Sequence record: OR062945.1
From: Escherichia phage 308Ecol101PP
Length of the DNA stretch: 64,000 nt
Direction: 5' to 3' (one strand)
Shown here: positions 1-64,000 of the stretch, piece after piece
Numbering within the stretch: position 1 is the first letter of the stretch
Layout of the letters: each line of letters opens with the position of its first letter
Position numbers and translations under genes: made by a program
Notes under the pieces: model-generated
The model's input: the letters and a program-made list of their open reading frames with translations, nothing else
The model's database searches: none
Told to the model about the DNA's origin: nothing

Positions 1-417
1 TCAACTAATGTATATACCGTTGATACCTCATCTATTGGAAGTCAAACTATTGAAGTTACTGCAACTATTACTGCAACTGATTACGATAGCAAAACTGTTA
101 CAGCAGAAGGTCAAGTTCAGATAACTGATAAAGTTGCTCCAGAACCAGAAGGTGAACTACCTTATGTTCATCCTCTTCCACATCGTACTTCAGCTTACAT
201 CTGGTGCGGTTGGTGGGTTATGGATGAAATCCAAAAAATGACTGAAGAAGGTAAAGATTGGAAAACTGAAGATCCAGATAGTAAATATTACTTGCATCGT
301 TACACTCTTCAGAAGATGATGCAAGATTATCCGGAAGTTGATGTTCAAGAATCACGCAATGGATACATCATTCATAAAACTGCTTTAGAAACTGGTATCA
401 TCTATACATATCCATAA
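1..417 (+). CDS. hoc: Hoc outer capsid protein, C-terminal part (5' end outside window)
   Basis: Frame-1 ORF open from position 1 to TAA at 415-417; C-terminus ...WWVMDEIQKMTEEGKDWK...TGIIYTYP matches recalled T4 Hoc capsid-binding tail. Confidence 0.85.
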   Translation, partial: STNVYTVDTSSIGSQTIEVTATITATDYDSKTVTAEGQVQITDKVAPEPEGELPYVHPLPHRTSAYIWCGWWVMDEIQKMTEEGKDWKTEDPDSKYYLHRYTLQKMMQDYPEVDVQESRNGYIIHKTALETGIIYTYP

Positions 418-422
418 TCGTA

Positions 423-450
423 AGGGGCTTCGGCCCCTTTCTTCGTTTTT
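423..450 (+). terminator. rho-independent terminator after hoc
   Basis: AGGGGC-ttcg-GCCCCT hairpin followed by T-rich run. Confidence 0.6.
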
Positions 451-506
451 AAAGCATACAAAACACAACTTGAGATTGATGTGTATAATGGCACAAACCA
501 AATAAT

Positions 507-713
507 ATGGGATTGATTATGAGAGCTGAAGTTGAAGTTTATACATTACATGAGGCGGGATTTTCATTCGTAGAAATTGCTCAAAAAATCGGTTTACAAC
601 CTAAAGAAGTTGGATTACTATGGACTAAAGCCGAGACAGCTCGGTCAAAGTTTAAAGCAAAAGAAAAAGTTGTATACCGTAAACGTTTGATTAACAAAAA
701 GGTGAAGAAATGA
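507..713 (+). CDS. small basic protein with helix-turn-helix-like segment (position of T4 24.3)
   Basis: 68-aa ORF; EIAQKIGLQPKEV resembles an HTH; alternative ATG at 519. Confidence 0.5.
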   Translation: MGLIMRAEVEVYTLHEAGFSFVEIAQKIGLQPKEVGLLWTKAETARSKFKAKEKVVYRKRLINKKVKK

Positions 714-961
714 GTTTTGCACAGGAATTAAGAGAAAGGGCTCTGGCCACTAAAGCCAATTTGTTGAAAGATTTTATTACTAACTTCTCTGTGATGGCAG
801 AGAAAGCCGCTGACAAAGGCCAGACACAATTTACATACTATCCGTCAAAGAATGATTTAACTATCACCGAGCAAATCGGGCAGTGGTTCCGTGATAACGG
901 CTTTCAGTACAAAATTAATCACGACCAGCGTGATGGGCACTGGATAGAAATCAAGTTCTAG
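710..961 (+). CDS. hypothetical protein (position of T4 24.2)
   Basis: 83-aa ORF with ATGA overlap to upstream ORF. Confidence 0.5.
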   Translation: MSFAQELRERALATKANLLKDFITNFSVMAEKAADKGQTQFTYYPSKNDLTITEQIGQWFRDNGFQYKINHDQRDGHWIEIKF

Positions 962-989
962 TATGCTTTACATTTTTTGATGGTATAAT
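962..989 (+). promoter_or_regulatory. candidate T4 middle-mode promoter (MotA box plus -10)
   Basis: taTGCTTTA at 962-970 and TATAAT at 984-989, 13-nt spacer, upstream of rnlB. Confidence 0.4.
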
Positions 990-1080
990 GAATCTAGGTT
1001 CTATCCATTCAAATTAAACATTGGGCCGGAGATAGAGTCTCTGCTAATTATTTTGATATTATTATTTATAATGGTGATTT

Positions 1081-2079
1081 ATGTTTAAGAAATACAGCAG
1101 TCTTGAAAACCACTACAACTCTAAGTTTATTGAAAAACTCTACACTAATGGTTTGACTACTGGTGTTTGGGTAGCACGTGAGAAAATCCATGGGACCAAC
1201 TTCTCGTTAATAATTGAACGTGACAACGTCACATGCGCCAAGCGCACAGGCCCTATTCTTCCAGCAGAAGATTTTTACGGCTATGAAATCGTACTCAAGA
1301 AGTACGATAAAGCTATTAAAGCCGTTCAGGAATTAATGCACGAAGCTCGAGCAGTATCATATCAAGTATTCGGTGAATTCGCTGGTGGTGGAATCCAGAA
1401 AGGTGTTGACTACGGTGAAAAAGATTTTTATGTGTTCGATATCCTTATCAATACAGAAAGTGGTGATAATACGTATTTGACCGATTACGAAATGCAAGAT
1501 TTCTGTAATGAATTCGGTTTTAAAATGGCACCAATGCTTGGTCGTGGAACATTTGATGCTCTTATCATGATTCCAAATGACCTTGATTCCGTCTTAGCCG
1601 CTTATAATGCTACTGCGTCAGAAGACCTTGTAGAAGCAAATAATTGTGTATTTGATGCTAATGTTATTGGCGATAATACAGCAGAAGGTTATGTTCTGAA
1701 GCCGTGTTTCCCTAAATGGCTGCCAAACGGTACTCGTGTAGCTATTAAGTGCAAGAACTCTAAATTCAGTGAAAAGAAAAAGTCTGATAAGCCTATTAAA
1801 ACTCAGGTTCCATTAACAGAAATTGACAAAAACTTGCTTGATGTTCTAGCTTGTTATGTTACATTAAATCGTGTTAATAATGTGATTTCTAAGATTGGGA
1901 CTGTAACGCCAAAAGATTTTGGCAAAGTGATGGGATTGACTGTTCAAGATATTTTGGAAGAAACTTCTCGTGAAGGTATTGTATTAACATCATCTGATAA
2001 TCCAAATCTTGTTAAGAAAGAATTAGTCCGAATGGTGCAAGATGTTCTGCGTCCTGCATGGATTGAATTAGTATCATAA
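1081..2079 (+). CDS. rnlB: RNA ligase 2
   Basis: 332 aa; N-terminus [21 protein letters not shown] and motif EKIHGTN match recalled T4 Rnl2 almost along full length. Confidence 0.95.
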
Positions 2080-2083
2080 CGAA

Positions 2084-2105
2084 AAAGGGACCGTAAGGTC
2101 CCTTT
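2084..2105. terminator. bidirectional hairpin terminator between convergent rnlB and gene 24
   Basis: AAAGGGACC-gtaa-GGTCCCTTT, T-run on plus side and A-run (T-run on minus) flanking. Confidence 0.6.
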
Positions 2106-2109
2106 TGTT

Positions 2110-3393
2110 TTATTCATCAATGATAATTTTTGGTAGCTTAACACCGAGTAAAACAGACAAGTCTGAACGTCCTGCCATTTTATCCATGTCCCCACCATCG
2201 ATTATTCTCGCTTCTTTTTCGTCTTTTGCTACTGTGTAAGGATTTGCTGATAAAGCATATCTAACCAATAATCCAATAGACGGTTGCAAGCTTTCTGGAT
2301 CAACTACAACTTTAAAAGCACCGACATGTTCCGGGTCATCTAAATCTACTCCTTCAGTGTATGGAGCATAAAAGATGGACCCTACAATTTCTTTTTCGCC
2401 GATATTTTCTACAACACCTACAATAACATAATCTAACGGACTGTTGGTATCGCAGTAAAGAGGTAATCCATTTGCCAAGAATCCATAAGCATTTTGTGAA
2501 AGATACTTGTCATCTTCTGGCTTATGTTTTAACCAACCGGAAGCAGCAAGAATAGCAGCCGCACGAGCTGAGGCTACACAAAACGTTGCAGTATAAGTCG
2601 TCTCTTTTTGAATGTGCGATACCATTTCACACACCATTCGATATAATGAACGACCTGCTTCTGGAGCGGATGCATAGCTCAAGTCAATAAATCCGGTATC
2701 GGTAATTCCAGTAACTTTATAACGTTTCGATACAGTAATTAAAGACTGAAGAATATCTTTATTAATTTCATCAGCCATTTCAGTAGCAAGCAAATCTTCT
2801 AAGAAGTTAGGGGCATCAAATCCATTCGCTTCCAAATCTTGCGCTAATTCGACCGTGAGGCCAGTTTTAAGTTTACGTGATTTGACTGAAGTTTGCCATT
2901 TATTAATCTGGAATCTTGCATCAGAAATTTCGCTATCGGAGCTTTCAAATTTGCTTGTTACCGCTGCATCTGAAAATAACCGTACCTTTAAATGAACGAC
3001 TGCAATCTGAAGAGCTAGTTCTAGATCACTTTCTTGAATATCTGCAAATGGTGTATCTTCTAACACTTTATAGACGATATTATTATATTTGAAAAAATCA
3101 CCTTTATTTAGTGTGACTTTTGATTCTTCTGTTAGCTCAGTAATTTTTTCTCGGTCTACATATCCAACTTCACCCGCATAAGTAGCGCCAGTTTTAAATG
3201 TGAATTCGTTATCTGGGTTAAGATATTTGATACCATAAAAAGCAGCAACAGGTTGATTAGTTCTTTGTGTTGCTACAATGTCAGAATATATTAATTTAGT
3301 CGTAGCGCGAGTCAAAGCAACGAGATTTGGGCGACCAATTGAGTTGCTAGTAGACGTTGTAGATTCACGCAATAATTTTTGGATTTTACTCAT
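2110..3393 (-). CDS. 24: capsid vertex protein gp24
   Basis: 427 aa, same length as T4 gp24, directly downstream of gene 23 on same strand; capsid-fold paralog of gp23. Confidence 0.9.
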   Translation of the reverse strand: MSKIQKLLRESTTSTSNSIGRPNLVALTRATTKLIYSDIVATQRTNQPVAAFYGIKYLNPDNEFTFKTGATYAGEVGYVDREKITELTEESKVTLNKGDFFKYNNIVYKVLEDTPFADIQESDLELALQIAVVHLKVRLFSDAAVTSKFESSDSEISDARFQINKWQTSVKSRKLKTGLTVELAQDLEANGFDAPNFLEDLLATEMADEINKDILQSLITVSKRYKVTGITDTGFIDLSYASAPEAGRSLYRMVCEMVSHIQKETTYTATFCVASARAAAILAASGWLKHKPEDDKYLSQNAYGFLANGLPLYCDTNSPLDYVIVGVVENIGEKEIVGSIFYAPYTEGVDLDDPEHVGAFKVVVDPESLQPSIGLLVRYALSANPYTVAKDEKEARIIDGGDMDKMAGRSDLSVLLGVKLPKIIIDE

Positions 3394-3420
3394 TGCATTT
3401 TTTCCTTATGTGATATAGAT

Positions 3421-3428
3421 TATTTATA
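3421..3428 (-). promoter_or_regulatory. late promoter for gene 24
   Basis: TATAAATA on minus strand 28 nt upstream of ATG at 3393. Confidence 0.6.
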
Positions 3429-3434
3429 AAGATT

Positions 3435-3470
3435 GTTTACAACGTATTTGGTATGTGATACTATAGACTT
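3435..3470 (+). promoter_or_regulatory. early-type promoter for the 89-aa ORF
   Basis: GTTTACA at 3435-3441, TACTAT -10 about 17 nt downstream, then GAGGAG RBS. Confidence 0.45.
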
Positions 3471-3494
3471 ATCAACTACAGAGGAGTAAACAAA

Positions 3495-3764
3495 ATGACT
3501 AAAGCACGTTTCTTACGAGATACTTTAAAAGTTCTAGAAGCTGAAGCAGTTAAGTTAGTAGAAAAATATGGTGCAAAAGTTAATGGTAATGCCTTCAACA
3601 AAGTATGGATGAAAGTTGATTCTGAAGCTCGAGCTAAAGGTTATTGGGCCACTGATAAACTTGCATCATTCAAAAACAAAGACGGTTCTCTAGCATATGT
3701 CCAAGAAGGTATGCCTAATTGGCAAAATATTTTGAAAACTTACATCGAAATTGCACAGAAATAA
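3495..3764 (+). CDS. hypothetical 89-aa protein, antisense between genes 23 and 24
   Basis: ORF with GAGGAG RBS 8 nt upstream; own early-type promoter. Confidence 0.6.
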   Translation: MTKARFLRDTLKVLEAEAVKLVEKYGAKVNGNAFNKVWMKVDSEARAKGYWATDKLASFKNKDGSLAYVQEGMPNWQNILKTYIEIAQK

Positions 3765-3774
3765 AACCAAAAAT

Positions 3775-3792
3775 GGGAGACCGAAGTCTCCC
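3775..3792 (-). terminator. terminator downstream of gene 23
   Basis: GGGAGAC-cgaa-GTCTCCC hairpin followed by T-run on minus strand. Confidence 0.65.
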
Positions 3793-3816
3793 AAAATAAG
3801 ATTTAATCAATTAAGA

Positions 3817-5385
3817 TTAGATGCCTTTTACATATACACGGCGGAAGTAAGCGTTCTTACCAAGGCTGTTCAGGATAGACGGCATACCGGACTGGATGCG
3901 AGCACCTGGAGCCTGCAGGGAACTTTCAGCAAACGGGTTAACACCGATACCGTAACGAGTTTTAAAGCCCATTACCGGCTGGAAGTTCTTAGGATCGGAA
4001 CCACGCAGTGGGGTAAGTGCAACGTAAGGAGCATAGTAAATACCTGCATCCATTTCGTTAGCGCCTTTGTAACCAACGGTGAAGTAATCCTGTTTAGCAT
4101 ACTGGTCGATGTATACGCGGTATTTACCACCAAGTACACCGGCAAATACGGACTTAGTAGTGTCGGTATTAAAACCAGAAGCCAGACCCTGTGCAGCATA
4201 AGAAATACCAGTATCAACTGAAGCCAGTACGTTAACTACGTTACGGGAAGCGATAATGAAGTTACCTTCACCACGACCGGTTTGACGAGCAATTTCAACT
4301 GCTTCTTTATCAATCTGGAACAACAGAGATTTAAAGCTTTCACCGGCCCAACGAGCACCACGGATATCAATCGGGTCCTGGAAGTCAAATACACCAGCTT
4401 TAGAACCCGGAGTCAGGGTCATACCAGATTTACCAACCTGTGCTGAGTAGTTAATCCAATCAACAACTTCACGGTTGATTTCTAGCATAATTTCTGTAGC
4501 CAGAATACCGCTCAGTTCAGCATCAGCATCCATACCGTGTACTGCACGGAGGTCTTGTGCTAATTCGATAGAGTAAGCAGCTTTCAGCTGGCGAGATTTA
4601 GCTTCAATAACTTGTTTATCGATACGGAAGCCCATTTCATTCCATGGGTTATCGGTAGAACCGTTGAAACCTTCCTGGAGTTCAGCGATAGAAGTAGCCA
4701 TACCTTCAGCGATTTCTACCAGTGCACCAGCTTCCATTTGTTTCTTAACTTCTGCATCTAATTTAGCTGCATCAGTTGCACCAGAATCAAGTGTTACGAT
4801 AGCAGAAGCTTGCAGATATACAGTACCAGTTTCTTGGAAGAAGTGAGTATAGATATCACCTACAACAGTAGTAGTGTCAGCAGCCAGAGCTGGGAATTTC
4901 TTAGCAGCACCCTGACCAGAGAACATCGCGTCTGGGGCATACATCGGATGGAAAGCTTCTTTAGCGCCAGCAGCGATAGGGTCTTTACCATATACTGCAC
5001 GGAGAGCAAATACCTGACCGGTCGGGCTGTTCATAGGCTGAACACCACAAATATCAAAAGCGATCAGATTAGGAATAGCACGTCGAACCATACCCATAAC
5101 TGCCGGCCCAATTTGGGTTACTGCACCAGAGGTTTGACCCGCTGCGATGTTCTGAGCATTATAACCATGGTCACCGCCAATTTCAGCTTCGGTCAAGAAA
5201 GAACCAAACGCCTGAGCGATTTTCTCGTCTTTATATTCAGGGGATACTTCGAAATCTTTTTCCTGGTTTTCGAAGATTTTAGCGATAATAGCCTGCTTGC
5301 TATTAGCGATTTCCGGCAGGCCTTCACCTTCCAGCAGTTCTTTCCATTTGTCTACGAGCTGAGCTTTAGTTTTGATAGTAGTCAT
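3817..5385 (-). CDS. 23: major capsid protein gp23
   Basis: 522 aa; near-identical along full length to recalled T4 gp23 (MTTIKTKAQL...FRRVYVKGI). Confidence 0.97.
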   Translation of the reverse strand: MTTIKTKAQLVDKWKELLEGEGLPEIANSKQAIIAKIFENQEKDFEVSPEYKDEKIAQAFGSFLTEAEIGGDHGYNAQNIAAGQTSGAVTQIGPAVMGMVRRAIPNLIAFDICGVQPMNSPTGQVFALRAVYGKDPIAAGAKEAFHPMYAPDAMFSGQGAAKKFPALAADTTTVVGDIYTHFFQETGTVYLQASAIVTLDSGATDAAKLDAEVKKQMEAGALVEIAEGMATSIAELQEGFNGSTDNPWNEMGFRIDKQVIEAKSRQLKAAYSIELAQDLRAVHGMDADAELSGILATEIMLEINREVVDWINYSAQVGKSGMTLTPGSKAGVFDFQDPIDIRGARWAGESFKSLLFQIDKEAVEIARQTGRGEGNFIIASRNVVNVLASVDTGISYAAQGLASGFNTDTTKSVFAGVLGGKYRVYIDQYAKQDYFTVGYKGANEMDAGIYYAPYVALTPLRGSDPKNFQPVMGFKTRYGIGVNPFAESSLQAPGARIQSGMPSILNSLGKNAYFRRVYVKGI

Positions 5386-5402
5386 TTGTGTTAACCTTTA
5401 AA

Positions 5403-6215
5403 TTAGAAACGAGATGCGACTTTCGCATATAAACTTACATTAGAATTCTGTTCTACCTGAGTTGTGGTAGTGTCAACTGCTTCGGCAACAAAATTAAGAC
5501 CGGCAGCGTCATTGTCAACTGTATTTATACTTTCGGTAATAGCGGCTTCTTCTTTAGTAGAACCTTTAACCATTTCTACAATAGCAGTTAACTTAGTACC
5601 AAATGCGTCAGAATAATCCATACCTTCAACCAGGCCAATAACTTTTTCTTTCTGAGATTCAGTCAGGTCTTTTACGCTTTCATTAATAGCGGTTTCACGC
5701 TGAACGTAATTGATATATGCATCACGTTTGGTAACTTCTTCGAACAAACGAGCGGTTTCTTCTTTATGTTCGGCCAGCTCTTCTTCCATTTCTGCTACAA
5801 CATCTACAGATTCTTCTGGAACAACAACGTTATGTTCAACAAACAGTTCTTTCAGACCACCAAGCATGGATTCGAACAAATCAGCTTTAATGCCTTTATC
5901 AACTGCGATTTGGTTTTCTGCGAGCCATTCTTTTGCAAGATGGTCTAGGAATTTAGAAGCTTGTTCAGCCAATTTTTTATCAGCTTTCTCTTCAGCATCT
6001 TCTTTAGCCTTTTCAACTTCTTCTTCGGCCTTTTCGGCGATGGCTTTGATATGAGATTCAGCCAGTTTGACTGCTTCCTGCTTAACGGTGGCTTCGAATA
6101 CAGTGCTGAAATTAGCTTTAACGTCCGGAGACAGTTCTACTGATTCGAAAACACTATTAAGAGCAACTGAAGTCTCGATGTTCTGAGCTTCTTTCAAAAG
6201 TTGTTCTTTGATCAT
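5403..6215 (-). CDS. 22: prohead scaffold core protein gp22
   Basis: 270 aa acidic coiled-coil protein; matches T4 gp22 in sequence and position. Confidence 0.9.
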   Translation of the reverse strand: MIKEQLLKEAQNIETSVALNSVFESVELSPDVKANFSTVFEATVKQEAVKLAESHIKAIAEKAEEEVEKAKEDAEEKADKKLAEQASKFLDHLAKEWLAENQIAVDKGIKADLFESMLGGLKELFVEHNVVVPEESVDVVAEMEEELAEHKEETARLFEEVTKRDAYINYVQRETAINESVKDLTESQKEKVIGLVEGMDYSDAFGTKLTAIVEMVKGSTKEEAAITESINTVDNDAAGLNFVAEAVDTTTTQVEQNSNVSLYAKVASRF

Positions 6216-6245
6216 TTTAGTGTCCTGTGGTTTAGATTACATTAT

Positions 6246-6253
6246 TATTTATA
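6246..6253 (-). promoter_or_regulatory. late promoter for gene 22
   Basis: TATAAATA on minus strand 31 nt upstream of ATG at 6215, inside 3' end of gene 21. Confidence 0.5.
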
Positions 6254-6890
6254 ATGCTTTTAAACTCTCTGCGAGAGCTTTAAATGCTTCGTCAGCACTG
6301 TTTTTGGTGATTTCCACCGAATTTTCTGATTCTGATATTTGTTTAGGAGTAACCCAAGCATCTGGAGCAGAAGGTCCCCATACGGCATCTACGCCGACGG
6401 TTAATTTAAATCCTTCGTTCACGATACGGTACCCTTTATTGGTGTCGGTTAAAGAACCAAGACCACGAGAGGAAACACCTGGAATCCAACCAGCTCGTAT
6501 ATTAGCAGCTAATTTATCGCCGGGACCATGGTCGCCTTCAATAATTCTAGCACGTCCATATACATCGTTTCCTTTCCACCACATATCTTCAATAATGATA
6601 GCGGCTTGCATAGGGTCAACATTTGCACGAGGTGGATGGTTTAATTCTCCAAGGGCTTGTTTGGTTGCGACTTGTTCTTTAATATAGTCACTTACTGCTT
6701 TTTCCAAAACGCGTTTAGGATATAAACGTTTATTTCGGTTAACAACCTCTGCCTGAAGAAAAATACCTTCTATATAAAGCCCTGGTTTTAAGCCAGAATC
6801 TTTTCCATCATGAGATTCCAACATTGGAACGCCATCAATAATCTCACCGGGTTGACCCCAAGTTTCAATAAGTAACTCGGGTTTATTCAT
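6249..6890 (-). CDS. 21: prohead protease gp21
   Basis: 213 aa; [22 protein letters not shown]... matches T4 gp21. Confidence 0.92.
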   Translation of the reverse strand: MNKPELLIETWGQPGEIIDGVPMLESHDGKDSGLKPGLYIEGIFLQAEVVNRNKRLYPKRVLEKAVSDYIKEQVATKQALGELNHPPRANVDPMQAAIIIEDMWWKGNDVYGRARIIEGDHGPGDKLAANIRAGWIPGVSSRGLGSLTDTNKGYRIVNEGFKLTVGVDAVWGPSAPDAWVTPKQISESENSVEITKNSADEAFKALAESLKAL

Positions 6891-7315
6891 TAGCTTAATC
6901 CTAATGCTTTACGACGTTTAAGAGCTTTTTTACGCTTACGCAAGCCTTTAACTTGGCCTGAAGGGTTAGCTTTTTTAGCTTTAACGACCTTACGAGCGAT
7001 TTGTCTACGTTTTGCTTTAGAAAGACCGGTTGTTTGGAACGCGTTACGTTCACGAGTTTTACGGTCTTTAGTGCGAGTGACTTCACCACGAGAAGAAACA
7101 TGTTTAACGATAAACTCATTTAACTGTTCTTCATTAATAATGGAAGCCATTGCAACAGCTAAATCCGTTTCAGTTTCAAGCATGTTCTCGATAATAGTAT
7201 TTATATCGTCAATATCGAGAGCAGAAGACAATACATCGATTCGGCCCTGTGCTTCAGGAATAAGTGCTTCGACATTTTCGAGTACCAATTCATAAGATTC
7301 AGGGATAAGATACAT
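6890..7315 (-). CDS. 68: prohead core protein gp68
   Basis: 141 aa, basic C-terminus, synteny between 67 and 21. Confidence 0.8.
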
Positions 7316-7551
7316 TATTCATCGTCCTCATCATCTTCGTCTTCGTCGTCATCGCCTTCATCAGCGTCGTCTTCCGAAGCTTTAGCTTTCTTTTCTTCTT
7401 CAGGTTCTTCGCCTTCAATTAAAAATTGAGAAGCGATTTCTGCTTTGCGTGCTTCAATCAAACGAACCGTTTTTTCTGCCATTGCACTTTCAAAAAACTT
7501 TCGAGTAGCAACGAGGTCGTTTGATTTAATAGCTTGAATTAAATCGTCCAT
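7315..7551 (-). CDS. 67: prohead core protein gp67
   Basis: 78 aa with poly-acidic C-tail ([18 protein letters not shown]), synteny after gene 20. Confidence 0.8.
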
Positions 7552-9122
7552 TAAAAATCCTCTTGTTCTTGGTCGGGGTCTTGGAAACGAGCCTCTTTCG
7601 ACTCTTCTTCAATTTGCTTAGCCTCTTGTTCAATTTCCTCGTCAGACATCTGAAGAATATCTTTCATAGCTGTTCTGTGAGAAATATATTTACCAATAAA
7701 TGGTTCGGCCATCTGAAGCATATTAATGCGGCGCTCCAGAATCTCAGCATCCTTTAATTCCGAGAAATAACTATCCCGATGAAATTTTATCTTAATATTA
7801 TTTATTTCATCATTCCACTCATCTTCTGTAATAATTCCTTTAAGAATTAAATTAGTTTTAAGCGGGTCTAGGAATATCTCTTCAAATTTATGTTGCAGCT
7901 CACGAATAAATTTACCAAACGACAATTCATCTCGTGTAATAGAAGTACCAGCATCAAACTGTATACCACCTTGGTCACTTGGAATACGGGTAATAGGAAT
8001 ACGTAAAGCCATATAAAGCGCATTACGGAACCAACGTACATCTTCCATATTTCCAGTATTATCTGCACCTGGTAATGTATCAACTTCTGTTACTGCTTTA
8101 CCATCACGTCGTTGTAACCAATAATCTTCGGTCATCGACATAATATGCTGCTGGTTTTTAATCTTGCCTGTAGTAGCATCATATGCAATACGGTTTTTCA
8201 TCGTATTCATAACATGTTGCATATGTTCTGCTGCTTTTCTTGAAGGCATATTACCTGTATCAACGTACCATACACGACGATCGGGAGCACGAGTAATACG
8301 ATAAATTACGACGGCATCTTCAAGAAGTTTTAATTGGTTCGCTGGCTTAATAGCCCGATGCAAATAACCGATTATATTTTTACCACAACAATCAACTAAA
8401 CCAGAATGGGCATAAACAATCGCGGCTTTAGGGATTTTTATTTTTGTGCCAGCTTCATATATGCGACCATCACAAGCATAAGATTCGTGTGACGTGTCAT
8501 AAATGAAATATTCTTTATAACCCTTGACTATTTTAACACCGGCTTCAGTGGTTGTAATAACTTCACGGACATATTGAACTTGACGTGGGTCTAAACGACG
8601 AAGCTCTTTAATACCTTCTTTAGGGCGTTTAGGGTCAATAATTTTATGGAAGAAAATTCGAGAATCCACATACCAACGTCTAAAATGATCTGAACCTTTA
8701 CGTTGGAAAGATAAATGATTTAACACTTCATTAAATTCATCCAACATCATTGATTTGATATTTGGACTAAATTTTGTGTTGTCTAAATTTATAGAAACGA
8801 CTTCTGTATCATCTTCATACACGATAGCATCGGAAACTATTTCAGAGACTGCATTATCCACTTCATAGTTCGTCATCAAATTTCGATACGTATCGATTAA
8901 TTCACGGGTTGATTTGAGCCCTGGTTCTTGACTACCGAACATTCTCTGAAACATAGCATTATATGTTTGCTGTGCTTCATTTTCAGATACTTCATATTCT
9001 TTAGCGCCGTCGTCCAATTTTGGTGCGGTGATAGATTCTAAATTTTCTTTTTCTTGGTCTTTGTAATCACGTTCGTCCATTTTTGCCCATGGAGCAAACA
9101 AACTTAAGATATTAAATTTCAT
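7551..9122 (-). CDS. 20: portal protein gp20
   Basis: 523 aa; [18 protein letters not shown]... matches T4 gp20. Confidence 0.95.
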
Positions 9123-9150
9123 TGTATTCTCCGAATGGGAATTATAGTTA

Positions 9151-9158
9151 TATTTATA
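9151..9158 (-). promoter_or_regulatory. late promoter for gene 20
   Basis: TATAAATA on minus strand about 30 nt upstream of ATG at 9122; GGGGA-tttc-TCCCC hairpin just upstream. Confidence 0.6.
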
Positions 9159-9206
9159 TGGACTTCTCCGTCATCACGGGAAGCTGGGGATTTCTCCCCA
9201 ACCAGA

Positions 9207-9698
9207 TTATTCCCACCAATCAAGAGCAAGAGTTACTTCGAACGTTTCAATCTCGTTATTGCTGTCCCAGTCAAGAGATACTTCACCGACGTTAGTAGGC
9301 CACAAGCCAACAATTTCAACTTCTTTAGTGACCGTTTTAGCATCACGAGCAAATTGACGAACGATAGCAGTCTTTTTATATTCAGCAGGTTTACCACCGG
9401 TAATTTCATTACCTTGTCCTGCTGCAATACCTTGCCAATCAACAAATTTCTGACGAATGCTATGAGCATCATCGTTCATTACTGTAATAGTCCAATCATC
9501 GAATGTACGATCACCAGCCACGTTAATTTTACGGTTCATATAAGAAACAGGAACCTTTTCAACGATCGCAGCAGGAAGAGCCGTAGCACGACACTGGAAG
9601 CTAAAGTTTTGCCCAAGATAAGAGATTTCTACTTCGAACAGGTTAGGGCGAGCGAAATCACCAGATTCGAAGGCACGAGTTACGTCATCTACAAACAT
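9207..9698 (-). CDS. 19: tail tube protein gp19
   Basis: 163 aa; MFVDDVTRAFESGDFARPNLF... matches T4 gp19. Confidence 0.95.
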   Translation of the reverse strand: MFVDDVTRAFESGDFARPNLFEVEISYLGQNFSFQCRATALPAAIVEKVPVSYMNRKINVAGDRTFDDWTITVMNDDAHSIRQKFVDWQGIAAGQGNEITGGKPAEYKKTAIVRQFARDAKTVTKEVEIVGLWPTNVGEVSLDWDSNNEIETFEVTLALDWWE

Positions 9699-9770
9699 AT
9701 TAGCCTCTGTAGTAATATGGGCTTAGGATTAACCGGATGCCCATAGAATTAATTTTTAAACGATATAGTA

Positions 9771-9778
9771 TATTTATA
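9771..9778 (-). promoter_or_regulatory. late promoter between genes 18 and 19
   Basis: TATAAATA on minus strand; GGGCTA-ccgaaa-TAGCCC hairpin immediately upstream. Confidence 0.5.
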
Positions 9779-9810
9779 TGGGCTACCGAAATAGCCCATC
9801 AGACGTCTTA

Positions 9811-11793
9811 TTAACCACCTACAGCACCAATCAGTTCGTCGAAATCGGCACCAGTTGCTGTTGCTACAAAGTTCAACGTAATATAATTTATCGAGCGGGC
9901 AGGTTGTAAGTAGAAAGTAGCTACAAATTCATTACGGTCGATAACTGCTGGGGTGTTATTGGTAGTATCACAAACAACTTTAAAGTTATATACACCACCG
10001 AGAGCTTTAATACCCTGTAGATATTGAGAAGTCTCTGTACGGAAAGAAGAACGGGTGAATGCGTTGTTCAATTCAAACAGGCGATATTTGGATGCTGAAC
10101 CAATGTTCGTTTTAACCATATTGAACAAACGACGAACGTTAATACGGTCAAATGGTGAAGGAACAGAAGTGGCAGTTTTATCACCGTACAGAACATACCC
10201 ATCACCACCGGTACCAGTAACAGGGTTAATAGCTTCTTGATACAAACGATCACGCTGTGGTTGGCGAGTTTCAATTGCAAGCTTAATAACGTTAAGAATT
10301 TGACCACGGTTATAACCAGCAGGAGACATCCAAGGCTGAGAAATATTGTCTGTGCGAGCACAAAGACCAGCAATATCAGCAGCTAACGGAACCCAACGAT
10401 TCACATCATTATATTTGTCATATTGATATTTATAGTTACCGTCAATAGCCGCGTAAGTAGAACTTACATTAAAGTTATTATCAGTGTAAGTTCCTGACGC
10501 AGTACGCCAATCAACCAGATTATCAACTGCACGATTAACAGGAATACCGACTATAGTTGCACGTGGCGGCGAGCAAAGAACCAAGCAATCTTGGCGAGAA
10601 TCACCAATTGCTACAACATGTTTCTGAACTGTAGAAGCAACTTCTAAAGATTCACCTGCACAAGAACCGGCAATAAACAACTGCGCATTAACAGATTCGC
10701 GGTCAGCAAACAAATCCCAAGCTTCCATTAAATCACCAGCGTCAACCGTTTCATTAGATGATAAGCCGCCACCCAGTTTGATTACGCCAGAGAAACCTTT
10801 TGGCCAACCTTGTGCAGTAGCGAAAATATAATTGCTTGCGCCTTTAGCAAAGAAATCATCAATAAAGATATTACTACCATAAATATCGCGTTCACCACGT
10901 TTAGTAGAAAGAATTACGCTCTGAACTACAGCATCGTTACGACGAACGATAATTGCATATTGGTCATCAGTTTGTGGGCCATACCCAAAGATTGCTTTAG
11001 CAGTAGATGCACGAGTACCACCATCAGGATAAATTTTTAACTGGGCTGAAGCACCTTTGTCATAGTCTGCTTTAGATACGATTTCAATTTCGAGCTGGTT
11101 GCCAAGTTCACCAGGATAAAGAGCAACTACGCCTGGGACACCATATTTTTTAATAGATTCTTGGAAAGTTAGAGAAGTAATAGCTTCTTCAGAAGTTTCA
11201 ACTTCAGTTAACAGAATACCTGAATCGGTTACGATAGAACCAATTGTAATAACGCCAGAGAGTCCAGAAGAAGAACTGGCAACTTCGGCGGTCCAGTTAG
11301 AACCCAATGCCGGATATTCATTAATTTCTTTTGCACGAGCAATAATTTTACCGGTTGGGATATAAATGTTAAGAATTTTACCATCGACATCAACTGAAGT
11401 GACATAACCATCTGCTTCAACAGTTTCGGTCAAATACTTAACGATAATTTTATCACCAACTGCATAGTTACTACCAGCAGCAGAGATTGTGAATTCAATA
11501 TTGCCTGCTACAGGAGATGAGTTCTTAGCAGTATCACGATCAACTGCGCGTACAACACGAAGGTCATTACCATATTGAAGGAAGTTCATAGCAGACATGA
11601 AATAATCTGCTGTATCTGTATTAGGAGTACCAAACATATCAACCAATGCAACTTCATCAGTGATTTGTTTAATCTGGAATGCAGGTCCCCATTGGAATTT
11701 TCCAGCCAGGGCAGCAGTACCAGTGGAGTTATTAACTACAGTACTCTGTACGGTAGTTTCTTTGAGCTCAACGCCCGGAGAGAGAAGTGCCAT
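9811..11793 (-). CDS. 18: tail sheath protein gp18
   Basis: 660 aa; size and synteny of T4 gp18. Confidence 0.95.
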   Translation of the reverse strand: MALLSPGVELKETTVQSTVVNNSTGTAALAGKFQWGPAFQIKQITDEVALVDMFGTPNTDTADYFMSAMNFLQYGNDLRVVRAVDRDTAKNSSPVAGNIEFTISAAGSNYAVGDKIIVKYLTETVEADGYVTSVDVDGKILNIYIPTGKIIARAKEINEYPALGSNWTAEVASSSSGLSGVITIGSIVTDSGILLTEVETSEEAITSLTFQESIKKYGVPGVVALYPGELGNQLEIEIVSKADYDKGASAQLKIYPDGGTRASTAKAIFGYGPQTDDQYAIIVRRNDAVVQSVILSTKRGERDIYGSNIFIDDFFAKGASNYIFATAQGWPKGFSGVIKLGGGLSSNETVDAGDLMEAWDLFADRESVNAQLFIAGSCAGESLEVASTVQKHVVAIGDSRQDCLVLCSPPRATIVGIPVNRAVDNLVDWRTASGTYTDNNFNVSSTYAAIDGNYKYQYDKYNDVNRWVPLAADIAGLCARTDNISQPWMSPAGYNRGQILNVIKLAIETRQPQRDRLYQEAINPVTGTGGDGYVLYGDKTATSVPSPFDRINVRRLFNMVKTNIGSASKYRLFELNNAFTRSSFRTETSQYLQGIKALGGVYNFKVVCDTTNNTPAVIDRNEFVATFYLQPARSINYITLNFVATATGADFDELIGAVGG

Positions 11794-11820
11794 TTTAATT
11801 CCTCTTAATTTGCTTTATTT

Positions 11821-14137
<2,317 letters not shown>

Positions 14138-14146
14138 ATTTACCTC

Positions 14147-14968
14147 TTATTGTTTTCTAGGACCAGGAGGGGTTGGTGGAGTCGGGATTGGAATATCATG
14201 AGTATAAGTTTGTTCAACTTCGCCATTCCAATCTTGTGCTTCAACGTCTCTCGGTTTAATTTCTGTATCAACTGATTCAAAAACACTGGCGGCTGTTTGA
14301 AGGTCTCGTTCATTAGCATGAAAATCAAGATAAGTCGTTTTAATAAGGCCTTCAGCTGCGCCTACCGGAGGATACATCCATCCATTTACTTCAAATGTTA
14401 ATGACCACTCTAAACGTCGACGAGATAAATTATCACCGTCTATTTGTTCATCCATTGCTGCTGCCATCCATACGACTTTAATATCCCTTTCAAATGGAAT
14501 ATCCTGCCCATATTGCTCAATCATAGTCGTATTAAAATGCGGCTGAAAATATGGAATAATTTGCTCAACGATTTGGAACATATCATCTTCATAACGAGTA
14601 AAGATGCTCAGTTCAAAAATCATTTTAATTGGTGATGGGTTGTATTGGTCTACAATATCCTTAGTCGATTTACTCAAAAGAGAGTTATTCAATATATTCG
14701 TTTTAAACGTTGGGTTATAAACGAAATCTACCATTTGGAGATTTATACGTGGTAGAATAGTTTCGACTTTAGCCACATCTTCTTGTGAGTTTATAGAGGT
14801 CCATTTATTAAGTTTCATCATAAAGTGCTCTTTAGATGCATACGTAATAGGAACTCTAATTAATTTATTGCCTGTAGACAATTGACGGTTAACTTGGATA
14901 TTTGAAAACAAATCGCCCATCATTGTGATATATCGCCTGAACGACGAGTTGTAAAAATAACCAAACAT
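14147..14968 (-). CDS. 15: tail sheath stabilizer / connector gp15
   Basis: MFGYFYNSSFRRY... matches T4 gp15; start taken at second Met. Confidence 0.9.
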   Translation of the reverse strand: MFGYFYNSSFRRYITMMGDLFSNIQVNRQLSTGNKLIRVPITYASKEHFMMKLNKWTSINSQEDVAKVETILPRINLQMVDFVYNPTFKTNILNNSLLSKSTKDIVDQYNPSPIKMIFELSIFTRYEDDMFQIVEQIIPYFQPHFNTTMIEQYGQDIPFERDIKVVWMAAAMDEQIDGDNLSRRRLEWSLTFEVNGWMYPPVGAAEGLIKTTYLDFHANERDLQTAASVFESVDTEIKPRDVEAQDWNGEVEQTYTHDIPIPTPPTPPGPRKQ

Positions 14969-15020
14969 CATTTCTCCTAACCGGCCTTTCGACCGGTGTT
15001 TGCTTTATCTTATCTATTTA

Positions 15021-15785
15021 TTAATTCATAAACCCATCGTCAAATGGTGAATTTTGTCTACCACGGTTGTTAACTACTACATACGGCTCAACGTATTCAC
15101 TTGCCTCTGAATTGATTTGCTCAACTTCAGAATATTCATCGATATTAATGTCATGGATACCGTCAAGATTTCTAACAGGGTTAAGTTCCAAGTCACTAAA
15201 TTCAGGTATATTGATACCTTCATTTTTCTGAAGCACCGGATTGATTTCTTCGCCAGAGTAAATAAACTTGCCTGCAGTAATTTTACGAATCGCATTTTTA
15301 CCTACTTGATAGAATGGGTCATATGGTTCAACCCAGTTAATCTCAAACAAACTGTTGTCCATTGGGAAGTATATTAAATCACCTTCCTTAGGCTCCTGAT
15401 TGTTGACCTGGTGTTTGAAAAGACCCGGGTTAATAGATAATGTAACCTCGTCTTGAACTTGCATTCCGAAGTTGCTGAAGAACGATTTCGCTCCTTCATA
15501 ACCTTCAAAAGAGTTCAGATATGCAGCAAATTTCCATGCTTTAGTAAATTTATTTTTAAGGTCCTCACCAAAGATAAGGTCCACGGCAACATATTCACGT
15601 GGAACATAAAAACATTCAATACCGCGCATCTGTATGCTTTCTGCTACTAACACATCAGCTAGGGTTTGACTATTTTCGTATTTGTTGAAGTTCACGTATT
15701 TGTTTAAAATCTCGGTTTCATTAGTTTTAGAATAGCCTTCTCGGTTTTCTAACTTTGCAAATAAATTTGAATTATACGTCGACAT
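15021..15785 (-). CDS. 14: neck protein gp14
   Basis: 254 aa; size and synteny of T4 gp14. Confidence 0.9.
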
Positions 15786-16407
15786 AATTCCATCCTGCCC
15801 ATTTAGGTTTGTTGTTTTTGCATCGGCCTATAACCGCGCTTGATGTGATATTAAATTCTTCACCACATTCTTTGCAGGTGTTAAATATTTTACCATTTAC
15901 ACTAACTTTTCGAGCTGCTGGATTTTTTGAACCAGAAAAATCAGGATGTCTATGTTTGAAATCTTTCCACATTCTTGCTGTAGATTCTTTACGTTTTCTT
16001 AACCCTTCTTCAGTCCATTTTCTTGATTTTGCGGCGTCAGACATTTTCTTTTTAGATTGGACTGAACGTTTTTGTCCTATAGATGGATTATCTTCTGGGT
16101 TAATATATGACCTTCCGCCTGCACCACCTTTAACAAGATTTGCGCAATTTTCTAAAATGGATAATTCATCTACCAGTAACTCTTCAGCTTCATCCATTAG
16201 AGCTTTAGATTCAAATGGCTTAGACCATATAATTTCTTTTATACAAGACGGACCGTATTTTCTTTTGGCCCTTCGTATAAAGGTACCAGACCCAGTATAA
16301 GGGTCTTTTGAAGGGTCTTCGTAAACTGATTTGTGTTTACCGCCATAAATCTTTATACCGGTGGATGTTTCAAATGTTGTAATATACAATCTGTAGTATG
16401 TTGCCAT
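15772..16407 (-). CDS. putative freestanding homing endonuclease (GIY-YIG-like N-terminus, basic CxxC-containing C-terminus) between genes 13 and 14
   Basis: 211-aa ORF; [20 protein letters not shown] resembles the GIY...YIG motif pair; C-terminal [10 protein letters not shown]; no counterpart between T4 genes 13 and 14. Confidence 0.45.
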
Positions 16408-16408
16408 A

Positions 16409-17335
16409 TTAACCTACCAAAATACCTGCAGGAGGGTCCAGTAAATATAACTCTTCTCGTAAAGCTTCTTTCTCTAAACGAGCTTCTTCAATTAATCGAA
16501 CACCATCAACAGTGACGCCACCCGGTAACATCATACCTTGATGTTTAGCAAGAATTTGTCCATTAAGCTCTTTAGCTAATGCAGTTGCATAATCTTTAAC
16601 CCAGCGGTTGTTGTATGCGCCTTGTTTAGTTGCAGGATCTTCACCAACTCGTCGTCCGACCAAATTATGGTCTGGATTATCATAACGTTCAGAAATAGAC
16701 CATGAATCACGAGGACCTACTTGACCGTACCCTACTGTATTTCCTACCATCTTATGGGTCTCGATATAAGAGCGAACATACGATTCAACGATAATGACAT
16801 CTTTCTGTCTAAAGTTACCCATTACTTTTAATTGCTCGTTTGCAGAGTTAAACCAAAAATCTGGAAGAGGAGCAATCATATCTTGAAGCATACCCATATA
16901 AGATACTAATTGAGAATAATACCCGAGGTCAGCGCCAAAAGCGTTCGGACCGTAGAATTTACCACAATTACTACCCATACCACCTGAAACACCTGCCATT
17001 CCTAAAAGGAAATCAGTGAACCATGGATAAGTTGCATTACCATCCATTGAAGTAATAGAGCCAACATTTGTTCTTATAATTCTTGTTACAGCAAATACGT
17101 TAGAACCGCGCATATCAAATACGCCGTGACGGTATTTTTCTTCGTCATCAACAAAAAATACATGGAAACCTTTATTCAACCCGTCAAAATGGTATTCGCC
17201 ATAAAGTTCTAACGCTCGTGAAATACAATCATAAATTTGGTCTGTAGTTAATTCAACATTTACAATAGGAGCGCCTAAACGACGTAATATTACGTCCTTT
17301 AATTCTTTAGGGTTTTGTGCATTATAACCTGACAT
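16409..17335 (-). CDS. 13: neck protein gp13
   Basis: 308 aa; [24 protein letters not shown]... matches T4 gp13. Confidence 0.93.
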
Positions 17336-17347
17336 ATAAATCCTTTA

Positions 17348-17361
17348 GGGCCCGAAGGCCC
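17348..17361. other. GC hairpin between wac and gene 13
   Basis: GGGCC-cgaa-GGCCC; T-run on plus side, so strand of action unclear. Confidence 0.4.
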
Positions 17362-17367
17362 TTTTCA

Positions 17368-18816
17368 TTAAGCTGTAGGAAGTTCAACCCATGCACCGTC
17401 TTTGCGAACATAGAATTTACCGTCTGAAGGAGCATCTTCAATATATCCAGCGTCCTTAAGAGTTTGGATTTCAGCTTCTGCAGCGGCCAAATCAGTTTCA
17501 AGAGTAGCAATTCTAGAAGTTAAACCATTAATTGTCGTATCGTGACTTTTAACTGTAGGCAATATACCACGTTCTTCAACAGTCGAACCATTTGGGTTGG
17601 TGCCGTTTATAAGAGTATTTAATGTGTTTACAGAACCCTTAATCCCTGTGGTATTAGTCCCAACATCAGTTTGAATGTTCTGAATGTCATTACTCATCTC
17701 ACCGATAGACCCTTCAAGCGCTCGAGTACGATAAAGCAAAGAGCCGTCTGGTTCCGGTTTCCCACCTGAAGCGTCAACACCAACTACGTTATTTAACCAT
17801 GACACATTAAAACGCAATCCTGACGAAGAATCAGAGCCGACAACAGTGTTCAATGCTCCGATAGCATCAGTATTGAGTTTAATACGTCCTTGGATTGTAG
17901 TAGGCAAATCATCGGCGCCAATGGCAGTTTCTACTGTAGTCAAACGAGGTTTAATACCACCCGATTGATTGAGCTCAAGATTAATGTCGTTTATTGCTGA
18001 ACTATTCGCATTAGTTGTAGTAATAATAGAAGTCGTATTAGGATACCCAATAGACTGTTTAATGCCATCTAAGTCAGCATTTTGTCGCGACAAAGTTAAA
18101 TCAATACCGGAAAGACGACTAAATACTGGAGTAGTGAAAGAAGTGCGAGGTCCCATTTCTTCGCGTAAGTGTTCGACTTCATTAGTTAAAGAGCCGACGT
18201 CAGAATCAGCAAATTTAGTTTCTAAATCAGTTAATCGAACACCGTGGTCAACAATCACGGAGCTATTAGTCATAATACGGCGTTTCATACCAGTGCTATC
18301 ATTTCCTGGAGTAGGAACCCCATTAATATCTTGACCGGTATATTGTCCTAATTCATTTTTAATCCAAAGCAGGTCGTTACGAACAGTTCTATAAACTGAA
18401 TCTGTTTCCTGATTATAAACACCAATATCATCAGTATTCGCATCAATATGTTCATTCAAATCATTCAATTCACTAGCATGGGTTTGAACTGTGACTTTAA
18501 TGACATCGATATCTTGGGTGTTCTGGCCTATCTGTGCAAGAGCATCAACATCCCCAGAAACATCTAAAATACCTTGAATAACTTTGATATCTTCATTGGC
18601 CGTATTCAAAGAAGATGCTATAGTTTTAATATTAACATCTAACGCTTCTACGTTACGTTGAACTTCAACAATAGGACGGTTCATTACACCTTCAGAACCG
18701 TATTTTGTGTCAGCACCTGTTATTTCTTCATCGTTTTTAATCCATTCAATACGACTCTGACCCGCGTCTGGCGGGCCGTCAACATATGGTAAATCTACCA
18801 GAGTTATATCAGTCAT
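17368..18816 (-). CDS. wac: fibritin (whisker antigen control)
   Basis: 482 aa; [16 protein letters not shown]... and C-terminal foldon GYIEDAPSDGKFYVRKDGAWVELPTA match T4 Wac. Confidence 0.95.
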   Translation of the reverse strand: MTDITLVDLPYVDGPPDAGQSRIEWIKNDEEITGADTKYGSEGVMNRPIVEVQRNVEALDVNIKTIASSLNTANEDIKVIQGILDVSGDVDALAQIGQNTQDIDVIKVTVQTHASELNDLNEHIDANTDDIGVYNQETDSVYRTVRNDLLWIKNELGQYTGQDINGVPTPGNDSTGMKRRIMTNSSVIVDHGVRLTDLETKFADSDVGSLTNEVEHLREEMGPRTSFTTPVFSRLSGIDLTLSRQNADLDGIKQSIGYPNTTSIITTTNANSSAINDINLELNQSGGIKPRLTTVETAIGADDLPTTIQGRIKLNTDAIGALNTVVGSDSSSGLRFNVSWLNNVVGVDASGGKPEPDGSLLYRTRALEGSIGEMSNDIQNIQTDVGTNTTGIKGSVNTLNTLINGTNPNGSTVEERGILPTVKSHDTTINGLTSRIATLETDLAAAEAEIQTLKDAGYIEDAPSDGKFYVRKDGAWVELPTA

Positions 18817-20399
18817 TATTTTACCTTAATGATATAGTTTAAAGAAATATTCCATGGGCGAGTTTCATTTCCAATTAATTCTGGACGATTCATGGTATAT
18901 TTAGAGTTACGCTGAGACGCTGGATCAATTTCATATCCCTCGTTAGTAAAATACGAACGGTTATCCCAGTCAAGTCCTTTACGAGTACCAACAAAGTTTG
19001 AACGACGAGTATTACCAAATGCACCGGAATCGTCATGTTCACCAAAACCACCGGCATGCTTATGATATGACATCTGTTGTTTTTGCACTTCACCAACATA
19101 TCCACCGGTACAACCTACCGCCAGACGAGGCTTACCGAATTGGTCATTACCATTAACATTAGGGTTAGTTAAATGGTTACCACGACCTGAGCCGCGAACA
19201 AATAATCCACGCATATCAGGCAAGCCTGGGTTAGAAGAACTACCACCATATCGTGTCCCAATTCTGGAAGCATATACCGGACATTCCGAAGCAGAAACGG
19301 TCCCACCGTGACAGAAGCGCCAGTCAGAACTCGGTAAACTATCTGCAGCCCACATTGTAATAGCGCCAACTGGAAGAATTCGGTCTAATTCATTTTGAGT
19401 CACAATACGATTGCCTTGAATATAACCACCAGTCATATTGACATTACCAGTTATATTAGCGCCACCAGAACCGACCGTCAACGTATTATTAATGCGAAGC
19501 GTGCCATTAATAGTTTGTCCGCCTCGTTGGTGGATAACATCAGCATTCCAAGCAAGGGCAGAAGAACCATCACCACCTGATTGGCTACCCGCTTGTGTAG
19601 TTAAACGAACAACTCCACGTAAAGAAGTTGTAGCCCCACGTCCGTTTAATGTTGCGCCGGTCACTACAACTGAAGAGTTGTTACTATTTACTTCAGTCTG
19701 TGTCCCTAGTTTAACGACACCTTTATTAGTTTCTGATGCTACTGAATTCATAAAGGTATAAGGTGAAATTGCATAGCCTTCACGCAGGGTGCCTTGTTGT
19801 GCTTGAGCAACTGTAGCCAAACGAACAACACCGGTAATAGATTCGGTGGCGTCGCTATTATTTGGAGCAATTTGTGAAATAAGTTTAATTGCTAATTGTT
19901 GCGTTTTTAACGGAGTCATTGCTGTTGTATCGTCAGAACCAGCTAATGCCGCAGCAGAAGTTGAAATTTTAATTACACCATTTGTTGCTTCTGTTGACAC
20001 TTTTGTCTGAAATACATTGTCTATTTTTTGATTCAATTTAAGCGGAGTAATTGATGCATCGTCAATAGCTCCGGTTACTGCTTCATCTTCAGTAGCATAA
20101 CGAGTTAAGCCATATTGAGTTTCGGTTGCATTAGGATATTGTAGACGAGCATTCAGTGTTGCCGGAGTAACAGCTTTACTATTATCTAATCCATCAATAA
20201 CTTCTTGTGGAGTAGCTATTTGAATAATTCCTGGTGTAGTAGTTGTTGCTTCCGGTACGCCGTTAACACCTGAAGGAGAAATAGCAGCTAATGCGGCTTG
20301 GACATTAGTGACTGTATCTGGAAAATTCGACCCCGTAGGGTCGAATTCAACGTAAATGGATTCGTTTGAAACGTGTTGGTATGTATTGTTATTACTCAT
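18816..20399 (-). CDS. 12: short tail fiber gp12
   Basis: 527 aa; [14 protein letters not shown]... and C-terminus [10 protein letters not shown] match T4 gp12. Confidence 0.95.
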
Positions 20400-21055
20400 G
20401 AGGCTCTCACAAAGTGGTAGAAAACGGTAGGAGTGCTATGGTTATCAAGAGTAACCGTTTGGGCACCCAATAAATTCCATGTTCCGTATCCGGATTTTGC
20501 TTCAGACAAAATTTCTTGCGAAATTGTTACACCAAACGAAGCATATGTTGGCAACACATGACGTTGGTTATCTAAATATGTCACCTGAAGTTTATTACCT
20601 TCGGTCGGATGGTCTTTATAAGAAGAAATAGCGATTTGATTAGCAATGGCTTCTTGTAAAGCTATACGAACTTGTGCCGTTAATTCGTTATCAGTCATAC
20701 CGATTGTTGCTTTAACAGCAAGTCCAAATACGTTAATAACGACCGGCGTTCCAGGGGTCAAAGTATCGTCGAGAACATCACCAGAAAAAGTCCAATAATC
20801 AACTTGTGCTGTACCTTCAGGTGATATGCCTGAAGTGTTTGTGACAACAGTACCAATATCAGCTCGTGCCATATTATGGACATCATTTATTGCAGATTCT
20901 ACGTTAGCATCATAAAAACCGCGAGCTAACTGAGAAATAGTCACAGAACCTACAGCTTGGTTGTTTAAAACATCGATTTGAGCCGGATTTTTTCTGTAAT
21001 TCAAAAAATCAGCATGACGGGAAATAACTCCCGCCTTTGTATTAAGTACAGTCAT
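20396..21055 (-). CDS. 11: baseplate wedge / short tail fiber attachment protein gp11
   Basis: 219 aa from Met aligned to T4 gp11 N-terminus; TAATG overlap with gene 10 stop. Confidence 0.9.
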
Positions 21056-22860
21056 TATGCAATCCTTACCCAACGGTATACAGTTATAGATGGCTGAATA
21101 TTAGTTATAGAACGCGCTGGAACATGAGATCCATTAGTCTTTGCATGGTCTTCACGATATTTAGTGTAAATAGGACCTTCTTCATCTGGGTCATATTGGC
21201 AACCGCCTATAATTACTGTACCATTATCATCAGAAATAAGAACCTTTTCATCGGTTTGTGTAGCTGGTAAATCAGCATTTTCTAATGTGATGGTTGTTAC
21301 ACCGACGGTCCCACCTGCGGTATGAGTAGGGTTACCATTGACGTCAAGGTCATTATTATTTAATGCAAAATTAGGATCCGACGCGTCATCATTCCAACCT
21401 GCTAATACTTTGCCTTGTCCCCAAATTTTCCACGAACCAAAACCTAAATAAGTTGCCGGATTATTAGGGTTAACCGCATTTTCGTAAATAGTCCCGACAG
21501 GATAAATTGTATCAAATATTGCTGAGATAGTCGAGAATTCACGTTCATATTTAGGAACAGGTTCTACATTAGGCCATCCAATTTTATCGAAATCGGTTAA
21601 TGCAACGTCACCAGTAATTTCAATGTTAGACCCTTGAGAAACATATTTCTCATCAGCGACATCAAGGATTTCTTCCATTTCAAGAAGAGTTCCTAAATCG
21701 TTATTAAACCATGTGATGGTAATAATGTCTTGGTCTTCAAATTGACGGTCAAACAGAATTGCGCTAGGGATATTATCAGTATATTCAATCGCATAATCTG
21801 TATACGATTGGGTCCATGTCCCGCCGAGGTTTGTGCATGACTCTTCAGAATCAGCATCCACACCTTCACAACGGAAAATAGGAGTACCAACAGTACCAGC
21901 TAATTCTTGGAGAATACCATTGAAGCGAACTTCTAATGAATTCGGGTTAGGTGGTTCTGTAGGATTAATACCAAATGCTGTAAATGGAATAGACCGGAAC
22001 GTACTCAAATCAGTGACGTAAATACTTCCGTCAATAGACTTTTTAGCAGTCAATTTACTATCTAAAATGCGAACTTGACGACGAGTATATGAACTACGCC
22101 ACTGAGAAACACCATCTAGAAATGTCTCAATTTGTACGGTGTCGCCAACATTACATGGTTGGCGTAATCTAATATTAAATCCATCGAGTGCAACCAGTTC
22201 ACCAGGATTAGCGCCTGGAGAACCAAAATCACTATTATCACTGAATACATCACCATAATACAATTCGTTGCCACGATGTTTTACGCGAATGTTGTTAACG
22301 TTATAAGAGGTCCCGTTAAAAACATCCATGAAATCGGTCTGACCTTGGGTTTCAACCAGATATTCTCTACGAGCAACATTACTAATGTCAGAGCTAACTA
22401 TTTTATCAATTTGTTTGTTCTTGATGTATTCCCAACGTCCAGGAGCACAATAAACTAATTCTAAATCAGAGAACTGAACGTTAATTTCTACCGGAGATGA
22501 AGAACCTTTAATCGTGTCTCCGTTTGCCGGAATTAAAGTAACAGGGTTAATGTTCCAAGTTGCAAATACGTCACGAGCACGAATAACTTTATTATAGTCT
22601 GCAATTGTCCCTTTAGGAAGATTTACCGAAACTCGTCCAGAAGTAGTATTAATTGCATAAGATTTACCCCAAGCGGCATTAAGATTAAGACCATCAGCCG
22701 CATCATAAGTCTTCCATGCGCCAGCTGAATAAGGAACTTCACCATCACCTAATTCATAATAGATTTCGTCAAAGTTCTCATTTATTTTTTCACCACCTCG
22801 ACGAAGGTAATCGCCTTGTCCGTCATCAACGACGTTACCAATTTTAATATTTTGTTTCAT
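21055..22860 (-). CDS. 10: baseplate wedge protein gp10
   Basis: 601 aa, size and synteny. Confidence 0.9.
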
Positions 22861-23732
22861 TATTGAGCGACCCCAATTTTCTGAGTTGAGATAATTTTAA
22901 CTGCTGAACGTAATCCAATAATATCAGATGTAATCGTCATAGTAACAAAGTTGTTAATAATACTAAAGCTAATATTAGCAATCTCGTCGGTTTCATCTAC
23001 ATTACCAACTCGCATTACTGCAAATTCGGTAGAAAGAACTTCTGAGTTAATTGTATCTATTAGAATATTTATTTCGCATGTTTTTATTTTTCTACCGTCG
23101 GCGGATTGGCATGTAACAAGCAATTTAGCCATGTTATAATCTGTGCGATAAAACAGAGGAATAGAAACTGTGTTTCCTGTAAGACTCCAAGTCCCATCGA
23201 CAGGAGATTCTTTCTGCCCAAACATGCTATCAGTAGAATAATTCCATACTGAAGTCGGCCCATTAAGTTCAATACAACGAAGAACAACATGGGTATAAGG
23301 GGTGGAAATAACAAGATTATTAAGAACGCCTTTAATTGAACCATCGGTTACTTGGATACTTAAAGGATTGTTAACAGAAATAGACCCATTAGAGTTTATG
23401 AATTCTACAGAGTCACCTAATTCAGGACGGTCAATAATAACAATCACACCGCCATCAGAAGCATCAATATCATGCATGGTGCCGGGTTTAATAGGAGTTT
23501 GATAATCGACCGCCTTTCCTTTTTGATAATAACCTGTGGCATGAATAGTTTGACCTGTAGGTCCGGTTCCATCTGCTACGGCCATTTTACGTTGATCGCC
23601 AAATGCATTGTAAATAGCGTTGATATCGTCATTTATTTTATTACCACCGTCGAATAAGATATCACCTGTTGAGGCATTACCAATTTCGCCGGTATCGATT
23701 AATTGTTTAGGAGTTTGCTTAAAAAATGCCAT
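22860..23732 (-). CDS. 9: baseplate wedge protein gp9 (long tail fiber socket)
   Basis: 290 aa; ...QLIDTGEIGNASTGDILFDGGNKIN... matches T4 gp9. Confidence 0.95.
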   Translation of the reverse strand: MAFFKQTPKQLIDTGEIGNASTGDILFDGGNKINDDINAIYNAFGDQRKMAVADGTGPTGQTIHATGYYQKGKAVDYQTPIKPGTMHDIDASDGGVIVIIDRPELGDSVEFINSNGSISVNNPLSIQVTDGSIKGVLNNLVISTPYTHVVLRCIELNGPTSVWNYSTDSMFGQKESPVDGTWSLTGNTVSIPLFYRTDYNMAKLLVTCQSADGRKIKTCEINILIDTINSEVLSTEFAVMRVGNVDETDEIANISFSIINNFVTMTITSDIIGLRSAVKIISTQKIGVAQ

Positions 23733-23764
23733 AATTCTGCCTTTTGTTGTCCGATATTATATTC

Positions 23765-23772
23765 TATTTATA
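23765..23772 (-). promoter_or_regulatory. late promoter for gene 9
   Basis: TATAAATA on minus strand about 33 nt upstream of ATG at 23732. Confidence 0.55.
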
Positions 23773-23774
23773 GA

Positions 23775-23795
23775 TACAAAAATGGGAGCCCGAAG
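23775..23795 (-). terminator. terminator downstream of gene 8
   Basis: GGGAGCC-cgaa-GGCTCCC hairpin followed by T-run on minus strand. Confidence 0.6.
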
Positions 23796-23804
23796 GCTCC
23801 CTAA

Positions 23805-24809
23805 TTAAAACATAAACAAAATGTTAATTTCTTCTGTTTGGTCCATTGCCATAATAACAGGTGGTCGGTTTTCCATATAAATCATTTCACCAGAATGACG
23901 CTGCAGGTCTCTAGGGTCGTAATAATCCTTTTCTGCTTTAACATTAGGGTCATTTGGATTTTTCTTAGCTTCTAACGGGTTTGCGATAATTGATATCTGT
24001 CTAAAACCCTTGTTACCAGGCAAAGCTGCCTCAGGGAAATAAACAGAATCAAAATATGCTTTAAACCGCATCGTATTGGCTTTAACACGGTAAATCAAGC
24101 CGTAGTCATCTTGTTGCCAAGTTAAGTTATTTTCATATCCCCAACGGGTTGGGTCTTCTTTAATTTCTTCCGGCCATGGAACTACAAGATATTCATTAGT
24201 GCAACGGTTAATTGACACATCGGCAGGAATCTCATAAAGGTATTCCCAAATATACCCATCACCGGTTTCGATAACCCCATTAGCATCGCCTCTGCCTTCA
24301 GGAGGAGACATAGAACGAACAGACGGAGTCCATTTACCACCTAATTTAAGACATTCATCTTTATTATCTAAAGATTCTATTGAACAGAGCCCTACGTCAG
24401 GGACATCTAAACAACGGTAAATTAACCAACCAGCTCCAACTTCTGTCGCGTTGTACGGAGCAGTATTACATGCGACTATATCGTTAATTCTAAACGTGTA
24501 AGGGTCTGGATATCGCACATCTCCCCAATCACGTCTAGGAATAACAGAATCTAACATTGAAGGTAAAACTTTAACGATACCCATCATATGGGTCCACATA
24601 TCAGTAACACCAAGAACAGAATCTGTAGGATAAGGTGGGGCGAAGCCCACCTCATTTTCATTTGACGCCCAAGGCTCTGAACGTCCAAACGTAATATAAA
24701 TGGAGTTCTTATAATCTCCATCCCCAACTGAATTATAAAAATTCAGCATTTTCTCTGTTCTAAATTTTGATGTAACTATTGCACGATAGATAACACTTGA
24801 ATCATTCAT
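23805..24809 (-). CDS. 8: baseplate wedge protein gp8
   Basis: 334 aa; MNDSSVIYRAIVTSKFRTEKMLNFYNS... matches T4 gp8. Confidence 0.95.
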   Translation of the reverse strand: MNDSSVIYRAIVTSKFRTEKMLNFYNSVGDGDYKNSIYITFGRSEPWASNENEVGFAPPYPTDSVLGVTDMWTHMMGIVKVLPSMLDSVIPRRDWGDVRYPDPYTFRINDIVACNTAPYNATEVGAGWLIYRCLDVPDVGLCSIESLDNKDECLKLGGKWTPSVRSMSPPEGRGDANGVIETGDGYIWEYLYEIPADVSINRCTNEYLVVPWPEEIKEDPTRWGYENNLTWQQDDYGLIYRVKANTMRFKAYFDSVYFPEAALPGNKGFRQISIIANPLEAKKNPNDPNVKAEKDYYDPRDLQRHSGEMIYMENRPPVIMAMDQTEEINILFMF

Positions 24810-27800
24810 CTAATTTAACCTGTGGTGGATTCACGGGGTCTCTTGGATTTCCTACATTATCGATTAACCGCTGTTCAACCAAATCTCTAAATCTAGAGAA
24901 TGTTGTTCCGGACGCATCAAATAATGGGCTCATCAGTTTACGTCGTTCCGATGGAAGTTGACCTTGAAATATGGAGTTATTGTTTTCAGCGTTATAATCT
25001 TCAGGCAATGGATAATCTTGACCAGCCATAGGGCCTATTTCATATATCGCTTCACCTGTAATAGGGTCAAACTCAACATTTCCTTGTGGGTCTAATTTAG
25101 CCACTCGGTCTGCATATTTAGTCGGTAATCCAGAATCCCACTTATAGTTTTTGTATTTATTAATAATGGTTTCAACATGTTTAAGTGTTAATCCGGTGTT
25201 AATAAACATTGTGAGAAGGGTAATTGCGATAAATCCAAATCCAACCGGATGAACAAAACGTAATACGTCTGATTTCCAACGAGATGATGGAAGTTTAGAT
25301 TTAATCTTCATTACGTAGTATGCTCTACCACGATTTATGTAATCGATGTTGTTCTGAGAAAGCTCTTTACCTTTAATACCACGAACAATTTCACCTTCAA
25401 AACCAGGGAGTCTTTCAGCTTTAACTTCCTGTCCTTGGATTAAACGACCTAAGAGGTTGTGAATTGTTACAGCCCATTGTAATTTACCTTTAGAGTAACT
25501 TCTCTCGATATACGTCACATTACAACGTCCTGTAGCGGTGTATATGGTTTGTCCGACCAAATCTTCTGTCAACGAATCAGATTCAATGATGATATCATAT
25601 TCGGTCCCGGAACTAGATTCAATTTCAATTTCAACATCTTCATTATAAAGCACTTTAAACAAGAATTTATATGATGCTTCAGTTCCTTTAGTTGAATAGA
25701 AGTCATAACTTCTTGATTCAAAGAAACGAGACACTAAATCGCGTTTTTCGGCGTTTAAGTAAATGTTTCGTTTATAAATCTCAGACCATAAATATTCCCA
25801 CGCATGTTCTTCTCGCGGATATTGATTTTTAATAAGATTTAAAAGGTTGTTATAATGGGTCCCATAGCCGTCAGAAAGATACTGAATATAAGCCTCGCAG
25901 AATGCTTCGAAGTTTGTATTATCTAAAAGATAAGACTCCGGCATCATTGTAGTGAGCAATGGTCGTAAATCTGGGTCCGCAATACCGTTCTCTTCCACAG
26001 GAGACCATGTGGTATCTTTTTCTTGGTTTTGTAACGATGCTGTTAAGAATACATTAGTAGGCTTCCAAATTATAGAAACATTATCTCTAACACGGTAACT
26101 AAAATCATAATAAGAAATAATCTCACCTGATGCTTTATAGAAAATCATGCCGGATGCATATTTTTTAAATCCGGTGAAATCTACGTTAGGCATCACTATT
26201 GTACAGTCACCGTCCTTCCAATATTCATGAACTTCACGGTCTGGAGAACTAAGTGGATGACTCTCAATAACCTTAGTGTAAAGTAAATCAGAATAAATTA
26301 CAACGACCTTGTCTGAGTTATTAATCCAACAACGAGTACCAGACTTTCTAGAATAACTAAAGAATGGCTCAGCATAGTATTCCATCGGTTGAGGAGTAAA
26401 CGATTCCCATTGAGAGTCTTCGGTTGAAATAAATGACATCATATGATAATGTTTATCAGCCAACCATTCGCGAGGATACTCGTATTTAACAGCACCGATT
26501 AAACCGTACTTGGCTTGTGTTTTTGGGTCATCAACAATATCTGATTCTAAAAATTTAAAATTACTAGATGAAATAGATAACTCAACACCATCAGTAGACA
26601 TACTGGTGTACCCAGGTTCAATACGACGGCGTTCTTCTTCAGTATTACCAAACACACGTTTAAATGTGCCAGCATCATGGTCTAGAACGTAAACACCCTT
26701 ATCAACAGAATCAACAATAGGAGTGGTCCTCGGGTCGTCATTAAGATTAACAACTTCACCGATAATCAGTGCAAATATTTTACCACCAACAGAATCCATT
26801 TTATAGCAAACTGCCTTAGGGTTACCTGTGATGTTAAATGTTTCTTGTTCAAACAAACGTTCGGAATATGTCGGAGATAATGGGTCCGAATCAATAGGGG
26901 CATTACTAGTTTTAATAAAACGAACTTTATCTCGAGCAGCAACGTATACATAATCGTCATTGCAAACGATAGCTTCTGCAATACGCGATACGTTAGCAGG
27001 TAATGATGCGTAGTTACCAAATATTTCTACATCAAATCCTAAATTTAATTGGTCGCCAATTTTAGCAAATGTTATATCTTGAGAACTAAATCTCACATCA
27101 TCAGCAGACCAACGAACGTCAGTTGATTTACGGCCGTAAAATAATTTATCATACCCAAGAACATACGTGGTGTGATCTGTCTGGTAATACACTGTTCTTG
27201 ATACAGGGTACCCTACACGGTCATTAAACAATTTAACCGATTTCCAGGTTTGTCCCTTATCATTAGAGACTTTAACCACAGGCTGATATCGTTCAAACAA
27301 ATAAAGAATTCCTTCGGATTCCATCAAATAAACACGGTTTATATCATGACACACCTGTTGAATCGAACCTTGAATTTCATGATACTCATTTTCGCCAATA
27401 ATGAAATTTTTAATAGATGAAATATCAGCATAAGCAGGGCTAAATTGGAACGATTCATTCATTAGAGCTGCCATTATAGTGTCGTTATTAAAATCGACAT
27501 AAGCCATGTTGTTATTTGTAAATTTTTCTCTAATAAAAGTGTTAGCCAATTGCATTTCAATCATATGTTGAAATGTATACGCGTTAGTCTGAAATGATTC
27601 AAATATTTCGGTATATACCCAATCAGATCTCTCGAAGCCTTCGGCGGCAGTTGATACACGAATAATATAAGAAGTTAATGGGTCTAAGCTACTTTCGAAC
27701 CAGTTGCTATTAGGAGTATATCCTAAATTTATCCATCTGTAGCTGGCAGGGGGAATTATTTCCCCGTCTGCCGTTTTAGTCTCAGCGATTTCTACGAAAT

Positions 27801-27900
27801 AGTAGAAATTAGCACCAACGTCATCCCAGCGTATTTGAACTTGGTTAGCGGACAACTTGGATATTCTGAGACTTGTGACTGCTGGCGCTTTTACTGTCAT
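24802..27900 (-). CDS. 7: baseplate wedge protein gp7
   Basis: 1032 aa, same length as T4 gp7, synteny. Confidence 0.9.
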   Translation of the reverse strand: MTVKAPAVTSLRISKLSANQVQIRWDDVGANFYYFVEIAETKTADGEIIPPASYRWINLGYTPNSNWFESSLDPLTSYIIRVSTAAEGFERSDWVYTEIFESFQTNAYTFQHMIEMQLANTFIREKFTNNNMAYVDFNNDTIMAALMNESFQFSPAYADISSIKNFIIGENEYHEIQGSIQQVCHDINRVYLMESEGILYLFERYQPVVKVSNDKGQTWKSVKLFNDRVGYPVSRTVYYQTDHTTYVLGYDKLFYGRKSTDVRWSADDVRFSSQDITFAKIGDQLNLGFDVEIFGNYASLPANVSRIAEAIVCNDDYVYVAARDKVRFIKTSNAPIDSDPLSPTYSERLFEQETFNITGNPKAVCYKMDSVGGKIFALIIGEVVNLNDDPRTTPIVDSVDKGVYVLDHDAGTFKRVFGNTEEERRRIEPGYTSMSTDGVELSISSSNFKFLESDIVDDPKTQAKYGLIGAVKYEYPREWLADKHYHMMSFISTEDSQWESFTPQPMEYYAEPFFSYSRKSGTRCWINNSDKVVVIYSDLLYTKVIESHPLSSPDREVHEYWKDGDCTIVMPNVDFTGFKKYASGMIFYKASGEIISYYDFSYRVRDNVSIIWKPTNVFLTASLQNQEKDTTWSPVEENGIADPDLRPLLTTMMPESYLLDNTNFEAFCEAYIQYLSDGYGTHYNNLLNLIKNQYPREEHAWEYLWSEIYKRNIYLNAEKRDLVSRFFESRSYDFYSTKGTEASYKFLFKVLYNEDVEIEIESSSGTEYDIIIESDSLTEDLVGQTIYTATGRCNVTYIERSYSKGKLQWAVTIHNLLGRLIQGQEVKAERLPGFEGEIVRGIKGKELSQNNIDYINRGRAYYVMKIKSKLPSSRWKSDVLRFVHPVGFGFIAITLLTMFINTGLTLKHVETIINKYKNYKWDSGLPTKYADRVAKLDPQGNVEFDPITGEAIYEIGPMAGQDYPLPEDYNAENNNSIFQGQLPSERRKLMSPLFDASGTTFSRFRDLVEQRLIDNVGNPRDPVNPPQVKLDE

Positions 27901-29870
27901 TGTGAAATAGGCTCCAAATCTATAGTTAAGTACTGAGGACGTAAGTCATTTTCGAATACGATTAAAGAACCATCCTTTGTAAAAATAATATCATCTGCAG
28001 GGTCGGAATAAAGTTCAATTGTTTGAACTTCAAAACGGTCTGAAGTGAGGTCAATTTTAGCAATGTTCCAATAAATCGAATCGGCAGGATAATTCACTTC
28101 ACCAATTGAATAGTATTTGTTTCGTCCGTCAGTAACAGTAAGTTTATTAAAATCATTACCTGTATAAGGTTGTATATTTTCGTTTTCAACAACATCGCCG
28201 TCTGCAAATGGACCAATAATAACTTGACCTATGCCACGGTCATTACGGTCAGAAGATACTATGCGAACACCGTATTTAATAGTTTCGTTTGCATTTTCTG
28301 GATTAGGTCTGTGCGAATCAAACGAGAATATATTAGATTCCATCGATCTATCTTTAATCTGATTATTGTATTTAATACCGGCCTCAGGCGTTTTATAGAA
28401 GTTTTGTACTTCGCGAACCATTTGAATAGTAGCTGAAGAACCAATAATAGAAATATCTGCATCATCGACATAAGTTAGCATTTTAGATTTTGCAAACGAT
28501 GAGTTAAAAATTTCTACATCTTCAATATAATAACGGTCAATTTTATTAATAATCTGCCCTTCAAGATATTGCTCTGATTCTTGGAGTTTATTCAACGCGT
28601 ATGTAACTTTGATATTCATTTTGATAAACAAATAATCAGGCGAAATAACAACAGGTGTAATAGTCCCTAAGTTATAATCATTCAAATAGTTTTTGATATC
28701 ATCTCGTTGGACAGAAGTCAAATACAATCCAGATTTAGGCTTAGCAGCAATATATGCGTACCCTGGTTTAGATGAATCTGTGAATGTTTGAACCGCTTGA
28801 ATAATAGAACCAAACCGCTCAGAAACGAATGTGTCATAGTCGGAAGCGGTTACACAACGTTGTTGAGTTTCGCGTTTAATTGTGCCTAATTCGCGGATAC
28901 GTTCAATATCTTCAGGGTCACCACCGCCGTCGGCCCCAACAAAGTCTGGGTTATTGCTAGGGTTCTCGTTAATACCGATTACCGTGATATTAGCTAATGT
29001 ATCAGCATAAGAAAATCCTACAGCACCGTTAGCATCTGCGCCATTAGTAGAAATATACTCAATTACGATTTTAGAACCCTGAACAGGTTTAAGGCCACCA
29101 ATATAGTTAGATGTTAACGCGCCTTCTGATGTGTTAATAGAGATTTCGCCTTCACCAAAATAAAATTCGGTGTTCCCATCAACTGTTTCACGCATATAAT
29201 AGATTGTTGACGTAGAACCAGCGTGAACCATCGACTTACGAGTCCAGTTAATCCATTCTGCTCCGTCAACATACAACTTAACCAAATTACGGTCAATATT
29301 CTTATCACGAATAATGATAGGTTTTAATCTATCAAATGTTAATTCAGTGCGAACAATACGTCCTTGAGCTAATCGAAGACGTGGAAAATATTGGTTATTT
29401 TTGTCTTTAACTACAATGACATCTTCAGTAGAAACAAAGTTATACGGGTTAACAGAAGTATCTTTGGCGTATGCTAAGAAACGAGTGCCACGTGGAATGG
29501 TGATATAGTTTCTATTTAATGCATCCGTACATGTGAGCATAATTTCTGTTTGTGCTGCTGATTTAGATGAAGGCAGATATCCGTTATCTTGAGCCGCTTG
29601 TACAACAGAACTACGCAAGTTTGCAGTACGCATAAAACTTTCATACACTGCACTATTACTGAACTGTTGGATGTAAAGAGTGTTATATGCTAAAAGGTCA
29701 CACAATACGTTTAAACGCGAACCTTCAAAATCATAATCAAGAAATTCATTCTGTCCATTGAGCCATTCGATAATGTTCTGTTTGATTTCGGCAAATGTGC
29801 CCCCGATAAAAATCTCGGGAATAGCATTCGCTGTTCGTGTTAATTGATAATTTACAGGAGTGTTTGCCAT
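27897..29870 (-). CDS. 6: baseplate wedge protein gp6
   Basis: Start set at MANTPVNYQLTRTANAIPEIF (T4 gp6 N-terminus), 19 codons inside the longest ORF. Confidence 0.9.
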   Translation of the reverse strand: MANTPVNYQLTRTANAIPEIFIGGTFAEIKQNIIEWLNGQNEFLDYDFEGSRLNVLCDLLAYNTLYIQQFSNSAVYESFMRTANLRSSVVQAAQDNGYLPSSKSAAQTEIMLTCTDALNRNYITIPRGTRFLAYAKDTSVNPYNFVSTEDVIVVKDKNNQYFPRLRLAQGRIVRTELTFDRLKPIIIRDKNIDRNLVKLYVDGAEWINWTRKSMVHAGSTSTIYYMRETVDGNTEFYFGEGEISINTSEGALTSNYIGGLKPVQGSKIVIEYISTNGADANGAVGFSYADTLANITVIGINENPSNNPDFVGADGGGDPEDIERIRELGTIKRETQQRCVTASDYDTFVSERFGSIIQAVQTFTDSSKPGYAYIAAKPKSGLYLTSVQRDDIKNYLNDYNLGTITPVVISPDYLFIKMNIKVTYALNKLQESEQYLEGQIINKIDRYYIEDVEIFNSSFAKSKMLTYVDDADISIIGSSATIQMVREVQNFYKTPEAGIKYNNQIKDRSMESNIFSFDSHRPNPENANETIKYGVRIVSSDRNDRGIGQVIIGPFADGDVVENENIQPYTGNDFNKLTVTDGRNKYYSIGEVNYPADSIYWNIAKIDLTSDRFEVQTIELYSDPADDIIFTKDGSLIVFENDLRPQYLTIDLEPISQ

Positions 29871-29878
29871 TTTAATTC

Positions 29879-30172
29879 CTATTTTATAAAGACTTTTGAC
29901 GAGGCCTGAGAAACAGTATCCCCGCATGAAATTGAGTCAGCCATTTGAACGGCCTTTTTACCGGTGACGTATACTTTAGATGTACGAGGTTCAGTAACAC
30001 CCCCATGAGTCTCGTATGGTTTTTTAATTTCTGTATGAGGTGTTATTTGGTCTCCTGCCACAAGAACAGGAATACCGCCGGTGAATACTTTAGATTGGGA
30101 AGCATTTATTACAGTAGGAGGCCATGCTTCATGACCTGTTGTAACGCACTTGTCGTAACTTAAGCCAGACAT
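29879..30172 (-). CDS. 5.4: PAAR-repeat spike tip protein gp5.4
   Basis: 97 aa from [21 protein letters not shown]..., matches T4 gp5.4. Confidence 0.9.
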
Positions 30173-30174
30173 TT

Positions 30175-30690
30175 TCACGGCCTCACATAAACATAGTTTC
30201 GTAATTGTTGAGCCCATTTGCTCCAATTTCCTACTATAGTTTTTGTATAAACCTTAGTAAGAGTTTTTTGTACTGGAGCCGGTGGAGGTTCTGTACCAGA
30301 GTCACTTCTAGAACCGCCTGATGAACTTTCTTCTTGGTGGTTATAAATCATTTCAACCGTATAACTAAACACTTTACGAAGATTCTGAGGAGCTCTCCAC
30401 AAATATAACTGTGTGGATTCATCTTTTGGTAAATCATCCCATGAAGATGCGGTTTCAAAATCATCATTTAATCGGTATTTCAATGCATCCGAAGAAAAGC
30501 TAAACACACTTTCATATGTTCCATATAAACGATTACCATCCACCGTAATGCCTTGTGTCGGTTCATAATCTGTTATATTTATTGACACTAAAGTTTCGGT
30601 TGTTTCTAACTGTGGAGTAAAAAGGACGTCAATAGACGCCCCTTCCATGTCTTCTCCTAAGTCGGTATTTAAAGGAAGTATTTGTGCCAT
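30175..30690 (-). CDS. 5.1: gp5.1-like conserved hypothetical protein
   Basis: 171 aa between gene 5 and 5.4, synteny. Confidence 0.75.
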
Positions 30691-30693
30691 ATA

Positions 30694-32427
30694 TTACCCA
30701 ATATCAATACGAGATCCGTCAACAGTGTATTGTCCTGAAGCTACTGAGCTCATTGTAGACATTGTTTCTGCCCAATCCCCGGCAACAGTCATATCAACAT
30801 TACCATTAACAGTCCATTTAACGTTTCCGTTGACGGTGTAATCATGATTCCCTTCGACCTGAGTTTTAGCATCACCTTTAACAAGAATATCTGCATTTCC
30901 GTCAACGACTATTTTGATATTACCCTTAACGTAAAGAGTTCCATCGCCTTCAACAGTTTTATATTGGTTACCACGAATAAAGATTGTGTCATTGCCGTCT
31001 ATTTGATGGAGGCGGTCTGCCATGTTATAATATATTTCATTAGCACCAACGTTAACAAGTTTATCACCAGAAATCAAGAAGTTCCCATCGCCATTAGTGA
31101 TGTCAAAAAGGTCTTCTACAGTTTTACGAGTACGACGCCCAGACGGAGAAACTTCCTCATATGACCCTGTTGGATGAACTAAGCGATAACGTTCATTACC
31201 TGGAGTATCGTCAAATTCTTGGATATGACCGCTTTCTGTTTCCATAGCATGAACGTATGGATACTCACCACGATAACTTGATTCCGGTTCTTTAAAAAGG
31301 ATGCGTGAATCTAACGGAACAGGAGGACCAGCTGGGTCTTCTGGATCGGTATTTCTAGTAACTAAATCGGCACCAACTCCCGGTGAAGGTGGTGTTTTAA
31401 CAGGAACACCGTATGATTCCATGTTACCAGTTAAAATAATTGTTGTTACACGTGAAGCACGCCCTTTAGTCTGTTGGAACCATAACGAATCACGCCCAGA
31501 TTTGTATGCGGTTTTCCAATCACCTGTGGCCATTGCTTTAAGCATAGTATTGAATTTTGCTACACCGCCAACGCCCATCTGGAAGCACATGTTTTCTAAT
31601 GCCATTTGGCGAGATCTGTTCATTTTGGCATAAACAGGACCTACTTTAGAATTAGAACGAATGTCTTTCTGCATCTTAGCAAGGTCCTTCTCAAATAATG
31701 CTGTTGCTTCTTCTAATGTAATAGTTCCGGGATTTCCTGTTACTTCACGCCCTACTTGATCAGATAACAATTTATTAATTCGAGACATATCTCGGGTCTT
31801 TTCCATTACGATAAGGTGTCCAATACCTACTGTAGGATATCCGAGATGGTCCCAATACACTTTATCACGAAGACCTTCGTCACGACGTAACATTTCTGTT
31901 ATTGTAAAATTAGGGTCATCATCTTCTGGAATATTTGCTAAATCTGTATCATCTGGGTTTATACCATAATCCAAGTTGTTATCTTGAATTACGTTAGAGT
32001 TCGAATAATAACCAGCTTCACCACCTTGGTTTAATACGTTCGTATCACTACCTAAACGTCGCGGATACTGACCTGTCGGATCTGAAAAACCTTCAAGTTT
32101 ATTAGGCTTTTCACGTACAATTCCGCCATATGTACCAAGTACAATCCCGTTTGTTTTCCATTTGTCTAAGAAATGACCATATACTCGAGTTCCTTCAACA
32201 GGACCTGTAACAGAACCACCAATACCTGACATTGATGCAGACGTAATAGGTTGAATAACAGTCATCCATGGAAGTTTTTCTGTAGGAATACCTTGTACAT
32301 CACCTTGTGCTCTCTGTGCCGGATGAAGACCAACGACTCGAACTCGAACTCGCCCTTGTTTTAATGGGTCCATTCTGTCCTCGACAACACCCACGAACCA
32401 ATTAAGGCTGCTGCTAATCATTTCCAT
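30694..32427 (-). CDS. 5: baseplate hub / tail-associated lysozyme gp5
   Basis: 577 aa; N-terminus MEMISSSLNWFVGVVEDRMDPLKQGRVRVRVVG matches T4 gp5. Confidence 0.95.
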   Translation of the reverse strand: MEMISSSLNWFVGVVEDRMDPLKQGRVRVRVVGLHPAQRAQGDVQGIPTEKLPWMTVIQPITSASMSGIGGSVTGPVEGTRVYGHFLDKWKTNGIVLGTYGGIVREKPNKLEGFSDPTGQYPRRLGSDTNVLNQGGEAGYYSNSNVIQDNNLDYGINPDDTDLANIPEDDDPNFTITEMLRRDEGLRDKVYWDHLGYPTVGIGHLIVMEKTRDMSRINKLLSDQVGREVTGNPGTITLEEATALFEKDLAKMQKDIRSNSKVGPVYAKMNRSRQMALENMCFQMGVGGVAKFNTMLKAMATGDWKTAYKSGRDSLWFQQTKGRASRVTTIILTGNMESYGVPVKTPPSPGVGADLVTRNTDPEDPAGPPVPLDSRILFKEPESSYRGEYPYVHAMETESGHIQEFDDTPGNERYRLVHPTGSYEEVSPSGRRTRKTVEDLFDITNGDGNFLISGDKLVNVGANEIYYNMADRLHQIDGNDTIFIRGNQYKTVEGDGTLYVKGNIKIVVDGNADILVKGDAKTQVEGNHDYTVNGNVKWTVNGNVDMTVAGDWAETMSTMSSVASGQYTVDGSRIDIG

Positions 32428-33002
32428 TATGCGATCTCCATCTCACGAATCAAATCTGTGATAAACGAGTTTATATCTTCTTTTGCAACAATTTTTATTT
32501 TACGAAGTTTTTCATTATCTAATACTGCCGCTTCATAAGTATCTACTGCGGCTAAAGGTCCTTTATATTGCGGATACTTACGTGCTTCATCACCTTTATC
32601 GTACCACACTAAAGGCTCGTCCGGATATGAAACCAAATTGTAAAATTTCTCACGATTTTCATTAATATGATAAAGAACTTGGTCACCGCCAGCATTAGCA
32701 TATTTCTGAATAGAAGCTTGATACGCTGCTTCCTGAGATGTAATCCAACCATAATACGGATCATAGTTGTCATTACACATCAAAAGGACCCAGTATAATT
32801 GAGGGTTGCCATAAATTATGTTTGCTAGTTCTTCAGGACGCGGAGAGCCTTTAATATAATAAGAACGTAATCTATAATTGGCAGCAACACGCTTAAAGTA
32901 CTCTTTATAGTTACGAAATATGTCTGTCATAGGAATAGTAGGTGCATTCTTATTAACTGTTTTAGCACTATATCCTATTGGGTCGAAGAATGTAAATAAC
33001 AA
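32427..33002 (-). CDS. 53: baseplate wedge protein gp53
   Basis: 191 aa; MLFTFFDPIGYSAKTVNKNAPTIPMTDIFRNYK... matches T4 gp53. Confidence 0.92.
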   Translation of the reverse strand: MLFTFFDPIGYSAKTVNKNAPTIPMTDIFRNYKEYFKRVAANYRLRSYYIKGSPRPEELANIIYGNPQLYWVLLMCNDNYDPYYGWITSQEAAYQASIQKYANAGGDQVLYHINENREKFYNLVSYPDEPLVWYDKGDEARKYPQYKGPLAAVDTYEAAVLDNEKLRKIKIVAKEDINSFITDLIREMEIA

Positions 33003-33029
33003 GATAGTCTCCTTCCAATATGAAATTGG

Positions 33030-33037
33030 TATAAATA
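33030..33037 (+). promoter_or_regulatory. late promoter for gene 4
   Basis: TATAAATA 27 nt upstream of ATG at 33064. Confidence 0.55.
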
Positions 33038-33044
33038 ATAATAC

Positions 33045-33052
33045 TATTTATA
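33045..33052 (-). promoter_or_regulatory. late promoter for gene 53 (divergent from gene 4 promoter)
   Basis: TATAAATA on minus strand upstream of ATG at 33002. Confidence 0.5.
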
Positions 33053-33063
33053 AGGAGGACAAC

Positions 33064-33513
33064 ATGGCCTACTCTGGTAAATGGGTCCCAAAAAATTTAA
33101 AAAAATACCGTGGAGACCATACCAAAATAACGTATCGTTCAAACTGGGAAAAATTCTTTTTCGAATGGTTGGATAAAAATCCAGAAATTATTGCATGGGG
33201 TAGTGAAACGGCAGTAATTCCATATTTTTGTAATGCTGAAGGTAAGAAACGTCGATACTACATGGACATATGGATGAAAGATGCATCAGGTCAAGAGTTC
33301 TTTGTAGAAATAAAACCAAAGAAAGAAACTCAACCACCTATTAAGCCTGCAAATCTTACAACTGCAGCAAAGAAACGTTATATGAATGAAATATATACCT
33401 GGTCTGTGAACTGTGACAAATGGAAAGCCGCCTCAGCTGTTGCTGAAAAGAGAAATATAAAATTTCGAGTTCTAACCGAAGATGGTCTTAGAAAACTCGG
33501 ATACAAGGGGTAA
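33064..33513 (+). CDS. 4: head completion protein gp4
   Basis: [18 protein letters not shown]...; AAGGAGG RBS at 33052-33058; 149 aa. Confidence 0.9.
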
Positions 33514-33515
33514 TT

Positions 33516-34337
33516 ATGAGCATATTCCAAATTATATCTGAAGGCGTACAAGCCCCTAAGATTGCTCAGTCTATGAATGAAAGAAAATGGATTGAGATAG
33601 GATTAGAATACAAGAAAGCTAAAGAGAAAGGAATCACTGCAAAAGCATTTGCAGAATCAAAAGGAATAAAATACTCGTCATTTACATCTGCAATGTCTAG
33701 ATATGCATCATCTATTAAGACTGCACAGAAAATTGAAACGCTTGAATCTAAACCTAAAAATAAACTCAATAAGCAAGAACGTCAACTTCTGATGATAAAC
33801 TCGTTTCGCAGTTCAATACGAGAAAAGATTAGAAATGAAGGCGCAGCAGTAAACAACAAATCATCTAAGTGGTTTGTTGAAACAATTAAGAAAAGTGTAA
33901 AAGGTCATAAAGTAGTCAAGCCTACGCCAGGCAAAATTTATACTTACGTGTATGATGCTAAACATAAAGATACTCTGCCGTATTGGGACCGATATCCTTT
34001 GATTATTTATTTAGGATTAGGTAAACATAATTTGATGTATGGGTTAAACTTGCACTATATCCCACCTAAAGCGCGACAACAGTTTCTTGAAGAATTGCTG
34101 AAGCAATATGCTAGCACAACTACTATTACTAATAACACAAAGTTGAAGATAGACTGGAGCAAGGTGAAAGGATTTCAAGGTGCTGACAAAATGATTAAAG
34201 CATACCTACCAGGCCACATTAGAGGAACAATAACAGAAATCGCTCCTAAAGACTGGGCTAACATAATCATGTTACCTACTCAACAGTTTATGTCAAAAGG
34301 AAAACGTTTCTCTGCGAATACTGTTTGGAAATCTTAA
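33516..34337 (+). CDS. 2: DNA end protector protein gp2
   Basis: 273 aa; [19 protein letters not shown]... matches T4 gp2. Confidence 0.9.
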
Positions 34338-34439
34338 TTCTATTCTCTTCCGTTCTTCTGATATTCTGTTGAACCGGATTAATGGAAGAGACCTAAAACC
34401 ATTATACTGCATTTTTATTAAAGCGTTTTTGAGGTGCTT

Positions 34440-35024
34440 ATGACTCGTCCAGCGAGACAGATTTTTAACCAAACAAATATAACAAACTTTGTTGTGGATA
34501 TCCCGGATAGTACACGAACGTCAGGTTTTGTGCTCAATGCCCAAACGGCTCCATTGCCAGGTGTGAGAATTCCTGTTGTTGAAACTGTGACAGGCACAAT
34601 GGGGTTAGGACGTGCAATGCGTGCAGGCACCACATTTGAATACGACCCTTTTGTTGTACGATTTATAGTTGATGAAGACATGACGTCCTGGATGAACATG
34701 TATAAATGGATGCTCAGCACTAATAACTATATAACCGGACATAATACGGCCCACTCCGATGGTCCTGAGTTTGTTACTTTGCACATTTTAAACAACAATA
34801 AGACAGAAGTAGTTTTGACGGCGAATTTCTATAAACCATGGATTTCTGATTTGAGTGAAATCGAATTTAGTTACACCGAAGACTCTGACCCTGCCGTTAC
34901 GTGCGTAGCAACTATTCACTACGCGTATATGACGATAGAAAAGGATGGTGAAGTCATTGTATCTCAACAACCACGTCAAGCGGTCGAATCTAAATCCATT
35001 TCTAGACACCCTTCCTTGCGTTAA
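34440..35024 (+). CDS. 3: tail completion / sheath stabilizer gp3
   Basis: Synteny between genes 2 and 1; ATG at 34440 preceded by GAGG; tail-terminator-like sequence. Confidence 0.7.
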   Translation: MTRPARQIFNQTNITNFVVDIPDSTRTSGFVLNAQTAPLPGVRIPVVETVTGTMGLGRAMRAGTTFEYDPFVVRFIVDEDMTSWMNMYKWMLSTNNYITGHNTAHSDGPEFVTLHILNNNKTEVVLTANFYKPWISDLSEIEFSYTEDSDPAVTCVATIHYAYMTIEKDGEVIVSQQPRQAVESKSISRHPSLR

Positions 35025-35077
35025 TCGCTTCTAGCTCCGTATGTTATAATCACTCATAAATTATATGAGGAAAACCT

Positions 35078-35812
35078 ATGGAGCTAATCTTTTTAAGTGG
35101 CATCAAACGTAGTGGTAAAGACACTACTGCTGATTACATCAATTCAAACTTTAAATCCGTAAAATACCAATTAGCATATCCAATTAAAGACGCTCTAGCA
35201 ATAGCCTGGGGACGTAGGCATGCTGAAAATCCTGATGTATTCACAGAGTTGAAATACGAATACTTTGAAGGCATTGGATACGACCGTGAAACGCCATTAA
35301 ATCTCAATAAGTTGGATGTTATTGAATTATTGGAAGAAGCGCTAATTTATTTACAAAGTCAATATTTACCAATTAATAATGTTAAAGTATTATCATCGTT
35401 AGAAGGTGGATATTCATATCTAGATATTAAACCATACGAAGCCCTGCGTGAAGCTATAAATAATATCAACGACACATGGTCAATCCGCCGTCTTATGCAA
35501 GCCCTCGGTACGGATGTTGTCGTTAATTTATTTGACCGTATGTATTGGGTTAAACTTTTTGCATTAAATTATATGGATTATATTGGAAGTGATTTCGATT
35601 ACTATGTTGTAACCGATACACGCCAAGTCCATGAAATGGAAACCGCTAGAGCGATGGGTGCTACAGTTATTCATGTGGTTCGCTCTGGTACGGAATCCAC
35701 TGATAAACATATTACAGAAGCTGGGTTGCCTATTGAAGAAGGCGATTTAGTTATTACAAACGACGGCTCTTTAGAAGAGCTTTATTCTAAAATTGAAACA
35801 ATCTTAAGGTAA
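35078..35812 (+). CDS. 1: deoxynucleoside monophosphate kinase gp1
   Basis: 244 aa; MELIFLSGIKRSGKDTTADYI (P-loop) matches T4 gp1. Confidence 0.95.
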   Translation: MELIFLSGIKRSGKDTTADYINSNFKSVKYQLAYPIKDALAIAWGRRHAENPDVFTELKYEYFEGIGYDRETPLNLNKLDVIELLEEALIYLQSQYLPINNVKVLSSLEGGYSYLDIKPYEALREAINNINDTWSIRRLMQALGTDVVVNLFDRMYWVKLFALNYMDYIGSDFDYYVVTDTRQVHEMETARAMGATVIHVVRSGTESTDKHITEAGLPIEEGDLVITNDGSLEELYSKIETILR

Positions 35813-35816
35813 TAAA

Positions 35817-36502
<686 letters not shown>

Positions 36503-36514
36503 TTTAACAAAACA

Positions 36515-36550
36515 GTTTACATAAGGATGATGGCGTGTTACTATCATCCT
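36515..36550 (+). promoter_or_regulatory. early promoter with stem-loop (PeSL-type)
   Basis: GTTTACA, TGTTACTAT -10, inverted repeat AGGATGAT/ATCATCCT. Confidence 0.5.
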
Positions 36551-36578
36551 ATCAAATAAACGACCTCAAGGAAATAAA

Positions 36579-36866
36579 ATGAAAACCTATAAAGAATTTA
36601 TATCACCTGTTGCTAACGTTTCTACTCTGACCGAAGCAACCCTTACTTCCGAAGTTATTAAAGCAAATAAAGGACGTGAGGGTAAACCAATGATTAGTCT
36701 GGTTGACGGCGAAGAAGTAAAAGGTACTGTTTACTTAGGGGATGGATGGTCTGCTAAGAAAGATGGCGCTACTATTGTTATCTCTCCGGCTGAAGAGACT
36801 GCACTGTTTAAAGCTAAGCATATTTCTGTAGCTCAGCTTAAAATTATTGCAAAAACTCTTCTGTAA
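36579..36866 (+). CDS. internal-protein-like protein with capsid-targeting N-terminus
   Basis: 95 aa starting MKTYKEFI...; gp21-type L-x-E site at STLTE. Confidence 0.6.
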   Translation: MKTYKEFISPVANVSTLTEATLTSEVIKANKGREGKPMISLVDGEEVKGTVYLGDGWSAKKDGATIVISPAEETALFKAKHISVAQLKIIAKTLL

Positions 36867-36869
36867 GTA

Positions 36870-36906
36870 GTTTACATGCTGATAGGACTATGTTATAGTA
36901 GTCCTA
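36870..36906 (+). promoter_or_regulatory. early promoter with stem-loop (PeSL-type)
   Basis: GTTTACA, TGTTATAGT, inverted repeat ATAGGACTA/TAGTCCTAT. Confidence 0.5.
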
Positions 36907-36935
36907 TCAAATCAACAACCAAACGGAAAAAACAA

Positions 36936-37199
36936 ATGAAAACGTATAAAGAATTTATCGCTGAATCTCAATCTTCTACTCTGTCAGAGAACTACGAATC
37001 ATTCTCTTACAACAACGACCATGCAATGTTCTACGACCGAAACATCGGTACTTATGTCCATGTATGGGGTGTTAAAGATGGTAACGTAGTTGTTAAGAAA
37101 AACTCTAAAGAAGGCAATGGTCGTGGCCAGGTAAAAATTACCAGCAAGAAAGCTATCCAAGCTTACGTCGATTATGTTAAACGCGAAGCTGGTATTTAA
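36936..37199 (+). CDS. internal-protein-like protein with capsid-targeting N-terminus
   Basis: 87 aa starting MKTYKEFIAE. Confidence 0.6.
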   Translation: MKTYKEFIAESQSSTLSENYESFSYNNDHAMFYDRNIGTYVHVWGVKDGNVVVKKNSKEGNGRGQVKITSKKAIQAYVDYVKREAGI

Positions 37200-37201
37200 T
37201 A

Positions 37202-37239
37202 GTTTACATGATGATAGGACTATGTTATAGTAGTCCTAT
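37202..37239 (+). promoter_or_regulatory. early promoter with stem-loop (PeSL-type)
   Basis: Near-identical copy of the 36870 element. Confidence 0.5.
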
Positions 37240-37261
37240 CAAAACATGAGAGGATAATAAA

Positions 37262-37447
37262 ATGAAACGCGCTGAACTGATTCGTAATGTTGCTGTAGTA
37301 ATTGCTTCAATGGCTTTTAGTTTTTCGATGTTTGTAGGATTCATTTGTGGACTACTGACGACAACTGAAAATTCTATCTCATTGGTAGTAGCATTTCTAA
37401 TCGGCTTAATCGCTATCGTTATGGATAAAATTGCAAAAGGTGAGTAA
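37262..37447 (+). CDS. small hydrophobic membrane protein
   Basis: 61 aa, two hydrophobic segments. Confidence 0.5.
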   Translation: MKRAELIRNVAVVIASMAFSFSMFVGFICGLLTTTENSISLVVAFLIGLIAIVMDKIAKGE

Positions 37448-37448
37448 A

Positions 37449-37811
37449 ATGAAATATCACGTATATGCTGATTTTGAAGCAAATCCTTCTAAAGACCCTG
37501 ATTGTCGTTTGATACGCAGACCATTTGATTCAGCAGCTCAAGCATGGGCTTGGATTAAAACTTGTACTCCTTCTTACACTTTCTTTGAAGTGGTAGACGA
37601 TAACGGAGTTCTGCATCCAGAACCTACAGAAACTATTAATTTCCTTCTGTTTGCTGGTTATGACTGTTATCCTCTTGGTGGTATTGACGACCTTGTTGCT
37701 ACAGGAAAAACTGTTGAGGCTCTTCGCGAAATTTATAAAAACGCAGAAGAAAATTTTGACTGGTATCATATTGTTGATGCTCATACCTTTGAAATGGTGG
37801 AACATTCATGA
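37449..37811 (+). CDS. hypothetical protein
   Basis: 120 aa from ATG after AAGGTGA RBS; ATGA coupling to next ORF. Confidence 0.55.
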   Translation: MKYHVYADFEANPSKDPDCRLIRRPFDSAAQAWAWIKTCTPSYTFFEVVDDNGVLHPEPTETINFLLFAGYDCYPLGGIDDLVATGKTVEALREIYKNAEENFDWYHIVDAHTFEMVEHS

Positions 37812-38098
37812 TTCTTTATGCTAAAGTATCGTCCATTGAGAATGGATATGAAAGCGATCAACGTGCAGCTAAAGCACTAGTTGATGACTACGGTATTCTG
37901 ACTAACTTTGAGGTTGAAAAGGTTTATATCGACCGTTCATCTTCGCAAGTTAAATTACTCTGTGAAGACGATAAATTTAACACAGTTAACTTTGATTTCT
38001 TTATTGAAACAGAAAAAGGCCCTCTTGAATATGATATTTTCAAGAATCCTTTGAAATTACGTTGCATTGAATATAATTACATTAATATGGTACGGTGA
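37808..38098 (+). CDS. hypothetical protein
   Basis: 96-aa ORF. Confidence 0.5.
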   Translation: MILYAKVSSIENGYESDQRAAKALVDDYGILTNFEVEKVYIDRSSSQVKLLCEDDKFNTVNFDFFIETEKGPLEYDIFKNPLKLRCIEYNYINMVR

Positions 38099-38102
38099 GT
38101 AA

Positions 38103-38618
38103 ATGAATATTTGTTTAGGCAGTACAATTCCTAAGGGTTACGTAATTGATGTCACTACTTGGGAAAATGACGGCGACAACTATAAAACCAAAACATTATT
38201 TGGTGTAGAAGAGCATGAGCTCCAACAGTTTAAATATCTCTTAAAGAAATTTAAGAGCCGTCATTCCAGCACTAAAGCTGAACGTTACTGTGGTAATACA
38301 CTATTCAGTGATTGTTCGCTTTTAATCTATGAATACTTGGTTGAAGGACTGTTCTCAGACCAGCTTTATCCAGAATTCATTAAAAAGGTCTTTGGTATCG
38401 AAGTTGACCTTGGTGACAAATCCGAAGAAGATGAAACACGTGTATTCGACCTATTCTTTGAGAGCGGAGATGAGATATCTCAAGGACTTATTGATATTCT
38501 TGGCTATGCTTCCGAATACTATGATTACGATTTCTTGCGTGTAGTTGAACGTGTTGAATTCGCTTATATTGAAGAAGAAATTGTTTTGCCGACTGTTAAA
38601 ATGATTGATTTGCTTTAA
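38103..38618 (+). CDS. hypothetical protein
   Basis: 171-aa ORF. Confidence 0.55.
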   Translation: MNICLGSTIPKGYVIDVTTWENDGDNYKTKTLFGVEEHELQQFKYLLKKFKSRHSSTKAERYCGNTLFSDCSLLIYEYLVEGLFSDQLYPEFIKKVFGIEVDLGDKSEEDETRVFDLFFESGDEISQGLIDILGYASEYYDYDFLRVVERVEFAYIEEEIVLPTVKMIDLL

Positions 38619-38697
38619 GAATTATGTGTTATTATTAATTCATACCCTCTATTACCAAAGGTGCTCTAAAGTGCCTTTCATAATAGAAAGTTATTAA

Positions 38698-38772
38698 GGC
38701 CCTGTAGCTCAATGGGAGAGCTGTCAGCTCATAACTGATAGGTAGCTGGATCGAAACCAGCCAGGGTCACCA
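38698..38772 (+). tRNA. tRNA with CAT anticodon (Met or lysidine-type Ile), encoded CCA
   Basis: Hand-folded cloverleaf: acceptor GGCCCTG/CAGGGTC, D stem GCTC/GAGC, anticodon stem GTCAG/CTGAT with loop CTCATAA, T stem GCTGG/CCAGC. Confidence 0.85.
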
Positions 38773-38775
38773 ATT

Positions 38776-38852
<77 letters not shown>

Positions 38853-38870
38853 ACTTCAAGTGAGGAAAAT

Positions 38871-39215
38871 ATGAAAGGCAATATTTATTTGGTAGTTCAT
38901 GATTTAACGTTTTATTTTAACGAACAGGATACAGTTATTTCCGACCGGTTGATTAATTCGTTATATCAACACGCTGATTACGTTTATTTTCAAAATGAAT
39001 TCGGACATTGGAAGTTTCTTAAAAACCGTTCCGGGTTAACTAGTTTTGAATACTTTGACCGTAAAGACCTTTTAAACGAAATTCCATTACAACATCGGTT
39101 CCAGAAACGCGAATCACTATACTATTGTCGCCATATACCAAATGCTGAATGTGTTTATGAAGCGATTAATCTATGGCGTAGACGTAGAGAGCAAATTGAT
39201 GATATGCCAAAATAA
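38871..39215 (+). CDS. hypothetical protein
   Basis: 114 aa from ATG after GAGGAAA RBS. Confidence 0.55.
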   Translation: MKGNIYLVVHDLTFYFNEQDTVISDRLINSLYQHADYVYFQNEFGHWKFLKNRSGLTSFEYFDRKDLLNEIPLQHRFQKRESLYYCRHIPNAECVYEAINLWRRRREQIDDMPK

Positions 39216-39518
39216 GAAGCCGGGTCGCTACCGGCAAGTCGTCGGACTGATGTTCCCTGAGTAAGGACTGGTCTTAATAAATCTTTATGATTTGTTAATA
39301 TCCCCTTACATCACAGCAGAAACGGCGCAAAGAATTATCGATTCGAGGAAATATCTTTGCCGTAAGCCGAGTAGCGTTTTTGACGGAACGTTCGGATATG
39401 GTCGAGATATGGCCTTTTAAAAATATTGAGTAGCGTCAACTGCTTAATAACCGGGTTCGAATCCCGGCGTTTCGTACAAACACTTGCCTTAGTAGGTGGA
39501 AACCCCGACAAGGTATAT

Positions 39519-39548
39519 AGCCCCTTCCGAAAGGTTGGGGCTTTTTTG
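39519..39548 (+). terminator. rho-independent terminator (module A)
   Basis: AGCCCCTTCC-gaaa-GGTTGGGGCT followed by TTTTT. Confidence 0.6.
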
Positions 39549-39556
39549 TATAAATA
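39549..39556 (+). promoter_or_regulatory. late promoter
   Basis: TATAAATA 36 nt upstream of ATG at 39592. Confidence 0.45.
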
Positions 39557-39591
39557 TAGTAAACAATAAACCTACTTTCTAAGGACCATCA

Positions 39592-40218
39592 ATGTATACT
39601 TTTAATGAATTTTTAGCCGAAACGGAAGTAATCACCGAAGCCGGTGTACGTATGACAAAAGAGAAATGGCAAGCTGCTTACGATGCTATTTCTGGTACAA
39701 AAACTAGTACAGAGTTTTTCAAAAACGTTCAAGCCATGTATGGTATCGACACTTCCAGCCAAAAAGAATATTACAGAGCTTCTAAAGCATTCAAAGATAT
39801 TGTTAGTGGCGGTGTTTCTGCTAAATCGGGTTCGCCTAAAGTAAAACCTGCTCCTACCGTTCCTAAACCTGCGACCCCTAAAGCAATAGCAAAACCTGAG
39901 CCTAAGCCGGAAGTAAAAGCAACTCCTAAAGCTCCTGCTCTTAAGTTTGATACTTCTAGCCTGGAAAAAAAATATAAACAACTATCTTCGCTTGTTCGTG
40001 ATATTGAATCCGATACATCTTCACTCGTTCGTGAATTCAACAGTCTTCGTAATGGCCAACATATCAACAACCTTGATACCCCAGACCTTTATCGTCTTTA
40101 TTTGACTATTGAAGGTTTGAAGTACACTCAACCACTTCATGATGAGATTAAAGAAAAACTTCGTCAGGCAGGTCGTTTGGCTGCTGACGCTGCTCAGTAT
40201 GCAAAAACTCGTAAGTAA
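39592..40218 (+). CDS. internal-protein-like protein, Pro/Lys-rich central repeat
   Basis: 208 aa starting MYTFNEFLAE; KPAPTVPKPATPKAIAKPEPKPEVKATPKAP. Confidence 0.5.
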   Translation: MYTFNEFLAETEVITEAGVRMTKEKWQAAYDAISGTKTSTEFFKNVQAMYGIDTSSQKEYYRASKAFKDIVSGGVSAKSGSPKVKPAPTVPKPATPKAIAKPEPKPEVKATPKAPALKFDTSSLEKKYKQLSSLVRDIESDTSSLVREFNSLRNGQHINNLDTPDLYRLYLTIEGLKYTQPLHDEIKEKLRQAGRLAADAAQYAKTRK

Positions 40219-40223
40219 AGAAT

Positions 40224-40245
40224 GGGGACTTCGGTCCCCTTTAGG
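40224..40245 (+). terminator. rho-independent terminator (module B)
   Basis: GGGGAC-ttcg-GTCCCC followed by TTTAGGGGG. Confidence 0.55.
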
Positions 40246-40270
40246 GGGTCTATAACTTACTGAAAAAGTT

Positions 40271-40307
40271 GTTTACTTCTTCCCTAGATGTGTTACTATA
40301 GTCCTAT
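40271..40307 (+). promoter_or_regulatory. early promoter (PeSL-type)
   Basis: GTTTACTTCT...TGTTACTATAGTCCTAT...GAGGAG. Confidence 0.5.
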
Positions 40308-40327
40308 TAAAACATGAGGAGAATATT

Positions 40328-40831
40328 ATGAGTCTTTACACTGAACTGAATAAAAAATCTGAAGAATCCGCTGAAACTATTTTTAAAAACGTGCAAAAGC
40401 GTATTTTAGAAAAGATGTATAACACTGCAGCTAAAGGTGAAAAATCTTGCCGGTTTCCGATGAGGTGTTCTTCCGATTTATGCGCAAATACTATTGAATG
40501 GCTGGAAAGTGAAGGTCTTACGGTAGAGAAAAACCCGGCGTCTTCTATTGACAGTGAATCATATATTAGTATTTCTTGGGATAAATCAAGGGTAGAAGAG
40601 AAAGATGGTGATTGGGTTGTAGATGTTAAAACTTCTGATGGCGGACGTTCTGTTGAAGTTTCAGCTGTAGTTAAAGGTACCCACGAACAAAGGACTTGGG
40701 GATGGGGTGGTGAAGAAAAAGAAATTGTTCTTAGTGTGATTGCCAGGTCAACTAGTAATAAAATTGCACAAAGCATCATTGACGCTGCAATTGCTGAAGC
40801 AGAAAAAATTTGCAAAATTAAAAATAAATGA
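40328..40831 (+). CDS. hypothetical protein
   Basis: 167-aa ORF. Confidence 0.55.
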   Translation: MSLYTELNKKSEESAETIFKNVQKRILEKMYNTAAKGEKSCRFPMRCSSDLCANTIEWLESEGLTVEKNPASSIDSESYISISWDKSRVEEKDGDWVVDVKTSDGGRSVEVSAVVKGTHEQRTWGWGGEEKEIVLSVIARSTSNKIAQSIIDAAIAEAEKICKIKNK

Positions 40832-40889
40832 TGTACAAACGCCAAGGACGGTGTTACTATAGACCTATCAACTACAGAGGAGAAACAAA

Positions 40890-41117
40890 ATGGCTACAGT
40901 TAGTATTGATGTCGTTGATTATGAATACACCGAAGAAGTTATTCGCAGCCGTCACCCTGAAGTTCGTATCGATTCAGTCCAAGATTCCAAGTTTTGGACA
41001 ACCGAGCTTAATCTGAGTGGTCCTTATGAAGCTGTTAAGAAGTTCATGGTTGAAGAATACTGCGAAGGCATGCACCCCGAAGACGCCGAGTTTTATGTCA
41101 ATTTGATTAAAAAATAA
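40890..41117 (+). CDS. hypothetical protein
   Basis: 75-aa ORF after promoter-like TGTACAAAC...TACTAT and AGAGGAG RBS. Confidence 0.5.
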   Translation: MATVSIDVVDYEYTEEVIRSRHPEVRIDSVQDSKFWTTELNLSGPYEAVKKFMVEEYCEGMHPEDAEFYVNLIKK

Positions 41118-41152
41118 TTTACAAACTCTTGAGAGCAGAGTATAATGCTCTC
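41117..41152 (+). promoter_or_regulatory. early promoter with stem-loop
   Basis: ATTTACA, 17-nt spacer, TATAAT inside inverted repeat GAGAGCA/TGCTCTC. Confidence 0.5.
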
Positions 41153-41187
41153 GTTGGATAATAAACCACCAATTGAAAGGTAATAAT

Positions 41188-41781
41188 ATGAACACACTGA
41201 AGAAACTTGTTGAATTCATCCGCACTAAACTTGGTACTGCTATGGCTAAAAATCTGACTGTCGAAGAACAGTATAACGCAGCTGCAGATAAGTTGATTAC
41301 CCAAATCAAAGAACTAAAAACGGCTTCTGTTAAATCTATTAATGAAGAAAAACGTATTCGCGAACTTGTTATTGAAAAGAATAAGCAAGCCGCTTCTAAG
41401 GAACGTGAAATTCGTAAGCTCTTGGCTGAAGGACAAGATGTTACCATGCATGCCAAGCTTGGTCTTCTGTATCGTCGAACTGCCGAACAACTTAATACAA
41501 AAGCTGACGGGTACGCTGCTATGCGAATTGAAATTGCTCGTAAGGTGGTTGAACTTGATGATGCTCGTCAGAACCTGGCAATCAAACTCGAATACATTCG
41601 TGAAACTCGAGCAGCCAATGCCCTTGGTATCTCTACGGCTGATGATGTAATTGAAATCGCTGCACTGACTAAGGTTGATATCGAAGACACTCTGACTCGT
41701 GTTGAAACGTTCAATGGCACTCCAGCTGGTGTCGAAACCACTTCTGCTGATGTACAAGAATATATTAACTCTTTGAAATAA
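41188..41781 (+). CDS. coiled-coil protein
   Basis: 197 aa, heptad-rich. Confidence 0.5.
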
Positions 41782-41789
41782 AATAATAC

Positions 41790-41812
41790 GGAGGACTCCG
41801 GTCCTCCTTTTG
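41790..41812 (+). terminator. rho-independent terminator
   Basis: GGAGGAC-tccg-GTCCTCC followed by TTTT. Confidence 0.6.
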
Positions 41813-41830
41813 GATAATAAAGGAGTTAAC

Positions 41831-42427
41831 ATGCGAAACCAAAATAATGATATTGACTCAATGTTCGAAGAGTTCCGAGATAAGGTAAATCCACCTACGT
41901 CTTTAGTTGATTCATTACGATATGTTGCAACTGGACGTAAATGGTACTGGTCGTCTTCTTATGAGACAACTGAATATGCAAATAACCGAAAATCTTTATT
42001 AGCCCCAGGTATTATGATTCATGATATCGGAGCTATTGCTAAACTAGTTGCAGACCATGATATTAGATTCACTGATTTCATTGCTCCTACGTGGTCTGTT
42101 TGTTGTTTAAACACTGAATGGGACTACATCAGTGAACGTTCAGATGATTACGTAGGCTTTAGAGATAAGCTCTTAAGGTCTAACATGTTTTATATCGATA
42201 CAGAAGTTCTAGTCGATAATAAAAAATATTACTTTACGTTAATCGTCGATTCTGAAACTATGTATGAAGGCAAGCCTTTGCTTAAAAGAGTTGATGCTTT
42301 AAGTGCTATTGATGCGCTTTATGAAACTATGGTTGTTAGTCCTAATTTCACTAACAATTTAATCCTTGAGCAATTTATTATGGAATGTAGAGAATATGTC
42401 AAAGCCAACCCTATACATGCCAATTAA
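41831..42427 (+). CDS. hypothetical protein carrying FIMECRE junction motif near C-terminus
   Basis: 198 aa from ATG after AAGGAG RBS. Confidence 0.55.
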   Translation: MRNQNNDIDSMFEEFRDKVNPPTSLVDSLRYVATGRKWYWSSSYETTEYANNRKSLLAPGIMIHDIGAIAKLVADHDIRFTDFIAPTWSVCCLNTEWDYISERSDDYVGFRDKLLRSNMFYIDTEVLVDNKKYYFTLIVDSETMYEGKPLLKRVDALSAIDALYETMVVSPNFTNNLILEQFIMECREYVKANPIHAN

Positions 42428-42791
42428 GCCCTGGGCATACGAATACAAACGTAAATTAATTCCTAATGAAGTGTTGTTTGGTCCTATTTTAGCTTTAGCA
42501 TTTTTAATCTTTATGATTATAGGAGCTATTTTAGATTCCAATAAAGTTATATCGTCTGATGCAGCATTTTCATTAATGTTCGTCGCACCACTTATTGTAC
42601 CGTTTTTATTAATGCCTATTAATTGGGTAGGATATTGGCACCAAGGCCGTCATCACAGAGCCCGATTAAGAGAATGGAAAGTTCAGTGCGCAAAAGCCCA
42701 AGCTCAATATGATGAAGCTGTTAAAAAGTATGAATATGAAGAAGCTATGGAATTCGTTAAGGAAATAAGATGCAAAAGCCTCAACTCTTAA
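42396..42791 (+). CDS. small membrane protein with conserved C-terminal tail
   Basis: 131 aa, hydrophobic segments, ends EFVKEIRCKSLNS. Confidence 0.5.
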   Translation: MSKPTLYMPIKPWAYEYKRKLIPNEVLFGPILALAFLIFMIIGAILDSNKVISSDAAFSLMFVAPLIVPFLLMPINWVGYWHQGRHHRARLREWKVQCAKAQAQYDEAVKKYEYEEAMEFVKEIRCKSLNS

Positions 42792-43129
42792 CCGTATGGC
42801 CGTCTCTTGGTGAGAACATTCTAATTTTTATTATGAGTATTGGCATGGGATTTGCCTTTGGATTAGTTGGATTTCTTATTGACGGAGTTGTGTTAGGATT
42901 TATAGGGAATACAGGTGGATTCACAGACCAATGGCAGGACCTAAGATACACCCAAGCTTTTGCATCTATCGCATCATTTTGTACTGTAGTCTATTTTTAC
43001 TACGATTTTATAAACCATAACAAGAAAAATAAAAAGGTTTACGCTTCTCAAATGATTAGTTATAATGAACTCCTAGCTAGACGTGAAAATGAAACAATAG
43101 AAAACTTTATTAAGGAATGTAGAAAATGA
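42770..43129 (+). CDS. small membrane protein with conserved C-terminal tail
   Basis: 119 aa, ends ENFIKECRK. Confidence 0.55.
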   Translation: MQKPQLLTVWPSLGENILIFIMSIGMGFAFGLVGFLIDGVVLGFIGNTGGFTDQWQDLRYTQAFASIASFCTVVYFYYDFINHNKKNKKVYASQMISYNELLARRENETIENFIKECRK

Positions 43130-43431
43130 GTAAGATTATTGAAATTAAAGTACCAGAGTTTAATGATGCTAAATCCGCTTCAGATGCAATTTATAAACTT
43201 CTGAATCAAGCTGAACGTATCGAAGAAGAAGCAACAAAGATCGCGGACCAATATGCTGTATCATTTTCTGTAGGTGATTATGGTAGCGGTCGTACTTATT
43301 ATCCTAAGGGTGAAATTGTATCCCAGTGGATGAAAGATGAAATTGAAAATAATGGTGGTGATGTTAAACGTGAAGGTAATGGTTACGTTATTACTGAAGG
43401 TGCTTGGGTTTCGTCTTCTGCGATGTGCTAA
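43126..43431 (+). CDS. hypothetical protein, member 1 of tandem trio
   Basis: 101 aa, C-terminus GAWVSSSAMC. Confidence 0.55.
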   Translation: MSKIIEIKVPEFNDAKSASDAIYKLLNQAERIEEEATKIADQYAVSFSVGDYGSGRTYYPKGEIVSQWMKDEIENNGGDVKREGNGYVITEGAWVSSSAMC

Positions 43432-43440
43432 GGAATCATT

Positions 43441-43713
43441 ATGTCTAAAGAACAAACCGAACTGGCTGAAGCCGTAGCAAAAATCTATGCAGCTATTGAG
43501 GCTGCCAAAGAAATTGCTGATAAACAAAACACAACATTCAACTTGTATCCAGCTTATGGTATGGGTGGAACCTATCATTCACCCGGACAACTTAAAGCCG
43601 ATCTTGAACGTTGTACAAAAAACGGCTATGCCGAATGGGCTGACGTTTACCAATACGACTACAACCTGAGCCTCGAAACTGGTGGTTGGATTGCATCTTC
43701 TCACACTTGCTAA
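43441..43713 (+). CDS. hypothetical protein, member 2 of tandem trio
   Basis: 90 aa, C-terminus GGWIASSHTC. Confidence 0.55.
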   Translation: MSKEQTELAEAVAKIYAAIEAAKEIADKQNTTFNLYPAYGMGGTYHSPGQLKADLERCTKNGYAEWADVYQYDYNLSLETGGWIASSHTC

Positions 43714-43722
43714 GGAAACCAT

Positions 43723-43920
43723 ATGTCTCGTGAATTAGATTGTGCTGTACGTACGGCAGTAGCTGCTCTGGAAAACCTGTTCCAAATTGCAACAGAAGAA
43801 CGCGAAGAAGTTACATTGTGGATTGAAGATAACGCAGGTCTGAATCTCCAGGACGCGATCTCATTATCCAATAATAGCATTACTGTTCAAGGCTGGGTAT
43901 CATCTAGTTATTCTTGCTAA
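43723..43920 (+). CDS. hypothetical protein, member 3 of tandem trio
   Basis: 65 aa, C-terminus QGWVSSSYSC. Confidence 0.55.
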   Translation: MSRELDCAVRTAVAALENLFQIATEEREEVTLWIEDNAGLNLQDAISLSNNSITVQGWVSSSYSC

Positions 43921-43924
43921 AACA

Positions 43925-43962
43925 GTTTACAACAAGATAGGGCTATGTTATAGTAGTCCTAT
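43925..43962 (+). promoter_or_regulatory. early promoter with stem-loop (PeSL-type)
   Basis: GTTTACA, TGTTATAGT, ATAGGGCTA/TAGTCCTAT. Confidence 0.5.
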
Positions 43963-43982
43963 CAAATTAAATGGAGTCCACA

Positions 43983-44222
43983 ATGATTTATTACGAAAGT
44001 ATCGGAACCAAAGTGGTTGGTAAAACCATTACTCGCGAAAAGTTTGCAAAGATATTCGATATGCGTTATAAAAAATCTGAACACAAAGGCATCCGATTCG
44101 AAGATGCGCACTGTACAATTTGTCCTTATAATGAAGACATAAACGGTACAATCGTTCCATTGGTAGAGGCTTCACATGATGACCTCTGGGATGAATATAA
44201 TATCGCATGTCGTGAAATTTAA
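43983..44222 (+). CDS. hypothetical protein
   Basis: 79 aa from ATG after TGGAG RBS. Confidence 0.5.
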   Translation: MIYYESIGTKVVGKTITREKFAKIFDMRYKKSEHKGIRFEDAHCTICPYNEDINGTIVPLVEASHDDLWDEYNIACREI

Positions 44223-44246
44223 GTTAATTAATCCGAGGAAAATATT

Positions 44247-45203
44247 ATGATGTTAGTTATTGGTTCTCGTGCACTTCACTATCATGGTCTTATTGATTCT
44301 AACGCTATCAAAAATAGTGATTGGGACTTTATTGCAGACCAAGGTTCTTGGAATGCATTCAAAAATCAAATGATGGGTGTATATGTTCATCAAGATAACC
44401 CTGATGTCCAAGTTTTCAAATGCTTCCATAATGGACGCGAAACTCATTTTGAAGCATATATTGTTCCGGCAATCACTAATGTCCGTGAATTAGTCGGTGA
44501 ACTCACTCCTGAAGATTTCACGTCTTCTTATGACCTTTTAAAATACGCCAAGAAAAATTTGACTAAAGACCGTTTGAACGGGTTTTACTGGGCAACTCCT
44601 GAGATATGTCTTGCAATTAAGATGTCTCATCGTTTCAAGAAAAATAATCCATTCTTTTTAAAGACTATGAACCATATTCAGTATCTTCGTGGTAAAGGTG
44701 TTACACTGAACGATGAACTTACTGAAATTATGCTGAAACGCCAGAAAGAAACCTTGAACTATGCTCACCCGATTCTTGACACTTCTAAAAGTGCGTTCTT
44801 TAAAGATGACATCTATACATATGACCATGATACTATTCATGAAGCCATTGCACTAACAGACCGTCCGGCTTATACGTTTTATATGAAAGACGGTTCTGAA
44901 GTAATGACCTCACGCGAGAAGTTTGAATCACTTCCGGAAATGGTCAAATTGGCCGGTGTATATGAAGAAACATGTGTACTAGCGTTAGAACGTTCTCAGA
45001 TTCCTAATGGCTTTGAAATCCATCCTCGTGATAGTTTTATGATGGCATTAGAAAAGGTCTGTACTTCAATCACATCAGGCTGGTTCCGTGAGTATGCCTG
45101 GGAGAACTATGGCAAAGTAGTAAGTATGTATCAAAGCTTAGGACACGACGATTACGTCAAGCGTTTCAAACAAAATTTTCATATGGTAAAACCTTTCAAA
45201 TAA
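44247..45203 (+). CDS. hypothetical protein with possible nucleotidyltransferase-fold signature
   Basis: 318 aa; VIGSRALHYHGLIDSNAIKNSDWDF resembles G-S ... D-x-D. Confidence 0.4.
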   Translation: MMLVIGSRALHYHGLIDSNAIKNSDWDFIADQGSWNAFKNQMMGVYVHQDNPDVQVFKCFHNGRETHFEAYIVPAITNVRELVGELTPEDFTSSYDLLKYAKKNLTKDRLNGFYWATPEICLAIKMSHRFKKNNPFFLKTMNHIQYLRGKGVTLNDELTEIMLKRQKETLNYAHPILDTSKSAFFKDDIYTYDHDTIHEAIALTDRPAYTFYMKDGSEVMTSREKFESLPEMVKLAGVYEETCVLALERSQIPNGFEIHPRDSFMMALEKVCTSITSGWFREYAWENYGKVVSMYQSLGHDDYVKRFKQNFHMVKPFK

Positions 45204-45215
45204 TTTCACCAAACT

Positions 45216-45250
45216 GTTTACAAGGTCTGTAGTTGTTGATACTATAGACC
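45216..45250 (+). promoter_or_regulatory. early promoter with stem-loop
   Basis: GTTTACA, TACTAT, AGGTCT/AGACCT. Confidence 0.5.
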
Positions 45251-45282
45251 TATCAAAACAAATGAGTGAATGGAGATACAAA

Positions 45283-45483
45283 ATGACTACTTTGAATAAA
45301 CGTTTCGGTAAAGCTAAACCTGGCTGTGCAGCAGAACGTCGTTACATTTTCGCTCAGTTAGAAGATGTAGAGTATCAGATTAATCAAGTTCACATTACTG
45401 GCATCGAGCCTATGTGTGGCCTTGAAGCTCTTCGTGAAGTTCGTGACGGGTATCGTCGTGATATCGAAGAAATGTCAAAATAA
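45283..45483 (+). CDS. hypothetical protein
   Basis: 66 aa from ATG after TGGAGA RBS. Confidence 0.5.
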   Translation: MTTLNKRFGKAKPGCAAERRYIFAQLEDVEYQINQVHITGIEPMCGLEALREVRDGYRRDIEEMSK

Positions 45484-45521
45484 GTGTACAAACTGATAGG
45501 GCTATGTTATAGTAGTCCTAT
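45484..45521 (+). promoter_or_regulatory. early promoter with stem-loop (PeSL-type)
   Basis: GTGTACA, TGTTATAGT, ATAGGGCTA/TAGTCCTAT. Confidence 0.5.
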
Positions 45522-45541
45522 TAAAACATGAGGAGAATAAT

Positions 45542-45847
45542 ATGAAATTAACAGAAACCAACCGAATTGGTCTTTTAACAATACTTGCATCACCTTTTTA
45601 CGCAGCTCTTTCTGTTGCAGTATTACAAAAGGCTTACGATATGGATGGTGTTCCTGGTTTTGTATTCTTATCACCGTTTTTGCTATTCGTTGGAGCATTG
45701 TTATTATACGCCACGACTAGTTTCGACCATAATGTCTGGGTCAATTATAAATGTAAATTGTCTGAAGAAGAACACGCAGAAGCTCGTAAAAAAGCTATTG
45801 AATCTACCAATCTAGAAAATTTCATTAAAGAATGTCGAGGAAAATAA
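45542..45847 (+). CDS. small membrane protein with conserved C-terminal tail
   Basis: 101 aa, ends ENFIKECRGK. Confidence 0.55.
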   Translation: MKLTETNRIGLLTILASPFYAALSVAVLQKAYDMDGVPGFVFLSPFLLFVGALLLYATTSFDHNVWVNYKCKLSEEEHAEARKKAIESTNLENFIKECRGK

Positions 45848-45848
45848 T

Positions 45849-46535
45849 ATGAATAGTTCTAAAGTGTTTAATAGTCAAGCTCGTGCAGTAGGTGGTTTTG
45901 CTCATGCGATTAAAAACGACCAGATTAAAAACGAGCCTATGTTCTTTAACTGCGATTTGAATTTTGCTTTTGATAATGGCGGCCCGATTACTCGTAGCTT
46001 TATCCAAAATCTTCCTGATGATTGGAAAGACTCGGATGTAGTATTTGATTCACGAGTCCACATGCTGATGCCTGGTTGGTATCCTGCTATTCCTGGATAT
46101 CACCATGATGACGTACCACGCCCAGATATTCCAACAGGACAACATTTTATTACTGCAGGACAACCTGATTATGACAACCCTCGTTACCATTCTGAACATA
46201 TTCTTGGTCTTGTTAACGCTGATGTGTGTCCTACTCATTTTGCAACAGGAACTGCAGAGTTCAGTCAGATTCCTGATGGCGAACTTATCTATCGCCAGTG
46301 GCACAAAGAAGTCCTCGAAAAAATTGAAAAAGGTGAACTAGAGAAATGGGAAGCTCCAGATCGTACTCTTCTTCAGTTTGATTGGCAAACATGGCACACT
46401 GGTTCTCGTGCAATTAGTAATGGATGGCGTTGGTTCGGACGTGTATCTCGTAATACAGACCGAGTTAAAAAGATTACCAATGAAATTCGTGTCAACGCTC
46501 AAGTTTATCTAGAATTCCCTATGGAAGGCTGGTAA
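45849..46535 (+). CDS. hypothetical protein, possible 2OG-Fe(II) oxygenase-like
   Basis: 228 aa; YHHDD and distal WHTGSRAIS...GRVS loosely fit HxD...H...RxS. Confidence 0.3.
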   Translation: MNSSKVFNSQARAVGGFAHAIKNDQIKNEPMFFNCDLNFAFDNGGPITRSFIQNLPDDWKDSDVVFDSRVHMLMPGWYPAIPGYHHDDVPRPDIPTGQHFITAGQPDYDNPRYHSEHILGLVNADVCPTHFATGTAEFSQIPDGELIYRQWHKEVLEKIEKGELEKWEAPDRTLLQFDWQTWHTGSRAISNGWRWFGRVSRNTDRVKKITNEIRVNAQVYLEFPMEGW

Positions 46536-47026
46536 TGATTAACAAAACATATTGGTCTAATATAGACGATGACAACGAAGGTATTTCATACTATTCAGTA
46601 GATTGGACGGGATGTCCATCCTACTTAGTGAAACATATTTGCCAAGAATTTAAAATCGACCAGCCAGCAGGTATTATTGTGAACAGATACATTAATGGAT
46701 ATCAACCTATCGATGAAGTAATACGAACAACTCAAGCTGATCTTGAAAAGTTTTTCAATAAGTGCCAATGGATAACAGGATGGATTATATTTGTACCGTC
46801 GGTATGGTTTTTTAGTACTAAAGTAAGTGCCTTTGCTGTACTAGATATTATCGCTATCTTATTAGCATCTACTATTGTAAGTATTATTGGTGGTATTATT
46901 GGTGGAGGTACTGTAGGCATCATTATTAATCTTGTTAAAAGTAGTTTACAGGAACGTAAAGACAAGATAAAGGCCAAGAATAATGAAGTTGAACGTTTTA
47001 TTACCGAATGCAGGAATTTGAGATGA
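46535..47026 (+). CDS. membrane protein with conserved C-terminal tail
   Basis: 163 aa, Gly/Ile-rich TM segment, ends ERFITECRNLR. Confidence 0.55.
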   Translation: MINKTYWSNIDDDNEGISYYSVDWTGCPSYLVKHICQEFKIDQPAGIIVNRYINGYQPIDEVIRTTQADLEKFFNKCQWITGWIIFVPSVWFFSTKVSAFAVLDIIAILLASTIVSIIGGIIGGGTVGIIINLVKSSLQERKDKIKAKNNEVERFITECRNLR

Positions 47027-47259
47027 GTATAGCAATTTACATTAAATCAGAATCATGTGATAGTTATCTGTACACATACGATAAAGACGTGTCAGAAGAA
47101 AAAATCAAAGACGATCTTAATATGGACCTTGATATGTTCTGTCCTATTGCAGATTACAAACTTGCGGTCTCTAATAGTGAAAGTCCATCTAAAGAAACGC
47201 GCATTGAAGAATTTATGTCCGAATTAATGGCTAAATCATGGGACCGAGATGATGAGTAA
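47023..47259 (+). CDS. hypothetical protein
   Basis: 78 aa; ATGA-coupled start. Confidence 0.5.
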   Translation: MSIAIYIKSESCDSYLYTYDKDVSEEKIKDDLNMDLDMFCPIADYKLAVSNSESPSKETRIEEFMSELMAKSWDRDDE

Positions 47260-47707
47260 GAAAAATAAAGTGAAAGAACTATCAGCCGGTATTATTTTCC
47301 TTACCGAAGATAAAGAATTATTCATGGGGCGTGTAACTGGTTCTCGTCCTAAAGGTTCTTTAGCTCATCGGTGGGATATTCCTAAAGGTCGTGTCGAGCC
47401 CGGTGAATCTCCTATCGAAGCCGCTATTCGTGAATGCGAAGAAGAAACTGGGTTTACACAATATGACCCTGCCTTCCTGAAAGACCTAGGTGAACATCAT
47501 TACTCAGACAATAAGAATATTCATCTGTTCCTATATACCATCCCTGTAGAGCACGAGCAATTCAGAAACAGTGTTTGTAATTCCTATCATACGTTCCCAG
47601 ACGGACGACAGATTCCTGAATTTGATGCATTCGCTTTAATTAAACCTTCTCAGTGGGAATATGTAATGGGCAAATCATTATATAAGGTGCTCACTACCAT
47701 CCTATAA
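47249..47707 (+). CDS. nudE: Nudix hydrolase
   Basis: 152 aa; Nudix box GRVEPGESPIEAAIRECEEETGF; adjacent to e as T4 e.1. Confidence 0.9.
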   Translation: MMSKKNKVKELSAGIIFLTEDKELFMGRVTGSRPKGSLAHRWDIPKGRVEPGESPIEAAIRECEEETGFTQYDPAFLKDLGEHHYSDNKNIHLFLYTIPVEHEQFRNSVCNSYHTFPDGRQIPEFDAFALIKPSQWEYVMGKSLYKVLTTIL

Positions 47708-47741
47708 GTAATAAATACCTCCTATAAACGTGGGAGGTATT

Positions 47742-48230
47742 ATGAATATATTTGAAATGCTTCGTAATGACGAAGGTCTTAGACTGACTTTATACAAAGA
47801 CACTGAAGGCTTTTGGACAATTGGCATAGGTCATTTAGTAACAAAGAACCCGTCTTTAGCTGTAGCTAAAGCTGAACTTGACAGAATGATCGGGCGTAAA
47901 TGCAACGGTACAATTACCCTTGATGAGGCTGAAAAGTTATTTAATGAAGACGTTGATAAAGCTGTTCGCGGAATCTTGGGTAATGTTAAACTTAAACCGG
48001 TATATGATTCTTTAGATGCGGTTCGTCGATGTGCATTGGTCAATATGGTCTTCCAAATGGGTGTAGCAGGCGTCGCTGGTTTTACTAATTCTCTTCGTAT
48101 GCTTCAACAGAAACGTTGGGATGAAGCGGCAGTAAATCTAGCACAATCTAAATGGTATCGTCAGACACCTAATCGCGCGAAACGCGTAATCTCAACATTT
48201 AAAACAGGAACTTGGAAAGCGTATATATGA
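47742..48230 (+). CDS. e: lysozyme (endolysin)
   Basis: 162 aa [31 protein letters not shown]..., near-identical to T4 lysozyme; GGGAGG RBS. Confidence 0.96.
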
Positions 48231-48508
48231 AAACATATAGTGAATTTTTATCAGAATCTATTCTTAACGAAGCTACTGACACATTTGCAACTAAGCTAGG
48301 TGCAGCTTTGGTTGAAGCTGAAAGTCTATTAGCACGTATTTCTGAACTTGCTAGTAAGATAGATACTCGCAAATTTGAGCGCACCAGTGATATCGTTAAG
48401 CTTGAAGCCTTGTTGCGTATGTGCGATAAACCGGAAGAAATCGCTAAGAACGGCTCGCTGATGAAACAACGTCTTGAAAAATATATTTCAGGCGCTTCAG
48501 AAAAATAG
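48227..48508 (+). CDS. internal-protein-like protein with capsid-targeting N-terminus
   Basis: 93 aa starting [10 protein letters not shown]; ATGA overlap with lysozyme stop. Confidence 0.55.
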
Positions 48509-48509
48509 T

Positions 48510-48545
48510 GTTTACTTCCTCCAAGGGTTTTGATACTATACATTC
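48510..48545 (+). promoter_or_regulatory. early promoter for denV
   Basis: GTTTACTTCCTCC...TGATACTATA. Confidence 0.5.
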
Positions 48546-48566
48546 ATCAACTACTTGGAGGAAATT

Positions 48567-48980
48567 ATGACTCGTATCAATTTAACACTTGTTTCTGAAC
48601 TGACCGACCAACATCTTATGGCTGAGTATCGTGAATTACCACGCGTATTTGGTGCAGTCCGTAAACATGTTCAAAACGGTAAACGTGTAAAGGATTTTAA
48701 AATCTCTCCAACATTTATCTTAGGCACAGGTCACGTAACATTCTTTTACGACAAACTCGAATTTTTACGTTTACGTCAAATCGAGCTAATCGCCGAATGC
48801 TTGAAACGTGGTTTCAAAATCAAGGACACATCTGTCCAAGATATTTCCGACATCCCTGCCGAATTTCGTAATAATTATGTCCCGTCCGAAGCGTCCATTG
48901 CGATAAGTCAAGCACGCTTAGATGAAAAAATTGCTCAGCGCCCGACTTGGTACAAATACTATGGTAAATCAATTTACTAA
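48567..48980 (+). CDS. denV: endonuclease V (pyrimidine dimer DNA glycosylase)
   Basis: 137 aa [31 protein letters not shown]..., near-identical to T4 endo V. Confidence 0.95.
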
Positions 48981-48986
48981 GGAAAA

Positions 48987-49247
48987 ATGAAAATGTATCA
49001 AGAATTTATCGCTGAAGCAGATGCCAAAGGTCCTAAATTTAAAGTTAAAGCTTTCATTGGTGATGCGGAAGACTTTGGCTCATTAAAACGTAATGGGTAT
49101 TCTTTCTTAGGTGGCGATGGTAAAGAAATCAACACCTATGCAAAACGTAGTGAAATTGCTTATGTTGTAGCAAGCCCTAAAGTAGATGTTGACGATATTG
49201 GATACGATTTTAACAACTTTGGAATTATTTCTGGCGGTAAAGCTTAA
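48987..49247 (+). CDS. internal-protein-like protein with capsid-targeting N-terminus
   Basis: 86 aa starting MKMYQEFIAE. Confidence 0.6.
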   Translation: MKMYQEFIAEADAKGPKFKVKAFIGDAEDFGSLKRNGYSFLGGDGKEINTYAKRSEIAYVVASPKVDVDDIGYDFNNFGIISGGKA

Positions 49248-49250
49248 ATT

Positions 49251-49280
49251 GTTTACGCTTAAGTATTAATATGGTATAAT
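49251..49280 (+). promoter_or_regulatory. early promoter
   Basis: GTTTAC, 18-nt spacer, TATAAT. Confidence 0.5.
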
Positions 49281-49310
49281 TACTCTATCAAAACAAATAA
49301 GGAAACAAAA

Positions 49311-49640
49311 ATGAAAACGTATCAAGAGTTTATCACTGAAGTTACATTATCTGCGGAACAGAAAGCTGCTATCGAAGAAGGTAAAAATCCCAAAGTAACA
49401 TATAAAGTAAATGGTAAAGGCGTTTTTGATGGCTTGGTTCAAGACCCTGAATTGAAAAAAGCTCTTTCTAAAACTAATGCGTACTTTGCTCCTAAATTTA
49501 ACGCAGCCGGTGTACTTATTGGATTGGATGTATTCAACTCTAAAGGTGTTCTATCTAATGCCTTTGGTTATGCCGCTAACAAAATTACCAAAGCCGAATG
49601 GGAATCCAATACCAAACAAGCTCAAAAGCCTAGAGTATAA
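49311..49640 (+). CDS. internal-protein-like protein with capsid-targeting N-terminus
   Basis: 109 aa starting MKTYQEFITE. Confidence 0.6.
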   Translation: MKTYQEFITEVTLSAEQKAAIEEGKNPKVTYKVNGKGVFDGLVQDPELKKALSKTNAYFAPKFNAAGVLIGLDVFNSKGVLSNAFGYAANKITKAEWESNTKQAQKPRV

Positions 49641-49812
49641 TTCTTGCCTAATAAAGGGAAACGCAACCTCTCCTTATGAACGTCGAGTCCTCTAAGTGAT
49701 GTACCTTTTCCAACCTGTAATAAGGTCGAGCGCAATGCGGTAATGGGTTTACATAGCGAGTCGAAGGACCTAACATGTGCCACGGAACGGCCCAAACCTT
49801 AAGAGAAATAAT

Positions 49813-50352
49813 ATGAGAACATTTTTAACTGGACCTTATCTATCCCTGATGAATGCTTTTACACACCATTCTGATGCTAGAGTAGAAGAAATTTGTAAGA
49901 ACGGTTATGTCCCACCATTTGAAGACGTACTCAAGCAGTACTGTACACTTCGTTTAGACGGTGGTAGACAATCAGGTAAATCGACCGCAGTAACTAATTT
50001 TGCTGTTAATTGGCTGTATGACGGTGGAACAGTTATTGTTCTTTCTAATACTTCAGCTTACGCTAAAATTTCTGCTGGCAACATTGAAAAAGAATTTTCT
50101 CGTTATTCTAGCGACGATATTCGATTCCGTTTATTTACTGATTCTGTCCGTAGTTTTATTGGCAATGAAGGTTCTAAATTCCGTGGATTAACGCTTTCTC
50201 GTATTCTGTATATAATTGACGAGCCTATTAAAGCTCCTGATATGGATAAGATTTACAACATACATATTAAAACAGTCCAACACTGTTGCAAAAGCAAATA
50301 TTGCATCAGTGGTATTGCTCGTCCTCAATTTTTTGTGATTGGAATGCAATGA
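49813..50352 (+). CDS. small P-loop NTPase
   Basis: 179 aa; Walker A GGRQSGKST and Walker B-like LYIIDE. Confidence 0.5.
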   Translation: MRTFLTGPYLSLMNAFTHHSDARVEEICKNGYVPPFEDVLKQYCTLRLDGGRQSGKSTAVTNFAVNWLYDGGTVIVLSNTSAYAKISAGNIEKEFSRYSSDDIRFRLFTDSVRSFIGNEGSKFRGLTLSRILYIIDEPIKAPDMDKIYNIHIKTVQHCCKSKYCISGIARPQFFVIGMQ

Positions 50353-50657
50353 TGACCACTATTGAAGTTTTTGAGTATTGTTATAACAGCCCAGTATGCA
50401 ATAAAAGGGCTCTTGTAGAAAATTACGAGATTTACCATTTTAAACCTAAACGATATCGTTTGACTAAAGGTCCGTTCGCAGGGCAGCAGGTTCTTTGTAC
50501 TGCTCCTAATGCACGGTTGATGACTAGTATTCCGCATTTCAAAATGGAATTTATTGATGGGCCATTTAAGGGATTAATCACTCAAAGTTTAATGGCGTTT
50601 AATTCCGACCCATTTTTGATTAAAGAAAAATCTTGGATAAATTTATTTTCTAATTGA
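50349..50657 (+). CDS. hypothetical protein
   Basis: 102 aa; ATGATG coupling to upstream stop. Confidence 0.5.
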   Translation: MMTTIEVFEYCYNSPVCNKRALVENYEIYHFKPKRYRLTKGPFAGQQVLCTAPNARLMTSIPHFKMEFIDGPFKGLITQSLMAFNSDPFLIKEKSWINLFSN

Positions 50658-50663
50658 GGTTAT

Positions 50664-51026
50664 ATGAAAGCATATCAAATTCTTGAAGGCACACACAAAG
50701 GCACTATTTATTTTGAAGACGGTACTCAAGCCCGGATTATTGTCTCTAAGACTTTTAAAGAAGACGCTATTGTAGACCCGGAAATTTTCTACGGTTTGAA
50801 TGCCCGTGAAATTGAAATTGAACATCAACCTAAAGTTAAAATTGAAGGTGGTCAACACCTGAACGTTAACGTTCTGCGTCGTGAAACTCTGGAAGATGCA
50901 GTTAAGCATCCGGAAAAATATCCGCAGCTGACCATCCGTGTATCTGGTTATGCAGTTCGCTTTAACTCTCTTACTCCAGAACAGCAGCGCGACGTTATCG
51001 CTCGTACCTTTACTGAGAGTCTATAA
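50664..51026 (+). CDS. grcA: autonomous glycyl radical cofactor (GrcA/YfiD-like)
   Basis: 120 aa; C-terminal half ...[59 protein letters not shown] carries the RVSGY glycyl-radical motif. Confidence 0.9.
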
Positions 51027-51229
51027 TGGCTAAATTGATTATAGAAGGGACTGAAGATGTTTTAAAATGTTTTGCCGCCTGGTTTAGTTGCTCAGGCGAG
51101 CAATCATTCATTGAAGCATTTAGAATGGGTGATATTACTGGAAAATATCCGTCAACCGATATCACTGTACGCGGATATGGTATTAATGAGCCTATCCAAT
51201 TGGTCGAATATGACCCTTGCCACCGATGA
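51026..51229 (+). CDS. hypothetical protein
   Basis: 67-aa ORF, TAATG coupling. Confidence 0.45.
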   Translation: MAKLIIEGTEDVLKCFAAWFSCSGEQSFIEAFRMGDITGKYPSTDITVRGYGINEPIQLVEYDPCHR

Positions 51230-51240
51230 GGAAATTCCTT

Positions 51241-51507
51241 ATGTCGATTGAAGACATCAAAGGCTACAAGCCACATACCAATGATAAAATCAGTAAAGTG
51301 AACGCTATTAAAGACGCAGAAGTCCGTCTTGGATTGATGTTTGATGCTCTGATTGAAGAAGCATATATCTTGAAAGAAAATGAATCAGAGCAACAAACCA
51401 AAGAAGATATGGATGCAGTGCAGGCTCTTAAGTATGCTAAGCAACATCTAAAAGAAGCCAGCATGTGGGCATGTCGTGCAGTATTTCGACCTGAGGAAAA
51501 ATACTAA
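51241..51507 (+). CDS. hypothetical protein
   Basis: 88 aa from ATG after GAGGAAA RBS. Confidence 0.5.
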   Translation: MSIEDIKGYKPHTNDKISKVNAIKDAEVRLGLMFDALIEEAYILKENESEQQTKEDMDAVQALKYAKQHLKEASMWACRAVFRPEEKY

Positions 51508-51722
51508 TGGCTTCTACTATTACTGGGTTATTGGACTTTCAAGAAAAGGTCAACAAAATTTGTAGTGAATACTTAAAGTATCTTGAAGAAGACCTTGAAG
51601 ATTGTAAGGAAGAAGGCGAAGAAGACTATGCTGACCAGCGTCGTCGCCAAATCGAAGAGATGAGGCATTTCGCCGATATGGTATCTAAAGAATCTTGGGC
51701 TTTAACTCCATTTTATCAATAA
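51507..51722 (+). CDS. hypothetical acidic protein
   Basis: 71-aa ORF, TAATG coupling. Confidence 0.5.
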   Translation: MASTITGLLDFQEKVNKICSEYLKYLEEDLEDCKEEGEEDYADQRRRQIEEMRHFADMVSKESWALTPFYQ

Positions 51723-51726
51723 AGTA

Positions 51727-51772
51727 GTTTACTTCTCCTCTAGTTGTGTTACTATAGACCTGTCAACTAGAG
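51727..51772 (+). promoter_or_regulatory. early promoter with stem-loop (PeSL-type)
   Basis: GTTTACTTCTCCTC, TGTTACTATAG, CTAGTTG/CAACTAG. Confidence 0.5.
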
Positions 51773-51783
51773 GAGAAATCAAA

Positions 51784-52242
51784 ATGACTATCAATTCAGA
51801 CGTTTTTATCCGCCGCAATAAACTCCGTCGAATCTTTGAAACGGAGTTCCGCAAAATAAATGCCGGTATAAAAGATGCTGCAAAGTCTCTTGGACTACCA
51901 GGCTTTCATATCAAGTATTCTCAACATCTCTTAGATCGTGCCATCCAGAGAGAAATAGATGAGAACTACGTTTTTGAATTATTTCGTAAAGTAAAAAATC
52001 ATGTTAAAGAAGTTGCAGAATTTTTATCAATGCCGGCACGTCCAGATGTTGATGAAGATTTTGTCGAAGGTGTCGAATACCGTCCAGGCCGTTTAGAAAT
52101 AACTGACGGAAATCTTTGGTTAGGACTTACAGTTTGTCGCGAAAATCCAGCATTCAAAATGAAGACTCTTCAATGCAGAATGGCTATTATTAACAGTAAA
52201 CGACTACCAGGAAAAGCTTCTAAAGCAGTGATTAAAATCTAG
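51784..52242 (+). CDS. regB: endoribonuclease RegB
   Basis: 152 aa; size, position near tk/denV and recalled similarity to T4 RegB. Confidence 0.7.
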   Translation: MTINSDVFIRRNKLRRIFETEFRKINAGIKDAAKSLGLPGFHIKYSQHLLDRAIQREIDENYVFELFRKVKNHVKEVAEFLSMPARPDVDEDFVEGVEYRPGRLEITDGNLWLGLTVCRENPAFKMKTLQCRMAIINSKRLPGKASKAVIKI

Positions 52243-52250
52243 AGGTAAAC

Positions 52251-52793
52251 ATGAGAAAAGCACTACTCGCTGGTCTATTTGCTCTTTCATTATCAGCACA
52301 TAGCTCCGAGCATACTTTTAGTAATGTCCAACTCGATAACTTGAATTATGCTTATCAGTTTGGGGAACAGTTTTCTAAGGACGGAAAATTTAAAACGCAT
52401 GAAAATATGCATAAGAAAGGACTTGGATACATAATGGCCGCAATACTATGGCAGGAATCATCTGCCGGTATTAATCTTAAAGATAAGAAAGGTCACCATG
52501 CGTATGGAATGTTCCAAAATTATCTACCAACAATGAGGGCAAGAATTAACCAGCTTGGTTATAATATGACTGATGCCCAAATTAAGAAAATGCTATCTAA
52601 GCGGTCTAATTCAGCCAGATGGGCTTATATCGAATTTTCTTATTGGTTAAATATACATAATGGGGATATAAGAAAAGCTATATCCTCATATAATGCGGGA
52701 TGGAAGACAAGTGCTGGAAGTAAATATGCTTCTGAAGTCCTAGAAAAGGCTAATTACCTTAAATCAAACAAACTACTGGAAATAAAAGAATGA
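52251..52793 (+). CDS. exported lytic transglycosylase-like protein (SLT/GH23 motifs)
   Basis: 180 aa; signal peptide MRKALLAGLFALSLSAHS; WQESS, AYGMFQ and YNAG motifs. Confidence 0.55.
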   Translation: MRKALLAGLFALSLSAHSSEHTFSNVQLDNLNYAYQFGEQFSKDGKFKTHENMHKKGLGYIMAAILWQESSAGINLKDKKGHHAYGMFQNYLPTMRARINQLGYNMTDAQIKKMLSKRSNSARWAYIEFSYWLNIHNGDIRKAISSYNAGWKTSAGSKYASEVLEKANYLKSNKLLEIKE

Positions 52794-53137
52794 CCAAAAT
52801 GTTGGCTTTAATAGTTGGCTTGGTTTCATTTAACGCTCTTGCTAATACTACATATACTGATGTAACGGAGTATACAAACAGAACAGCGTCTGATTATTGT
52901 GGTAAAAGTCAAGAGTGTAAAGTAGATTTTTCACAAAAATTGTTATATGCGTATAAAGACGGAGAAAAAGATGGGGCGTCTAGTAGGTTCAAGGCGTCTA
53001 CCTTAATTAAAAGATACTATAAAAAATGGCAAATATTAGAATGCTCGGTGGCGGAACCTAAAGATAAGGCAGCATGCAATTCTATGGTGGACCGTCTAGT
53101 TGACTCTTATACTAGAGGACTTGCAGCAAGTGATTAA
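52790..53137 (+). CDS. exported Cys-containing small protein
   Basis: 115 aa; signal peptide MTKMLALIVGLVSFNALA; four Cys. Confidence 0.5.
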   Translation: MTKMLALIVGLVSFNALANTTYTDVTEYTNRTASDYCGKSQECKVDFSQKLLYAYKDGEKDGASSRFKASTLIKRYYKKWQILECSVAEPKDKAACNSMVDRLVDSYTRGLAASD

Positions 53138-53597
53138 AAACTATATCAAGGGCGATATTGTCGCCCTGTTTTCTAAAGGTAATAATATCGCTCATGGGTG
53201 TAATTGTTTTCATACAATGGGCGCCGGCGTGGCAGGACAATTAGCAAAGGCTTATCCAAAAATTCTGGAAGCCGATAAACTTCAAACCGAATTTGGAGAC
53301 GAGTCTAAACTCGGGACTTATTCGGTTTATGAAAAATATTTTAAGACCCATAAAGCTTATTGCTTTAATCTTTATACACAGTTTGAGCCTGGACCTAATT
53401 TTGAGTACTATGCTTTAATGAATTGTATAATAGAATTAAATGAATTCGGAAAGAATAAGATAACAAAGCCTGTACTTTATATGCCAAGAATTGGTGCAGG
53501 TATCGGTGGCGGAAACTGGGATGTCATCGAAGAGATTTTAGATACGTATTCCACTAAACTAGAAATTGTGATTGTTGATTGGGAACCATTATTATGA
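53130..53597 (+). CDS. macro-domain-like protein (start uncertain; longest frame begins at TTG 53100)
   Basis: IAHGCNCFHTMGAGVAGQL and RIGAGIGGGNW resemble macro-domain Gly-rich motifs. Confidence 0.4.
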   Translation: MIKNYIKGDIVALFSKGNNIAHGCNCFHTMGAGVAGQLAKAYPKILEADKLQTEFGDESKLGTYSVYEKYFKTHKAYCFNLYTQFEPGPNFEYYALMNCIIELNEFGKNKITKPVLYMPRIGAGIGGGNWDVIEEILDTYSTKLEIVIVDWEPLL

Positions 53598-53806
53598 ATA
53601 TACATTATCCACATCCATATGACCCAAAGAATAAGGCAGTAATTATTCGTCAATGGGAACGCATTTGTCGTACCAAATGTCCAATTAATAGTCCACATGA
53701 TGTAGATAAAGACTACATCGGAACATTCGTTGAATATACCTTTATTGATAAGAAAGGCCGTAAACAACATGTAGAAGAATATTGCTTAAAGGTGTCATGG
53801 CTATGA
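53594..53806 (+). CDS. hypothetical protein
   Basis: 70 aa; ATGA coupling. Confidence 0.45.
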   Translation: MNIHYPHPYDPKNKAVIIRQWERICRTKCPINSPHDVDKDYIGTFVEYTFIDKKGRKQHVEEYCLKVSWL

Positions 53807-54009
53807 GTCAAACAAAAATTCTTACAGGTGCTAAATGCGAAAAATGCGAATGGCCTGTAGTTTTTGCTTTATGCAATAACGAAATGGCTTGTGATTTTGA
53901 TTATTGGTGTTACTGTTCGAACAAAGGTTGTAGCAATCATAAAGGTGAAGGGTTTTACTCAGGATTTTACCCTTACCCGGATTTCGTTAAAGAAGGTGAA
54001 CCTAAATGA
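53803..54009 (+). CDS. Cys-rich small protein (possible zinc-binding)
   Basis: 68 aa; CEKCEW...CNNEMACDFDYWCYCSNKGC. Confidence 0.45.
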   Translation: MSQTKILTGAKCEKCEWPVVFALCNNEMACDFDYWCYCSNKGCSNHKGEGFYSGFYPYPDFVKEGEPK

Positions 54010-54188
54010 AATTAACTAAAGAAGAGAAAGCTAAACTGTTCGAACTTATCCATGACCTATTGGATGAACAAGCAGCCACCAATGCGTATGATGAATATGC
54101 TCCTTTAACAGATGAAGAATATCAAGCATTGTTGGAATCATTTGACAGGAAAGAACAAGAACTTATTGACTACGTGAATTCACTATAA
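54006..54188 (+). CDS. hypothetical acidic protein
   Basis: 60-aa ORF, ATGA coupling. Confidence 0.45.
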   Translation: MKLTKEEKAKLFELIHDLLDEQAATNAYDEYAPLTDEEYQALLESFDRKEQELIDYVNSL

Positions 54189-54197
54189 GGGACTCTT

Positions 54198-54779
54198 ATG
54201 GCTAGTTTAATTTTTACATATGCCGCTATGAACGCTGGTAAGTCTGCTTCATTACTTACTGCCGCACATAACTATAAAGAACGTGGCATGGGTGTATTAG
54301 TTCTTAAACCGGCTATTGATACTCGCGATTCAAAAGGTGAAATAGTCTCTCGTATTGGTATTCGTCAGGACGCCAATATAATTACAAAAGACATGGATAT
54401 CTTTGAATTCTATAAATGGGCTGCAGCACAAAAGGATATTCATTGTGTATTTGTTGACGAAGCTCAGTTCTTAACTACTGAAAAGGTGTATCAACTTAGT
54501 CGTATTGTTGACGTATACAATGTGCCGGTAATGGCATATGGACTACGAACAGATTTTAAAGGTAATCTATTTGAAGGTTCTCAAGCATTAATGGCTATTG
54601 CCGATAAGCTTGTTGAACTTAAAGGTGTCTGTCATTGTGGTAAAAAGGCCACAATGGTAGCTAGAGTCACGGAAGACGGACTTCCAATTACGGATGGCAG
54701 TCAAATTGAAATTGGTGATACCGATAGATATGTGTCATTATGCCGGAAGCATTGGAATGATTTGACAGGGTTGTTATAA
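54198..54779 (+). CDS. tk: thymidine kinase
   Basis: 193 aa; P-loop AAMNAGKSASL, C-terminal CHCG...C zinc motif; same length as T4 Tk. Confidence 0.92.
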   Translation: MASLIFTYAAMNAGKSASLLTAAHNYKERGMGVLVLKPAIDTRDSKGEIVSRIGIRQDANIITKDMDIFEFYKWAAAQKDIHCVFVDEAQFLTTEKVYQLSRIVDVYNVPVMAYGLRTDFKGNLFEGSQALMAIADKLVELKGVCHCGKKATMVARVTEDGLPITDGSQIEIGDTDRYVSLCRKHWNDLTGLL

Positions 54780-54782
54780 ATA
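54775..54782 (+). promoter_or_regulatory. late promoter
   Basis: TATAAATA 25 nt upstream of ATG at 54807. Confidence 0.45.
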
Positions 54783-54806
54783 CTAATATCTAACCAAGAG
54801 GTATAT

Positions 54807-55019
54807 ATGCAGCAATTAAACGAAAGACAACTTCGTAATCTTACTGTAACCCAATTGGATGAAATCCGAAGAGAATTAGGACATTCTATTTCTCATTTAA
54901 ACGAGGATATCCGTCAAACTGGTTCTAAAGCTGATTATACACGCAAGCGCAAGCTGGAAAAATACCTCACAGATGTTAAGGCCGTCCAAAGGCGAAAAAT
55001 AAATACTGGCCAAAATTAA
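54807..55019 (+). CDS. hypothetical basic protein
   Basis: 70-aa ORF. Confidence 0.5.
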
Positions 55020-55031
55020 CAGGAGGCCTAT

Positions 55032-55334
55032 ATGGCCTTAAGAGCGATAGCTGTCATGGCGATGCTGGGGTTTTTTGCAGCAACAACTCCTATCGTTGGT
55101 ACTGCGTACACTGACCCATATTTTGATAACTTTATGGAATCAGGGATTAAAAACGTATATACTTTGTTTGAAATTCAAAATGTCGAGAATTCTGAAAAAT
55201 TCTATAAGTATATGGCAAAGCATTACAAAAATAGCCCCTGTGATGATGCATTTGAATGTCATGAACAAGGCATAAAAACTGCCAGACAATTTGCCGAGTT
55301 CATGAAAATAAAATTAGAGCCTACATCTATCTAA
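55032..55334 (+). CDS. exported small protein
   Basis: 100 aa with N-terminal hydrophobic signal-like segment. Confidence 0.5.
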   Translation: MALRAIAVMAMLGFFAATTPIVGTAYTDPYFDNFMESGIKNVYTLFEIQNVENSEKFYKYMAKHYKNSPCDDAFECHEQGIKTARQFAEFMKIKLEPTSI

Positions 55335-55340
55335 TTTAAT

Positions 55341-55370
55341 AGCCCCTTCCTTATGGTTGGGGCTTTTTTG
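55341..55370 (+). terminator. rho-independent terminator (module A, second copy)
   Basis: AGCCCCTTCC-ttat-GGTTGGGGCT followed by TTTTTT; same stem as 39519. Confidence 0.6.
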
Positions 55371-55379
55371 CATTTAGCA

Positions 55380-55415
55380 GTTTACTTCTCCTCAGGTTGT
55401 GTTATAGTAGACCTT
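55380..55415 (+). promoter_or_regulatory. early promoter (PeSL-type)
   Basis: GTTTACTTCTCCTC...TGTTATAGTAG...AGAGGAG. Confidence 0.5.
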
Positions 55416-55435
55416 ACTTACTAGAGGAGAACGTT

Positions 55436-55615
55436 ATGTCACGTAAAGAAAAAATTTCTAAGTTAATGTTTTTGATTGAAGAGTACGCTAATGCGGTATC
55501 TGATTGGGAAAATGCTCATGGTTGCGAAGATGGAGACATCGACATTAACAGAGCTATGAAAAAGATGGCAGATGCCCACACCGAATTGCAAATGTATGTT
55601 AACGAGATTATGTGA
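55436..55615 (+). CDS. hypothetical protein
   Basis: 59 aa. Confidence 0.45.
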   Translation: MSRKEKISKLMFLIEEYANAVSDWENAHGCEDGDIDINRAMKKMADAHTELQMYVNEIM

Positions 55616-55622
55616 GGATATT

Positions 55623-55790
55623 ATGCTTTACGATTATACTGGAAAATCTGAAGACGGTGTACTTGAACTTTTACCTGAAAGCGCTGAAGATGATGATATG
55701 GTGGTGATATATTGTGTTGGTTGTCAATCAATGCATGATGAAATTTTTAAACGTGAACCAAGAAACTGTTGGCACAGGAGCATGAGATGA
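55623..55790 (+). CDS. hypothetical protein, MLYD paralog 1
   Basis: 55 aa starting MLYDYTGKSEDGV. Confidence 0.45.
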   Translation: MLYDYTGKSEDGVLELLPESAEDDDMVVIYCVGCQSMHDEIFKREPRNCWHRSMR

Positions 55791-55882
55791 TTTATTATCT
55801 TGAACCTTGGGCTTGGTTAACAATGGCTGTAGGACCTGTTTTAATTGGTTTATTCTTTTCATGGTTGGCGAGGAAACTGTAA
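55787..55882 (+). CDS. possible 31-aa hydrophobic micro-protein
   Basis: ATGA and TAATG coupling on both sides; MIYYLEPWAWLTMAVGPVLIGLFFSWLARKL. Confidence 0.3.
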   Translation: MIYYLEPWAWLTMAVGPVLIGLFFSWLARKL

Positions 55883-56097
55883 TGTTATATGACCCAAGCG
55901 GTTGTTCTGAAGATGGTGTGATTGTTCTGGAGCCTGAGCATCCAGTTGGTGATGTATATCGCACCGTTGAAGTATGTGAATGTAATTTCGTTGAAGGTAA
56001 TACTGGCGGAATTTCCATTGAGCAAGAAGATGATGTTATTTACCTGGATGCAAGCCAAGTAGAAGCTCTTTATAGCATTTTAAAACATAATCGGTAG
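55882..56097 (+). CDS. hypothetical protein, MLYD paralog 2
   Basis: 71 aa starting MLYDPSGCSEDGV. Confidence 0.5.
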   Translation: MLYDPSGCSEDGVIVLEPEHPVGDVYRTVEVCECNFVEGNTGGISIEQEDDVIYLDASQVEALYSILKHNR

Positions 56098-56135
56098 TTT
56101 ACGTCTTGGTAGGACTATGTTATAGTAGTCCTACC
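56097..56135 (+). promoter_or_regulatory. early promoter with stem-loop (PeSL-type)
   Basis: GTTTAC, TGTTATAGT, GGTAGGACTA/TAGTCCTACC. Confidence 0.5.
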
Positions 56136-56154
56136 AAAACAAATGGAGAACAAA

Positions 56155-56265
56155 ATGAAACTTTTGCTTATCGCTTATGTTGTAGTACAATACAATTATC
56201 CGATGTTTACTTATAACATGGTAAACGGCATAGTGAATCTTATTGAAACGAGTATGGTAAAATGA
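56155..56265 (+). CDS. possible 36-aa hydrophobic peptide
   Basis: ATG after TGGAGA RBS, below ORF-track size cutoff. Confidence 0.35.
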   Translation: MKLLLIAYVVVQYNYPMFTYNMVNGIVNLIETSMVK

Positions 56266-56441
56266 CCCGTGAACAAGCTAATAAATTGATGGACCTTATT
56301 CGTGACTTGCGCGAAGCTGATTCAGATTTGAATGATGTAGCTTATCATGCGGTAAATGATAATGTAGACTTTTATGAAAATCAGGTTGATGCTTGTCAGA
56401 ATGCTTTGGTGAATTTTGTTGAAACTTTAATTGGTGAATAA
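56262..56441 (+). CDS. hypothetical 59-aa acidic protein
   Basis: ATGA-coupled, below ORF-track size cutoff. Confidence 0.4.
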   Translation: MTREQANKLMDLIRDLREADSDLNDVAYHAVNDNVDFYENQVDACQNALVNFVETLIGE

Positions 56442-56442
56442 T

Positions 56443-56973
56443 ATGAAAACTGTAATTGAAACAACCGAGTTGTTTGGTGATTTATGTATCGAAAAACGTG
56501 GTTATGTGTATGTTCTGACACAAGAAGATGATGCTGCTACTATTCTTCCTATGGAACTGGACAAGATTTTGAAACTCAATCCACCGGGTCATGCATCTGT
56601 AATTAACATTAATGAAGACCTTCAAGTTCGTTTTTATCATGGACTTTATAGTGGGGTTAATATCGAAACTGAAGACGAATGTTTTTCTATTAATAATTGG
56701 AAAACATTCGTCACTAAGGTGAAAGAATTCGTGGAATCTGAAACAGCCAAAAAGGCCAAACTTCAATGGGCTAAATGCCGTAATGCTTTTATTACAAATC
56801 AGGACCGCCCTGACTATACAACAGTCCTAGGCGTTAATCCTTCTTATGAAGATGGTGATGTCGTAGTTATTCGTCAAATTGATGACCTTCGACAACATAT
56901 CATTACATTAGACAAAGATGAAGCAGTTGCTCTTAAAGCTTATCTTGATTCTATTATCCCGACTTTGAAATAA
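56443..56973 (+). CDS. hypothetical protein
   Basis: 176 aa. Confidence 0.55.
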   Translation: MKTVIETTELFGDLCIEKRGYVYVLTQEDDAATILPMELDKILKLNPPGHASVININEDLQVRFYHGLYSGVNIETEDECFSINNWKTFVTKVKEFVESETAKKAKLQWAKCRNAFITNQDRPDYTTVLGVNPSYEDGDVVVIRQIDDLRQHIITLDKDEAVALKAYLDSIIPTLK

Positions 56974-56982
56974 GGAATTATT

Positions 56983-57456
56983 ATGATTATCAATGAAAAC
57001 TCTTGGCACTTTAAAATTTATGCCGCGTTCAATAGTACATGGAATCGCCCGAAAACATTATGTGCTTATTTTTGGAAAACGTTAATCCCGGTATTGTCTG
57101 TTTCAATTATTGGATTTGCGATTTTAGCAGCAGTCGTAATCATTGGCCAGGAAATTTTAACTAAATTCTTTGTTTTTAGCAGTCTATGGACATTAGTTCC
57201 AGCCTCAATTGGTGTAGGCATTTTAATTGTAGCAGTCATGGCTTTTATTGCTACCGGGTTGGTAATTGGTCCGTCTTGGTTGTTAGACAAATATAACGAC
57301 AGAAAATATTATAAAGAAATTGAGCTCATTGCACAAAACCAAGAACGAATTAAAAATGGACTTGCGCCTATTGAACGTAAGAAATCATTAATAGGCGAAT
57401 ACCTTAAAGCTCGTAAAGAAAAAGTCTGTCCTACTCTTGAATATAAGGCTAAATGA
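56983..57456 (+). CDS. membrane protein
   Basis: 157 aa, two long hydrophobic segments. Confidence 0.55.
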   Translation: MIINENSWHFKIYAAFNSTWNRPKTLCAYFWKTLIPVLSVSIIGFAILAAVVIIGQEILTKFFVFSSLWTLVPASIGVGILIVAVMAFIATGLVIGPSWLLDKYNDRKYYKEIELIAQNQERIKNGLAPIERKKSLIGEYLKARKEKVCPTLEYKAK

Positions 57457-58442
57457 TGAAAACAATTATGAAAGGCTACTTTGGTAGTCACCTTTATGGA
57501 ACGTCTACTCCTGAATCTGACGTCGATTTTAAAGAAATTTATGTCCCTCATGCTCGTGATATCTTGACCGGTAACGTTAAAGAACACATGAGCAAGAACA
57601 CGAATAACACATCTTCTAAGAACACAAAAGACGACGTGGACCATGAGTTGTATAGTCTCAAATATTTCTTTAAACTAGCTGCGGACGGTGAAACTGTCGC
57701 ATTAGATATGCTTCACACTCCACAAAGTTTAGTAGTTAAATCTGATTTGCCTGATGTATGGAAGTATATTCAAGATAACAGGTCTCGTTTCTATACCACT
57801 AACATGAAATCTTATTTAGGGTACGTCCGTAAGCAAGCTTCTAAATATGGTGTCAAGGGTTCTCGACTGGCTGTTCTTCGTCAAGCCCTTAAACGTTCTA
57901 ATGAATGGGGACAATACTTTGATAATGGTGCAGTAATTCGTTTATCACATATGAAGAATGTTCTGCCTGTAGGTGAATTTGCTTCATGGGTTGAAACCGA
58001 AAACGAGAAAACAGGTAAGCAAACATTCTATAATCTGTTAGACCGTAAATTCCAAGACACGTTAACCAATAAAGAGTTCAATGCCATCCTTGTTAAACTA
58101 GAAGAGAACTATGGCGAACGTGCTCGTAAAGCAGAAGCTAACGAAGGTATTGACTGGAAAGCATTGAGTCATGCATGCCGTGGTGGACTTCAATTATTGG
58201 AAATTTACAAAACAGGCGACCTGGTTTACCCACTTCAGGATGCTCCATTTATTCTCGATGTTAAGCTTGGTAAACATACTTTTAAAACTGTACAAGAATT
58301 CCTAGAAGATATCGTTGACCAAGTTGAACATGCGTCAGAACAAGCTGCCAAGAACGGTATGCAACAAAAAGTAGATATGAGTTTCTGGGATGACTTCCTT
58401 GAACAGGTCTATCTCGAAAATCATAATTCTTACTATAAATAA
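57453..58442 (+). CDS. nucleotidyltransferase-fold protein
   Basis: 329 aa; GYFGSHLYGTSTPESDVDF fits the h-G-S-x(9-13)-D-h-D motif. Confidence 0.55.
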   Translation: MMKTIMKGYFGSHLYGTSTPESDVDFKEIYVPHARDILTGNVKEHMSKNTNNTSSKNTKDDVDHELYSLKYFFKLAADGETVALDMLHTPQSLVVKSDLPDVWKYIQDNRSRFYTTNMKSYLGYVRKQASKYGVKGSRLAVLRQALKRSNEWGQYFDNGAVIRLSHMKNVLPVGEFASWVETENEKTGKQTFYNLLDRKFQDTLTNKEFNAILVKLEENYGERARKAEANEGIDWKALSHACRGGLQLLEIYKTGDLVYPLQDAPFILDVKLGKHTFKTVQEFLEDIVDQVEHASEQAAKNGMQQKVDMSFWDDFLEQVYLENHNSYYK

Positions 58443-58473
58443 GTAGATAAATAACCATTAACTTGAGGTAAAT

Positions 58474-58737
58474 ATGAAAAAATTGGTAATTGGTTTATTC
58501 GCAGTAATGATGGCATTCTCTGTTGGTGCTACCACGGGTGCAGCCGGCGGTAACCAGTCTTCTGGGCCTTCTAATGGTTCGGTAAATGCATCACATTCTC
58601 AGGGTATTGAGAACATTAAATCAAGCTATATTAATAGCACGGCCGGACAAGCAACTGAAGCATGGTCAAAGGGACGAGTAGTTACTCGCTCCGTATTCTG
58701 TGATATGCCTAATTATGTTGCTAAGTGCGATAAGTAA
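58474..58737 (+). CDS. exported small protein
   Basis: 87 aa; signal peptide MKKLVIGLFAVMMAFSVGA. Confidence 0.5.
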   Translation: MKKLVIGLFAVMMAFSVGATTGAAGGNQSSGPSNGSVNASHSQGIENIKSSYINSTAGQATEAWSKGRVVTRSVFCDMPNYVAKCDK

Positions 58738-58741
58738 ATGT

Positions 58742-58765
58742 GGGGACCTTCGGGTCCCTTTAGGG
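58742..58765 (+). terminator. rho-independent terminator (module B, second copy)
   Basis: GGGGACC-ttcg-GGTCCC followed by TTTAGGGGG. Confidence 0.55.
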
Positions 58766-58789
58766 GGTTAAAATATTTTTAAAAAAGTA

Positions 58790-58826
58790 GTGTACATGCT
58801 TTTAGGATATGTTATTATAGACCTAT
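58790..58826 (+). promoter_or_regulatory. early promoter (PeSL-type)
   Basis: GTGTACA...TGTTATTATAGACCTATCAAAAC. Confidence 0.5.
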
Positions 58827-58856
58827 CAAAACGAAATGAGTAAATTGGAGAATAAA

Positions 58857-59837
58857 ATGTTCAACGTTCAAATCAAAAAAGGTATCTATCGTAATAACGA
58901 AATCTCTGGTTCTTATGTTGCCACAAAGACCTGGTTCCCAGCAAAGCTTAATCCTGAATGTTCCCACTTAGGTGATGGTAAAATTTTCGTTATGATTGAT
59001 GGTTCTGAACGCGGAGTATGGGTCTTCAAATCAGACATCGTAATGGAAGGAGTTGAGACGTCACCAGTTGCAGTTGTTGAAAGCACTGAAGATATGAAAA
59101 CTCGTATCAACAAACGCTTTAAAGTAATGAACATGATGACGAATGGCATTATCGATGGCAAAATTCGTTCACTCATTATTTCAGGTGCAGCTGGTATTGG
59201 TAAGACGTATTCTCTGGATAAAGCACTTAATAATGCTAATGATAACGGTTTCATCAAATACAAAAGCATTAATGGTAAAATCTCTGGTATTGGCCTTTAC
59301 GAACAACTTTGGCTCAACCGTGATGCGGACAGCGTTCTCTTAATCGACGACGTTGACGTATTCTCAGATATGGACATCTTGAACCTTCTTAAAGCAGCAT
59401 TAGATACTGGAGATAAACGCAAAGTTTGCTGGAGCACTGCGTCATCTTATCTCGATGATAAGGGTATTGATAAAGAATTTGAGTTTGAAGGTACTATCGT
59501 TTTCATTACAAACGTTGATATCGATAAAGAGTTAGAACGCGGTTCGAAACTTGCCCCACACCTTCAAGCTTTAGTATCTCGTTCAGTGTATCTCGACCTT
59601 GGAGTACACTCTAATGAAGAGATTATGGTTCGAGTTGAAGATGTAATATTATCTACTGACATGATGCAGAAACGTGGTCTGACAGATGCAGAAACGTATA
59701 AAGCATTGTCCTGGATGAAGGCTAACGTATCTCGTCTTCGCAATGTATCATTACGTACGGCTCTTTACGTAGCAGATTTTATTTCAACTGATAAAGATGG
59801 TTGGGAAGAAATCTCGGAAGTTACTTTACTGAAATAA
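58857..59837 (+). CDS. P-loop ATPase (AAA-like)
   Basis: 326 aa; Walker A GAAGIGKT, Walker B VLLIDDVD. Confidence 0.55.
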   Translation: MFNVQIKKGIYRNNEISGSYVATKTWFPAKLNPECSHLGDGKIFVMIDGSERGVWVFKSDIVMEGVETSPVAVVESTEDMKTRINKRFKVMNMMTNGIIDGKIRSLIISGAAGIGKTYSLDKALNNANDNGFIKYKSINGKISGIGLYEQLWLNRDADSVLLIDDVDVFSDMDILNLLKAALDTGDKRKVCWSTASSYLDDKGIDKEFEFEGTIVFITNVDIDKELERGSKLAPHLQALVSRSVYLDLGVHSNEEIMVRVEDVILSTDMMQKRGLTDAETYKALSWMKANVSRLRNVSLRTALYVADFISTDKDGWEEISEVTLLK

Positions 59838-59975
59838 GCTTATAGGAAGTTCTGAGGTAACAAAAGCCATAAAGATGAATAATCATATGGCTTACCTCAA
59901 AGAAGGACACCAGGAACCTACTGAGGGCATAGAAATATTTAAAAATAATGATGTACAAATCAAAGAGGATATGTT

Positions 59976-60263
59976 ATGGATTTTATGCAAAAAATTAAAG
60001 CCGCAGTAGAACTCTATGCTCATCGTATGGTTAGTTCTACAATGCAATATAGCGAGGAGGTTCGCCAGGACTCTTCCTTGAAAGGAAAAACTAAAGCCTT
60101 AATTACCTTAGATCGTTTGCAAAAGAATGCCATAGAGATGCTCCAGTACGACAAGGCTGTATATAAGAAAGAACAGGAAGAGAAACTTAAATCTGAAAAA
60201 TTACAGAAAATTCCGAAATCGGTTTGGTTCAGTGGAAAAAATACCGAAAAAAGTTTCTTTTAG
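59976..60263 (+). CDS. hypothetical protein
   Basis: 95 aa. Confidence 0.5.
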   Translation: MDFMQKIKAAVELYAHRMVSSTMQYSEEVRQDSSLKGKTKALITLDRLQKNAIEMLQYDKAVYKKEQEEKLKSEKLQKIPKSVWFSGKNTEKSFF

Positions 60264-60265
60264 TT

Positions 60266-60300
60266 GTTTACAAGGTCTATAGTTATGTTATTATAGACCT
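60266..60300 (+). promoter_or_regulatory. early promoter with stem-loop (PeSL-type)
   Basis: GTTTACA, TGTTATTATAG, AGGTCTATA/TATAGACCT. Confidence 0.5.
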
Positions 60301-60321
60301 ATCAACTACTGGAGGTAAAAC

Positions 60322-60849
60322 ATGAACGCTAAAGATATTTTCAACCTGGTAAATTATAACGACGGTAAATTTAAATCTGAAGCACAAAGCAAGTTCTTTA
60401 ATGACGTTGCTTATGGTAACGAGATTACCGTGGACGGAGGTCAGATTTTCAAATCTCGCTGGAATTGGATTGCTATCATCGATTCAGTTGGAATTGTGGA
60501 AGTCTACAAAAACACTAACAAAAAACGTACATTATTCTGGTCTCGTGAAACTAACGAGCAGTACAAAAAGGATAAAGCATCTCGTTTATCCAAAGTAACC
60601 CAGGAAGATATCGAGTTTATCAAGAAAGATATCGAGATGTACGAAAATTTAATCGCTGAAGACCAGGCAGTACTCGATAAGTTTGATGAAATTAAAGCTT
60701 CTCGTGAAATCCCTGACTTCATGAAAGAAACAGTAAACGAACGATACGCTCTCACTTCAGAACGTATTGCAAACTATACAAAACAGAAAGCAGAACGTAT
60801 TAGTACTCTTCGGAAATTTGAAGAACGTTTAAAGACGGTTCACGCATAA
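60322..60849 (+). CDS. hypothetical protein
   Basis: 175 aa. Confidence 0.55.
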   Translation: MNAKDIFNLVNYNDGKFKSEAQSKFFNDVAYGNEITVDGGQIFKSRWNWIAIIDSVGIVEVYKNTNKKRTLFWSRETNEQYKKDKASRLSKVTQEDIEFIKKDIEMYENLIAEDQAVLDKFDEIKASREIPDFMKETVNERYALTSERIANYTKQKAERISTLRKFEERLKTVHA

Positions 60850-60911
60850 ACGCTTTACCCAAGGACGGGTTATAATGGTTTTGAGTTCCAATTCAATCTG
60901 AGGAAATAGAT

Positions 60912-61907
60912 ATGAGCATTACATCTGATGCGGTAAAACATGAAATTAACGGTTTATGTGCTTCACAGATTAAAGTGTGGTTTAAAGACCATAATGATCG
61001 CAGAGCACTTAATTATGAGCAAATTGCTATCCAAGTTCATCAATTACTGACTAGTAAATTTGATTTTCATATGCCGTCTGAAATTTATACTAATCTACCG
61101 CGAGCGCTTATTAAAGCGTGTAAAGGTTACGGAAAATCAATGGCTGATGGAATCTTCAGCGCGCTGAATAAACTTAACGTTCTGTCGATGATTAACTCTA
61201 ACAACATTCTGCGTAATCTAGGACGTACTGATTTGTTCGGTCGTGAACAGTGTAAAATGCCTTTGAAATGGATTGTTGCTCATCTTAACGAGAACCAAAC
61301 ACGTTTTATGGCCGTATCAGCACGCTTACAAATGGGCCTAGATCGTCAGATGAACTTTAAAACTCATCCACGGTATTCAGGTTCAACAGACTTTTATAAA
61401 TGTGAGCTTCAAAAGGTTGCAGGTAAAACTGTCTTAGTAGTTCGTGTAACGTTTGAAGGACGACGTCAAGGATATTTTGACCTAATCGGCTCTGGTCTTA
61501 AACATTGTGGATTTATTGACGAAGTTGATATTAAGCGAGACGGCATTGGATACCGTATTGGATATGTTTGTACTCTTAAAGAAGAGATTTCAGGACCAGC
61601 ACCAGGACTAAAAGACGTTAGATATAAAGACGAGCTTGTTGAAGAAATAAAAGAAGTTGAATATGATATCAACCAAGAAGATGCTCTTAAAGACCTTATT
61701 GATGAACTAAACCAAGACATTATTCCGGTTCAGAAATTTGAATCAAAACATGCTGAGCAAATCAAATACTTTGAAGCTTTGATTAACGAACTTAATGTAA
61801 CTATTCAACAGACTGATGATGAAATCTCACGATTAGCAGGCTTAAATGGTAAAAATAAAACGGAACGAGCTAATCTTATTCAAGTAGTAAAACTTCTTAA
61901 GGAATGA
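60912..61907 (+). CDS. hypothetical protein with C-terminal coiled coil
   Basis: 331 aa. Confidence 0.55.
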   Translation: MSITSDAVKHEINGLCASQIKVWFKDHNDRRALNYEQIAIQVHQLLTSKFDFHMPSEIYTNLPRALIKACKGYGKSMADGIFSALNKLNVLSMINSNNILRNLGRTDLFGREQCKMPLKWIVAHLNENQTRFMAVSARLQMGLDRQMNFKTHPRYSGSTDFYKCELQKVAGKTVLVVRVTFEGRRQGYFDLIGSGLKHCGFIDEVDIKRDGIGYRIGYVCTLKEEISGPAPGLKDVRYKDELVEEIKEVEYDINQEDALKDLIDELNQDIIPVQKFESKHAEQIKYFEALINELNVTIQQTDDEISRLAGLNGKNKTERANLIQVVKLLKE

Positions 61908-61936
61908 TGTACAACCAGGGATGGTTGGAGTATAAT
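61908..61936 (+). promoter_or_regulatory. early promoter with stem-loop
   Basis: TGTACAACCAGGGATGGTTGGAGTATAAT. Confidence 0.5.
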
Positions 61937-61962
61937 AAATTTTTCAACATGAGGAATATAAA

Positions 61963-62898
61963 ATGGCTTCTATTACACGTAGAGAACTTATCAAAGAATT
62001 TACCTCGAACGCATATACCCCAGGTCCTAATCCTATCCGTATGCCTGTAAAGACTCCTGAAGAGATTGAGGAAATCTGTTCATATTATGGGATTACTTCT
62101 CGTAAGTTTACTCAATTTGAATGCGTTACTAACACACCAGTTAAAGAGTTCATTAAAAATGGCGAGTTCAGTCGTTTATTAGCCAAACAGAAACTTCGTA
62201 ATTTTTGTATTGGCGGTGAAGGACAATATTTTGCTAAACAGTTCAGAAATAACCTTAACAATCTGATGGCCATTGCTTCTCGTATTCGTCCTCAAGCAAT
62301 TAACATGAAACATTTGAAATATACTTACGATAAGTTAGAAATCATGGTTATCAGTGAGAACGAGTTCACTCTTACGTATAAACCTAAGAATGATAACGTT
62401 GCTCGTGTATTCCACCAAGCGTTGGAAGTGTTAGGTGATAATATTTACCAGATTAAAGCAATTTATTCTCGTGAGCTTAATATTATCAACCCTATCAAGA
62501 ATAAGGGCCATATCGCTATCCAGGCTCGTGTATCTATTGGTAAAAAGGTTCCTGCGCCATGGTGGCACAAAGACTCTGAATACTATCAAAATCTTAAAAA
62601 GGAAAATGCAACGTTCGAAGCGTCAATTACTGCAACCCCAATTGGCAACGCTGAAGTTCTAGGTGCATATTCTACTGCTCCATCTATATACACTTCACCG
62701 TCGACTAAACTGGAAATCTCTAACGGTCTTCTTCCTGCCGAAGATTACTATTATAATCAAATCAAAGCCACTGTGGACCAACTGTCTGTTGAACTTGACA
62801 AAGCACAAGCTAAGCTTCGTGATGCTCAACAAGTAGTTACCAAGCTCCAGTTGCAGTACTCTAAACTTTTTAACGCAATGAATGCATTAAAATCATAA
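61963..62898 (+). CDS. hypothetical protein with C-terminal coiled coil
   Basis: 311 aa. Confidence 0.55.
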   Translation: MASITRRELIKEFTSNAYTPGPNPIRMPVKTPEEIEEICSYYGITSRKFTQFECVTNTPVKEFIKNGEFSRLLAKQKLRNFCIGGEGQYFAKQFRNNLNNLMAIASRIRPQAINMKHLKYTYDKLEIMVISENEFTLTYKPKNDNVARVFHQALEVLGDNIYQIKAIYSRELNIINPIKNKGHIAIQARVSIGKKVPAPWWHKDSEYYQNLKKENATFEASITATPIGNAEVLGAYSTAPSIYTSPSTKLEISNGLLPAEDYYYNQIKATVDQLSVELDKAQAKLRDAQQVVTKLQLQYSKLFNAMNALKS

Positions 62899-62901
62899 AT
62901 C

Positions 62902-62931
62902 AGTTTACAACCAAGGATGGTTGGAGTATAA
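62902..62931 (+). promoter_or_regulatory. early promoter with stem-loop
   Basis: GTTTACAACCAAGGATGGTTGGAGTATAAT; near-copy of the 61908 element. Confidence 0.5.
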
Positions 62932-62960
62932 TCTTTCTATCTTAACGAGAGGAAAATATT

Positions 62961-63905
62961 ATGACACGTTCACATTACATTGATTATTTTGCAGGTCTTA
63001 TCGCTAACGTTCATGCCCAACGTGCTTCTGGTTCATTAGGATTTGATGTTCCACACCGAGTTGTAGTAAGTGGTATTCTTCGCGATTTTGGTACATACAC
63101 AGGCCAAGAAAATCATATCTGTAAAGATACTCAGAATGCATATTCTCATTCATTAGGGACACTGCTTCAATGGTTCAAACGTTCTCGTTTATTATCTTCT
63201 ACTGTAGCTCGCGATAACATTAAAAACTTTATGAAGCCGAGCTTTATTAAATCTGTGACATCTAAAACCGATTTGGTTGAATTCACTATTGTTAATGATG
63301 TTAAAAAGACTCATTTGGCTGATTGGTTATCTACCATTCCTGAAACTAAATTTGCTGATAAATTTGCTTGTGAATTCAATAACCAAGTGAATATGCTTTT
63401 TAAACATTCACGTAAATTATTCACAGGTGGCGATGATCGTACAAATACAGTTCATGCTAAAGATTGGGTTACTGCAGTGTTCAAACCAACAGGTAATGGT
63501 ACCGCATCATTATCAATTGATATCCAGGTTCCTTATTACTACTCACGTAATCTCGGTACCATGAAAGCCGAAGAAATTAATAAGCACAACAAAACCATTC
63601 GTTCGCTGTCTTATAAACTTCGCATGATGTTAAGAATCATGGACGTGGTAGAAATGTATGATGAAACCGAAGATAATGGTTCAATGTTATACAGTTCTCG
63701 CATTCAAATTAAGTTGAAGAACCCTAACGAGTATAAGCCTATTAAAGAGCCTAAAGCAGAAAAAGTTGATAACTTAAGAGAAGAACGCGAATATCTCAAA
63801 TCTCGCCTGAAAGAAGTCGAAGCCCAGATTGCAGAACAAACTAAATCATTAAAAGCTCTGAATGCAAAAGCTGATGGTTTACGAAATGCCATTGAGGTTT
63901 TATAA
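62961..63905 (+). CDS. hypothetical protein with C-terminal coiled coil
   Basis: 314 aa. Confidence 0.55.
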   Translation: MTRSHYIDYFAGLIANVHAQRASGSLGFDVPHRVVVSGILRDFGTYTGQENHICKDTQNAYSHSLGTLLQWFKRSRLLSSTVARDNIKNFMKPSFIKSVTSKTDLVEFTIVNDVKKTHLADWLSTIPETKFADKFACEFNNQVNMLFKHSRKLFTGGDDRTNTVHAKDWVTAVFKPTGNGTASLSIDIQVPYYYSRNLGTMKAEEINKHNKTIRSLSYKLRMMLRIMDVVEMYDETEDNGSMLYSSRIQIKLKNPNEYKPIKEPKAEKVDNLREEREYLKSRLKEVEAQIAEQTKSLKALNAKADGLRNAIEVL

Positions 63906-64000
63906 TGAAACTACGTCTTTTAGAGGATATTGATATGAGCACTAATCACGGCTTGGTTAAGTTTATTGACGATAGTTCAAAGATTGAATTTGTTCAGCGA

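Follow-up and report, generated by a model that had tools for sequence, protein, structure and literature searches.

A conserved C-terminal motif on otherwise unrelated e.2-e.5-type proteins of T4-type phages, and its possible docking to the PspA-like protein e.6

The window analysed here, i.e. the whole 64,000-nucleotide stretch of Escherichia phage 308Ecol101PP (OR062945.1), derives from a Mosigvirus (RB69-like) and carries a cluster of homologs of the T4 genes e.6 to e.2. The e.6 homolog (41188..41781, + strand), a PspA/IM30/Vipp1-like protein belonging to the ESCRT-III superfamily on the basis of homology and an AF2 model, is the proposed partner of the protein tail considered below. Upstream of it lies a promoter-like site (TTTACA-17-TATAAT, 41118..41146, +) that is a consensus match only, at 11/12 positions, and between e.6 and e.5 a terminator-like stem-loop with a T run (41790..41807, +) would attenuate read-through into the tail-bearing genes. 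Of the five ORFs that follow, A, B, C and E are homologs of T4 e.5, e.4, e.3 and e.2, with full-length homology and the gene order e.6-e.5-e.4-e.3 ... e.2-nudE-e (tblastn and BLAST clustering against RB14 and T4), and D is Mosigvirus-specific, without a T4 counterpart. ORF A (41831..42427, +; 198 aa, 48% identical to RB14/T4 e.5) is soluble, with no TM segment predicted. Two TM segments are found in each of ORF B (42396..42791, +; start ATG 42396, MSKP..., matching phrog_2604 and T4 e.4), ORF C (42770..43129, +; 36-39% identical to Tequatrovirus e.3) and ORF D (45542..45847, +; phrog_9798), and in ORF E (46535..47026, +) they follow an N-terminal soluble domain. The first-pass annotation had given all five ORF ends correctly, and its four small membrane proteins are B, C, D and E: each contains a hydrophobic hairpin, and the annotation of phage 55 lists them as transmembrane proteins. 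A PeSL-like promoter/stem-loop lies upstream of ORF D (45485-45521), and repeated promoter/stem-loop (PeSL) cassettes at 43937 and 45496 flank the insert that carries D.

The tail common to these ORF ends is real, strict in four cases and variant in one. It reads LEQFIMECR in A (42365-42391, +; 11 more codons to the ORF end), IENFIKECR in C (43097-43123, +), LENFIKECR in D (45812-45838, +) and VERFITECR in E (46988-47014, +), and in B it takes the form AMEFVKEIR (42744-42770, +), an EFVKEIR variant with Ile replacing Cys. A six-frame scan of the whole window for E-x-F-[IV]-x-E-C-R returned only the copies in A, C, D and E, all on the + strand at ORF 3' ends, 1-11 codons before the stop and within 41.8-47.0 kb; a loose F[IV]..C[RK] pattern added a single match, within a 9-codon ORF. 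The strict pattern occurred in 0/300 codon-shuffled windows, and the looser F[IV].[ED]C[RK] a mean of 0.18 times per shuffle (300 shuffles) as against 4 observed. The motif is thus present far beyond chance. Across T4-type tails the core form is Φ-x-x-F-(I/V)-x-x-C-(R/K), and the motif is best read as a protein-level short linear motif of general form Φ-x-x-[F/W/Y]-[I/V]-x-x-[C, rarely I/M/S/A]-[R/K]. The residues at i, i+3, i+4 and i+7 are hydrophobic and probably form the last turns of an amphipathic helix, whose helical state is inferred, as is its cytoplasmic placement (via the positive-inside rule). A low-confidence AF2 model of ORF A (pLDDT 61.5) shows the tail as a helix at the C-terminus (residues 177-192) that follows a loop.

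Apart from the tail, the carriers have little in common. ORFs A-E match five different PHROG families. When they are compared two by two with BLAST, the top match falls on the tail in 7 of the 10 pairs, among them every one of the six formed by A, C, D and E; upon removal of the tails no significant pairwise BLAST match is left among A-E. Comparison of tail-less alignments by hhalign gives a probability below 7% for all pairs except e.4/e.3, at 21% over 86 columns, and, this weak signal aside, the earlier description of the ORFs as otherwise unrelated holds. The proteins at the e.5 position display a weak but collinear mutual relationship, and the e.5 family itself is narrow, with 14 clusters from Mosigvirus and Tequatrovirus only.

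At every conserved tail residue the codons vary synonymously: Phe is encoded by TTT 46 times and TTC 12 times, Cys by TGT 32 times and TGC 28 times, and Arg by six codons (CGT, AGG, AGA, CGA, CGC and CGG). About 25 shared nucleotides had been claimed for the junctions, a figure that holds for C and D alone, which share 22/27 nt and differ in five codons, four of them synonymously; the remaining pairs among A-E share 12-21/27 nt. In 5/5 junctions the ATG of the next gene lies from 2 nt inside the R codon to 10 nt past it, and the next gene's Shine-Dalgarno is built, junction by junction, from differing codons of the motif or after it. Since codons vary freely and the Shine-Dalgarno sits at differing places, selection acts on the peptide and not on the DNA junction. 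A nucleotide-level element, either a recombination linker by which modules are shuffled or a translation-coupling/RBS cassette serving the downstream gene, with the peptide as a by-product, is consequently very improbable and largely refuted, although several features had seemed to favor it. The motif is always within ~30 nt of the next start codon, a closeness to be expected of any C-terminal motif given the tight gene packing general in these clusters. Codons for K-E (AAGGAA) or R-x (AGGAA) provide the Shine-Dalgarno in 4/5 junctions, but at varying motif positions, and in e.5-type proteins the motif stands 9-25 codons ahead of the stop. In T4 e.3 and e.2 the residues past C-R follow RBS-like strings such as AGGAAAnnnAAATGA, and only such residues, e.g. 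the T4 ending CRK[IL]K-stop encoded by AGGAAAnnnAAATGA, look coupling-shaped. PeSL cassettes do serve for shuffling in the hyperplastic regions of T4, and such cassettes lie here at 43937 and 45496, in the same region as the tails; however, like the module-boundary sequences of T4-type and lambdoid phages, they are DNA repeats between genes whose conservation is at the nucleotide level, whereas the tail is coding and conserved as amino acids. Neither nucleotide conservation exceeding that of the amino acids nor an intergenic promoter/stem-loop characterizes the element, which is coding with 12-22/27 nt identity, and the recombination/coupling junction offered by the first-pass annotation is not supported.

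The tail is not confined to the window genome, but occurs in T4, RB14 and other Straboviridae. Within Straboviridae, at least 10 lineages have it at the end of e.2-e.5 homologs and of additional families; besides T4/RB14 these lineages include Gaprivervirus, Dhaka-like phages, Winklervirus, Jiaodavirus, Karamvirus, Muldoonvirus, Ishigurovirus, Biquartavirus and Pseudotevenvirus. It is kept in the RB14 e.5, e.4, e.3 and e.2 orthologs at an overall identity of only 30-48%, and in a five-genus alignment of e.2 (A1) the tail F, I, C and R are among ten invariant columns. A scan of T4 (127 kb) finds the pattern at e.5, e.3 and an e.2 remnant only, and Tevenvirinae genomes encode from 3 to at least 6 tail proteins each. 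Scans of IMG/VR with the single e.2 protein returned near-identical contigs only, and an alignment-based e.2 scan added T4-, Dhaka- and Gaprivervirus-like contigs with no new diversity. The C-terminus of thymidine kinase, YVSLCRKHW, matches the loose pattern and was set aside as a false positive.

The motif is confined to the stretch that follows e.6. Where e.6 is at least 53% identical to that of the window, the next ORF ends in the strict motif at 24/24 loci, 516-865 nt past the e.6 stop, and all other strict copies are on the same strand and at most 6.1 kb downstream of e.6. In the distant phages Aeromonas phage 65, Nando and avDM2 a pair of e.6 and an e.5-like gene has relocated jointly with the motif retained (beside genes 31/30.9 in Aeromonas phage 65, between nrdD and nrdG in Nando), and these three phages have one or two soluble motif proteins by e.6 and no two-TM set. 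VR7 has neither e.6 nor e.5 within the 16 kb examined, yet has intact tails on e.4', e.3 and e.2; since other Gaprivervirus-like contigs carry e.6, VR7 may have lost it through a recent deletion. In the most distant e.6 contexts (L034, L035), e.6 has no clear motif beside it. Because all e.6-bearing phages are related and their gene order is conserved, the co-occurrence of e.6 and the tail is partly inheritance.

The e.6 of the window is 88% identical to RB14 e.6. Its family profile (A6) matched Vipp1/PspA chains in the PDB with E=2.6e-4, collinear over 1-146, and the AF2 model has an N-terminal helix and a long hairpin, with Vipp1 structures as the top Foldseek matches; the N-terminal amphipathic helix and the alpha1-alpha2/3 hairpin that follows it are collinear with solved Vipp1/PspA structures. 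A search of 1.84 billion representatives with the e.6 profile reached 45 compact phage clusters only, with no direct reach to cellular PspA, and the PspA link was obtained by scanning members of these 45 clusters against Pfam. One relative, P0077 (E=3.9e-17 to the e.6 profile), scores 39.0 bits against PF04012 (cut-off 33.9), collinear from 6-146 to 2-143. PF04012 is matched by 4/31 members of the e.6 family and the window e.6 itself is without a Pfam match, so that its membership of PF04012 is one of transitive homology only. An e.6 ortholog of Metamorpho has been reported to match PspA 4WHE in HHpred at 99.9% (PMC7862958), and the homology of e.6 to PspA/IM30/Vipp1 had been pointed out before in a genome announcement. 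By profile and model comparison e.6 is PspA-like, in agreement with that announcement.

Conserved as protein and encoded downstream of e.6, the tail is better taken for a common docking peptide than for a recombination scar. Tentatively, and with a little less than an even chance of being right, it is proposed to be a common docking helix through which its carriers bind a single partner, for which the helical hairpin of e.6 is the most plausible candidate; it is above all e.6 as that partner that is presumed here. The carriers are the soluble protein of e.5 type and a number of two-TM proteins of the inner membrane, predicted to be N-in/C-in and without detectable relationship to one another (e.4, e.3, e.2, D and further ones in other genera). 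Their genes lie directly downstream of e.6, and docking would recruit or regulate a PspA-like polymer at the inner membrane during infection, much as LiaI anchors LiaH or PspB/C engage PspA. Recruitment of PspA-family members by small membrane proteins, LiaI and PspB/C among them, has been described (PMC9239133). In PspA-PspB/PspC of E. coli and LiaH-LiaI of B. subtilis, as here, the genes that come after one of the PspA family encode small proteins of the inner membrane whose C-terminal helices are cytoplasmic; by adjacency to a PspA-family gene and by topology B-E resemble PspA partners and are candidates for binding. The phage system differs in that it is phage-encoded under an early-type promoter and has several unrelated putative partners plus a soluble one, all with one short tail. 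B, C, D and E show no homology to PspB, PspC or LiaI, and their Pfam/NCBIfam matches at E<=0.01 are sub-threshold chance matches only. The earlier suggestion of a functional C-terminal motif of a membrane-protein family stands as to protein-level selection and wide occurrence but not as to a single membrane family, the motif being also on soluble e.5; superinfection exclusion or lysis control, put forward at the same time, finds no specific pointer, and the strongest contextual link is the adjacent e.6.

It is also possible, though doubtful, that the tail is a protein interaction helix with a partner other than e.6, either zipping the tail-bearing proteins to each other in one hetero-oligomeric membrane complex or binding some other common factor, be it host PspA/PspF, a protease or a further protein of the phage. 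A coiled coil would suit the a/d-type hydrophobic spacing and the long charged helices ahead of the motif, several tail proteins occur together in every Tevenvirinae genome, and VR7 retains its tails in the absence of e.6 from the locus. However, no other candidate co-occurs as consistently as e.6, and since Aeromonas phage 65, avDM2 and Nando lack the two-TM set, a zipper of multiple membrane proteins cannot be the ancestral role. Less probable still is a relic of descent, in which old tandem two-TM duplicates would have diverged except at the helix end, with no shared partner. The similar N-termini of e.4 and e.3 (MSKP.../MQKP...) together with their weak collinear hhalign signal, the same two-TM, N-in/C-in layout with a C-terminal helix of 30-45 aa in all, and the resemblance of the D tail to a recent copy of the C tail are consistent with such descent; yet the soluble e.5 family, of a different fold class, carries the motif too, the other family pairs show no comparable signal, and the keeping of just 6-9 residues through such divergence would still demand a specific constraint.

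A gp21 prohead-protease site or capsid-targeting-like signal was suggested by the likeness of the tail I-x-E to MKTYQEFI(A/T)E of nearby-encoded internal head proteins, and by the F-I-T-E shared with N-terminal targeting sequences at 36936, 48227 and 49311 of the window, but it is rejected with near certainty. The targeting sequence is an N-terminal MKTYxEF(I/L)xE with an invariant Glu at P1, whereas the tail is C-terminal, many tails have D, K, M, G, Q, Y or S where the Glu would stand, its invariant F, I/V, C and R/K are not the protease consensus, and most carriers are inner-membrane proteins. A termination-stalling peptide and a C-terminal degron were ruled out by the position of the motif, 0 to 25 codons from the stop, and the Cys as a metal or disulfide ligand because several families have I, M, S or A in its place and the tail is presumably cytoplasmic.

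A wider and more speculative proposal, itself rather unlikely as matters stand, extends docking to e.6: the T4-type phages may have their own Psp/ESCRT-III-like membrane-maintenance module, in which an e.6 polymer would be combined with exchangeable adaptors via a portable C-terminal docking helix. The adaptors would comprise the soluble protein of e.5 type together with unrelated two-TM proteins, the set of which is specific to each lineage, and new membrane proteins would enter the module by gaining the 9-residue tail. The e.2-e.6 genes of T4 are orphan genes conserved in over a thousand sequenced phages, and a shared docking tail, if true, would join five or more of them in one system with the PspA-like e.6 as its handle. 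It would also exemplify the spread of a short linear motif from one phage protein to other, unrelated ones, and would show how PspA/ESCRT-III-type polymers can be recruited by swappable adaptors. The tail offers a precise, mutable 9-residue target for study of phage control of inner-membrane integrity or proton-motive force, and in annotation the motif marks module members that are otherwise unrecognisable by sequence.

The MIM1 motif of ESCRT-III, (D/E)xxLxxRLxxL(K/R), is likewise a short C-terminal amphipathic helix with hydrophobics at i, i+4 and i+7 and then a basic residue, a likeness of spacing only, and there too one motif is common to many different proteins of an ESCRT-III-type system. 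In ESCRT-III, however, it is the subunits of the polymer that carry the motif, which binds MIT domains in Vps4-type ATPases, whereas in the phages putative adaptors carry it, and neither an MIT nor an AAA partner is seen. Searches of Pfam, NCBIfam and PHROGs gave no function for any tail protein, nor did Pfam or PHROGs give a holin family match; the literature searched by the names e.2-e.6 was uninformative and yielded no paper on the tail. The two-TM tail proteins do resemble class II holins in size, N-in/C-in topology, charged cytoplasmic C-terminus and a cluster upstream of the lysozyme gene e, but the T4 holin T is unrelated and the motif is found also on soluble proteins and far from gene e.

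The five ORF ends and C-terminal tails described in the first-pass annotation were all borne out by re-reading of the window. The tail-gene cluster precedes nudE (47249-47707) and lysozyme gene e (47730-48230) on the + strand. Over 41800-47300 the window has 99% identity with Escherichia phage ST0, and with many further Mosigvirus (RB69-like) phages the identity is 95-97%. When compared with annotated RB14 and T4 by tblastn and BLAST clustering, ORFs A (41831-42427), B (42396-42791), C (42770-43129) and E (46535-47026) are the homologs of T4 e.5, e.4, e.3 and e.2 respectively, and ORF D (45542-45847) is phrog_9798, without a T4 counterpart; the e.6 homolog (41188-41781) lies directly upstream of ORF A, all on the + strand. 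Translation of the 64-kb window in all six frames yields four copies of the strict motif E.F[IV].ECR, each on the + strand, 1-11 codons ahead of a stop and within one 5-kb stretch, and 300 codon shuffles yielded none; the ORF B tail is a variant, EFVKEIR, with Ile where the others have Cys. Lengthened by one turn, the motif is Φ-x-x-F-(I/V)-x-x-C-(R/K), where Φ is hydrophobic, and the tails are LEQFIMECR (A), AMEFVKEIR (B), IENFIKECR (C), LENFIKECR (D) and VERFITECR (E). Between the two tail-gene groups is a 318-aa protein (44247-45203, +) with Pfam domains DUF7277 and DUF7275, which is kept in Gaprivervirus, Dhaka-like, Winklervirus and Karamvirus phages and in Serratia phage 92A1.

The proteins that carry the tail belong to five separate PHROGs, and a Pfam search with A-E gave no family. 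Pairwise BLAST finds the tail as the top match in seven of ten pairs; every pairing of A, C, D and E with one another, six in all, is among these seven, and no match is left after tail removal. Family alignments compared by hhalign without the tails give <7% probability for every pair except two: LC53_123, an e.3 ortholog (98.7%), and e.4 versus e.3, a weak collinear signal (21%) from proteins whose N-termini, MSKP.../MQKP..., are also in common. The ORF A protein is soluble, and B, C, D and E are, as had been proposed, small membrane proteins, each with a hairpin of two transmembrane segments (two-TM). The positive-inside rule predicts an N-in/C-in orientation for these four, so that the tail would be cytoplasmic, closing a 30-45 aa charged helix.

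The tail had been attributed either to a recombination or coupling junction or to a functional C-terminal motif, and the evidence points to conservation of protein, not DNA. Orthologs of the T4 group keep the tail at only 30-48% overall identity; in RB14 the proteins end, up to the stop, in EKFVKECREYVKAINVSSK (e.5), KFVKESRCKSQN (e.4), KEFVSDCRKIK (e.3) and NNFITECRKLK (e.2). Among over 60 distinct tail instances F is encoded by TTT (46) or TTC (12), C by TGT (32) or TGC (28), I by ATT, ATC or ATA, V by GTG, GTT or GTA, and the basic residue by six Arg and two Lys codons. C and D have the same peptide over E-N-F-I-K-E-C-R, yet differ there by four synonymous changes, and an e.2 alignment of five genera has just ten invariant columns, four of which are the tail F, I, C and R. 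The Shine-Dalgarno of the next gene falls in the K-E codons in B and C and in codons past the motif in D; in E the R-N codons supply it, and after ORF A there is hardly any. Its placement thus differs among the five junctions, and a shared ribosome binding site fails as an explanation of the motif. Dual coding appears confined to residues past C-R, e.g. T4 CRK[IL]K-stop from AGGAAAnnnAAATGA. The first-pass interpretation is borne out in part: the DNA-level junction is largely refuted and the functional C-terminal peptide stands. The distance of the motif from the stop, 0 to 25 codons, counts against a termination-linked or C-end degron role. Some families have I, M, S or A in place of the Cys (FVKEIR, FIRGIR, WIKEMK, IIKHAR), which therefore behaves like a small hydrophobic residue and not like a ligand.

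Search of other T4-like genomes found the tail outside this genome. Beyond the T4 group it ends the e.2-e.5 families and further, different families in eight lineages: Gaprivervirus VR7, a Dhaka-like phage, Winklervirus LC53, Jiaodavirus Metamorpho, Karamvirus PG7 (five or more copies, including three on successive genes), Muldoonvirus VP8 and Aeromonas phages 65 and avDM2; Pseudotevenvirus phage Nando has the closely related variant FIHSCK. When 127 kb of T4 is scanned in six frames, F[IV]..C[RK] matches only the ORFs of e.5, e.3 and a 53-codon e.2-tail remnant, together with two trivial, non-ORF matches. In the T4 reference (NC_000866; L028 67484-67960, -) e.2 is annotated as 102 aa and its tail NNFITECRKLK, up to the stop, is in that separate 53-codon ORF, ending at the nudE start; e.2 is thus interrupted in this reference sequence, whereas RB14 and other T4-like phages have an unbroken e.2 of 162 aa.

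In all 24 fetched loci with an e.6 at least 53% identical to that of the window, the strict motif closes the ORF directly after e.6, 516-865 nt past the e.6 stop, and every other strict copy is at most 6.1 kb downstream of e.6 on the same strand. In distant Straboviridae the e.6 neighbourhoods are quite different and the next gene still encodes a soluble protein of 244-317 aa with the motif near its C-terminus: in Aeromonas phage 65, where e.6 is beside genes 31/30.9, its tail is LQDFIKECRYELGVYNEK to the stop and the gene after that has LRRFVNECRLLVGKG; in Nando, with e.6 between nrdD and nrdG, the motif is MEKFIHSCKKNVLEKYDP; in avDM2 the tail is VELFVDYCRRTASKK to the stop. The e.5-position proteins of distant phages show weak but collinear mutual relatedness. 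The persistence of a soluble motif gene after e.6 across differing neighbourhoods means that the e.6 and e.5-type pair is ancestral and moves as a unit; two-TM tail carriers are seen only in Tevenvirinae genera and Muldoonvirus. Still more distant e.6 contexts have a degenerate motif, e.g. EDIDSIIKHARSRTRQ to the stop on a 60-aa TM protein, or in some cases no recognisable motif. In the slot after e.6 in PG7 (L009 2489-3157) two short annotated ORFs and an overlapping ORF ending ...DFINYCRGQ... suggest an e.5-type gene that is fragmented or mis-annotated.

Through its relatives and its predicted fold, the T4 e.6 homolog is placed among the PspA/IM30/Vipp1-like (ESCRT-III superfamily) proteins. 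A single-sequence search with e.6 gave no Pfam and no PDB match; a profile of diverse e.6 relatives matched Vipp1/PspA chains in the PDB over residues 1 to 146 (E=2.6e-4), with Vipp1 or PspA as eight of the top nine matches and E. coli PspA 4WHE at E=0.24. One relative, P0077, which matches the e.6 profile at E=3.9e-17, is above the curated threshold of PF04012 PspA_IM30. The AF2 model of e.6 has the N-terminal helix and long hairpin of the PspA/IM30/Vipp1 family, and its best seven Foldseek matches are Vipp1, followed by archaeal CdvB2. This nature of e.6 was already known, having been noted once in the Metamorpho genome announcement, where the ortholog gp163 matched PspA 4WHE by HHpred at 99.9% (PMC7862958). 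e.6 is kept in ~1100 phage records, including Aeromonas phages, and that of the window, with 88% identity to T4, is far more conserved than the neighbouring e.2-e.5 (30-48%). Consensus scans place the best promoter-like site of the region ahead of e.6 (41118-41146) and a terminator-like hairpin between e.6 and e.5 (41790-41807), with no promoter-like match of comparable quality ahead of e.5-e.3. This arrangement suggests that e.5-e.3 are read by attenuated read-through, which would leave e.6 in excess over the tail proteins.

The simplest account of these data would make the tail a docking helix, amphipathic and cytoplasmic, common to every protein that has to engage a single partner, with e.6 proposed as this partner because e.6 alone co-occurs consistently. 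The hydrophobic spacing and terminal basic residue of the tail recall the MIM1 helices of ESCRT-III proteins. Small membrane proteins recruit PspA-family proteins to the membrane, LiaI for LiaH and PspB/C for PspA (PMC9239133). Against docking to e.6, the two-TM tail proteins show no homology to PspB, PspC or LiaI, co-occurrence of tail and e.6 is partly inherited synteny, and VR7 keeps tails though the stretch fetched is without e.6 and e.5 at the locus. There e.4 is N-terminally shortened (88 aa) and beside unrelated genes, one of them cytidine-deaminase-like (L005 1-3000), which looks like a replacement event; e.6 and an e.5-like gene are still present in related IMG/VR contigs. Tail-to-tail zippering or binding of another common partner was also considered, as was a tail merely retained after serial duplication. 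Read with e.6 docking, the whole would be a system of the PspA type that combines membrane partners with a portable docking motif; the searchable literature has no description of the tail motif or of its connection with the phage PspA-like gene. No specific link was found to the superinfection exclusion or lysis control suggested in the first-pass annotation. A gp21 or capsid-targeting-like site was rejected; three window ORFs, at 36936, 48227 and 49311 (+), begin with the capsid-targeting sequence MKTY-x-EF(I/L)-x-E of T4 internal head proteins, and the F-I-T-E that these have in common with the tail was judged coincidental.

The D tail is closer to the C tail of the same genome than the latter is to the tails of its own orthologs, and ~13 residues upstream are also similar, suggesting recent copying of the e.3 3' end onto an inserted gene. 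Recombination may be the means of tail spread, but selection on the peptide is what preserves it. The insert with D is flanked by promoter/stem-loop (PeSL)-like repeats: an exact 26-nt repeat, ATAGGGCTATGTTATAGTAGTCCTAT, an imperfect palindrome, is at 43937-43962 and 45496-45521 (+), both within T4-early-type promoter-like sites (TTTACA/TGTACA-N17-TATAGT), and a third similar promoter and palindrome is between these at 45217-45250. These look like PeSL-type mobile cassettes around Mosigvirus-specific genes including D. Three tandem small ORFs of 101, 90 and 65 aa (43126-43431, 43441-43713 and 43723-43920, +) have the common ending G-W-(V/I)-(S/A)-S-S-x-x-C-stop, a second conserved C-terminal signature of the cluster; their family, phrog_899, is also found in VR7, the Dhaka-like phage, LC53, PG7 and Serratia phage 92A1, with copy numbers from one to five.

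Follow-up and report, generated by a model that had tools for sequence, protein, structure and literature searches.

Nucleotidyltransferase-fold enzymes that adjoin or serve a protein nucleotidylylated on a hydroxyl side chain are known from MntA-HepT, GlnD-PII and GlnE-GS. In MenT/MenA and AbiEii/AbiEi (DUF1814), a small upstream gene is combined with a downstream gene for a bilobed nucleotidyltransferase-like protein. Another enzyme, RlaP (PF10127; T4 NrdC.11), extends the 3' ends of damaged RNA by one or two nucleotides. It occurs widely in phages, T4-like and jumbo phages among them, and its N-terminal nucleotidyltransferase domain is fused to a helical C-terminal domain that has a conserved cleft (PMC12776372, PMC7824862). 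In the 64,000 nucleotides of Escherichia phage DNA analysed here (the window), three consecutive small genes (the trio) lie upstream of a gene for a 318-aa nucleotidyltransferase-like enzyme. RlaP is the nearest characterized analog of this enzyme by architecture and phage distribution, a comparison that excludes the trio. We propose, with a probability of roughly 55%, that the trio is this phage's version of a two-component module, specific to phages and made up of a small-protein array and an enzyme. The evidence also tips slightly towards the common C-terminal tail of the small proteins being their interface with the enzyme.

The window comes from a Mosigvirus, an RB69-like T4-type phage, and shows 98.9% identity to phage ST0. 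The trio is placed in a variable early region, with the e.3 homolog on one side and the e.2 region on the other, and genes for tRNA-Met and tRNA-Arg are found a few kb away. The three genes are hypothetical in all public records. The genes and their tails are as follows.

43126-43431, + strand: ORF1, 101 aa, main family, GDYGSGRTYYP subtype, ending GAWVSSSAMC
43405-43428, + strand: tail of ORF1, W-V-S-S-S-A-M-C, from the pattern scan and the family logo
43441-43713, + strand: ORF2, 90 aa, main family, YGMGGTY subtype, ending GGWIASSHTC
43687-43710, + strand: tail of ORF2, W-I-A-S-S-H-T-C, from the pattern scan and the family logo
43723-43920, + strand: ORF3, 65 aa, separate body type, RB69ORF136c-like, ending QGWVSSSYSC
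43894-43917, + strand: tail of ORF3, W-V-S-S-S-Y-S-C, from the pattern scan and profile-profile comparison

The first-pass annotation had described three real ORFs with these endings, and their coordinates and sequences were confirmed. The pattern W[VILM][SA]SS..C-stop was matched exactly three times across all six frames of the translated 64 kb window, in each case at the end of a trio ORF, and a looser tail pattern returned the same three ends only. Two other leads around the trio were rejected. The label 'sulfurtransferase' used in phage JK36 belongs to the upstream e.4-like membrane protein and had no supporting evidence. The N-terminus of ORF2 (MSKEQTELAE) was compared with those of the homologs of the internal head proteins IpI and IpII (MKTYQEFITE); since this resemblance was too weak and no late promoter motif was found within 42001-44300, the idea of capsid targeting was dropped.

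ORF1 and ORF2 match phrog_899 (2e-23 and 2.7e-18, respectively), and ORF3 matches phrog_4882 (1.1e-36), a type present in 251 phage records. PHROGs lists the two entries with 'unknown function' and keeps them as unrelated families, and it records neither the common tail nor the linkage to an enzyme. Searched exhaustively with a profile, 1.84 billion representatives yielded 196 main-family proteins at the 50% clustering level (E<=1e-3), nearly all of 70-120 aa and aligned to the last residue. A second, word-indexed search returned at least 629 clusters, none of which had a Pfam domain or an informative name. The main family starts with an amphipathic helix (..EAE.IADE.G..F.F), followed by a YGMGGTYYP hairpin, which reads GDYGSGRTYYP in the ORF1 subtype, then by a variable and very acidic linker, and finally by the ending G-x-W-x-[S/A/P]-S-S-x-x-C. 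The proteins are acidic, with a median pI of 4.4 and a net charge of -8.5. Among 154 inspected members, the end W-x-[SAP]-S-S-x-x-C was exact in 146 and had one extra residue in the other 8; the Trp, the two Ser (at -4 and -3) and the Cys (at 0) were invariant. Searches with the small proteins against Pfam, NCBIfam, PADLOC and PDB sequences gave nothing meaningful. In PADLOC-DB, ORF1 reached PDC-S49 at E=0.01 with 12.5 bits only, which is no real membership, and the other four proteins in the scan, the enzyme among them, had no match there.

An AlphaFold2 model of ORF2, based on an alignment of 119 sequences, had a pLDDT of 92.6 and a pTM of 0.80. It consists of a helix (residues 3-29), a hairpin (32-46) and two further helices (48-60 and 66-74). 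The tail is predicted to lie within the fold and not as a free peptide, with a pLDDT of 82 for this block: a strand at 81-85 carries the Trp, S-S-H lies in a short helical turn (86-89), and the chain closes with the Cys. A tail folded in this way would fit docking or a structural function no less well than use as a substrate.

The relationship among the three ORFs was analysed with the tails removed. After the last ~10 residues had been trimmed from profile and targets alike, the family-body profile still detected ORF1 and ORF2 with E=1.8e-20 and 2.9e-17, respectively, and the pairwise score of the two exceeded that of shuffled sequences (p=0.0005). They also matched a profile built from distant members only (E=1.6e-23 for ORF1 and 4.7e-21 for ORF2), and the main-family membership profile was built without the window's own sequences. 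On sequence comparison, ORF1 and ORF2 are whole-length paralogs with ~25-30% identity. Without its tail, ORF3 gave p=0.37 against ORF1 and a marginal p=0.027 against ORF2 in the shuffle test. It matched the main-family profile at E=0.033 with the tail and had no match without it, and only the last 14 columns of the ORF3-family profile aligned with the main family (hhalign probability 84%, E=7e-6), suggesting that ORF3 has only the tail in common with the main family. The different N-terminal regions noted in the first-pass annotation are thus a property of ORF3 and not of ORF1 and ORF2, and the tandem duplication with diversification that it suggested applies to ORF1 and ORF2 and not to ORF3, in which no clear similarity extends past the last 10 residues. 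The ordered pair of an ORF1-type and an ORF2-type gene recurs in T4-like contigs with enzymes of 64-75% identity to that of the window, which indicates that the array and its duplication are old rather than recent. In these related contigs the pair is often trailed by further tail-bearing genes. Single copies are dispensable, as ORF1 is frameshifted in RB69 and ORF2 is truncated in mar005P1.

The first clue to a partner of these proteins was a 370-kb jumbo-phage contig in which a DUF7275 protein is encoded after two family members in tandem. A gene of the same enzyme family, with DUF7277 and DUF7275, is present in the window within ~3 kb downstream of the trio and on the same strand. It is separated from the trio by one further ORF.

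43971-44222, + strand: intervening 83-aa ORF, phrog_3723
44247-45203, + strand: partner enzyme, 318 aa, with DUF7275 (4.8e-78) and DUF7277 (1.2e-27) in Pfam

The 83-aa ORF is kept in the module in close relatives only. The unit reaches beyond the region described in the first-pass annotation, in which the enzyme was absent.

The linkage was found from each of the two sides. In 43 viral loci that were fetched through the small protein alone, by its YGMGGTY pattern, a homolog of the 318-aa enzyme was encoded directly downstream on the same strand in 41, and the remaining two were contigs ending just after the small genes. Separate from these 43, one jumbo-phage locus was an exception, with no enzyme gene within 6 kb. 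Conversely, when the enzyme alone served as the entry point, 72 of 80 viral loci had one to six detected tail-bearing ORFs just upstream, and in three of the other eight a shorter W-x-S-S-x-C tail was present on the ORF just upstream. The strict tail occurred on 132 of 1,660 upstream + strand ORFs compared with 4 of 9,671 other ORFs, and those four, too, lie upstream of the enzyme, the coordinates of their loci being shifted. When 24 enzyme clades (60% identity) were compared, no neighbour other than the small-protein family was broadly conserved, and the linkage spans T4-like, jumbo and 40-120 kb phages which share no other neighbour. After removal of the tails, 180 distinct tail-bearing ORFs fell into 13 BLAST clusters, comprising 147 ORFs of the main type, 16 of the ORF3 type and others of 46-207 aa. 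Since the tail is carried by several body types without detectable similarity, in all cases next to this enzyme, it is modular. In a survey of one genome each of 185,579 species, the module had seven matches, all on metagenome-assembled contigs, which we take to be phage contigs binned with bacterial genomes. The module is essentially restricted to phages.

The enzyme also exists on its own. One contig with an enzyme 65% identical to that of the window and three near-identical loci had the enzyme without tail proteins, and distant homologs in Gordonia, Vibrio and roseobacter phages had no tail-bearing neighbours. Since the enzyme is found without these partners, it probably has another primary substrate or an activity of its own.

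By tblastn, the enzyme is present in 733 phage records from many host genera. Its N-terminal domain, DUF7277, contains a G-S...D-x-D motif, and its C-terminal domain, DUF7275, is helical. In an alignment of 27 diverse homologs, G6, (S7), D25 and D27 were invariant, with a spacer of 11-17 residues. We take G6(S7)...D25-x-D27 to be the Pol-beta nucleotidyltransferase signature hG[GS]-x(9-13)-Dh[DE]h, and the family was counted as carrying it. A conserved E-x-E strand follows D-x-D in the alignment; the single-sequence AlphaFold2 model was unusable (pLDDT 39). The C-terminal domain has ~25 residues that are invariant in the 27 homologs, most of them charged, in the motifs KMSHR, KT, REKETY, YDHDxIHE, EE..LALER and KVCTSITSGWFRE. 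The 27 members had no match to curated nucleotidyltransferase Pfam families except for DUF6036 at E=0.25 in one of them, and no credible PDB match was obtained in profile searches, whether the query was the whole enzyme or its N-terminal domain. The protein is thus classed as Pol-beta-type nucleotidyltransferase-like at the level of motifs, and from these motifs it may be an active nucleotidyltransferase. A few depositors annotated it as a nucleotidyltransferase. Other names in the sources are inconsistent and include 'biotin operon repressor' and 'prohead assembly scaffold protein'.

Taken together, the comparative genomics strongly favours the earlier suggestion of a shared recognition or modification tag, as the end is invariant, is carried by several bodies and is found upstream of one enzyme family; that the enzyme contacts the tail, and that the tail is modified in any way, is what we infer. 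In the module as we envisage it, an array of small, acidic, early-expressed proteins would form the first component, and the second would be a Pol-beta-type nucleotidyltransferase-like enzyme of ~300 aa (DUF7277+DUF7275) whose gene lies just downstream. The small proteins would engage the enzyme through the ending W-x-[S/A]-S-S-x-x-Cys-COOH. We prefer the tail as a substrate tag, to which the enzyme would transfer a nucleotidyl group (e.g., AMP), on either an invariant Ser or the terminal Cys. Such a modification could switch or mature the small effectors, whose variable acidic bodies would have been diversified by duplication. A substrate tag is favoured because the tail is conserved to the end of the chain, does not depend on the body and offers hydroxyl and thiol nucleophiles. 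It is favoured also because the terminal Cys is the sole Cys in 126 of 233 family members, which ruled out an internal disulfide or metal-cluster role. Covalent nucleotidylylation of the tail is nevertheless put forward tentatively, with the odds leaning against it.

A wider form of this proposal, which we consider doubtful, is a so far unrecognised post-translational system of phages, in which a Pol-beta-type nucleotidyltransferase would read the modular C-terminal tag W-x-S-S-S-x-x-Cys-COOH and modify it. In one variant, a nucleotide or an RNA 3' end would be attached covalently to the tag. In the other, a tail Ser would be O-nucleotidylylated and undergo elimination, and attack by the terminal Cys would then close a C-terminal thioether ring.

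The folded tail in the ORF2 model and the enzymes without partners keep two other roles of the small proteins alive. They might act as antitoxin-like inhibitors or regulators which neutralise or gate the enzyme, with the tail carboxylate and thiol plugging a metal-dependent active site. Type II antitoxins plug their toxins with C-terminal segments; no significant fold similarity to YefM/Phd-type antitoxins was detected. We regard an inhibitory role as rather improbable.

Less probable still, the small proteins could be adaptors, with the tail as a docking peg and the variable bodies bringing host targets such as defence proteins or RNAs for nucleotidylylation. An arms-race set would be expected to look like this, with one to six copies per array and many diversified bodies sharing a constant tail. 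A tail that is folded instead of floppy in the ORF2 model, and an enzyme that also occurs alone and so seems to have a core activity of its own, are in line with such adaptors as well. However, the highly conserved YGMGGTYYP hairpin of the main-family body points to a body function that is conserved and not target-specific, and we know of no precedent for such adaptors among Pol-beta nucleotidyltransferases.

It is unlikely, to a greater degree than for the adaptors, that the tail is purely structural and its synteny with the enzyme coincidental. On this account, tandem duplication in a hyperplastic region produced the array and the tail closes a small fold. The pairing of the Trp strand with the hairpin and the helical cap formed by the S-S-x-x stretch in the ORF2 model would agree with this, as would the whole-length paralogy of ORF1 and ORF2 and the dispensable copies in RB69 and mar005P1. 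But the tail also sits on bodies without detectable similarity, including ORF3, the enzyme linkage holds across the 24 clades in phages with no other neighbour in common, and an exact chain end at the Cys is hard to explain by packing.

The first-pass annotation had also reported TAAGGAA...ATG after each ORF and had raised the concern that the motif is just the sequence of the inter-gene junctions. Behind ORF1 and ORF2 the DNA does read TGC-TAAGGAA-N5-6-ATG, with the stop codon overlapping the Shine-Dalgarno sequence, whereas ORF3 is followed by TAAAACAG, a promoter-like site and a strong hairpin. There is virtually no chance that the shared ending merely reflects a conserved stop and Shine-Dalgarno sequence (TGC TAA GGA) between translationally coupled genes, a reading to which the first two junctions lend themselves and which was refuted because ORF3 has the tail without that junction, because the Ser codons of the tails differ (TCG TCT TCT, GCA TCT TCT and TCA TCT AGT), and because hundreds of divergent proteins from unrelated phages, encoded ahead of unrelated DNA, keep the tail in their amino-acid sequence. 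Of 21 differences from phage SA79RD, 16 are at third codon positions, as would be expected of real genes. Together with the differing Ser codons, this indicates that conservation acts on the protein and not on the junction DNA.

The signals flanking the trio are as follows.

43038-43066, + strand: promoter-like site TTTACG-17-TATAAT with GCTT upstream, inside e.3, 10/12 in the consensus scan
43926-43954, + strand: promoter-like site for the next unit, from the promoter scan, overlapped by the hairpin
43936-43963, + strand: terminator-like hairpin 3' of the trio, 11-bp stem, fold -16.1 kcal/mol, z=-3.45

The site inside e.3 is the probable early or middle promoter of the trio, judging from its sequence, and the equivalent site in phage SA79RD is annotated as a T4 middle-type promoter. 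A terminator is annotated in SA79RD at the place equivalent to the hairpin. Since the hairpin and a promoter-like site lie between the trio and the enzyme gene, co-transcription of the two is not obvious.

If the DUF7275 enzyme does read the tail as a tag, the module would be a widespread, phage-only system of an enzyme and its tagged proteins that has not been described. It is present in hundreds of sequenced phages, among them T4-like and jumbo phages and others, with hosts including Escherichia, Klebsiella, Acinetobacter, Aeromonas, Pseudomonas and more. A role would then be assigned together to two Pfam DUFs and to two PHROG families listed as 'unknown', and a recurrent 'hypothetical' early gene block of therapeutic-type coliphages would be explained. 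The module could bring to light a new kind of protein modification, at a C-terminal Cys/Ser motif, or, alternatively, a new way in which a nucleotidyltransferase is regulated or redirected during host takeover. Should either variant of the wider proposal be true, it would define a new enzyme class, for protein tagging or for lanthionine-like capping, by which arrays of diversified small early effectors are armed. With three small proteins and one enzyme in an easily grown E. coli phage, the system is directly testable. In the literature searched, no mention was found of the small-protein families, of RB69ORF139c or of DUF7275/DUF7277 (PF23940/PF23942), and nothing was found on a nucleotidyltransferase with a C-terminal cysteine.

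Comparison with the known systems sets the module apart from each of them. As for RlaP, RNA ligase and PNKP genes are located nearby in some of the loci studied here. None of the 27 members of the enzyme family matched PF10127 even at E<=5. Unlike the situation with RlaP, RNA ligase is not a conserved neighbour of the enzyme across the 24 clades, and no small-protein partners have been reported for RlaP.

The mechanism of MntA-HepT, GlnD-PII and GlnE-GS is the same as that proposed here for the trio and the enzyme. Their substrates are modified on an internal Tyr and not on a C-terminal Ser/Cys motif, have no sequence or fold relation to ORF1-3 and do not form diversified arrays. Pfam and PADLOC scans of the trio and the enzyme gave no match to DUF1814 or to antitoxin families, and unlike MenT/MenA and AbiEii/AbiEi, the module has multiple copies of the partner and is confined to lytic phage genomes.

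The arrangement of several tandem small genes adjoining an enzyme is also seen for RiPP and lanthipeptide precursors. The invariant Ser and C-terminal Cys, in the form S-x-x-C-COOH, resemble AviCys-type ends as in epidermin, a feature which is necessary for such chemistry and far from sufficient. By this analogy, activation of a hydroxyl, elimination and addition of the Cys are chemically conceivable on the tail. The Pfam scan of the six genes in 42770-45203 found no LanB/C/M/KC/L/D-type or other known RiPP enzymes. Unlike RiPP leader-core peptides, the proteins are 65-120 aa long and confidently folded, judging from the pLDDT of the ORF2 model. The module is uncharacterized and matches none of the known systems compared, and it is the reverse of most RiPP families in that the tail is conserved and the body is variable.

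Natural breakage of single array copies occurs sometimes, as seen when ORF1 (43126-43431) and ORF2 (43441-43713) were compared with public relatives. RB69ORF139c (P0002, a homologous protein) is a frameshifted version of ORF1, with a length of 71 aa and without the tail, and ORF2 is truncated to 75 aa in phage mar005P1 (P0020). Since single copies are broken in these phages, the comparison suggests that the array members are redundant with one another.

The array and its tail also vary in other phages, and in some distant ones RNA repair genes lie close to the module of tail-bearing genes and nucleotidyltransferase-like enzyme. The loci, in their own coordinates, are:

L014 9702-12582: equivalent cluster of Klebsiella phage Marfa, five tail-bearing ORFs followed by the enzyme
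L133/L048 413-3421 and L136: metagenomic phage contigs with six tail-bearing genes, of which five precede the enzyme and one follows it
L003 689-3478 and 8647-12249; L055 265-1810: distant phages, module with RNA repair genes close by

In the Marfa cluster, an overlapping ORF ends in ...RIWHPSSC and another ORF ends in ...FWYSSSMQNC. The Trp, the two Ser residues and the Cys are thus not always spaced alike. Degenerate tails, e.g., W-E-G-S-A-C and W-Q-P-S-A-G-T-C, were found in the six-gene metagenomic contigs.

The surroundings of the trio in the window contain the following elements:

36579-36866 and 49311-49640: homologs of internal head proteins (IpI, IpII), with the starts MKTYKEFIS and MKTYQEFITE
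38698-38852: tRNA-Met (CAT) and tRNA-Arg (TCT) genes, which precede the trio by about 4.3 kb
41790-41807: perfect 7-bp GC-rich hairpin, then a T-run (GGAGGACTCCGGTCCTCC TTTT), after the e.6-like gene
about 42366-42791: e.4 homolog, two genes upstream of the trio, equivalent of L002 2718-3092 in phage JK36
43971-44222: 83-aa ORF (phrog_3723, RB69ORF135c-like), between the trio and the enzyme

The hairpin probably acts as an intrinsic terminator in both directions. The e.4-like membrane protein is labeled a "sulfurtransferase" in one record only, that of JK36, and no support was found for this label. The 83-aa ORF contains an H-C-x-x-C segment and is kept only in close relatives, with unrelated genes at the same position elsewhere. 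The start of ORF2, MSKEQTELAE, faintly resembles the capsid-targeting sequence of the IpI and IpII homologs, and the idea was set aside because the likeness was too weak.

Neighbor comparison across the enzyme clades showed that nearness of the module to RNA repair genes is not general. The genes in L003 and L055 encode Rnl1 with PNKP, or Rnl2 with a metallophosphoesterase, as well as a DNA ligase. Their position near the module in these distant phages is a hint that RNA ends might be a target of the enzyme.

Follow-up and report, generated by a model that had tools for sequence, protein, structure and literature searches.

The three open reading frames referred to here as IPa, IPb and IPc, found in a 64,000-nucleotide stretch of Escherichia phage 308Ecol101PP (OR062945.1; hereafter the window), very probably encode internal head proteins of a T-even phage of the RB69 type. 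They lie in the e-denV-vs.8 locus, and by analogy with T4 their products would be packed into the head, cleaved, injected and directed against host defence. T-even phages are known to have two internal-protein loci, of which this is the second. Over 47200-49900 the identity was 97.5% to RB69 and 98.6% to phage PNJ-6, and 141 phage records covered at least 80% of these positions; the window belongs to an RB69-like phage of the genus Mosigvirus. The genes of the locus were as follows.

47249-47707, nudE
47742-48230, plus strand, lysozyme gene e (Pfam Phage_lysozyme, 1.9e-14; annotated e in RB69)
48227-48508, plus strand, IPa, 93 aa, equivalent to RB69 ORF127c (phrog_3499 'internal head protein', 1.2e-46)
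48567-48980, plus strand, denV, endonuclease V (Pfam Pyr_excise, 3.7e-14; phrog_1183, 1.5e-62)
48987-49247, plus strand, IPb, 86 aa, beginning MKMYQEFIAEADA, equivalent to RB69 ORF125c (phrog_2667 'internal head protein', 7.3e-21)
49311-49640, plus strand, IPc, 109 aa, beginning MKTYQEFITEVTL, equivalent to RB69 ORF123c (phrog_3966, unknown function, 6.2e-33)
49641-49812, plus strand, remains of the vs.8 5' end, decayed (parts of the N-terminus of T4 Vs.8 fall in three different frames)
49813 onwards, vs.8

A preliminary description of the sequence had placed three open reading frames at 48227, 48987 and 49311, at the position occupied by ipIII and ipII in T4; all three are real, with exactly these coordinates on the plus strand, and the T4 genes do lie in the same locus. 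The gene order is e-ipIII-ipII-denV-vs.8 in T4, whereas in the window nudE and e are followed by IPa, denV, IPb, IPc, a gap of 170 nucleotides and vs.8, so that denV divides the cluster and two of the three genes follow it. The start codon of IPa (ATG, 48227-48229) overlaps the stop codon of e (TGA, 48228-48230), and this ATGA junction, also described previously, was read directly from the sequence; the T4 counterpart, in contrast, has an intergenic region of its own. IPb starts 6 nucleotides past the denV stop. The gap after IPc appears 'non-coding' because the 5' end of vs.8 decayed there, and 49641-49812 is a frameshifted leftover of that end, outside the internal-protein system. A structured RNA was considered for this interval and rejected, as Rfam gave no match and the frameshifted vs.8 remnant was found instead.

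All three products begin with the same leader, as had been claimed for them, carrying the canonical Tyr4, Phe7, Ile/Leu8 and Glu10. In T4 IPIII, targeting depends on residues 4 and 7 and processing by gp21 on residues 8 and 10, and the first 10 residues suffice to package foreign proteins into the head (PMC9026906). The gp21 motif (Leu/Ile)-x-Glu is present at residues 8-10 as LSE in IPa, IAE in IPb and ITE in IPc. IPa may also be cut after residue 15, at LNE|A, and its mature part is 78-83 aa long (pI 6.3-8.1). The leader of IPb reads MKMYQEFIAE|ADA, followed by a mature part of 76 aa (pI ~6.4), and that of IPc reads MKTYQEFITE|VTL, followed by 99 aa (pI ~9.6). Six-frame translation of the window contained the pattern MKxYxEF[LI]xE 4 times and its 7-residue core MKxYxEF 5 times, against means of 0 and 0.005, respectively, when the window was simulated 200 times with a first-order Markov model; the shared leader is therefore far beyond chance. 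The remaining two motif copies, at 36579 and 36936, belong to the ipI locus.

36579-37199, plus strand, the other internal-protein locus, after 57B, with an IPI homolog and one leader-bearing open reading frame
36579-36866, the IPI homolog (phrog_4363 'internal virion protein', 6e-48)
36936-37199, plus strand, the second leader-bearing open reading frame of the ipI locus

Behind the leader, the three proteins part company. The statement that unrelated sequences follow it was borne out, with no detectable pairwise similarity between the post-leader parts in a BLASTP search of an eight-sequence database (all pairwise E > 0.08). The cargo had also been said to differ from that of T4, and it does: the mature parts of IPa, IPb and IPc gave no BLASTP similarity to T4 IPII or IPIII (E > 0.1), and the T4 proteins belong to other PHROGs (phrog_7857 for IPII and phrog_5341 for IPIII, against phrog_3499, phrog_2667/35655 and phrog_3966 in the window) and to other clusters. 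Orthology with IPII and IPIII was rejected on these three grounds. Two of the three genes carry the annotation internal head protein in RefSeq RB69; IPb is one of them, and the label is frequent among its records.

The known relatives of the cargos lie in other phages of the T-even type. Using tblastn, mature IPa was matched in 496 phage records; identity fell below 60% in 258 of these, and among the low-identity matches listed were Ip5/ipV of RB14, PST and related Tequatroviruses (~54% identity over ~62 residues, E 6e-11 to 1e-10). IPa is, judged by these alignments, a relative of the known Ip5 family, and the annotation note of RB14 Ip5 names RB69ORF127c as similar. Ip5 of T2/T6/RB14/RB15/RB51/RB70 and ipV of Yersinia phage PST resemble IPa in their mature part but differ in lying in the other internal-protein locus (57B-Ip5-ipI) and in having a longer, different pro-peptide (MKTFKEFATKTTITE...); one cargo family therefore occupies both loci. 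IPb was matched in 217 phage records and IPc in 90, where 23 of the 25 IPc matches listed are annotated 'hypothetical protein' and 2 are unannotated. A relative of IPc in Dhakavirus WG01, ORF115, begins MKTYQQFITE..., is 33-40% identical and likewise follows denV. Among 5.8 billion proteins, the IPb family formed only 12 clusters and the other two cargo families only 2 and 5, so that all three are tiny; the source names were all phage except for one 'hypothetical protein [Shigella sonnei]' in the IPb family, and the cargo families are restricted to T-even phages.

The denV locus was surveyed more widely in 80 IMG/VR loci together with RB69, NHEP10, T4 and the window. This survey yielded 80 leader-bearing open reading frames, almost all from T-even-type denV loci, which fell into 15 cargo families: the window cargos were assigned to F4, F5 and F9, T4 IPII to F6 and T4 IPIII to F2. 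At least one leader-bearing open reading frame was present in 29/36 of the IMG/VR loci with a DenV 60-99% identical, and none in the denV loci of the same survey with a DenV 40-47% identical.

Turnover of the cargo, described previously as rapid, is visible among Mosigvirus relatives with flanks over 96% identical. In these phages the 75 nucleotides after IPb are constant and include the first of the following two features, the second being located by alignment to RB69.

49252-49280, plus strand, putative promoter and ribosome-binding block (sigma-70-type TTTACG-17-TATAAT with TG, then AAGGAAA)
49311-49340, plus strand, IPc leader with the junction, 30 nucleotides

The constant 75-nucleotide block precedes four different cargos, namely an ORF124c-type, an IPII-like and an IPIII-like cargo and IPc. 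What occupies the slot behind it varies: RB69 and most others have a cargo of the ORF124c type there, PNJ-6 has an IPII-like one, phiC120 and Av-05 have an IPIII-like one, and ESh15 has an ORF124c-type cargo with an IPIII-like cargo after it. This slot, filled by IPII-like or IPIII-like genes in PNJ-6, phiC120 and ESh15, is empty in the window, where, as in NHEP10, the block is followed directly by IPc; NHEP11 and AV111, which match in one unbroken piece of equal length, presumably share the arrangement common to the window and NHEP10. Each cargo brings its own 3' flank, and the DNA before IPc is the 3' flank of the preceding cassette. In the window, the sequence before the IPc start codon follows RB69 ORF124c, whereas from codon 11 onward it follows RB69 ORF123c; the junction therefore lies inside the 30-nucleotide leader. 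By this alignment the window has lost the RB69 cassette ORF124c, and the leader and its flanking blocks serve as crossover sites for cassette loss and exchange. Repoila et al., cited on Ip-gene diversity in PMC12373910, are said to have described the two internal-protein loci, their polymorphism and their cassette behaviour in 1994, and reportedly proposed this crossover role. The locus, the cassette polymorphism, the two annotations and the relation to Ip5 are accordingly already known, and the leader-located cassette loss in the window is a small addition to a known locus.

That the leader is demonstrably the crossover site, right after a conserved ribosome-binding block, would suit an explanation in which the shared 5' sequence is kept as nucleic acid only, for translation initiation or recombination, and the peptide has no targeting role. 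However, among 80 distinct leader-bearing starts the amino acids were nearly invariant while the codons varied synonymously (all four codons for Thr3, three for Ile8 and four for Ala11), third positions varying freely, and the constraint therefore acts on the peptide and not on the DNA alone. The same 10 residues also package foreign proteins in T4 (PMC9026906), and we regard a role restricted to nucleic acid as extremely unlikely.

Substitutions were counted against close relatives, in comparisons that overlap and are not independent, and the numbers are small. Against five relatives, e gave 47 synonymous and 7 non-synonymous differences (S47/N7) and denV S42/N9. Non-synonymous differences were about as frequent as synonymous ones in IPb (S14/N15) and IPc (S17/N14), whereas those of IPa were exclusively synonymous (S16/N0, at least four relatives compared). 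This pattern points to strong constraint on IPa and to constraint that is weaker or diversifying in IPb and IPc, for which it fits arms-race proteins. The strict purifying selection on IPa (N0) is unlike the prediction for a fast arms race.

The same data bear on whether any of the three genes is a decaying cassette whose leader is a relic and whose product is scarce or unpackaged. Cassettes come and go freely in this locus, the window being without ORF124c, and IPb is present as fragments or split open reading frames in some phages. The RB69 reference strain, moreover, carries a compensated frameshift in the leader of ORF127c, its IPa equivalent, and a change of Glu10 to Ala in the leader of ORF123c, its IPc equivalent; under laboratory conditions, therefore, the phage can do without intact processing. 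However, all three open reading frames of the window are intact, with canonical leader residues and plausible ribosome-binding sites, IPa differs from its relatives at 16 synonymous and 0 non-synonymous positions, and each family persists in 90-496 phage genomes. Decay of this kind was judged improbable.

The signals that may govern expression of the locus resemble those of T4, beginning with a hairpin in front of e.

47714-47741, plus strand, RNA hairpin over the e Shine-Dalgarno sequence (GGGAGG at 47732-47737), -16.3 kcal/mol

This hairpin has a z-score of -3.9, 0/200 shuffles folding as well, and degenerate late-promoter boxes are found at and within it (AATAAATA at 47710). T4 e has the same hairpin layout, with two TATAAATA boxes, and there the hairpin confines e translation to late transcripts; by analogy, e of the window would also be translated only late. 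From the ATGA junction it is reasonable to infer that IPa is translationally coupled to e, as had been proposed, in which case IPa would be made late, during prohead assembly. No perfect late promoter TATAAATA was found in 47000-50400. The best promoter-like site in this interval was 49252-49280, with 10/12 matches plus TG, a candidate early/middle-like promoter. If IPc were a head protein made purely late, a sigma-70-type promoter before it would not be expected; T4 ipII and ipIII are alike in this, with GTTTAC-type/sigma-70-type promoters upstream of both.

In the mechanism we propose, the 10-residue leader would bind the scaffolding core, so that the protein is built into the prohead before DNA entry. 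The gp21 protease would then cut after Glu10 and, in IPa, also or instead after Glu15, leaving a mature protein of 8-11 kDa that would stay with the packaged DNA and be injected into the next host. There it would most likely neutralise a first-line defence against incoming DNA. If the analogy to T4 Ip1-3 holds, a different subtype of the modification-dependent restriction enzyme GmrSD would be blocked by each protein, and the DNA under attack would be the arabinosyl-hmC DNA of this phage; the GmrSD of UTI89 restricts RB69. Cassettes would be gained, lost and swapped by homologous recombination in the 30-nucleotide leader and its flanks. Packaging, cleavage, injection and defence targets are inferred for IPa, IPb and IPc, chiefly from their T4 counterparts. 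T4 Ip1, Ip2 and Ip3 each inhibit one subtype of the type IV enzyme GmrSD, without cross-protection, and the same role was proposed by the authors for all genes in both Ip loci (PMC12373910, 2025). IPIII is needed on ECOR17 and still works when the host expresses it leaderless (PMC9391042), and RB69 DNA, which contains arabinosyl-hmC, is cleaved by GmrSD enzymes (PMC6024577).

The proteins might instead be packaged for a physical role, in charge neutralisation or in DNA packaging and ejection, with a sequence that is free to drift. IPc is basic (pI 9.6), as are T4 IPII and IPIII (~9.6), lysines of T4 internal proteins contact DNA phosphates, with ~1000 internal-protein molecules lying within the DNA (PMC3012670), and IPb and IPc tolerate many amino-acid changes. 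However, IPa (pI 6.3-8.1) and IPb (6.4) are near neutral, specific GmrSD targets exist for all three T4 internal proteins (PMC12373910), and a physical role leaves unexplained both the 15 unrelated cargo families and their presence or absence among near-identical phages. A purely physical role is considered unlikely, though less so than decay, and an anti-defence function is preferred.

With respect to more specific targets, IPb and IPc, whose cargos lack any characterised relative, may be injected inhibitors of defences beyond the three GmrSD subtypes met by T4 Ip1-3, for example arabinosyl-hmC-recognising enzymes or a non-restriction first-line defence; this is a tentative proposal, to which we give somewhat less than an even chance. 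If it is true, IPc would represent a new, so far unannotated internal-protein family. Neither the sequences of the three proteins nor the poor structure models of IPb and IPc offered clues to activity. Pfam gave no match to any of the three, and PDB sequence searches gave chance-level matches only (the best being VapD, E 0.015, for IPc). AlphaFold2 gave models of low quality for IPb (pLDDT 45) and IPc (pLDDT 55), and a Foldseek search of the PDB with the IPc model gave nothing at E <= 0.001, so that no fold could be assigned. In the literature, no virion proteome of an RB69-like phage reporting IPa, IPb or IPc was found, and nothing usable on RB69 ORF123c, 124c, 125c or 127c.

An MBG_2 adhesin-repeat domain was considered for IPc, for which phmmer gave E-values down to 5e-22 against giant MBG_2 proteins. 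This assignment was rejected because the phmmer scores were summed over 10-16 near-identical MBG_2 repeats, the Pfam MBG_2 model gave no match to IPc even at E <= 10, and hhalign aligned the two with 5% probability over 16 columns.

Among the closest known systems are T4 IPII/IPIII, which have the leader MKTYQEFIAE (compared with MKMYQEFIAE in IPb and MKTYQEFITE in IPc), the same locus and size class and sigma-70-type promoters directly upstream, and which presumably share packaging, gp21 cleavage and injection; their mature sequences, in contrast, are unrelated to IPa, IPb and IPc. T4 IPI/IPI* shares the proposed logic of an injected inhibitor of a modification-dependent restriction enzyme, but has no sequence similarity to the three proteins and has a 19-residue pro-peptide. 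The Ip loci have also been compared with the anti-CRISPR loci of Pseudomonas phages (PMC12373910), in which unrelated small inhibitors likewise swap at a fixed position behind a shared regulatory sequence. Here, however, the shared element is also a coding leader that would carry the product into the capsid, so that the inhibitor would arrive with the DNA and not be expressed after entry.

The gains from this analysis are modest: a better annotation of IPc, which deserves the label 'internal protein', and a clear example of cassette loss and exchange within a leader. No other phage counter-defence proteins are known to enter the cell together with the DNA; internal proteins help to decide host range on wild strains, and each uncharacterised cargo is a ready-made probe for bacterial defence acting on entering DNA. 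The relevance is greatest for RB69-type phages, whose arabinosyl-hmC DNA is unlike that of T4, and by analogy the cargos described here are candidates for injected anti-defence proteins of arabinosyl-hmC phages.

The following further features of the window were recorded:
36579-37199, other internal-protein (IP) locus, 3' of 57A/57B, with two leader-bearing genes
47700-47745, region with the hairpin hiding the Shine-Dalgarno sequence of lysozyme gene e (-16.3 kcal/mol, z = -3.9)
49641-49812, gap between IPc and vs.8, relatively GC-rich and non-coding in appearance
50664-51026, vs.6 (Pfam Gly_radical, 2e-18)

The stretch separating IPc from vs.8 is a degraded remnant of the 5' end of vs.8. Fragments of the T4 Vs.8 N-terminus (QPVIRSS, AVMG and MCHG.AQT) were found spread over its three reading frames, and the intact vs.8 ORF restarts at MRTFLTGPYL (49813). 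An Rfam search of 49641-49812 gave no match. Phage PNJ-6 has an IPII-like cassette whose 3' flank (2750-2827 of locus L086) ends in ...ccaaccttaagagaaactaa, similar to window 49785-49812 immediately 5' of the vs.8 start (...caaaccttaagagaaataat); in the donor phage, vs.8 may have followed this cassette directly.

Two leaders are altered in the RB69 reference genome (L001, 2528-2575 and 3953-3985). ORF127c, the IPa homolog, carries a compensated frameshift within the leader, which reads MKTYMNFYQNLSLNE and retains Tyr4, Phe7 and the LNE site. ORF123c, the IPc homolog, has Ala instead of Glu10 (MKTYQEFIAAV), a substitution predicted to block cleavage at the usual site. Unlike RB69, the window has canonical leaders, as do the other five relatives in the comparison.

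At the other IP locus (36579-37199), the IPI homolog has a 19-residue pro-peptide (MKTYKEFISPVANVSTLTE|ATLTSEV...), and the other leader-bearing ORF (MKTYKEFIAE...) belongs to phrog_13302, a family of unknown function. Upstream of e, the Shine-Dalgarno hairpin is of the type known from T4. The two late-promoter boxes, perfect in T4, are degenerate in the window (AATAAATA and TATAAACG). The vs.6 product is a stand-alone GrcA-like glycyl-radical domain, as in T4.

An exhaustive phmmer search using IPc as the query gave very low E-values for giant surface proteins built of MBG_2 repeats (database records P0020-P0029). These were rejected as relatives, since the E-values arose only because matches to a short motif (G..NP..TY.V.G) were summed over many repeats, a pitfall for automated annotation.

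IPb is split or truncated into ORFs of 50-63 residues in several phages (e.g. vB_EcoM-UFV13 and phage records P0007 and P0009-P0011); single cassettes therefore undergo decay besides exchange.

Follow-up and report, generated by a model that had tools for sequence, protein, structure and literature searches.

The vs.6 glycyl radical cofactor gene of a T4-like coliphage carries a patch of Escherichia coli grcA, probably through recurrent gene conversion

In our study we analyzed a stretch of 64,000 nucleotides of Escherichia phage 308Ecol101PP (record OR062945.1), referred to here as the window. At positions 50664-51026 (+) it carries an intact open reading frame of 120 codons coding for a protein of 120 amino acids. 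Based on the reading frame, the identity to T4, the synteny and matches in Pfam, NCBIfam and PDB, this is the ortholog of T4 vs.6, whose product is Y06I, and codes for a phage autonomous glycyl radical cofactor (GrcA-like). It shares 93.1% nucleotide identity with T4 vs.6 over 363/363 nt and 94% amino acid identity, which agrees with the first-pass annotation of a GrcA (YfiD) homologue and counterpart of T4 Y06I. A Shine-Dalgarno-like GAGG is read from the sequence at 50656-50659 (+), and the ATG follows 4 nt downstream. The upstream neighbour is a homologue of vs.7 (50349-50657, +), which was named by synteny with the T4, RB69 and phiE142 annotation and whose start was checked. Downstream lies a homologue of vs.5 (51026-51229, +) with only 31% amino acid identity to T4 vs.5, the ATG of which (51026) overlaps the stop codon of vs.6. 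The order vs.8-vs.7-vs.6-vs.5 is common to the window and T4 (collinear blastn matches to T4 59.5-67.9 kb), and the location of vs.6 between vs.7 and vs.5 in the early region from denV to regB recurs in RB69, phiE142 and mobillu. Nolan et al. counted vs.6 among only eleven T4 ORFs of then unknown function that were kept in all five other T4-like genomes (PMC1524935). Within 49700-51520, vs.6 is locally the part best conserved with T4 (87-98% identity versus 62-85% in the flanks). The closest records to the gene are those of phiE142 (Carettavirus, 99.2%), mobillu and RB69 (Mosigvirus), and the window reads as that of an RB69/phiE142-type T4-like coliphage. A scan of 49600-51800 for promoters and terminators gave nothing above the shuffled expectation.

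Further upstream, two plus-strand ORFs at 48987-49247 and 49311-49640 begin with MKMYQEFIAEA and MKTYQEFITEV, which we take to resemble the N-terminal capsid-targeting sequence of the T4 internal proteins (ipII/ipIII). Both lie between the denV homologue (48531-48976) and vs.8; in T4, ipIII and ipII precede denV. The DNA match to T4 ipIII covers only the first ~65 nt (48952-49018, 76.8%). Upstream of the regB homologue, a 64-nt intergenic stretch (51726-51789) matches not only its collinear position in T4 but also, with 84.6% identity, the T4 intergenic region between ipII and denV (L002, 2506-2570), and it may represent a repeated promoter or regulatory element.

The 120-aa protein matched PF01228 (Gly_radical) with 67.3 bits at a cutoff of 22.2 and the structure of YfiD/GrcA (PDB 6owr) with E=2e-42. 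TIGR04365, the NCBIfam equivalog model for GrcA, aligned to residues 18-120 with 159.1 bits, which is below its cutoff of 170 bits because the N-terminal half is divergent. No NCBIfam model was matched by the 60-aa N-terminal half alone. This half may be related to GrcA, as the TIGR04365 alignment reaches back to residue 18 and the short motifs ARxIVxK, xEDxxV and RE occur in both. The vs.6 product would work like GrcA, but it belongs to a phage lineage and is not a strict equivalog of the bacterial protein. With the glycyl radical domain of PflB and TdcE it shares the fold and the motif, and it matches PflB residues 696-759. The predicted glycyl-radical residue is Gly95, encoded by the GGT codon at 50946-50948 (+) within the RVSGYAV motif (RVSGYAVRF), as judged from the alignment to 6owr and PflB. 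The equivalent residues are Gly102 in YfiD and Gly734 in PflB, and the radical role of this glycine is described in PMC8683613. As far as the work of Wagner et al. 2001 is recounted in PMC8683613, only two "spare part" proteins have been validated by experiment, namely E. coli YfiD and T4 Y06I; the PFL-activating enzyme (PFL-AE) places the glycyl radical on both of them, and both restore PFL that was cleaved by oxygen at Gly734. The 94% identity to Y06I suggests that the vs.6 product of 308Ecol101PP likewise repairs oxygen-damaged PFL of its host. The PFL-activating enzyme of the host would install the radical on Gly95 of the 13-14 kDa vs.6 protein, and the C-terminal domain would then replace the piece that PflB loses after oxygen cleavage at the radical glycine, so that PFL activity returns. 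For the phage, the benefit would be that anaerobic or microaerobic energy metabolism is sustained once host gene expression has been shut off.

Nucleotide comparison with E. coli grcA divides the gene at a sharp breakpoint, which the maximum chi-square method placed at 50841/50842 (chi-square 87.9, permutation p at most 5e-4). Left of it the identity is 49% (43/85 mismatches in the ungapped part), and right of it 96.8% (6/185 mismatches). The mosaic of a phage-like 5' half and a host-like 3' half that the first-pass annotation had read from the sequence is thereby confirmed, and a uniform divergence from host grcA is clearly not what the gene displays. With blastn, no alignment to E. coli was obtained upstream of nt 133 of the gene. 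The breakpoint is directly followed by a perfect, codon-aligned match of 103 nt (50842-50944), and all six differences from E. coli grcA within the last 183 nt are synonymous (96.7% identity). The host-like part begins at 50842, but takes up less than the full 3' half. It forms an internal patch at 50842-51013 (+), which codes for the structured glycyl-radical domain and has 3 differences in 172 nt, all of them synonymous (50945, 50972 and 50978). The remaining tail at 51014-51026 (+) reads GAG AGT CTA TAA, where E. coli has GAA AGC CTG. The same GAG AGT CTA is found in the Slopekvirus phiKp_17, and the Jiaodavirus KP179 has GAG GCA CTA. Since the last three codons are phage-type, the arrangement is that of an internal patch and not of a fusion; a segment bounded on both sides by phage-type sequence is what gene conversion would leave behind. 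The 5' part (50664-50841, +) is AT-rich and of the RB69 (Mosigvirus) type. It is 100% identical to phiE142, deviates by 4 nt from RB69 and by 18 nt from T4, and has 72-78% identity to Jiaoda- and Karamvirus. It encodes the counterpart of YfiD's N-terminal half; in YfiD, residues 1-60 are disordered and residues 61-127 structured, and the patch sets in at codon 67 of E. coli, near the beginning of the structured domain.

Two further features on which the first-pass annotation had relied were reproduced, and they carry less weight than the nucleotide comparison. The GC content rises from 35.6% in the 5' half to 47.8% in the 3' half (window mean 38.1 +/- 3.8%), which places the 3' half in the top 1% of all 180-nt windows of the 64-kb window. 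However, the 3' GC content is raised in all phage homologues, including those that are not host-like (KP179 55%, phi1_146015 48%). Therefore, composition alone is no proof of transfer. Likewise, GrcA of E. coli is matched at every one of the C-terminal 60 residues (EGGQH...ESL), but this identity is uninformative because the domain is nearly invariant across 80 genomes of Enterobacterales and Pasteurellales. The signal lies in the synonymous sites.

At these sites the patch is specific to one species. Over the last 183 nt the gene differs from grcA of E. coli at 6 positions, of C. amalonaticus at 17, of Salmonella at 19 and of Klebsiella at 28-30. E. coli grcA itself differs from these three bacteria at 13, 15 and 22-24 positions, respectively. 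The bacterial set comprised 80 grcA genes obtained by genome scan, to which K. pneumoniae, Salmonella and Cronobacter were added via protein search. In a neighbour-joining tree of the patch, the phages of the T4/RB69 group were placed with E. coli and Escherichia sp. (bootstrap 179/200). A megablast search of the 64-kb window against 5,426 complete E. coli genomes returned 50842-~51031 as the sole match. We also considered pflB as a donor and rejected it, as the patch shares only about 80.5-80.7% identity with pflB of E. coli, compared to 96-97% with grcA.

The first-pass annotation further proposed a recent recombination with the host gene. A host-derived segment is present, but it does not go back to a recent event in this genome, because T4, RB69 and about 640 phages have the same patch and the same left boundary. 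In about 640 records of T4/RB69-like phages, T4 included, the identity to the segment of E. coli amounts to 95-99.5%. The number of differences from E. coli over the last 183 nt is 3 in T4, 5 in RB69, 1 in OES_C-2 and 11 in Killian; phiE142, the closest relative, has none inside the patch. For a comparison at sequence level we used 20 genes of the T4/RB69 group, in all of which the left boundary is identical. Scans of IMG/VR and metagenomes gained few additional copies of the T4/RB69 type, as these collections are dereplicated and most matches were bacterial. In the allele comparison, 11 T4-type genes were set against 6 RB69-type genes, and 3 mixed or recombinant genes were set aside. In the 5' part the two types are separated by 8 fixed differences, with a between-group mean of 17.7 and within-group means of 5.0 and 2.7. 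The patch has 0 fixed differences, a between-group mean of 4.9 and within-group means of 4.9 and 4.3. The contrast in fixed differences is significant (Fisher p=0.004); therefore, the patch is younger than the split between the T4 type and the RB69 type. Either it was converted independently in each allele type, or it moved between them. The single fixed difference between T4-type and RB69-type genes downstream of the breakpoint is found in the tail. The similar within-group diversity of patch (4.9) and 5' part (5.0) speaks against conversion still taking place very often in coliphages.

Exchange among phages also contributes to the history of the gene. Between T4 and 308Ecol101PP, dS is 0.25 for the whole of vs.6, 0.39 for its 5' half and 0.15 for its 3' half, compared to 0.9-1.9 or saturation for the flanking vs.8, vs.7, vs.4, regB and vs.1. 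That even the phage-type 5' half is less diverged than the neighbours hints at a phage-to-phage exchange of the whole gene. Recombinant 5' halves were found in Pu-Krd-SF1 and in the metagenome contig OCHD01000040.1 (L179). In this contig the 5' half is a recombinant of the RB69 and T4 types, and the 3' end is of the E. coli type up to the stop (GAA AGC CTG), unlike in the 19 other genes of the T4/RB69 group; this may be a conversion tract whose right end lies elsewhere. The varied combinations of tail codons could reflect recurrent transitions rather than different tract ends.

Corresponding observations were made in Klebsiella phages. The 5' part of the Jiaodavirus genes is 72-74% identical to that of 308Ecol101PP, and they are therefore copies of the same phage gene. 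Over nt 1-168 of the segment, 108 records of Klebsiella and Raoultella phages are 95-99% identical to grcA of K. variicola, compared to 84-87% for the coliphages. In the reciprocal search with the E. coli segment, the coliphages reached 95-99.5% and the Klebsiella phages 85.7-89.3%. A Salmonella-like patch, which served as a negative control, was found in no sequenced phage (best identity 91.8%). The Jiaodavirus sample consisted of 8 genes, 7 of which entered the statistics, and was compared with few Klebsiella alleles. Among the 7 genes, 26 sites are variable in the patch and 7 in the 5' part (p=2e-4). With mean differences of 9.7 and 2.5, the patch is about four times more variable. KP179 and L180, for instance, are separated by 14 differences in the patch but by only 1 in the 5' part, and up to 18 patch sites differ between genes whose 5' parts are almost the same. 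Where the patch ends on the right also varies among Jiaodaviruses (Nispero, Roth17 and others). In Roth79 (L269) and JD18 (L273) the gene encodes SLTSEQQ at nt ~313, with Ser in place of an otherwise universal Pro, and the same rare Pro-to-Ser variant occurs in a GrcA allele of K. variicola (P0002; L175/L176), so that it looks like the fingerprint of a host allele in the phage patch. At four informative sites in a row, L180 agrees with another Klebsiella sp. allele (L076). At 23/26 polymorphisms of the Jiaodavirus patch the alleles are also found in bacteria. This counts for little in our view, as most alleles occur anyway at third positions in a diverse set of bacteria. The deviations of the two groups are thus opposite, with a patch less differentiated than the 5' part in coliphages and more variable in Jiaodavirus. 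Both would be explained by a patch that follows the gene pool of the host, as grcA is almost monomorphic over this segment in E. coli and diverse in the Klebsiella/Raoultella complex.

Other T4-like genera do not follow this pattern. In Karam-, Slopek-, Pseudoteven- and Krischvirus as well as in T5-like phages, we found no recent host-like patch, each sampled bacterium being 28 or more differences away. Karamvirus differs from Enterobacter at 45-49 positions, Pseudotevenvirus from Cronobacter and Citrobacter at 36-37 and Slopekvirus from Klebsiella at 35. The process is therefore not universal. Besides, GrcA-like genes were observed outside the T4-like phages. They are present in Demerecviridae (T5, L088; T5-like phages, L133-L159 and L170) and in jumbo phages of ~350 kb resembling K64-1 (L115, L117 and L118). 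The T5 protein starts with MKAYQ as the T4-type protein does, and its N-terminal half is otherwise different. The copies of T5, the T5-like phages and the jumbo phages differ at 39 or more positions per 183 nt from any sampled bacterial grcA. Eight metagenomic phage contigs of about 150 kb (L109-L114, L120 and L184) carry a GrcA-like gene with a longer and much more bacterial-looking N-terminal half (SIWLIE..KARCLVAK). The 3' segment of L109 is nearest to Pasteurellaceae with 33-36 differences, and the nearest bacteria of the other contigs checked are mixed. This gene may go back to a separate, older capture of grcA.

On the comparative evidence as a whole, we consider it about 85% probable that vs.6 is an old phage gene whose radical-domain segment has been overwritten recurrently by host grcA via gene conversion. 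The gene would be vertically inherited, and the stretch 50842-51013 would have been replaced from host grcA through homologous recombination. T4-like phages degrade the DNA of their host, and their homologous recombination system is very active. Fragments of host grcA could pair with vs.6 over the ~180 nt that are kept similar by protein conservation. Pairing would stop left of codon 60, where the homology ends, and would be resolved a few codons before the stop. More than one event would be needed to account for the E. coli patch of both the T4 and the RB69 lineage and for the Klebsiella patches of Jiaodavirus, and the phage domain would track the gene pool of its current host. As each conversion restores near-identity, it would make the next one easier.

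The alternative closest to this reading is a single conversion or chimera formation in an ancestor of the T4/RB69-type phages, followed by vertical descent and phage-to-phage spread, with the Klebsiella patch as one further event. It would fit the left boundary shared by all genes of the T4/RB69 group, the phage-type tail in nearly all of them and the similar within-group diversity of patch and 5' part, and the recombinant 5' halves demonstrate that phages exchange parts of vs.6. However, the shared left boundary is expected anyway because the homology stops there. A conversion before the split predicts similar divergence of both parts of the gene, yet fixed differences are confined to the 5' part when it is compared with the patch, and a single conversion after the split needs a transfer of the patch alone. 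The reading also conflicts with the Jiaodavirus genes, in which near-identical 5' parts are combined with dissimilar patches and different right edges. For these reasons we regard a single event as unlikely, and recurrent conversion remains our preferred reading.

Explanations that dispense with a transfer from the host are far less probable. One of them is convergence of phage and host through extreme purifying selection together with the codon usage of highly expressed genes. The almost invariant 60 C-terminal amino acids in Enterobacterales and Pasteurellales and the elevated 3' GC content of all phage homologues are in line with it. However, the synonymous sites are species-specific, as seen from the counts for E. 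coli, Salmonella and Klebsiella, although these bacteria encode the same or nearly the same protein. Moreover, other phage genera reach a 3' dS of 0.6-2.2 among themselves, and the segment is therefore under no special synonymous constraint. Together with the perfect 103-nt run and the abrupt breakpoint, this makes convergence highly improbable.

Just as improbable is the reverse direction, in which a phage donated the segment to grcA of Escherichia and Klebsiella. Identity alone is silent on direction. The bacterial segment, however, follows the species tree (E. coli, Escherichia sp., Citrobacter and Salmonella, Klebsiella), adjoins a 5' half of the bacterial type without interruption and occurs in 5,426/5,426 E. 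coli genomes. None of these genomes has fewer than 6 differences from the vs.6 gene or carries its private variants, and the phage-specific substitutions therefore arose in phages. Among the 35 phage-private changes in the 20 phage genes, 19 are GC-to-AT, toward the AT-rich phage genome. In addition, lytic infection by T4-like phages seldom leaves survivors, which also counts against a phage-to-host transfer. An assembly or contamination artefact, in which reads of the host had been joined to the contig of the phage, has a negligible probability even though phage preparations are often contaminated with host DNA, since hundreds of genomes sequenced independently, the T4 and RB69 references among them, have the same junction, the reading frame is intact and the patch contains phage-private substitutions before it gives way to phage-type codons.

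In comparison with known systems, the gene is most similar to T4 vs.6. Y06I likewise has 120 aa, and its gene has the same vs.8-vs.7-vs.6-vs.5 neighbourhood and an E. coli-like patch. Of the seven amino acids at which the two proteins differ, six lie in the N-terminal half; the 5' half in our window is of the RB69/phiE142 type and its tail has CTA where T4 has TTG. E. coli GrcA (YfiD, 6owr) has the same arrangement of a variable N-terminal half and a Gly_radical domain, with the radical loop included in the identical C-terminal 60 residues and 98% DNA identity in the patch. Compared with it, the phage protein is 7 residues shorter and its N-terminal half is only about 25-30% identical. The closest analogue of the process is found in psbA and psbD of cyanophages, for which intragenic recombination between host and phage was described (Zeidner et al. 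2005; Sullivan et al. 2006, PMC1484495). There, too, a host-derived metabolic gene of T4-like phages shows patchy GC content and an exchange of segments between host and phage. In our case, however, the host is enterobacterial, the donor can be named to the species and phage and host are the classical pair of T4 and E. coli. Furthermore, the vs.6 patch corresponds to one structural domain, the tracking of the host is seen in two genera and there is evidence for the host-to-phage direction only. In the searchable literature on vs.6, Y06I and grcA in phages, we found no report of a nucleotide-level mosaic or of host-tracking conversion; the similarity may be mentioned in the primary paper on Y06I and in the review of the T4 genome. 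The gene and its biochemistry are already known and its annotation adds nothing, whereas its evolutionary behaviour may be new.

A more far-reaching version of our reading holds that ongoing, self-reinforcing conversion keeps the domain matched to the current host and that this match is adaptive, as the domain must fit PflB and be recognized by PflA of the host. We regard this as tentative and somewhat less likely than not. The match could be adaptive or a neutral by-product of homology. The vs.6 gene would provide a clean, species-resolved example in which a section of a lytic phage gene is replaced time and again by host DNA. As T4 and E. coli are the phage and host that have been studied best, rates and mechanism can be tested directly. 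A patch of ~170 nt in a T4 gene shares 98-99% identity with the chromosome of E. coli, and the corresponding patch is Klebsiella-like in Klebsiella phages. This calls for caution, since similarity between metabolic genes of phages and hosts can mean a recent conversion and not the time at which the gene was captured. The patch could also serve as a marker of the recent host and, if host-tracking is true, would record the recent host of a phage lineage. With T4 and E. coli, the conversion of a metabolic gene from host to phage could then be measured in a simple laboratory system.

Follow-up and report, generated by a model that had tools for sequence, protein, structure and literature searches.

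Our analysis identified the two open reading frames (ORFs) at positions 52251 to 53137 of the window, i.e., the whole stretch of 64,000 nucleotides analyzed here, as almost certainly the orthologues of vs.1 and vs, two genes known from T4, and it revealed a mismatch in that the family annotated as a cytoplasmic synthetase modifier (Vs) bears the hallmarks of exported proteins in every member examined. Sequence comparison and structural modeling support Vs.1 as an exported, lysozyme-fold enzyme of the GH23/SLT type. [quoted passage not shown] We propose a model in which vs.1 and vs constitute an early periplasmic module made of an enzyme and its control subunit, which we rate slightly short of an even chance. 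The more specific claim that Vs, instead of being a cytoplasmic translation factor, works in the periplasm as a disulfide-stapled subunit that controls Vs.1 or confers immunity to it, is put forward more tentatively, as a possible but doubtful reassignment.

The window comes from a Mosigvirus-type T4-like phage, and the region is 98 to 99% identical to Mosigvirus genomes, with deposited Mosigvirus phages encoding proteins 99 to 100% identical to the window vs.1 and vs products. The gene order regB, vs.1, vs, tk.4, and tk is common to the window and T4, with 82% identity between the two Vs.1 products and 67% between the two Vs products, and orthologues of the pair are also annotated in JS09, APCEc01, SCS57, RB32, and IME08. 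The T4 proteins have signal peptides, motifs, and cysteines as in the window pair; the vs.1-vs overlap is 4 nt in the window and 8 nt in T4, and T4 Vs carries one Cys more than the four of window Vs, located in its signal peptide, but nothing of substance differs. In tblastn searches, Vs.1 was found in 2052 phage records and Vs in 795. Both genes are already catalogued, and the gene call itself adds nothing new. The preliminary description of this DNA, which had reported a 180-aa and a 115-aa ORF joined by an ATGA overlap, was right on the ORFs, which lie on the + strand, their positions, and the overlap. It read them as an exported GH23/SLT-type enzyme with an exported Cys-containing partner, in agreement with our predictions, but it missed their identity as vs.1 and vs, the SLT likeness of vs.1, which was published in 2003 and in 2006, and the function assigned to the partner, i.e., ValRS modifier. 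Many GenBank records label vs.1 "RegB endoribonuclease," and many label Vs "valyl-tRNA synthetase," a label that at least one paper took literally.

The features of the locus are collected in Table 1. The GTG start of tk.4 lies within vs, giving an overlap of 8 nt, and the tk.4 product has been described as the anti-DarT2 factor AdfM (HIDEN-SEQ preprint). The terminator-like hairpin starts 12 nt past the vs stop, within the 5' end of tk.4, and a terminator is annotated within the equivalent stretch of a related record. A promoter scan returned 15 candidates versus 16.8 expected from shuffled sequence, i.e., no enrichment. Elsewhere in the window, the orthologue of the e lysozyme is located at 47742-48224 (+ strand) and a second T4-lysozyme-like segment, gp5-like by position only, at 31411-31902 (- strand), which is consistent with the earlier suggestion of a murein enzyme separate from e and gp5. 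The rI gene is found ~2 kb downstream of the vs.1-vs pair.

Table 1. Features of the vs.1-vs locus (coordinates of the window)
Feature	Position	Strand	Basis or remark
regB endoribonuclease gene	51784..52242	+	directly 5' of vs.1; Pfam REGB_T4, E=8.8e-69
Shine-Dalgarno-like GAGG	52242..52245	+	5 nt 5' of the vs.1 ATG; read from sequence
vs.1 orthologue, 180 aa, predicted exported GH23/SLT-type murein-cleaving enzyme	52251..52793	+	PHROG 600, E=3.7e-67
Vs.1 predicted Sec signal peptide, aa 1-18, MRKALLAGLFALSLSAHS, putative cleavage before SE	52251..52304	+	n/h/c heuristic
WQESS, catalytic-Glu motif (E69), aa 67-71	52449..52463	+	alignment of 44 homologues
AYGMFQ, GH23 motif II (G86, Q89), aa 84-89	52500..52517	+	alignment of 44 homologues
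YNAG, GH23 motif III, aa 147-150	52689..52700	+	alignment of 44 homologues
ATGA overlap, vs.1 stop and vs start	52790..52793	+	TGA 52791-52793, ATG 52790-52792
vs orthologue, 115 aa, predicted exported four-helix 4-Cys protein	52790..53137	+	PHROG 1256, E=5e-35
Vs predicted Sec signal peptide, aa 1-19, MTKMLALIVGLVSFNALA, followed by NT	52790..52846	+	n/h/c heuristic
First Vs Cys pair (C37, C43)	52898..52918	+	helix 1-helix 2 turn (AlphaFold model)
Second Vs Cys pair (C85, C96)	53042..53077	+	helix 3-helix 4 turn (AlphaFold model)
tk.4/adfM macrodomain gene	53130..53597	+	directly 3' of vs; Pfam Macro; PHROG 335
Terminator-like hairpin with T-run	53149..53177	+	consensus scan: 8-bp stem, 5 GC pairs

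The three motifs that had been claimed for the 180-aa ORF (WQESS, AYGMFQ, and YNAG) are all present, and the alignment of 44 diverse Vs.1 homologues showed that E69, G86, Y147, N148, and G150 are invariant and that W67, S71, and Q89 are conserved in at least 90% of them, S70 being nearly invariant in a 12-sequence alignment. No Asp was conserved among the invariant columns of the 44 homologues, and the window product has zero Cys. Because Vs.1 combines one invariant catalytic Glu with no conserved Asp, it appears lytic-transglycosylase-like. In the AlphaFold model (pLDDT 91.9), helix 59-70 terminates at the catalytic-Glu motif, and the best Foldseek matches in the PDB were all GH23 (probability 0.97 to 1.0, E of 0.014 to 0.3, TM of ~0.45 to 0.53), namely, MltD (8rhi), Slt (6fcq and 5ohu), P5 of phage phi6, and a GH23 chitinase (3w6e). 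Pfam SLT (PF01464) scored 18.8 bits on window Vs.1 (E=0.0013), under the gathering score of 21.3, and matched 39 of the 44 homologues at E≤0.01 (best, 1.3e-7), so that the SLT fold proposed earlier held in both the structural and the profile searches; a precomputed PF01464 match exists for many of the homologues as well.

The best match of Vs.1 among PDB sequences was the type III secretion transglycosylase EtgA, a marginal likeness (E=0.0014). Enzymes of the EtgA, VirB1, IpgF, and IagB types and Vs.1 have in common a single domain of ~150 to 190 aa, Sec export (by prediction for Vs.1), and the motifs E-S, G-x-x-Q, and A-Y-N-x-G. EtgA works in a secretion apparatus, whereas vs.1 is a gene of a phage early region, and the Asp of the EtgA and goose-lysozyme type is not seen in the invariant Vs.1 columns. 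Moreover, EtgA activity is under the control of a small helical partner, but Vs has no detectable relation to EscI, the rod partner of EtgA. The fold and catalytic motifs of Vs.1 also match the catalytic domains of Slt70, MltD, and goose-type lysozymes; the accessory domains of Slt70 and MltD (superhelical, LysM) are absent from Vs.1, and, compared with these GH23 enzymes, an extra conserved segment of 10 to 18 aa precedes the catalytic helix in the Vs-containing lineages. According to a Geneva group, T4 vs.1 encodes an "exported lysozyme," and its expression from PBAD is toxic (PMC11434276, citing a 2009 PhD thesis).

Export of both proteins was assessed with a home-made heuristic, and not with SignalP, based on the charge of the n-region, a hydrophobic h-region of ~10 to 15 aa, and small residues at -3 and -1. 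Only 4 of the 61 + strand window ORFs of at least 80 aa passed it: vs.1 and vs, for whose products export had been proposed before, the gene of rI, a known antiholin of the periplasm, and an ORF of unknown identity. The same heuristic was passed by 41 of 44 Vs.1 homologues, which retain the signal-peptide pattern despite varying in sequence, and by 48 of 49 Vs homologues; all 20 of 20 further Vs representatives begin with a signal peptide, and lipoboxes occur in two of them (LSGC in P0179 and LLAC in P0185). With an h-region of only 13 aa and an A-x-S site, the Vs.1 signal appears cleavable. In view of these two traits and of the phage's own e lysozyme, Vs.1 is unlikely to be a SAR endolysin. 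The predicted mature form of window Vs is 96 aa long (10.9 kDa), that of T4 Vs being 11.0 kDa. When full-length T4 Vs was produced with a His tag in the cytoplasm of E. coli, it was insoluble (PMC8076793).

The label "valyl-tRNA synthetase modifier" is consistent for Vs across records, Pfam PF26829 ("ValRS_modifier"), and PHROG 1256, the Pfam family being precomputed on a protein 98% identical to window Vs. The AlphaFold model of Vs (pLDDT 86) consists of four helices. The four Cys counted in the preliminary description are exactly the Cys content of window Vs; all four are invariant in 49 homologues, and four Cys are also present in 20 of 20 further representatives of the family. Judging from their placement in the model, each Cys pair would form a disulfide; metal binding by the four Cys, instead of disulfides, could in principle occur. 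A Foldseek search of the PDB with the Vs model gave no match with an E below 0.4, the Vs profile gave a chance match only among PDB sequences, and a scan of the 49 homologues at E up to 1 gave no match in a Pfam set without PF26829. A set of 1.84 billion proteins contained 25 Vs representatives and no fusion ("Rosetta stone") protein, all 25 being single-domain proteins of 77 to 134 aa. With a mean distance of 1.03 versus 0.33 to 0.56, the evolution of Vs is two- to threefold faster than that of its neighbours, down to ~25% identity between E. coli phages expected to meet the same ValRS.

Vs and Vs.1 follow a logic similar to that of T4 Spackle (gene 61.3) and the gp5 tail lysozyme, i.e., a small helical Cys-containing partner with a lysozyme-fold enzyme. 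Spackle, a small helical phage protein with Cys and a signal peptide, inhibits the gp5 tail lysozyme and is periplasmic, but its fold is unlike that of Vs in structural searches. The concept of an enzyme with a cognate periplasmic binder, as proposed here for Vs, is also that of Ivy, PliC/MliC, PliG, LprI/DUF1311, which is likewise helical with four conserved Cys, and the type VI Tsi proteins, but all of these were absent from the structural and Pfam search results of Vs. A relationship of Vs to Spackle, Ivy, PliC/MliC, PliG, or LprI/DUF1311 was rejected, as no sequence, Pfam, or Foldseek match was obtained.

The synteny survey, anchored on vs.1, revealed a same-strand Vs gene in 64 of 79 vs.1 loci, in 56 of these at -8 to +7 nt. 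An SLT gene was present at most 2.5 kb upstream in every sampled Vs locus; vs.1 occurs without Vs, but Vs was never seen without vs.1 in the sampled loci. Among 60 unique Vs-containing loci, the vs.1-vs junction was kept in 51 (spacing of -10 to +10 nt), compared with 43 for regB-vs.1 and 22 for vs-macro, and 8 adjacent vs.1-vs pairs have lost both flanking neighbours. The ATGA overlap alone is weak evidence of coupling, since tk.4 also overlaps vs, as is usual for T4 early genes. The two genes are 0.5 to 1.2 kb apart in RB43-like phages and 1.8 kb apart in one further locus (L097); in another (L071), the Vs slot is held by an unrelated exported lipoprotein-like ORF, and in a third (L087), the vs.1-family gene directly precedes an i-spanin/o-spanin-like pair. 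The segment before the catalytic helix is 17 to 27 aa long in Vs.1 proteins that have a Vs partner, and these mostly contain 0 to 1 Cys, versus 9 aa and 2 to 4 Cys in those without a partner. This link between the insertion and the presence of Vs may represent a single evolutionary event, and the Vs.1 of L071 has the insertion though its locus is without Vs. A mirror-tree comparison of Vs.1 and Vs in 45 loci (r=0.67, partial 0.17) was no higher than those of control pairs with RegB, Tk.4, and Tk.

In published transposon insertion data (HIDEN-SEQ preprint), insertions in vs.1 and vs, unlike those in their neighbours, lower fitness in both T4 and Bas37. For T4 in LB, reads per site were 26.6 for vs and 22.6 for vs.1, compared with 179 to 767 for the neighbours, and the Bas37 values were 23.5, 73.8, and 324 to 618, respectively (HIDEN-SEQ preprint). 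In M9, the log2FC in T4 was -2.19 for vs and -0.87 for vs.1, no other T4 gene being depleted as strongly as vs in M9 glucose relative to LB, and deletion of vs impaired plaques in M9 only (HIDEN-SEQ preprint). The authors of this 2025 preprint argue against widespread polar effects and state the biological role of ValRS modification as unknown; the depletion of vs.1 insertions appears in their supplementary tables, where it was passed over without comment. The depletion of vs.1 insertions in both phages, along with the authors' argument against general polarity, disfavours a simple toxin-antidote pair with a useless toxin. A link between vs.1 and vs is favoured by the conservation of their adjacency and by the fitness effects that they share.

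We propose the following model, in which we infer export with signal cleavage, the disulfides, a physical contact of Vs with Vs.1, which of the two controls the other and how, and the physiological purpose. Vs.1, a small single-domain GH23 enzyme, would carry a cleavable Sec signal peptide when synthesized and would act in the periplasm. Vs would be translated from the vs.1 message, the stop and start codons overlapping, would likewise be exported, and would fold as an ~11-kDa four-helix protein with a Cys pair stapling each of its two helix-turn-helix hairpins. In the periplasm, Vs would serve Vs.1 as a control subunit, most probably restraining or targeting the enzyme, and the result could be an early remodeling of murein in the infected cell that avoids the damage done by Vs.1 on its own. 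The classical association of tau with ValRS could then stem from another small ORF of the tk-regB interval, from binding that occurs only after cell breakage, or from a secondary activity of Vs. Against such a module, tight packing is general among T4 early genes, vs also overlapping the cytoplasmic tk.4, the mirror-tree correlation does not exceed that of the controls, Vs resembles no known lysozyme or transglycosylase inhibitor in sequence or fold, and the minimal-medium phenotype of vs suits an aminoacylation role at least as naturally.

The classical assignment is the main alternative. The vs gene was classically assigned to a factor of ~10 kDa (tau) that binds cytoplasmic ValRS, and vs mutants were isolated through the loss of urea-stable ValRS; a literature search turned up no recent report of an interaction with ValRS. 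Vs would be tau and modify ValRS in the cytoplasm, Vs.1 would be an independent exported enzyme, adjacency would reflect only T4-type packing, and the signal at the Vs N-terminus would work poorly, be bypassed, or serve two purposes. We consider this explanation rather unlikely, though it draws on several observations: the consistent annotation of Vs, the M9-specific defects of vs, which fit an aminoacylation role when valine must be synthesized, the weaker M9 effect of vs.1, which could be partial polarity on vs, the lack of a Vs.1-Vs co-evolution signal, and the overlap of vs with cytoplasmic tk.4 too. The predicted mature mass of T4 Vs is also near that of tau; this match in size requires signal cleavage and, therefore, export. 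A signal peptide kept family-wide, two lipoboxes, and four invariant Cys are unexpected for a cytoplasmic factor, and the fast evolution of Vs among E. coli phages facing the same ValRS, its constant proximity to vs.1, and the insolubility of the full-length protein in the cytoplasm argue in the same direction.

Export predicted for both proteins would also suit two periplasmic proteins acting independently, with Vs directed at something other than Vs.1, e.g., a host murein enzyme, an envelope component, or the enzyme of a superinfecting phage, as Spackle acts against gp5. Vs evolves fast, like arms-race proteins, and does so without co-evolving with Vs.1; the separation of the genes in RB43-like phages and L097, the replacement of Vs in L071, and the stronger effect of vs than of vs.1 insertions in M9 and in Bas37 point the same way. 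Nevertheless, Vs was never found without vs.1 though vs.1 exists without Vs, their junction is the best kept of the neighbourhood, and the Vs fold is unlike Spackle or other inhibitors, which makes this independence improbable. Finally, as a special case of the periplasmic-module explanation, Vs.1 could be a secreted endolysin-type enzyme aiding final lysis, with Vs as its antidote until the holin fires. Like secreted and SAR endolysins, Vs.1 would be an exported muralytic enzyme dangerous to its producer, being toxic when expressed alone, and one member of its family (L087) adjoins spanin-like genes; the label "lysozyme" given to the family in some records and the nearby rI gene fit this role as well. 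Secreted and SAR endolysins, however, are found in lysis cassettes, whereas vs.1 lies among early genes between regB and tk and coexists with the phage's own e lysozyme; moreover, T4 can dispense with vs.1 but not with t, and we regard a role in final lysis as very improbable.

Our study ties the Vs family to a murein-cleaving enzyme that is predicted to be exported, and the export hallmarks of Vs itself fit badly with its textbook ValRS job. The localization paradox of Vs constitutes a modest but testable lead. If true, the role of Vs as a subunit of Vs.1 would reassign the function of a T4 gene that has stood for ~50 years and would define a new family of transglycosylase-binding proteins.

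By sequence, the lytic-transglycosylase-like ORF is vs.1, and its partner, predicted to be exported, is vs, annotated as a valyl-tRNA synthetase (ValRS) modifier. This identification rests on the gene order shared by Mosigvirus-type records and T4 (regB > vs.1 > vs > tk.4 > tk.3 > tk.2 > tk.1 > tk > rI.1 > rI) and on the identity of the window proteins to those of T4 (82% for Vs.1 and 67% for Vs). The 3.8-kb surroundings of the pair are 98 to 99% identical to Mosigvirus-type T4-like coliphages, e.g., JS09, APCEc01, and SCS57, and the window proteins are 99 to 100% identical to sequences already deposited. Window Vs falls in PHROG 1256 (E=5e-35), and a protein 98% identical to it carries the precomputed Pfam assignment PF26829 "ValRS_modifier." A Shine-Dalgarno GAGG lies 5 nt upstream of the vs.1 ATG, and the two ORFs overlap as ATGA. 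Window Vs.1 carries WQESS (aa 67 to 71), AYGMFQ (aa 84 to 89), YNAG (aa 147 to 150), and no Cys, and window Vs carries four; the ORF pair, overlap, motifs, and Cys of the preliminary description were thereby confirmed as written. GenBank records often give Vs the label "valyl-tRNA synthetase," as though it were the enzyme itself, and PMC10698182 treats it as a synthetase encoded by the phage; vs.1 orthologues are wrongly annotated "endoribonuclease RegB" in MK962757 (JK45), LN881729 (slur04), MK972699 (SS9), MW021754, and others. The neighbors vs.4, vs.6, and tk.4/AdfM are counter-defence or metabolic genes, the macrodomain gene tk.4 being the anti-DarT2 factor AdfM (HIDEN-SEQ preprint, 10.1101/2025.11.20.689424). 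Transcription beyond regB-vs.1-vs may be attenuated by a terminator-like hairpin located 12 nt past the vs stop, within the opening codons of tk.4/adfM.

Features of the vs.1-vs region and of the loci compared with it
Feature	Sequence	Coordinates	Strand	Basis
T4-lysozyme-like segment, probably the gp5 lysozyme domain	Window	31411-31902	-	40% identity
e-lysozyme orthologue	Window	47742-48224	+	81% identical to T4 e
vs.6, GrcA-like glycyl-radical protein	Window	50664-51026	+	
vs.4 orthologue, Acb2/Tad1-hairpin protein	Window	51217-51507	+	Pfam PF24729, E=4e-17
vs.1 orthologue, 180-aa ORF	Window	52251-52793	+	ORF listing
vs orthologue, 115-aa ORF	Window	52790-53137	+	ORF listing
tk.4/AdfM macrodomain, downstream of vs	Window	53130-53597	+	
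Terminator-like hairpin (8-bp stem, 5 GC pairs, then T-run)	Window	53149-53177	+	Sequence scan
Antiholin rI	Window	55032-55334	+	Signal-peptide test
87-aa ORF	Window	58474-58737	+	Signal-peptide test; PHROG 2243, function-unknown group
Third signal-peptide-bearing ORF, 130 aa (L005)	Klebsiella phage JD18	2309-2701		
Third signal-peptide-bearing ORF, 141 aa (L007)	Acinetobacter phage PhT2	2282-2707		
Vs slot (L071)	Aeromonas T4-like contig	3856-4296		
vs.1-family gene with spanin-like genes (L087)	IMGVR_UViG_3300045988_066415	2776-4117		

Earlier work already covers the genes vs.1 and vs, the similarity to SLT, and both export and toxicity for Vs.1. An SLT match of vs.1, marginal yet consistent across six T4-like genomes and said to corroborate earlier PSI-BLAST lysozyme matches for T4, was reported by Nolan et al. 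2006 (PMC1524935). With reference to a 2009 Geneva thesis, Belin et al. 2024 (PMC11434276) described a toxic PBAD-expressed protein as "vs.1, encoding an exported lysozyme." Window Vs.1 falls just under the Pfam SLT threshold (18.8 versus 21.3 bits), and SLT, the only family matched, is found by 39 of 44 diverse homologues at E≤0.01 (best, 1.3e-7). With a 12-sequence Vs.1 profile, the best PDB sequence match is the type III secretion transglycosylase EtgA (E=0.0014), followed by weak matches to goose-type lysozymes. The AlphaFold model of Vs.1 is confident (pLDDT 91.9), and its best Foldseek PDB matches, all GH23 (Ralstonia GH23 chitinase, MltD, Slt, phage phi6 P5, and LtgA), support the SLT fold expected at the outset, with a probability of ~1.0 and moderate E values (0.014 to 0.3) and TM (~0.5). 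Invariant in the 44 aligned homologues are E69, G86, Y147, N148, G150, and Y159; as these include E69 and no Asp, the predicted chemistry is more like that of transglycosylases than of goose lysozyme. Since the window also holds an e orthologue and a second T4-lysozyme-like segment, vs.1 would be a third, predicted muralytic gene, separate from lysozyme e and gp5 as initially claimed.

Export was predicted for both proteins with a crude home-made signal-peptide test rather than SignalP. Both N termini combine a basic n-region and a hydrophobic core of 12 to 13 residues with small residues occupying -3/-1, and both ORFs pass, in line with the preliminary description. Of the 61 plus-strand ORFs in the window that start with ATG and span 80 aa or more, only 4 pass (vs.1, vs, rI, and an 87-aa ORF). 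The last of these has a clear signal peptide (MKKLVIGLFAVMMAFSVGA before TTG) and is the sole other unexplained exported-protein candidate among the ORFs tested. T4 Vs begins with MTKILVLCIGLISFSASASA before DTSY, so the Vs signal peptide is not peculiar to the window phage. The test is passed by 48/49 Vs homologues, in whose alignment the N-terminal ~20 positions are free to vary in sequence but retain the signal-peptide pattern. All 20 new Vs members have an N-terminal signal peptide and four Cys, and two of them carry lipoprotein boxes (LSGC in P0179 and LLAC in P0185). No remark on a Vs signal peptide was found in the searchable literature.

The only invariant residues in the Vs alignment (n=49, identities down to ~22%) are C37, C43, C85, C96, L103, and G110. 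HMMER, run against the complete set of 1.84 billion representatives, returned only 25 members, all single-domain and of 77 to 134 aa. The AlphaFold model has four helices (pLDDT 86; >90 outside the signal peptide), with one Cys pair at the turn between helices 1 and 2 and the second at that between helices 3 and 4. Vs is thus predicted to be an exported helical protein stapled by its Cys pairs, with a mature mass of 10.9 kDa (11.0 kDa in T4), and it has no known relative. Full-length T4 Vs with an N-terminal His tag forms inclusion bodies in E. coli (PMC8076793), as expected if the signal peptide is masked and the disulfides do not form.

Among 79 IMG/VR loci with a vs.1 homologue, 64 have Vs on the same strand, and the 15 without Vs are mostly Kuttervirus-like. 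Of these 64, 56 have vs.1 and vs spaced by -8 to +7 nt, and in eight RB43-like loci Vs lies 0.5 to 1.2 kb downstream of vs.1. Of 60 unique loci that contain Vs, 51 retain the vs.1-vs junction, 43 the regB-vs.1 junction, and 22 the vs-macro junction, and eight adjacent vs.1-vs pairs have neither flanking neighbor. Every divergent Vs examined in metagenomic contigs has an SLT gene ≤2.5 kb upstream. Ahead of the catalytic helix, Vs.1 with a Vs partner has a conserved additional segment (17 to 27 aa, versus 9 aa in partner-less Vs.1), and it usually has 0 to 1 Cys; partner-less Vs.1 has 2 to 4. This correlation is suggestive of a link between the two genes but probably reflects one evolutionary event, with an exception in L071, a 173.6-kb contig (regB > vs.1 > 75-aa ORF > 146-aa ORF > macro), where no Vs is detectable, yet Vs.1 retains the long segment. 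There, the Vs slot is filled by the 146-aa ORF, which is unrelated to Vs, lipoprotein-like, exported by prediction, and has a Cx10C pair. In JD18 and PhT2, another ORF directly after Vs makes three predicted exported proteins in a run. A mirror-tree comparison revealed no special Vs.1-Vs co-evolution (r=0.67, partial 0.17, not above control pairs), Vs being by far the fastest-evolving of five neighboring genes.

The transposon-insertion study HIDEN-SEQ (10.1101/2025.11.20.689424; Extended Data Tables 6 [S8, source of the T4 values] and 7) classed vs and vs.1 as non-essential, argued that polar effects are not widespread, and stated the role of ValRS modification as unknown. In T4 on LB, vs has 26.6 and vs.1 22.6 reads/site, versus 179 for regB, 652 for vs.3, 290 for tk.4, and 767 for tk.3. 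In M9 glucose, vs, the most depleted T4 gene relative to LB, drops to 5.0 reads/site (log2FC -2.19, adjusted p reported as 0.00000) and vs.1 to 11.9 (log2FC -0.87; p=0.0055, adjusted 0.155); the neighbors change little (vs.3 626, tk.4 275, tk.3 754), and regB rises to 403. In Bas37, vs has 23.5 and vs.1 73.8 reads/site versus 324 to 618 for neighbors. Insertions in vs.1, like those in vs, are ~4- to 20-fold rarer than in every flanking non-essential gene in both phages, a depletion of vs.1 that sits in the tables of the preprint, whose text mentions only that of vs. The two genes thus stand out as a small island of fitness effects amid neutral neighbors, and since losing vs.1 carries a cost of its own, Vs.1 is useful rather than just a toxin. 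That vs loss is worse than vs.1 loss (M9 and Bas37) and that plasmid-expressed Vs.1 is toxic lead us to lean toward a role for Vs in restraining or directing Vs.1 over one in simple activation; the same data are compatible with partial polarity or with Vs acting independently.

We tentatively propose, as a possibility a little short of even, that vs.1-vs constitutes a periplasmic two-protein module, in which an early exported GH23 enzyme, Vs.1, and an exported control subunit, Vs, would be produced in step. That the partner could regulate the enzyme, as first suggested, is plausible but collides with an existing annotation of Vs, as a ValRS modifier, that the preliminary description did not recognize. 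In the main rival reading, Vs is the cytoplasmic ValRS modifier of this annotation, and its adjacency to vs.1 is incidental. Classical genetics and biochemistry lend backing to it, and the minimal-medium phenotype fits aminoacylation naturally. This reading, which we consider rather unlikely, must nevertheless account for the signal peptide predicted family-wide and its lipobox variants, the four invariant Cys, the rapid divergence of Vs against a highly conserved target, and its strict co-occurrence with vs.1.

It seems more doubtful still that both proteins are periplasmic with Vs acting on a different target. At L087, the vs.1-family gene directly precedes one for a 125-aa protein that has a TM segment at its N terminus and a coiled coil, overlapped by that for a 104-aa lipoprotein whose box is LLAGC; the two look like an i-spanin/o-spanin pair, and the vs.1 family may therefore be a secreted endolysin in that phage's lysis cassette. 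Extending such a role to vs.1-vs draws on this one locus and fits poorly with the position of vs.1 among early genes, with the presence of a separate e lysozyme, and with vs.1 being non-essential, which makes it very improbable. To what was known of a pair that we favor as a periplasmic module, the comparison adds a documented paradox in the localization of Vs and a fitness signature common to vs and vs.1.
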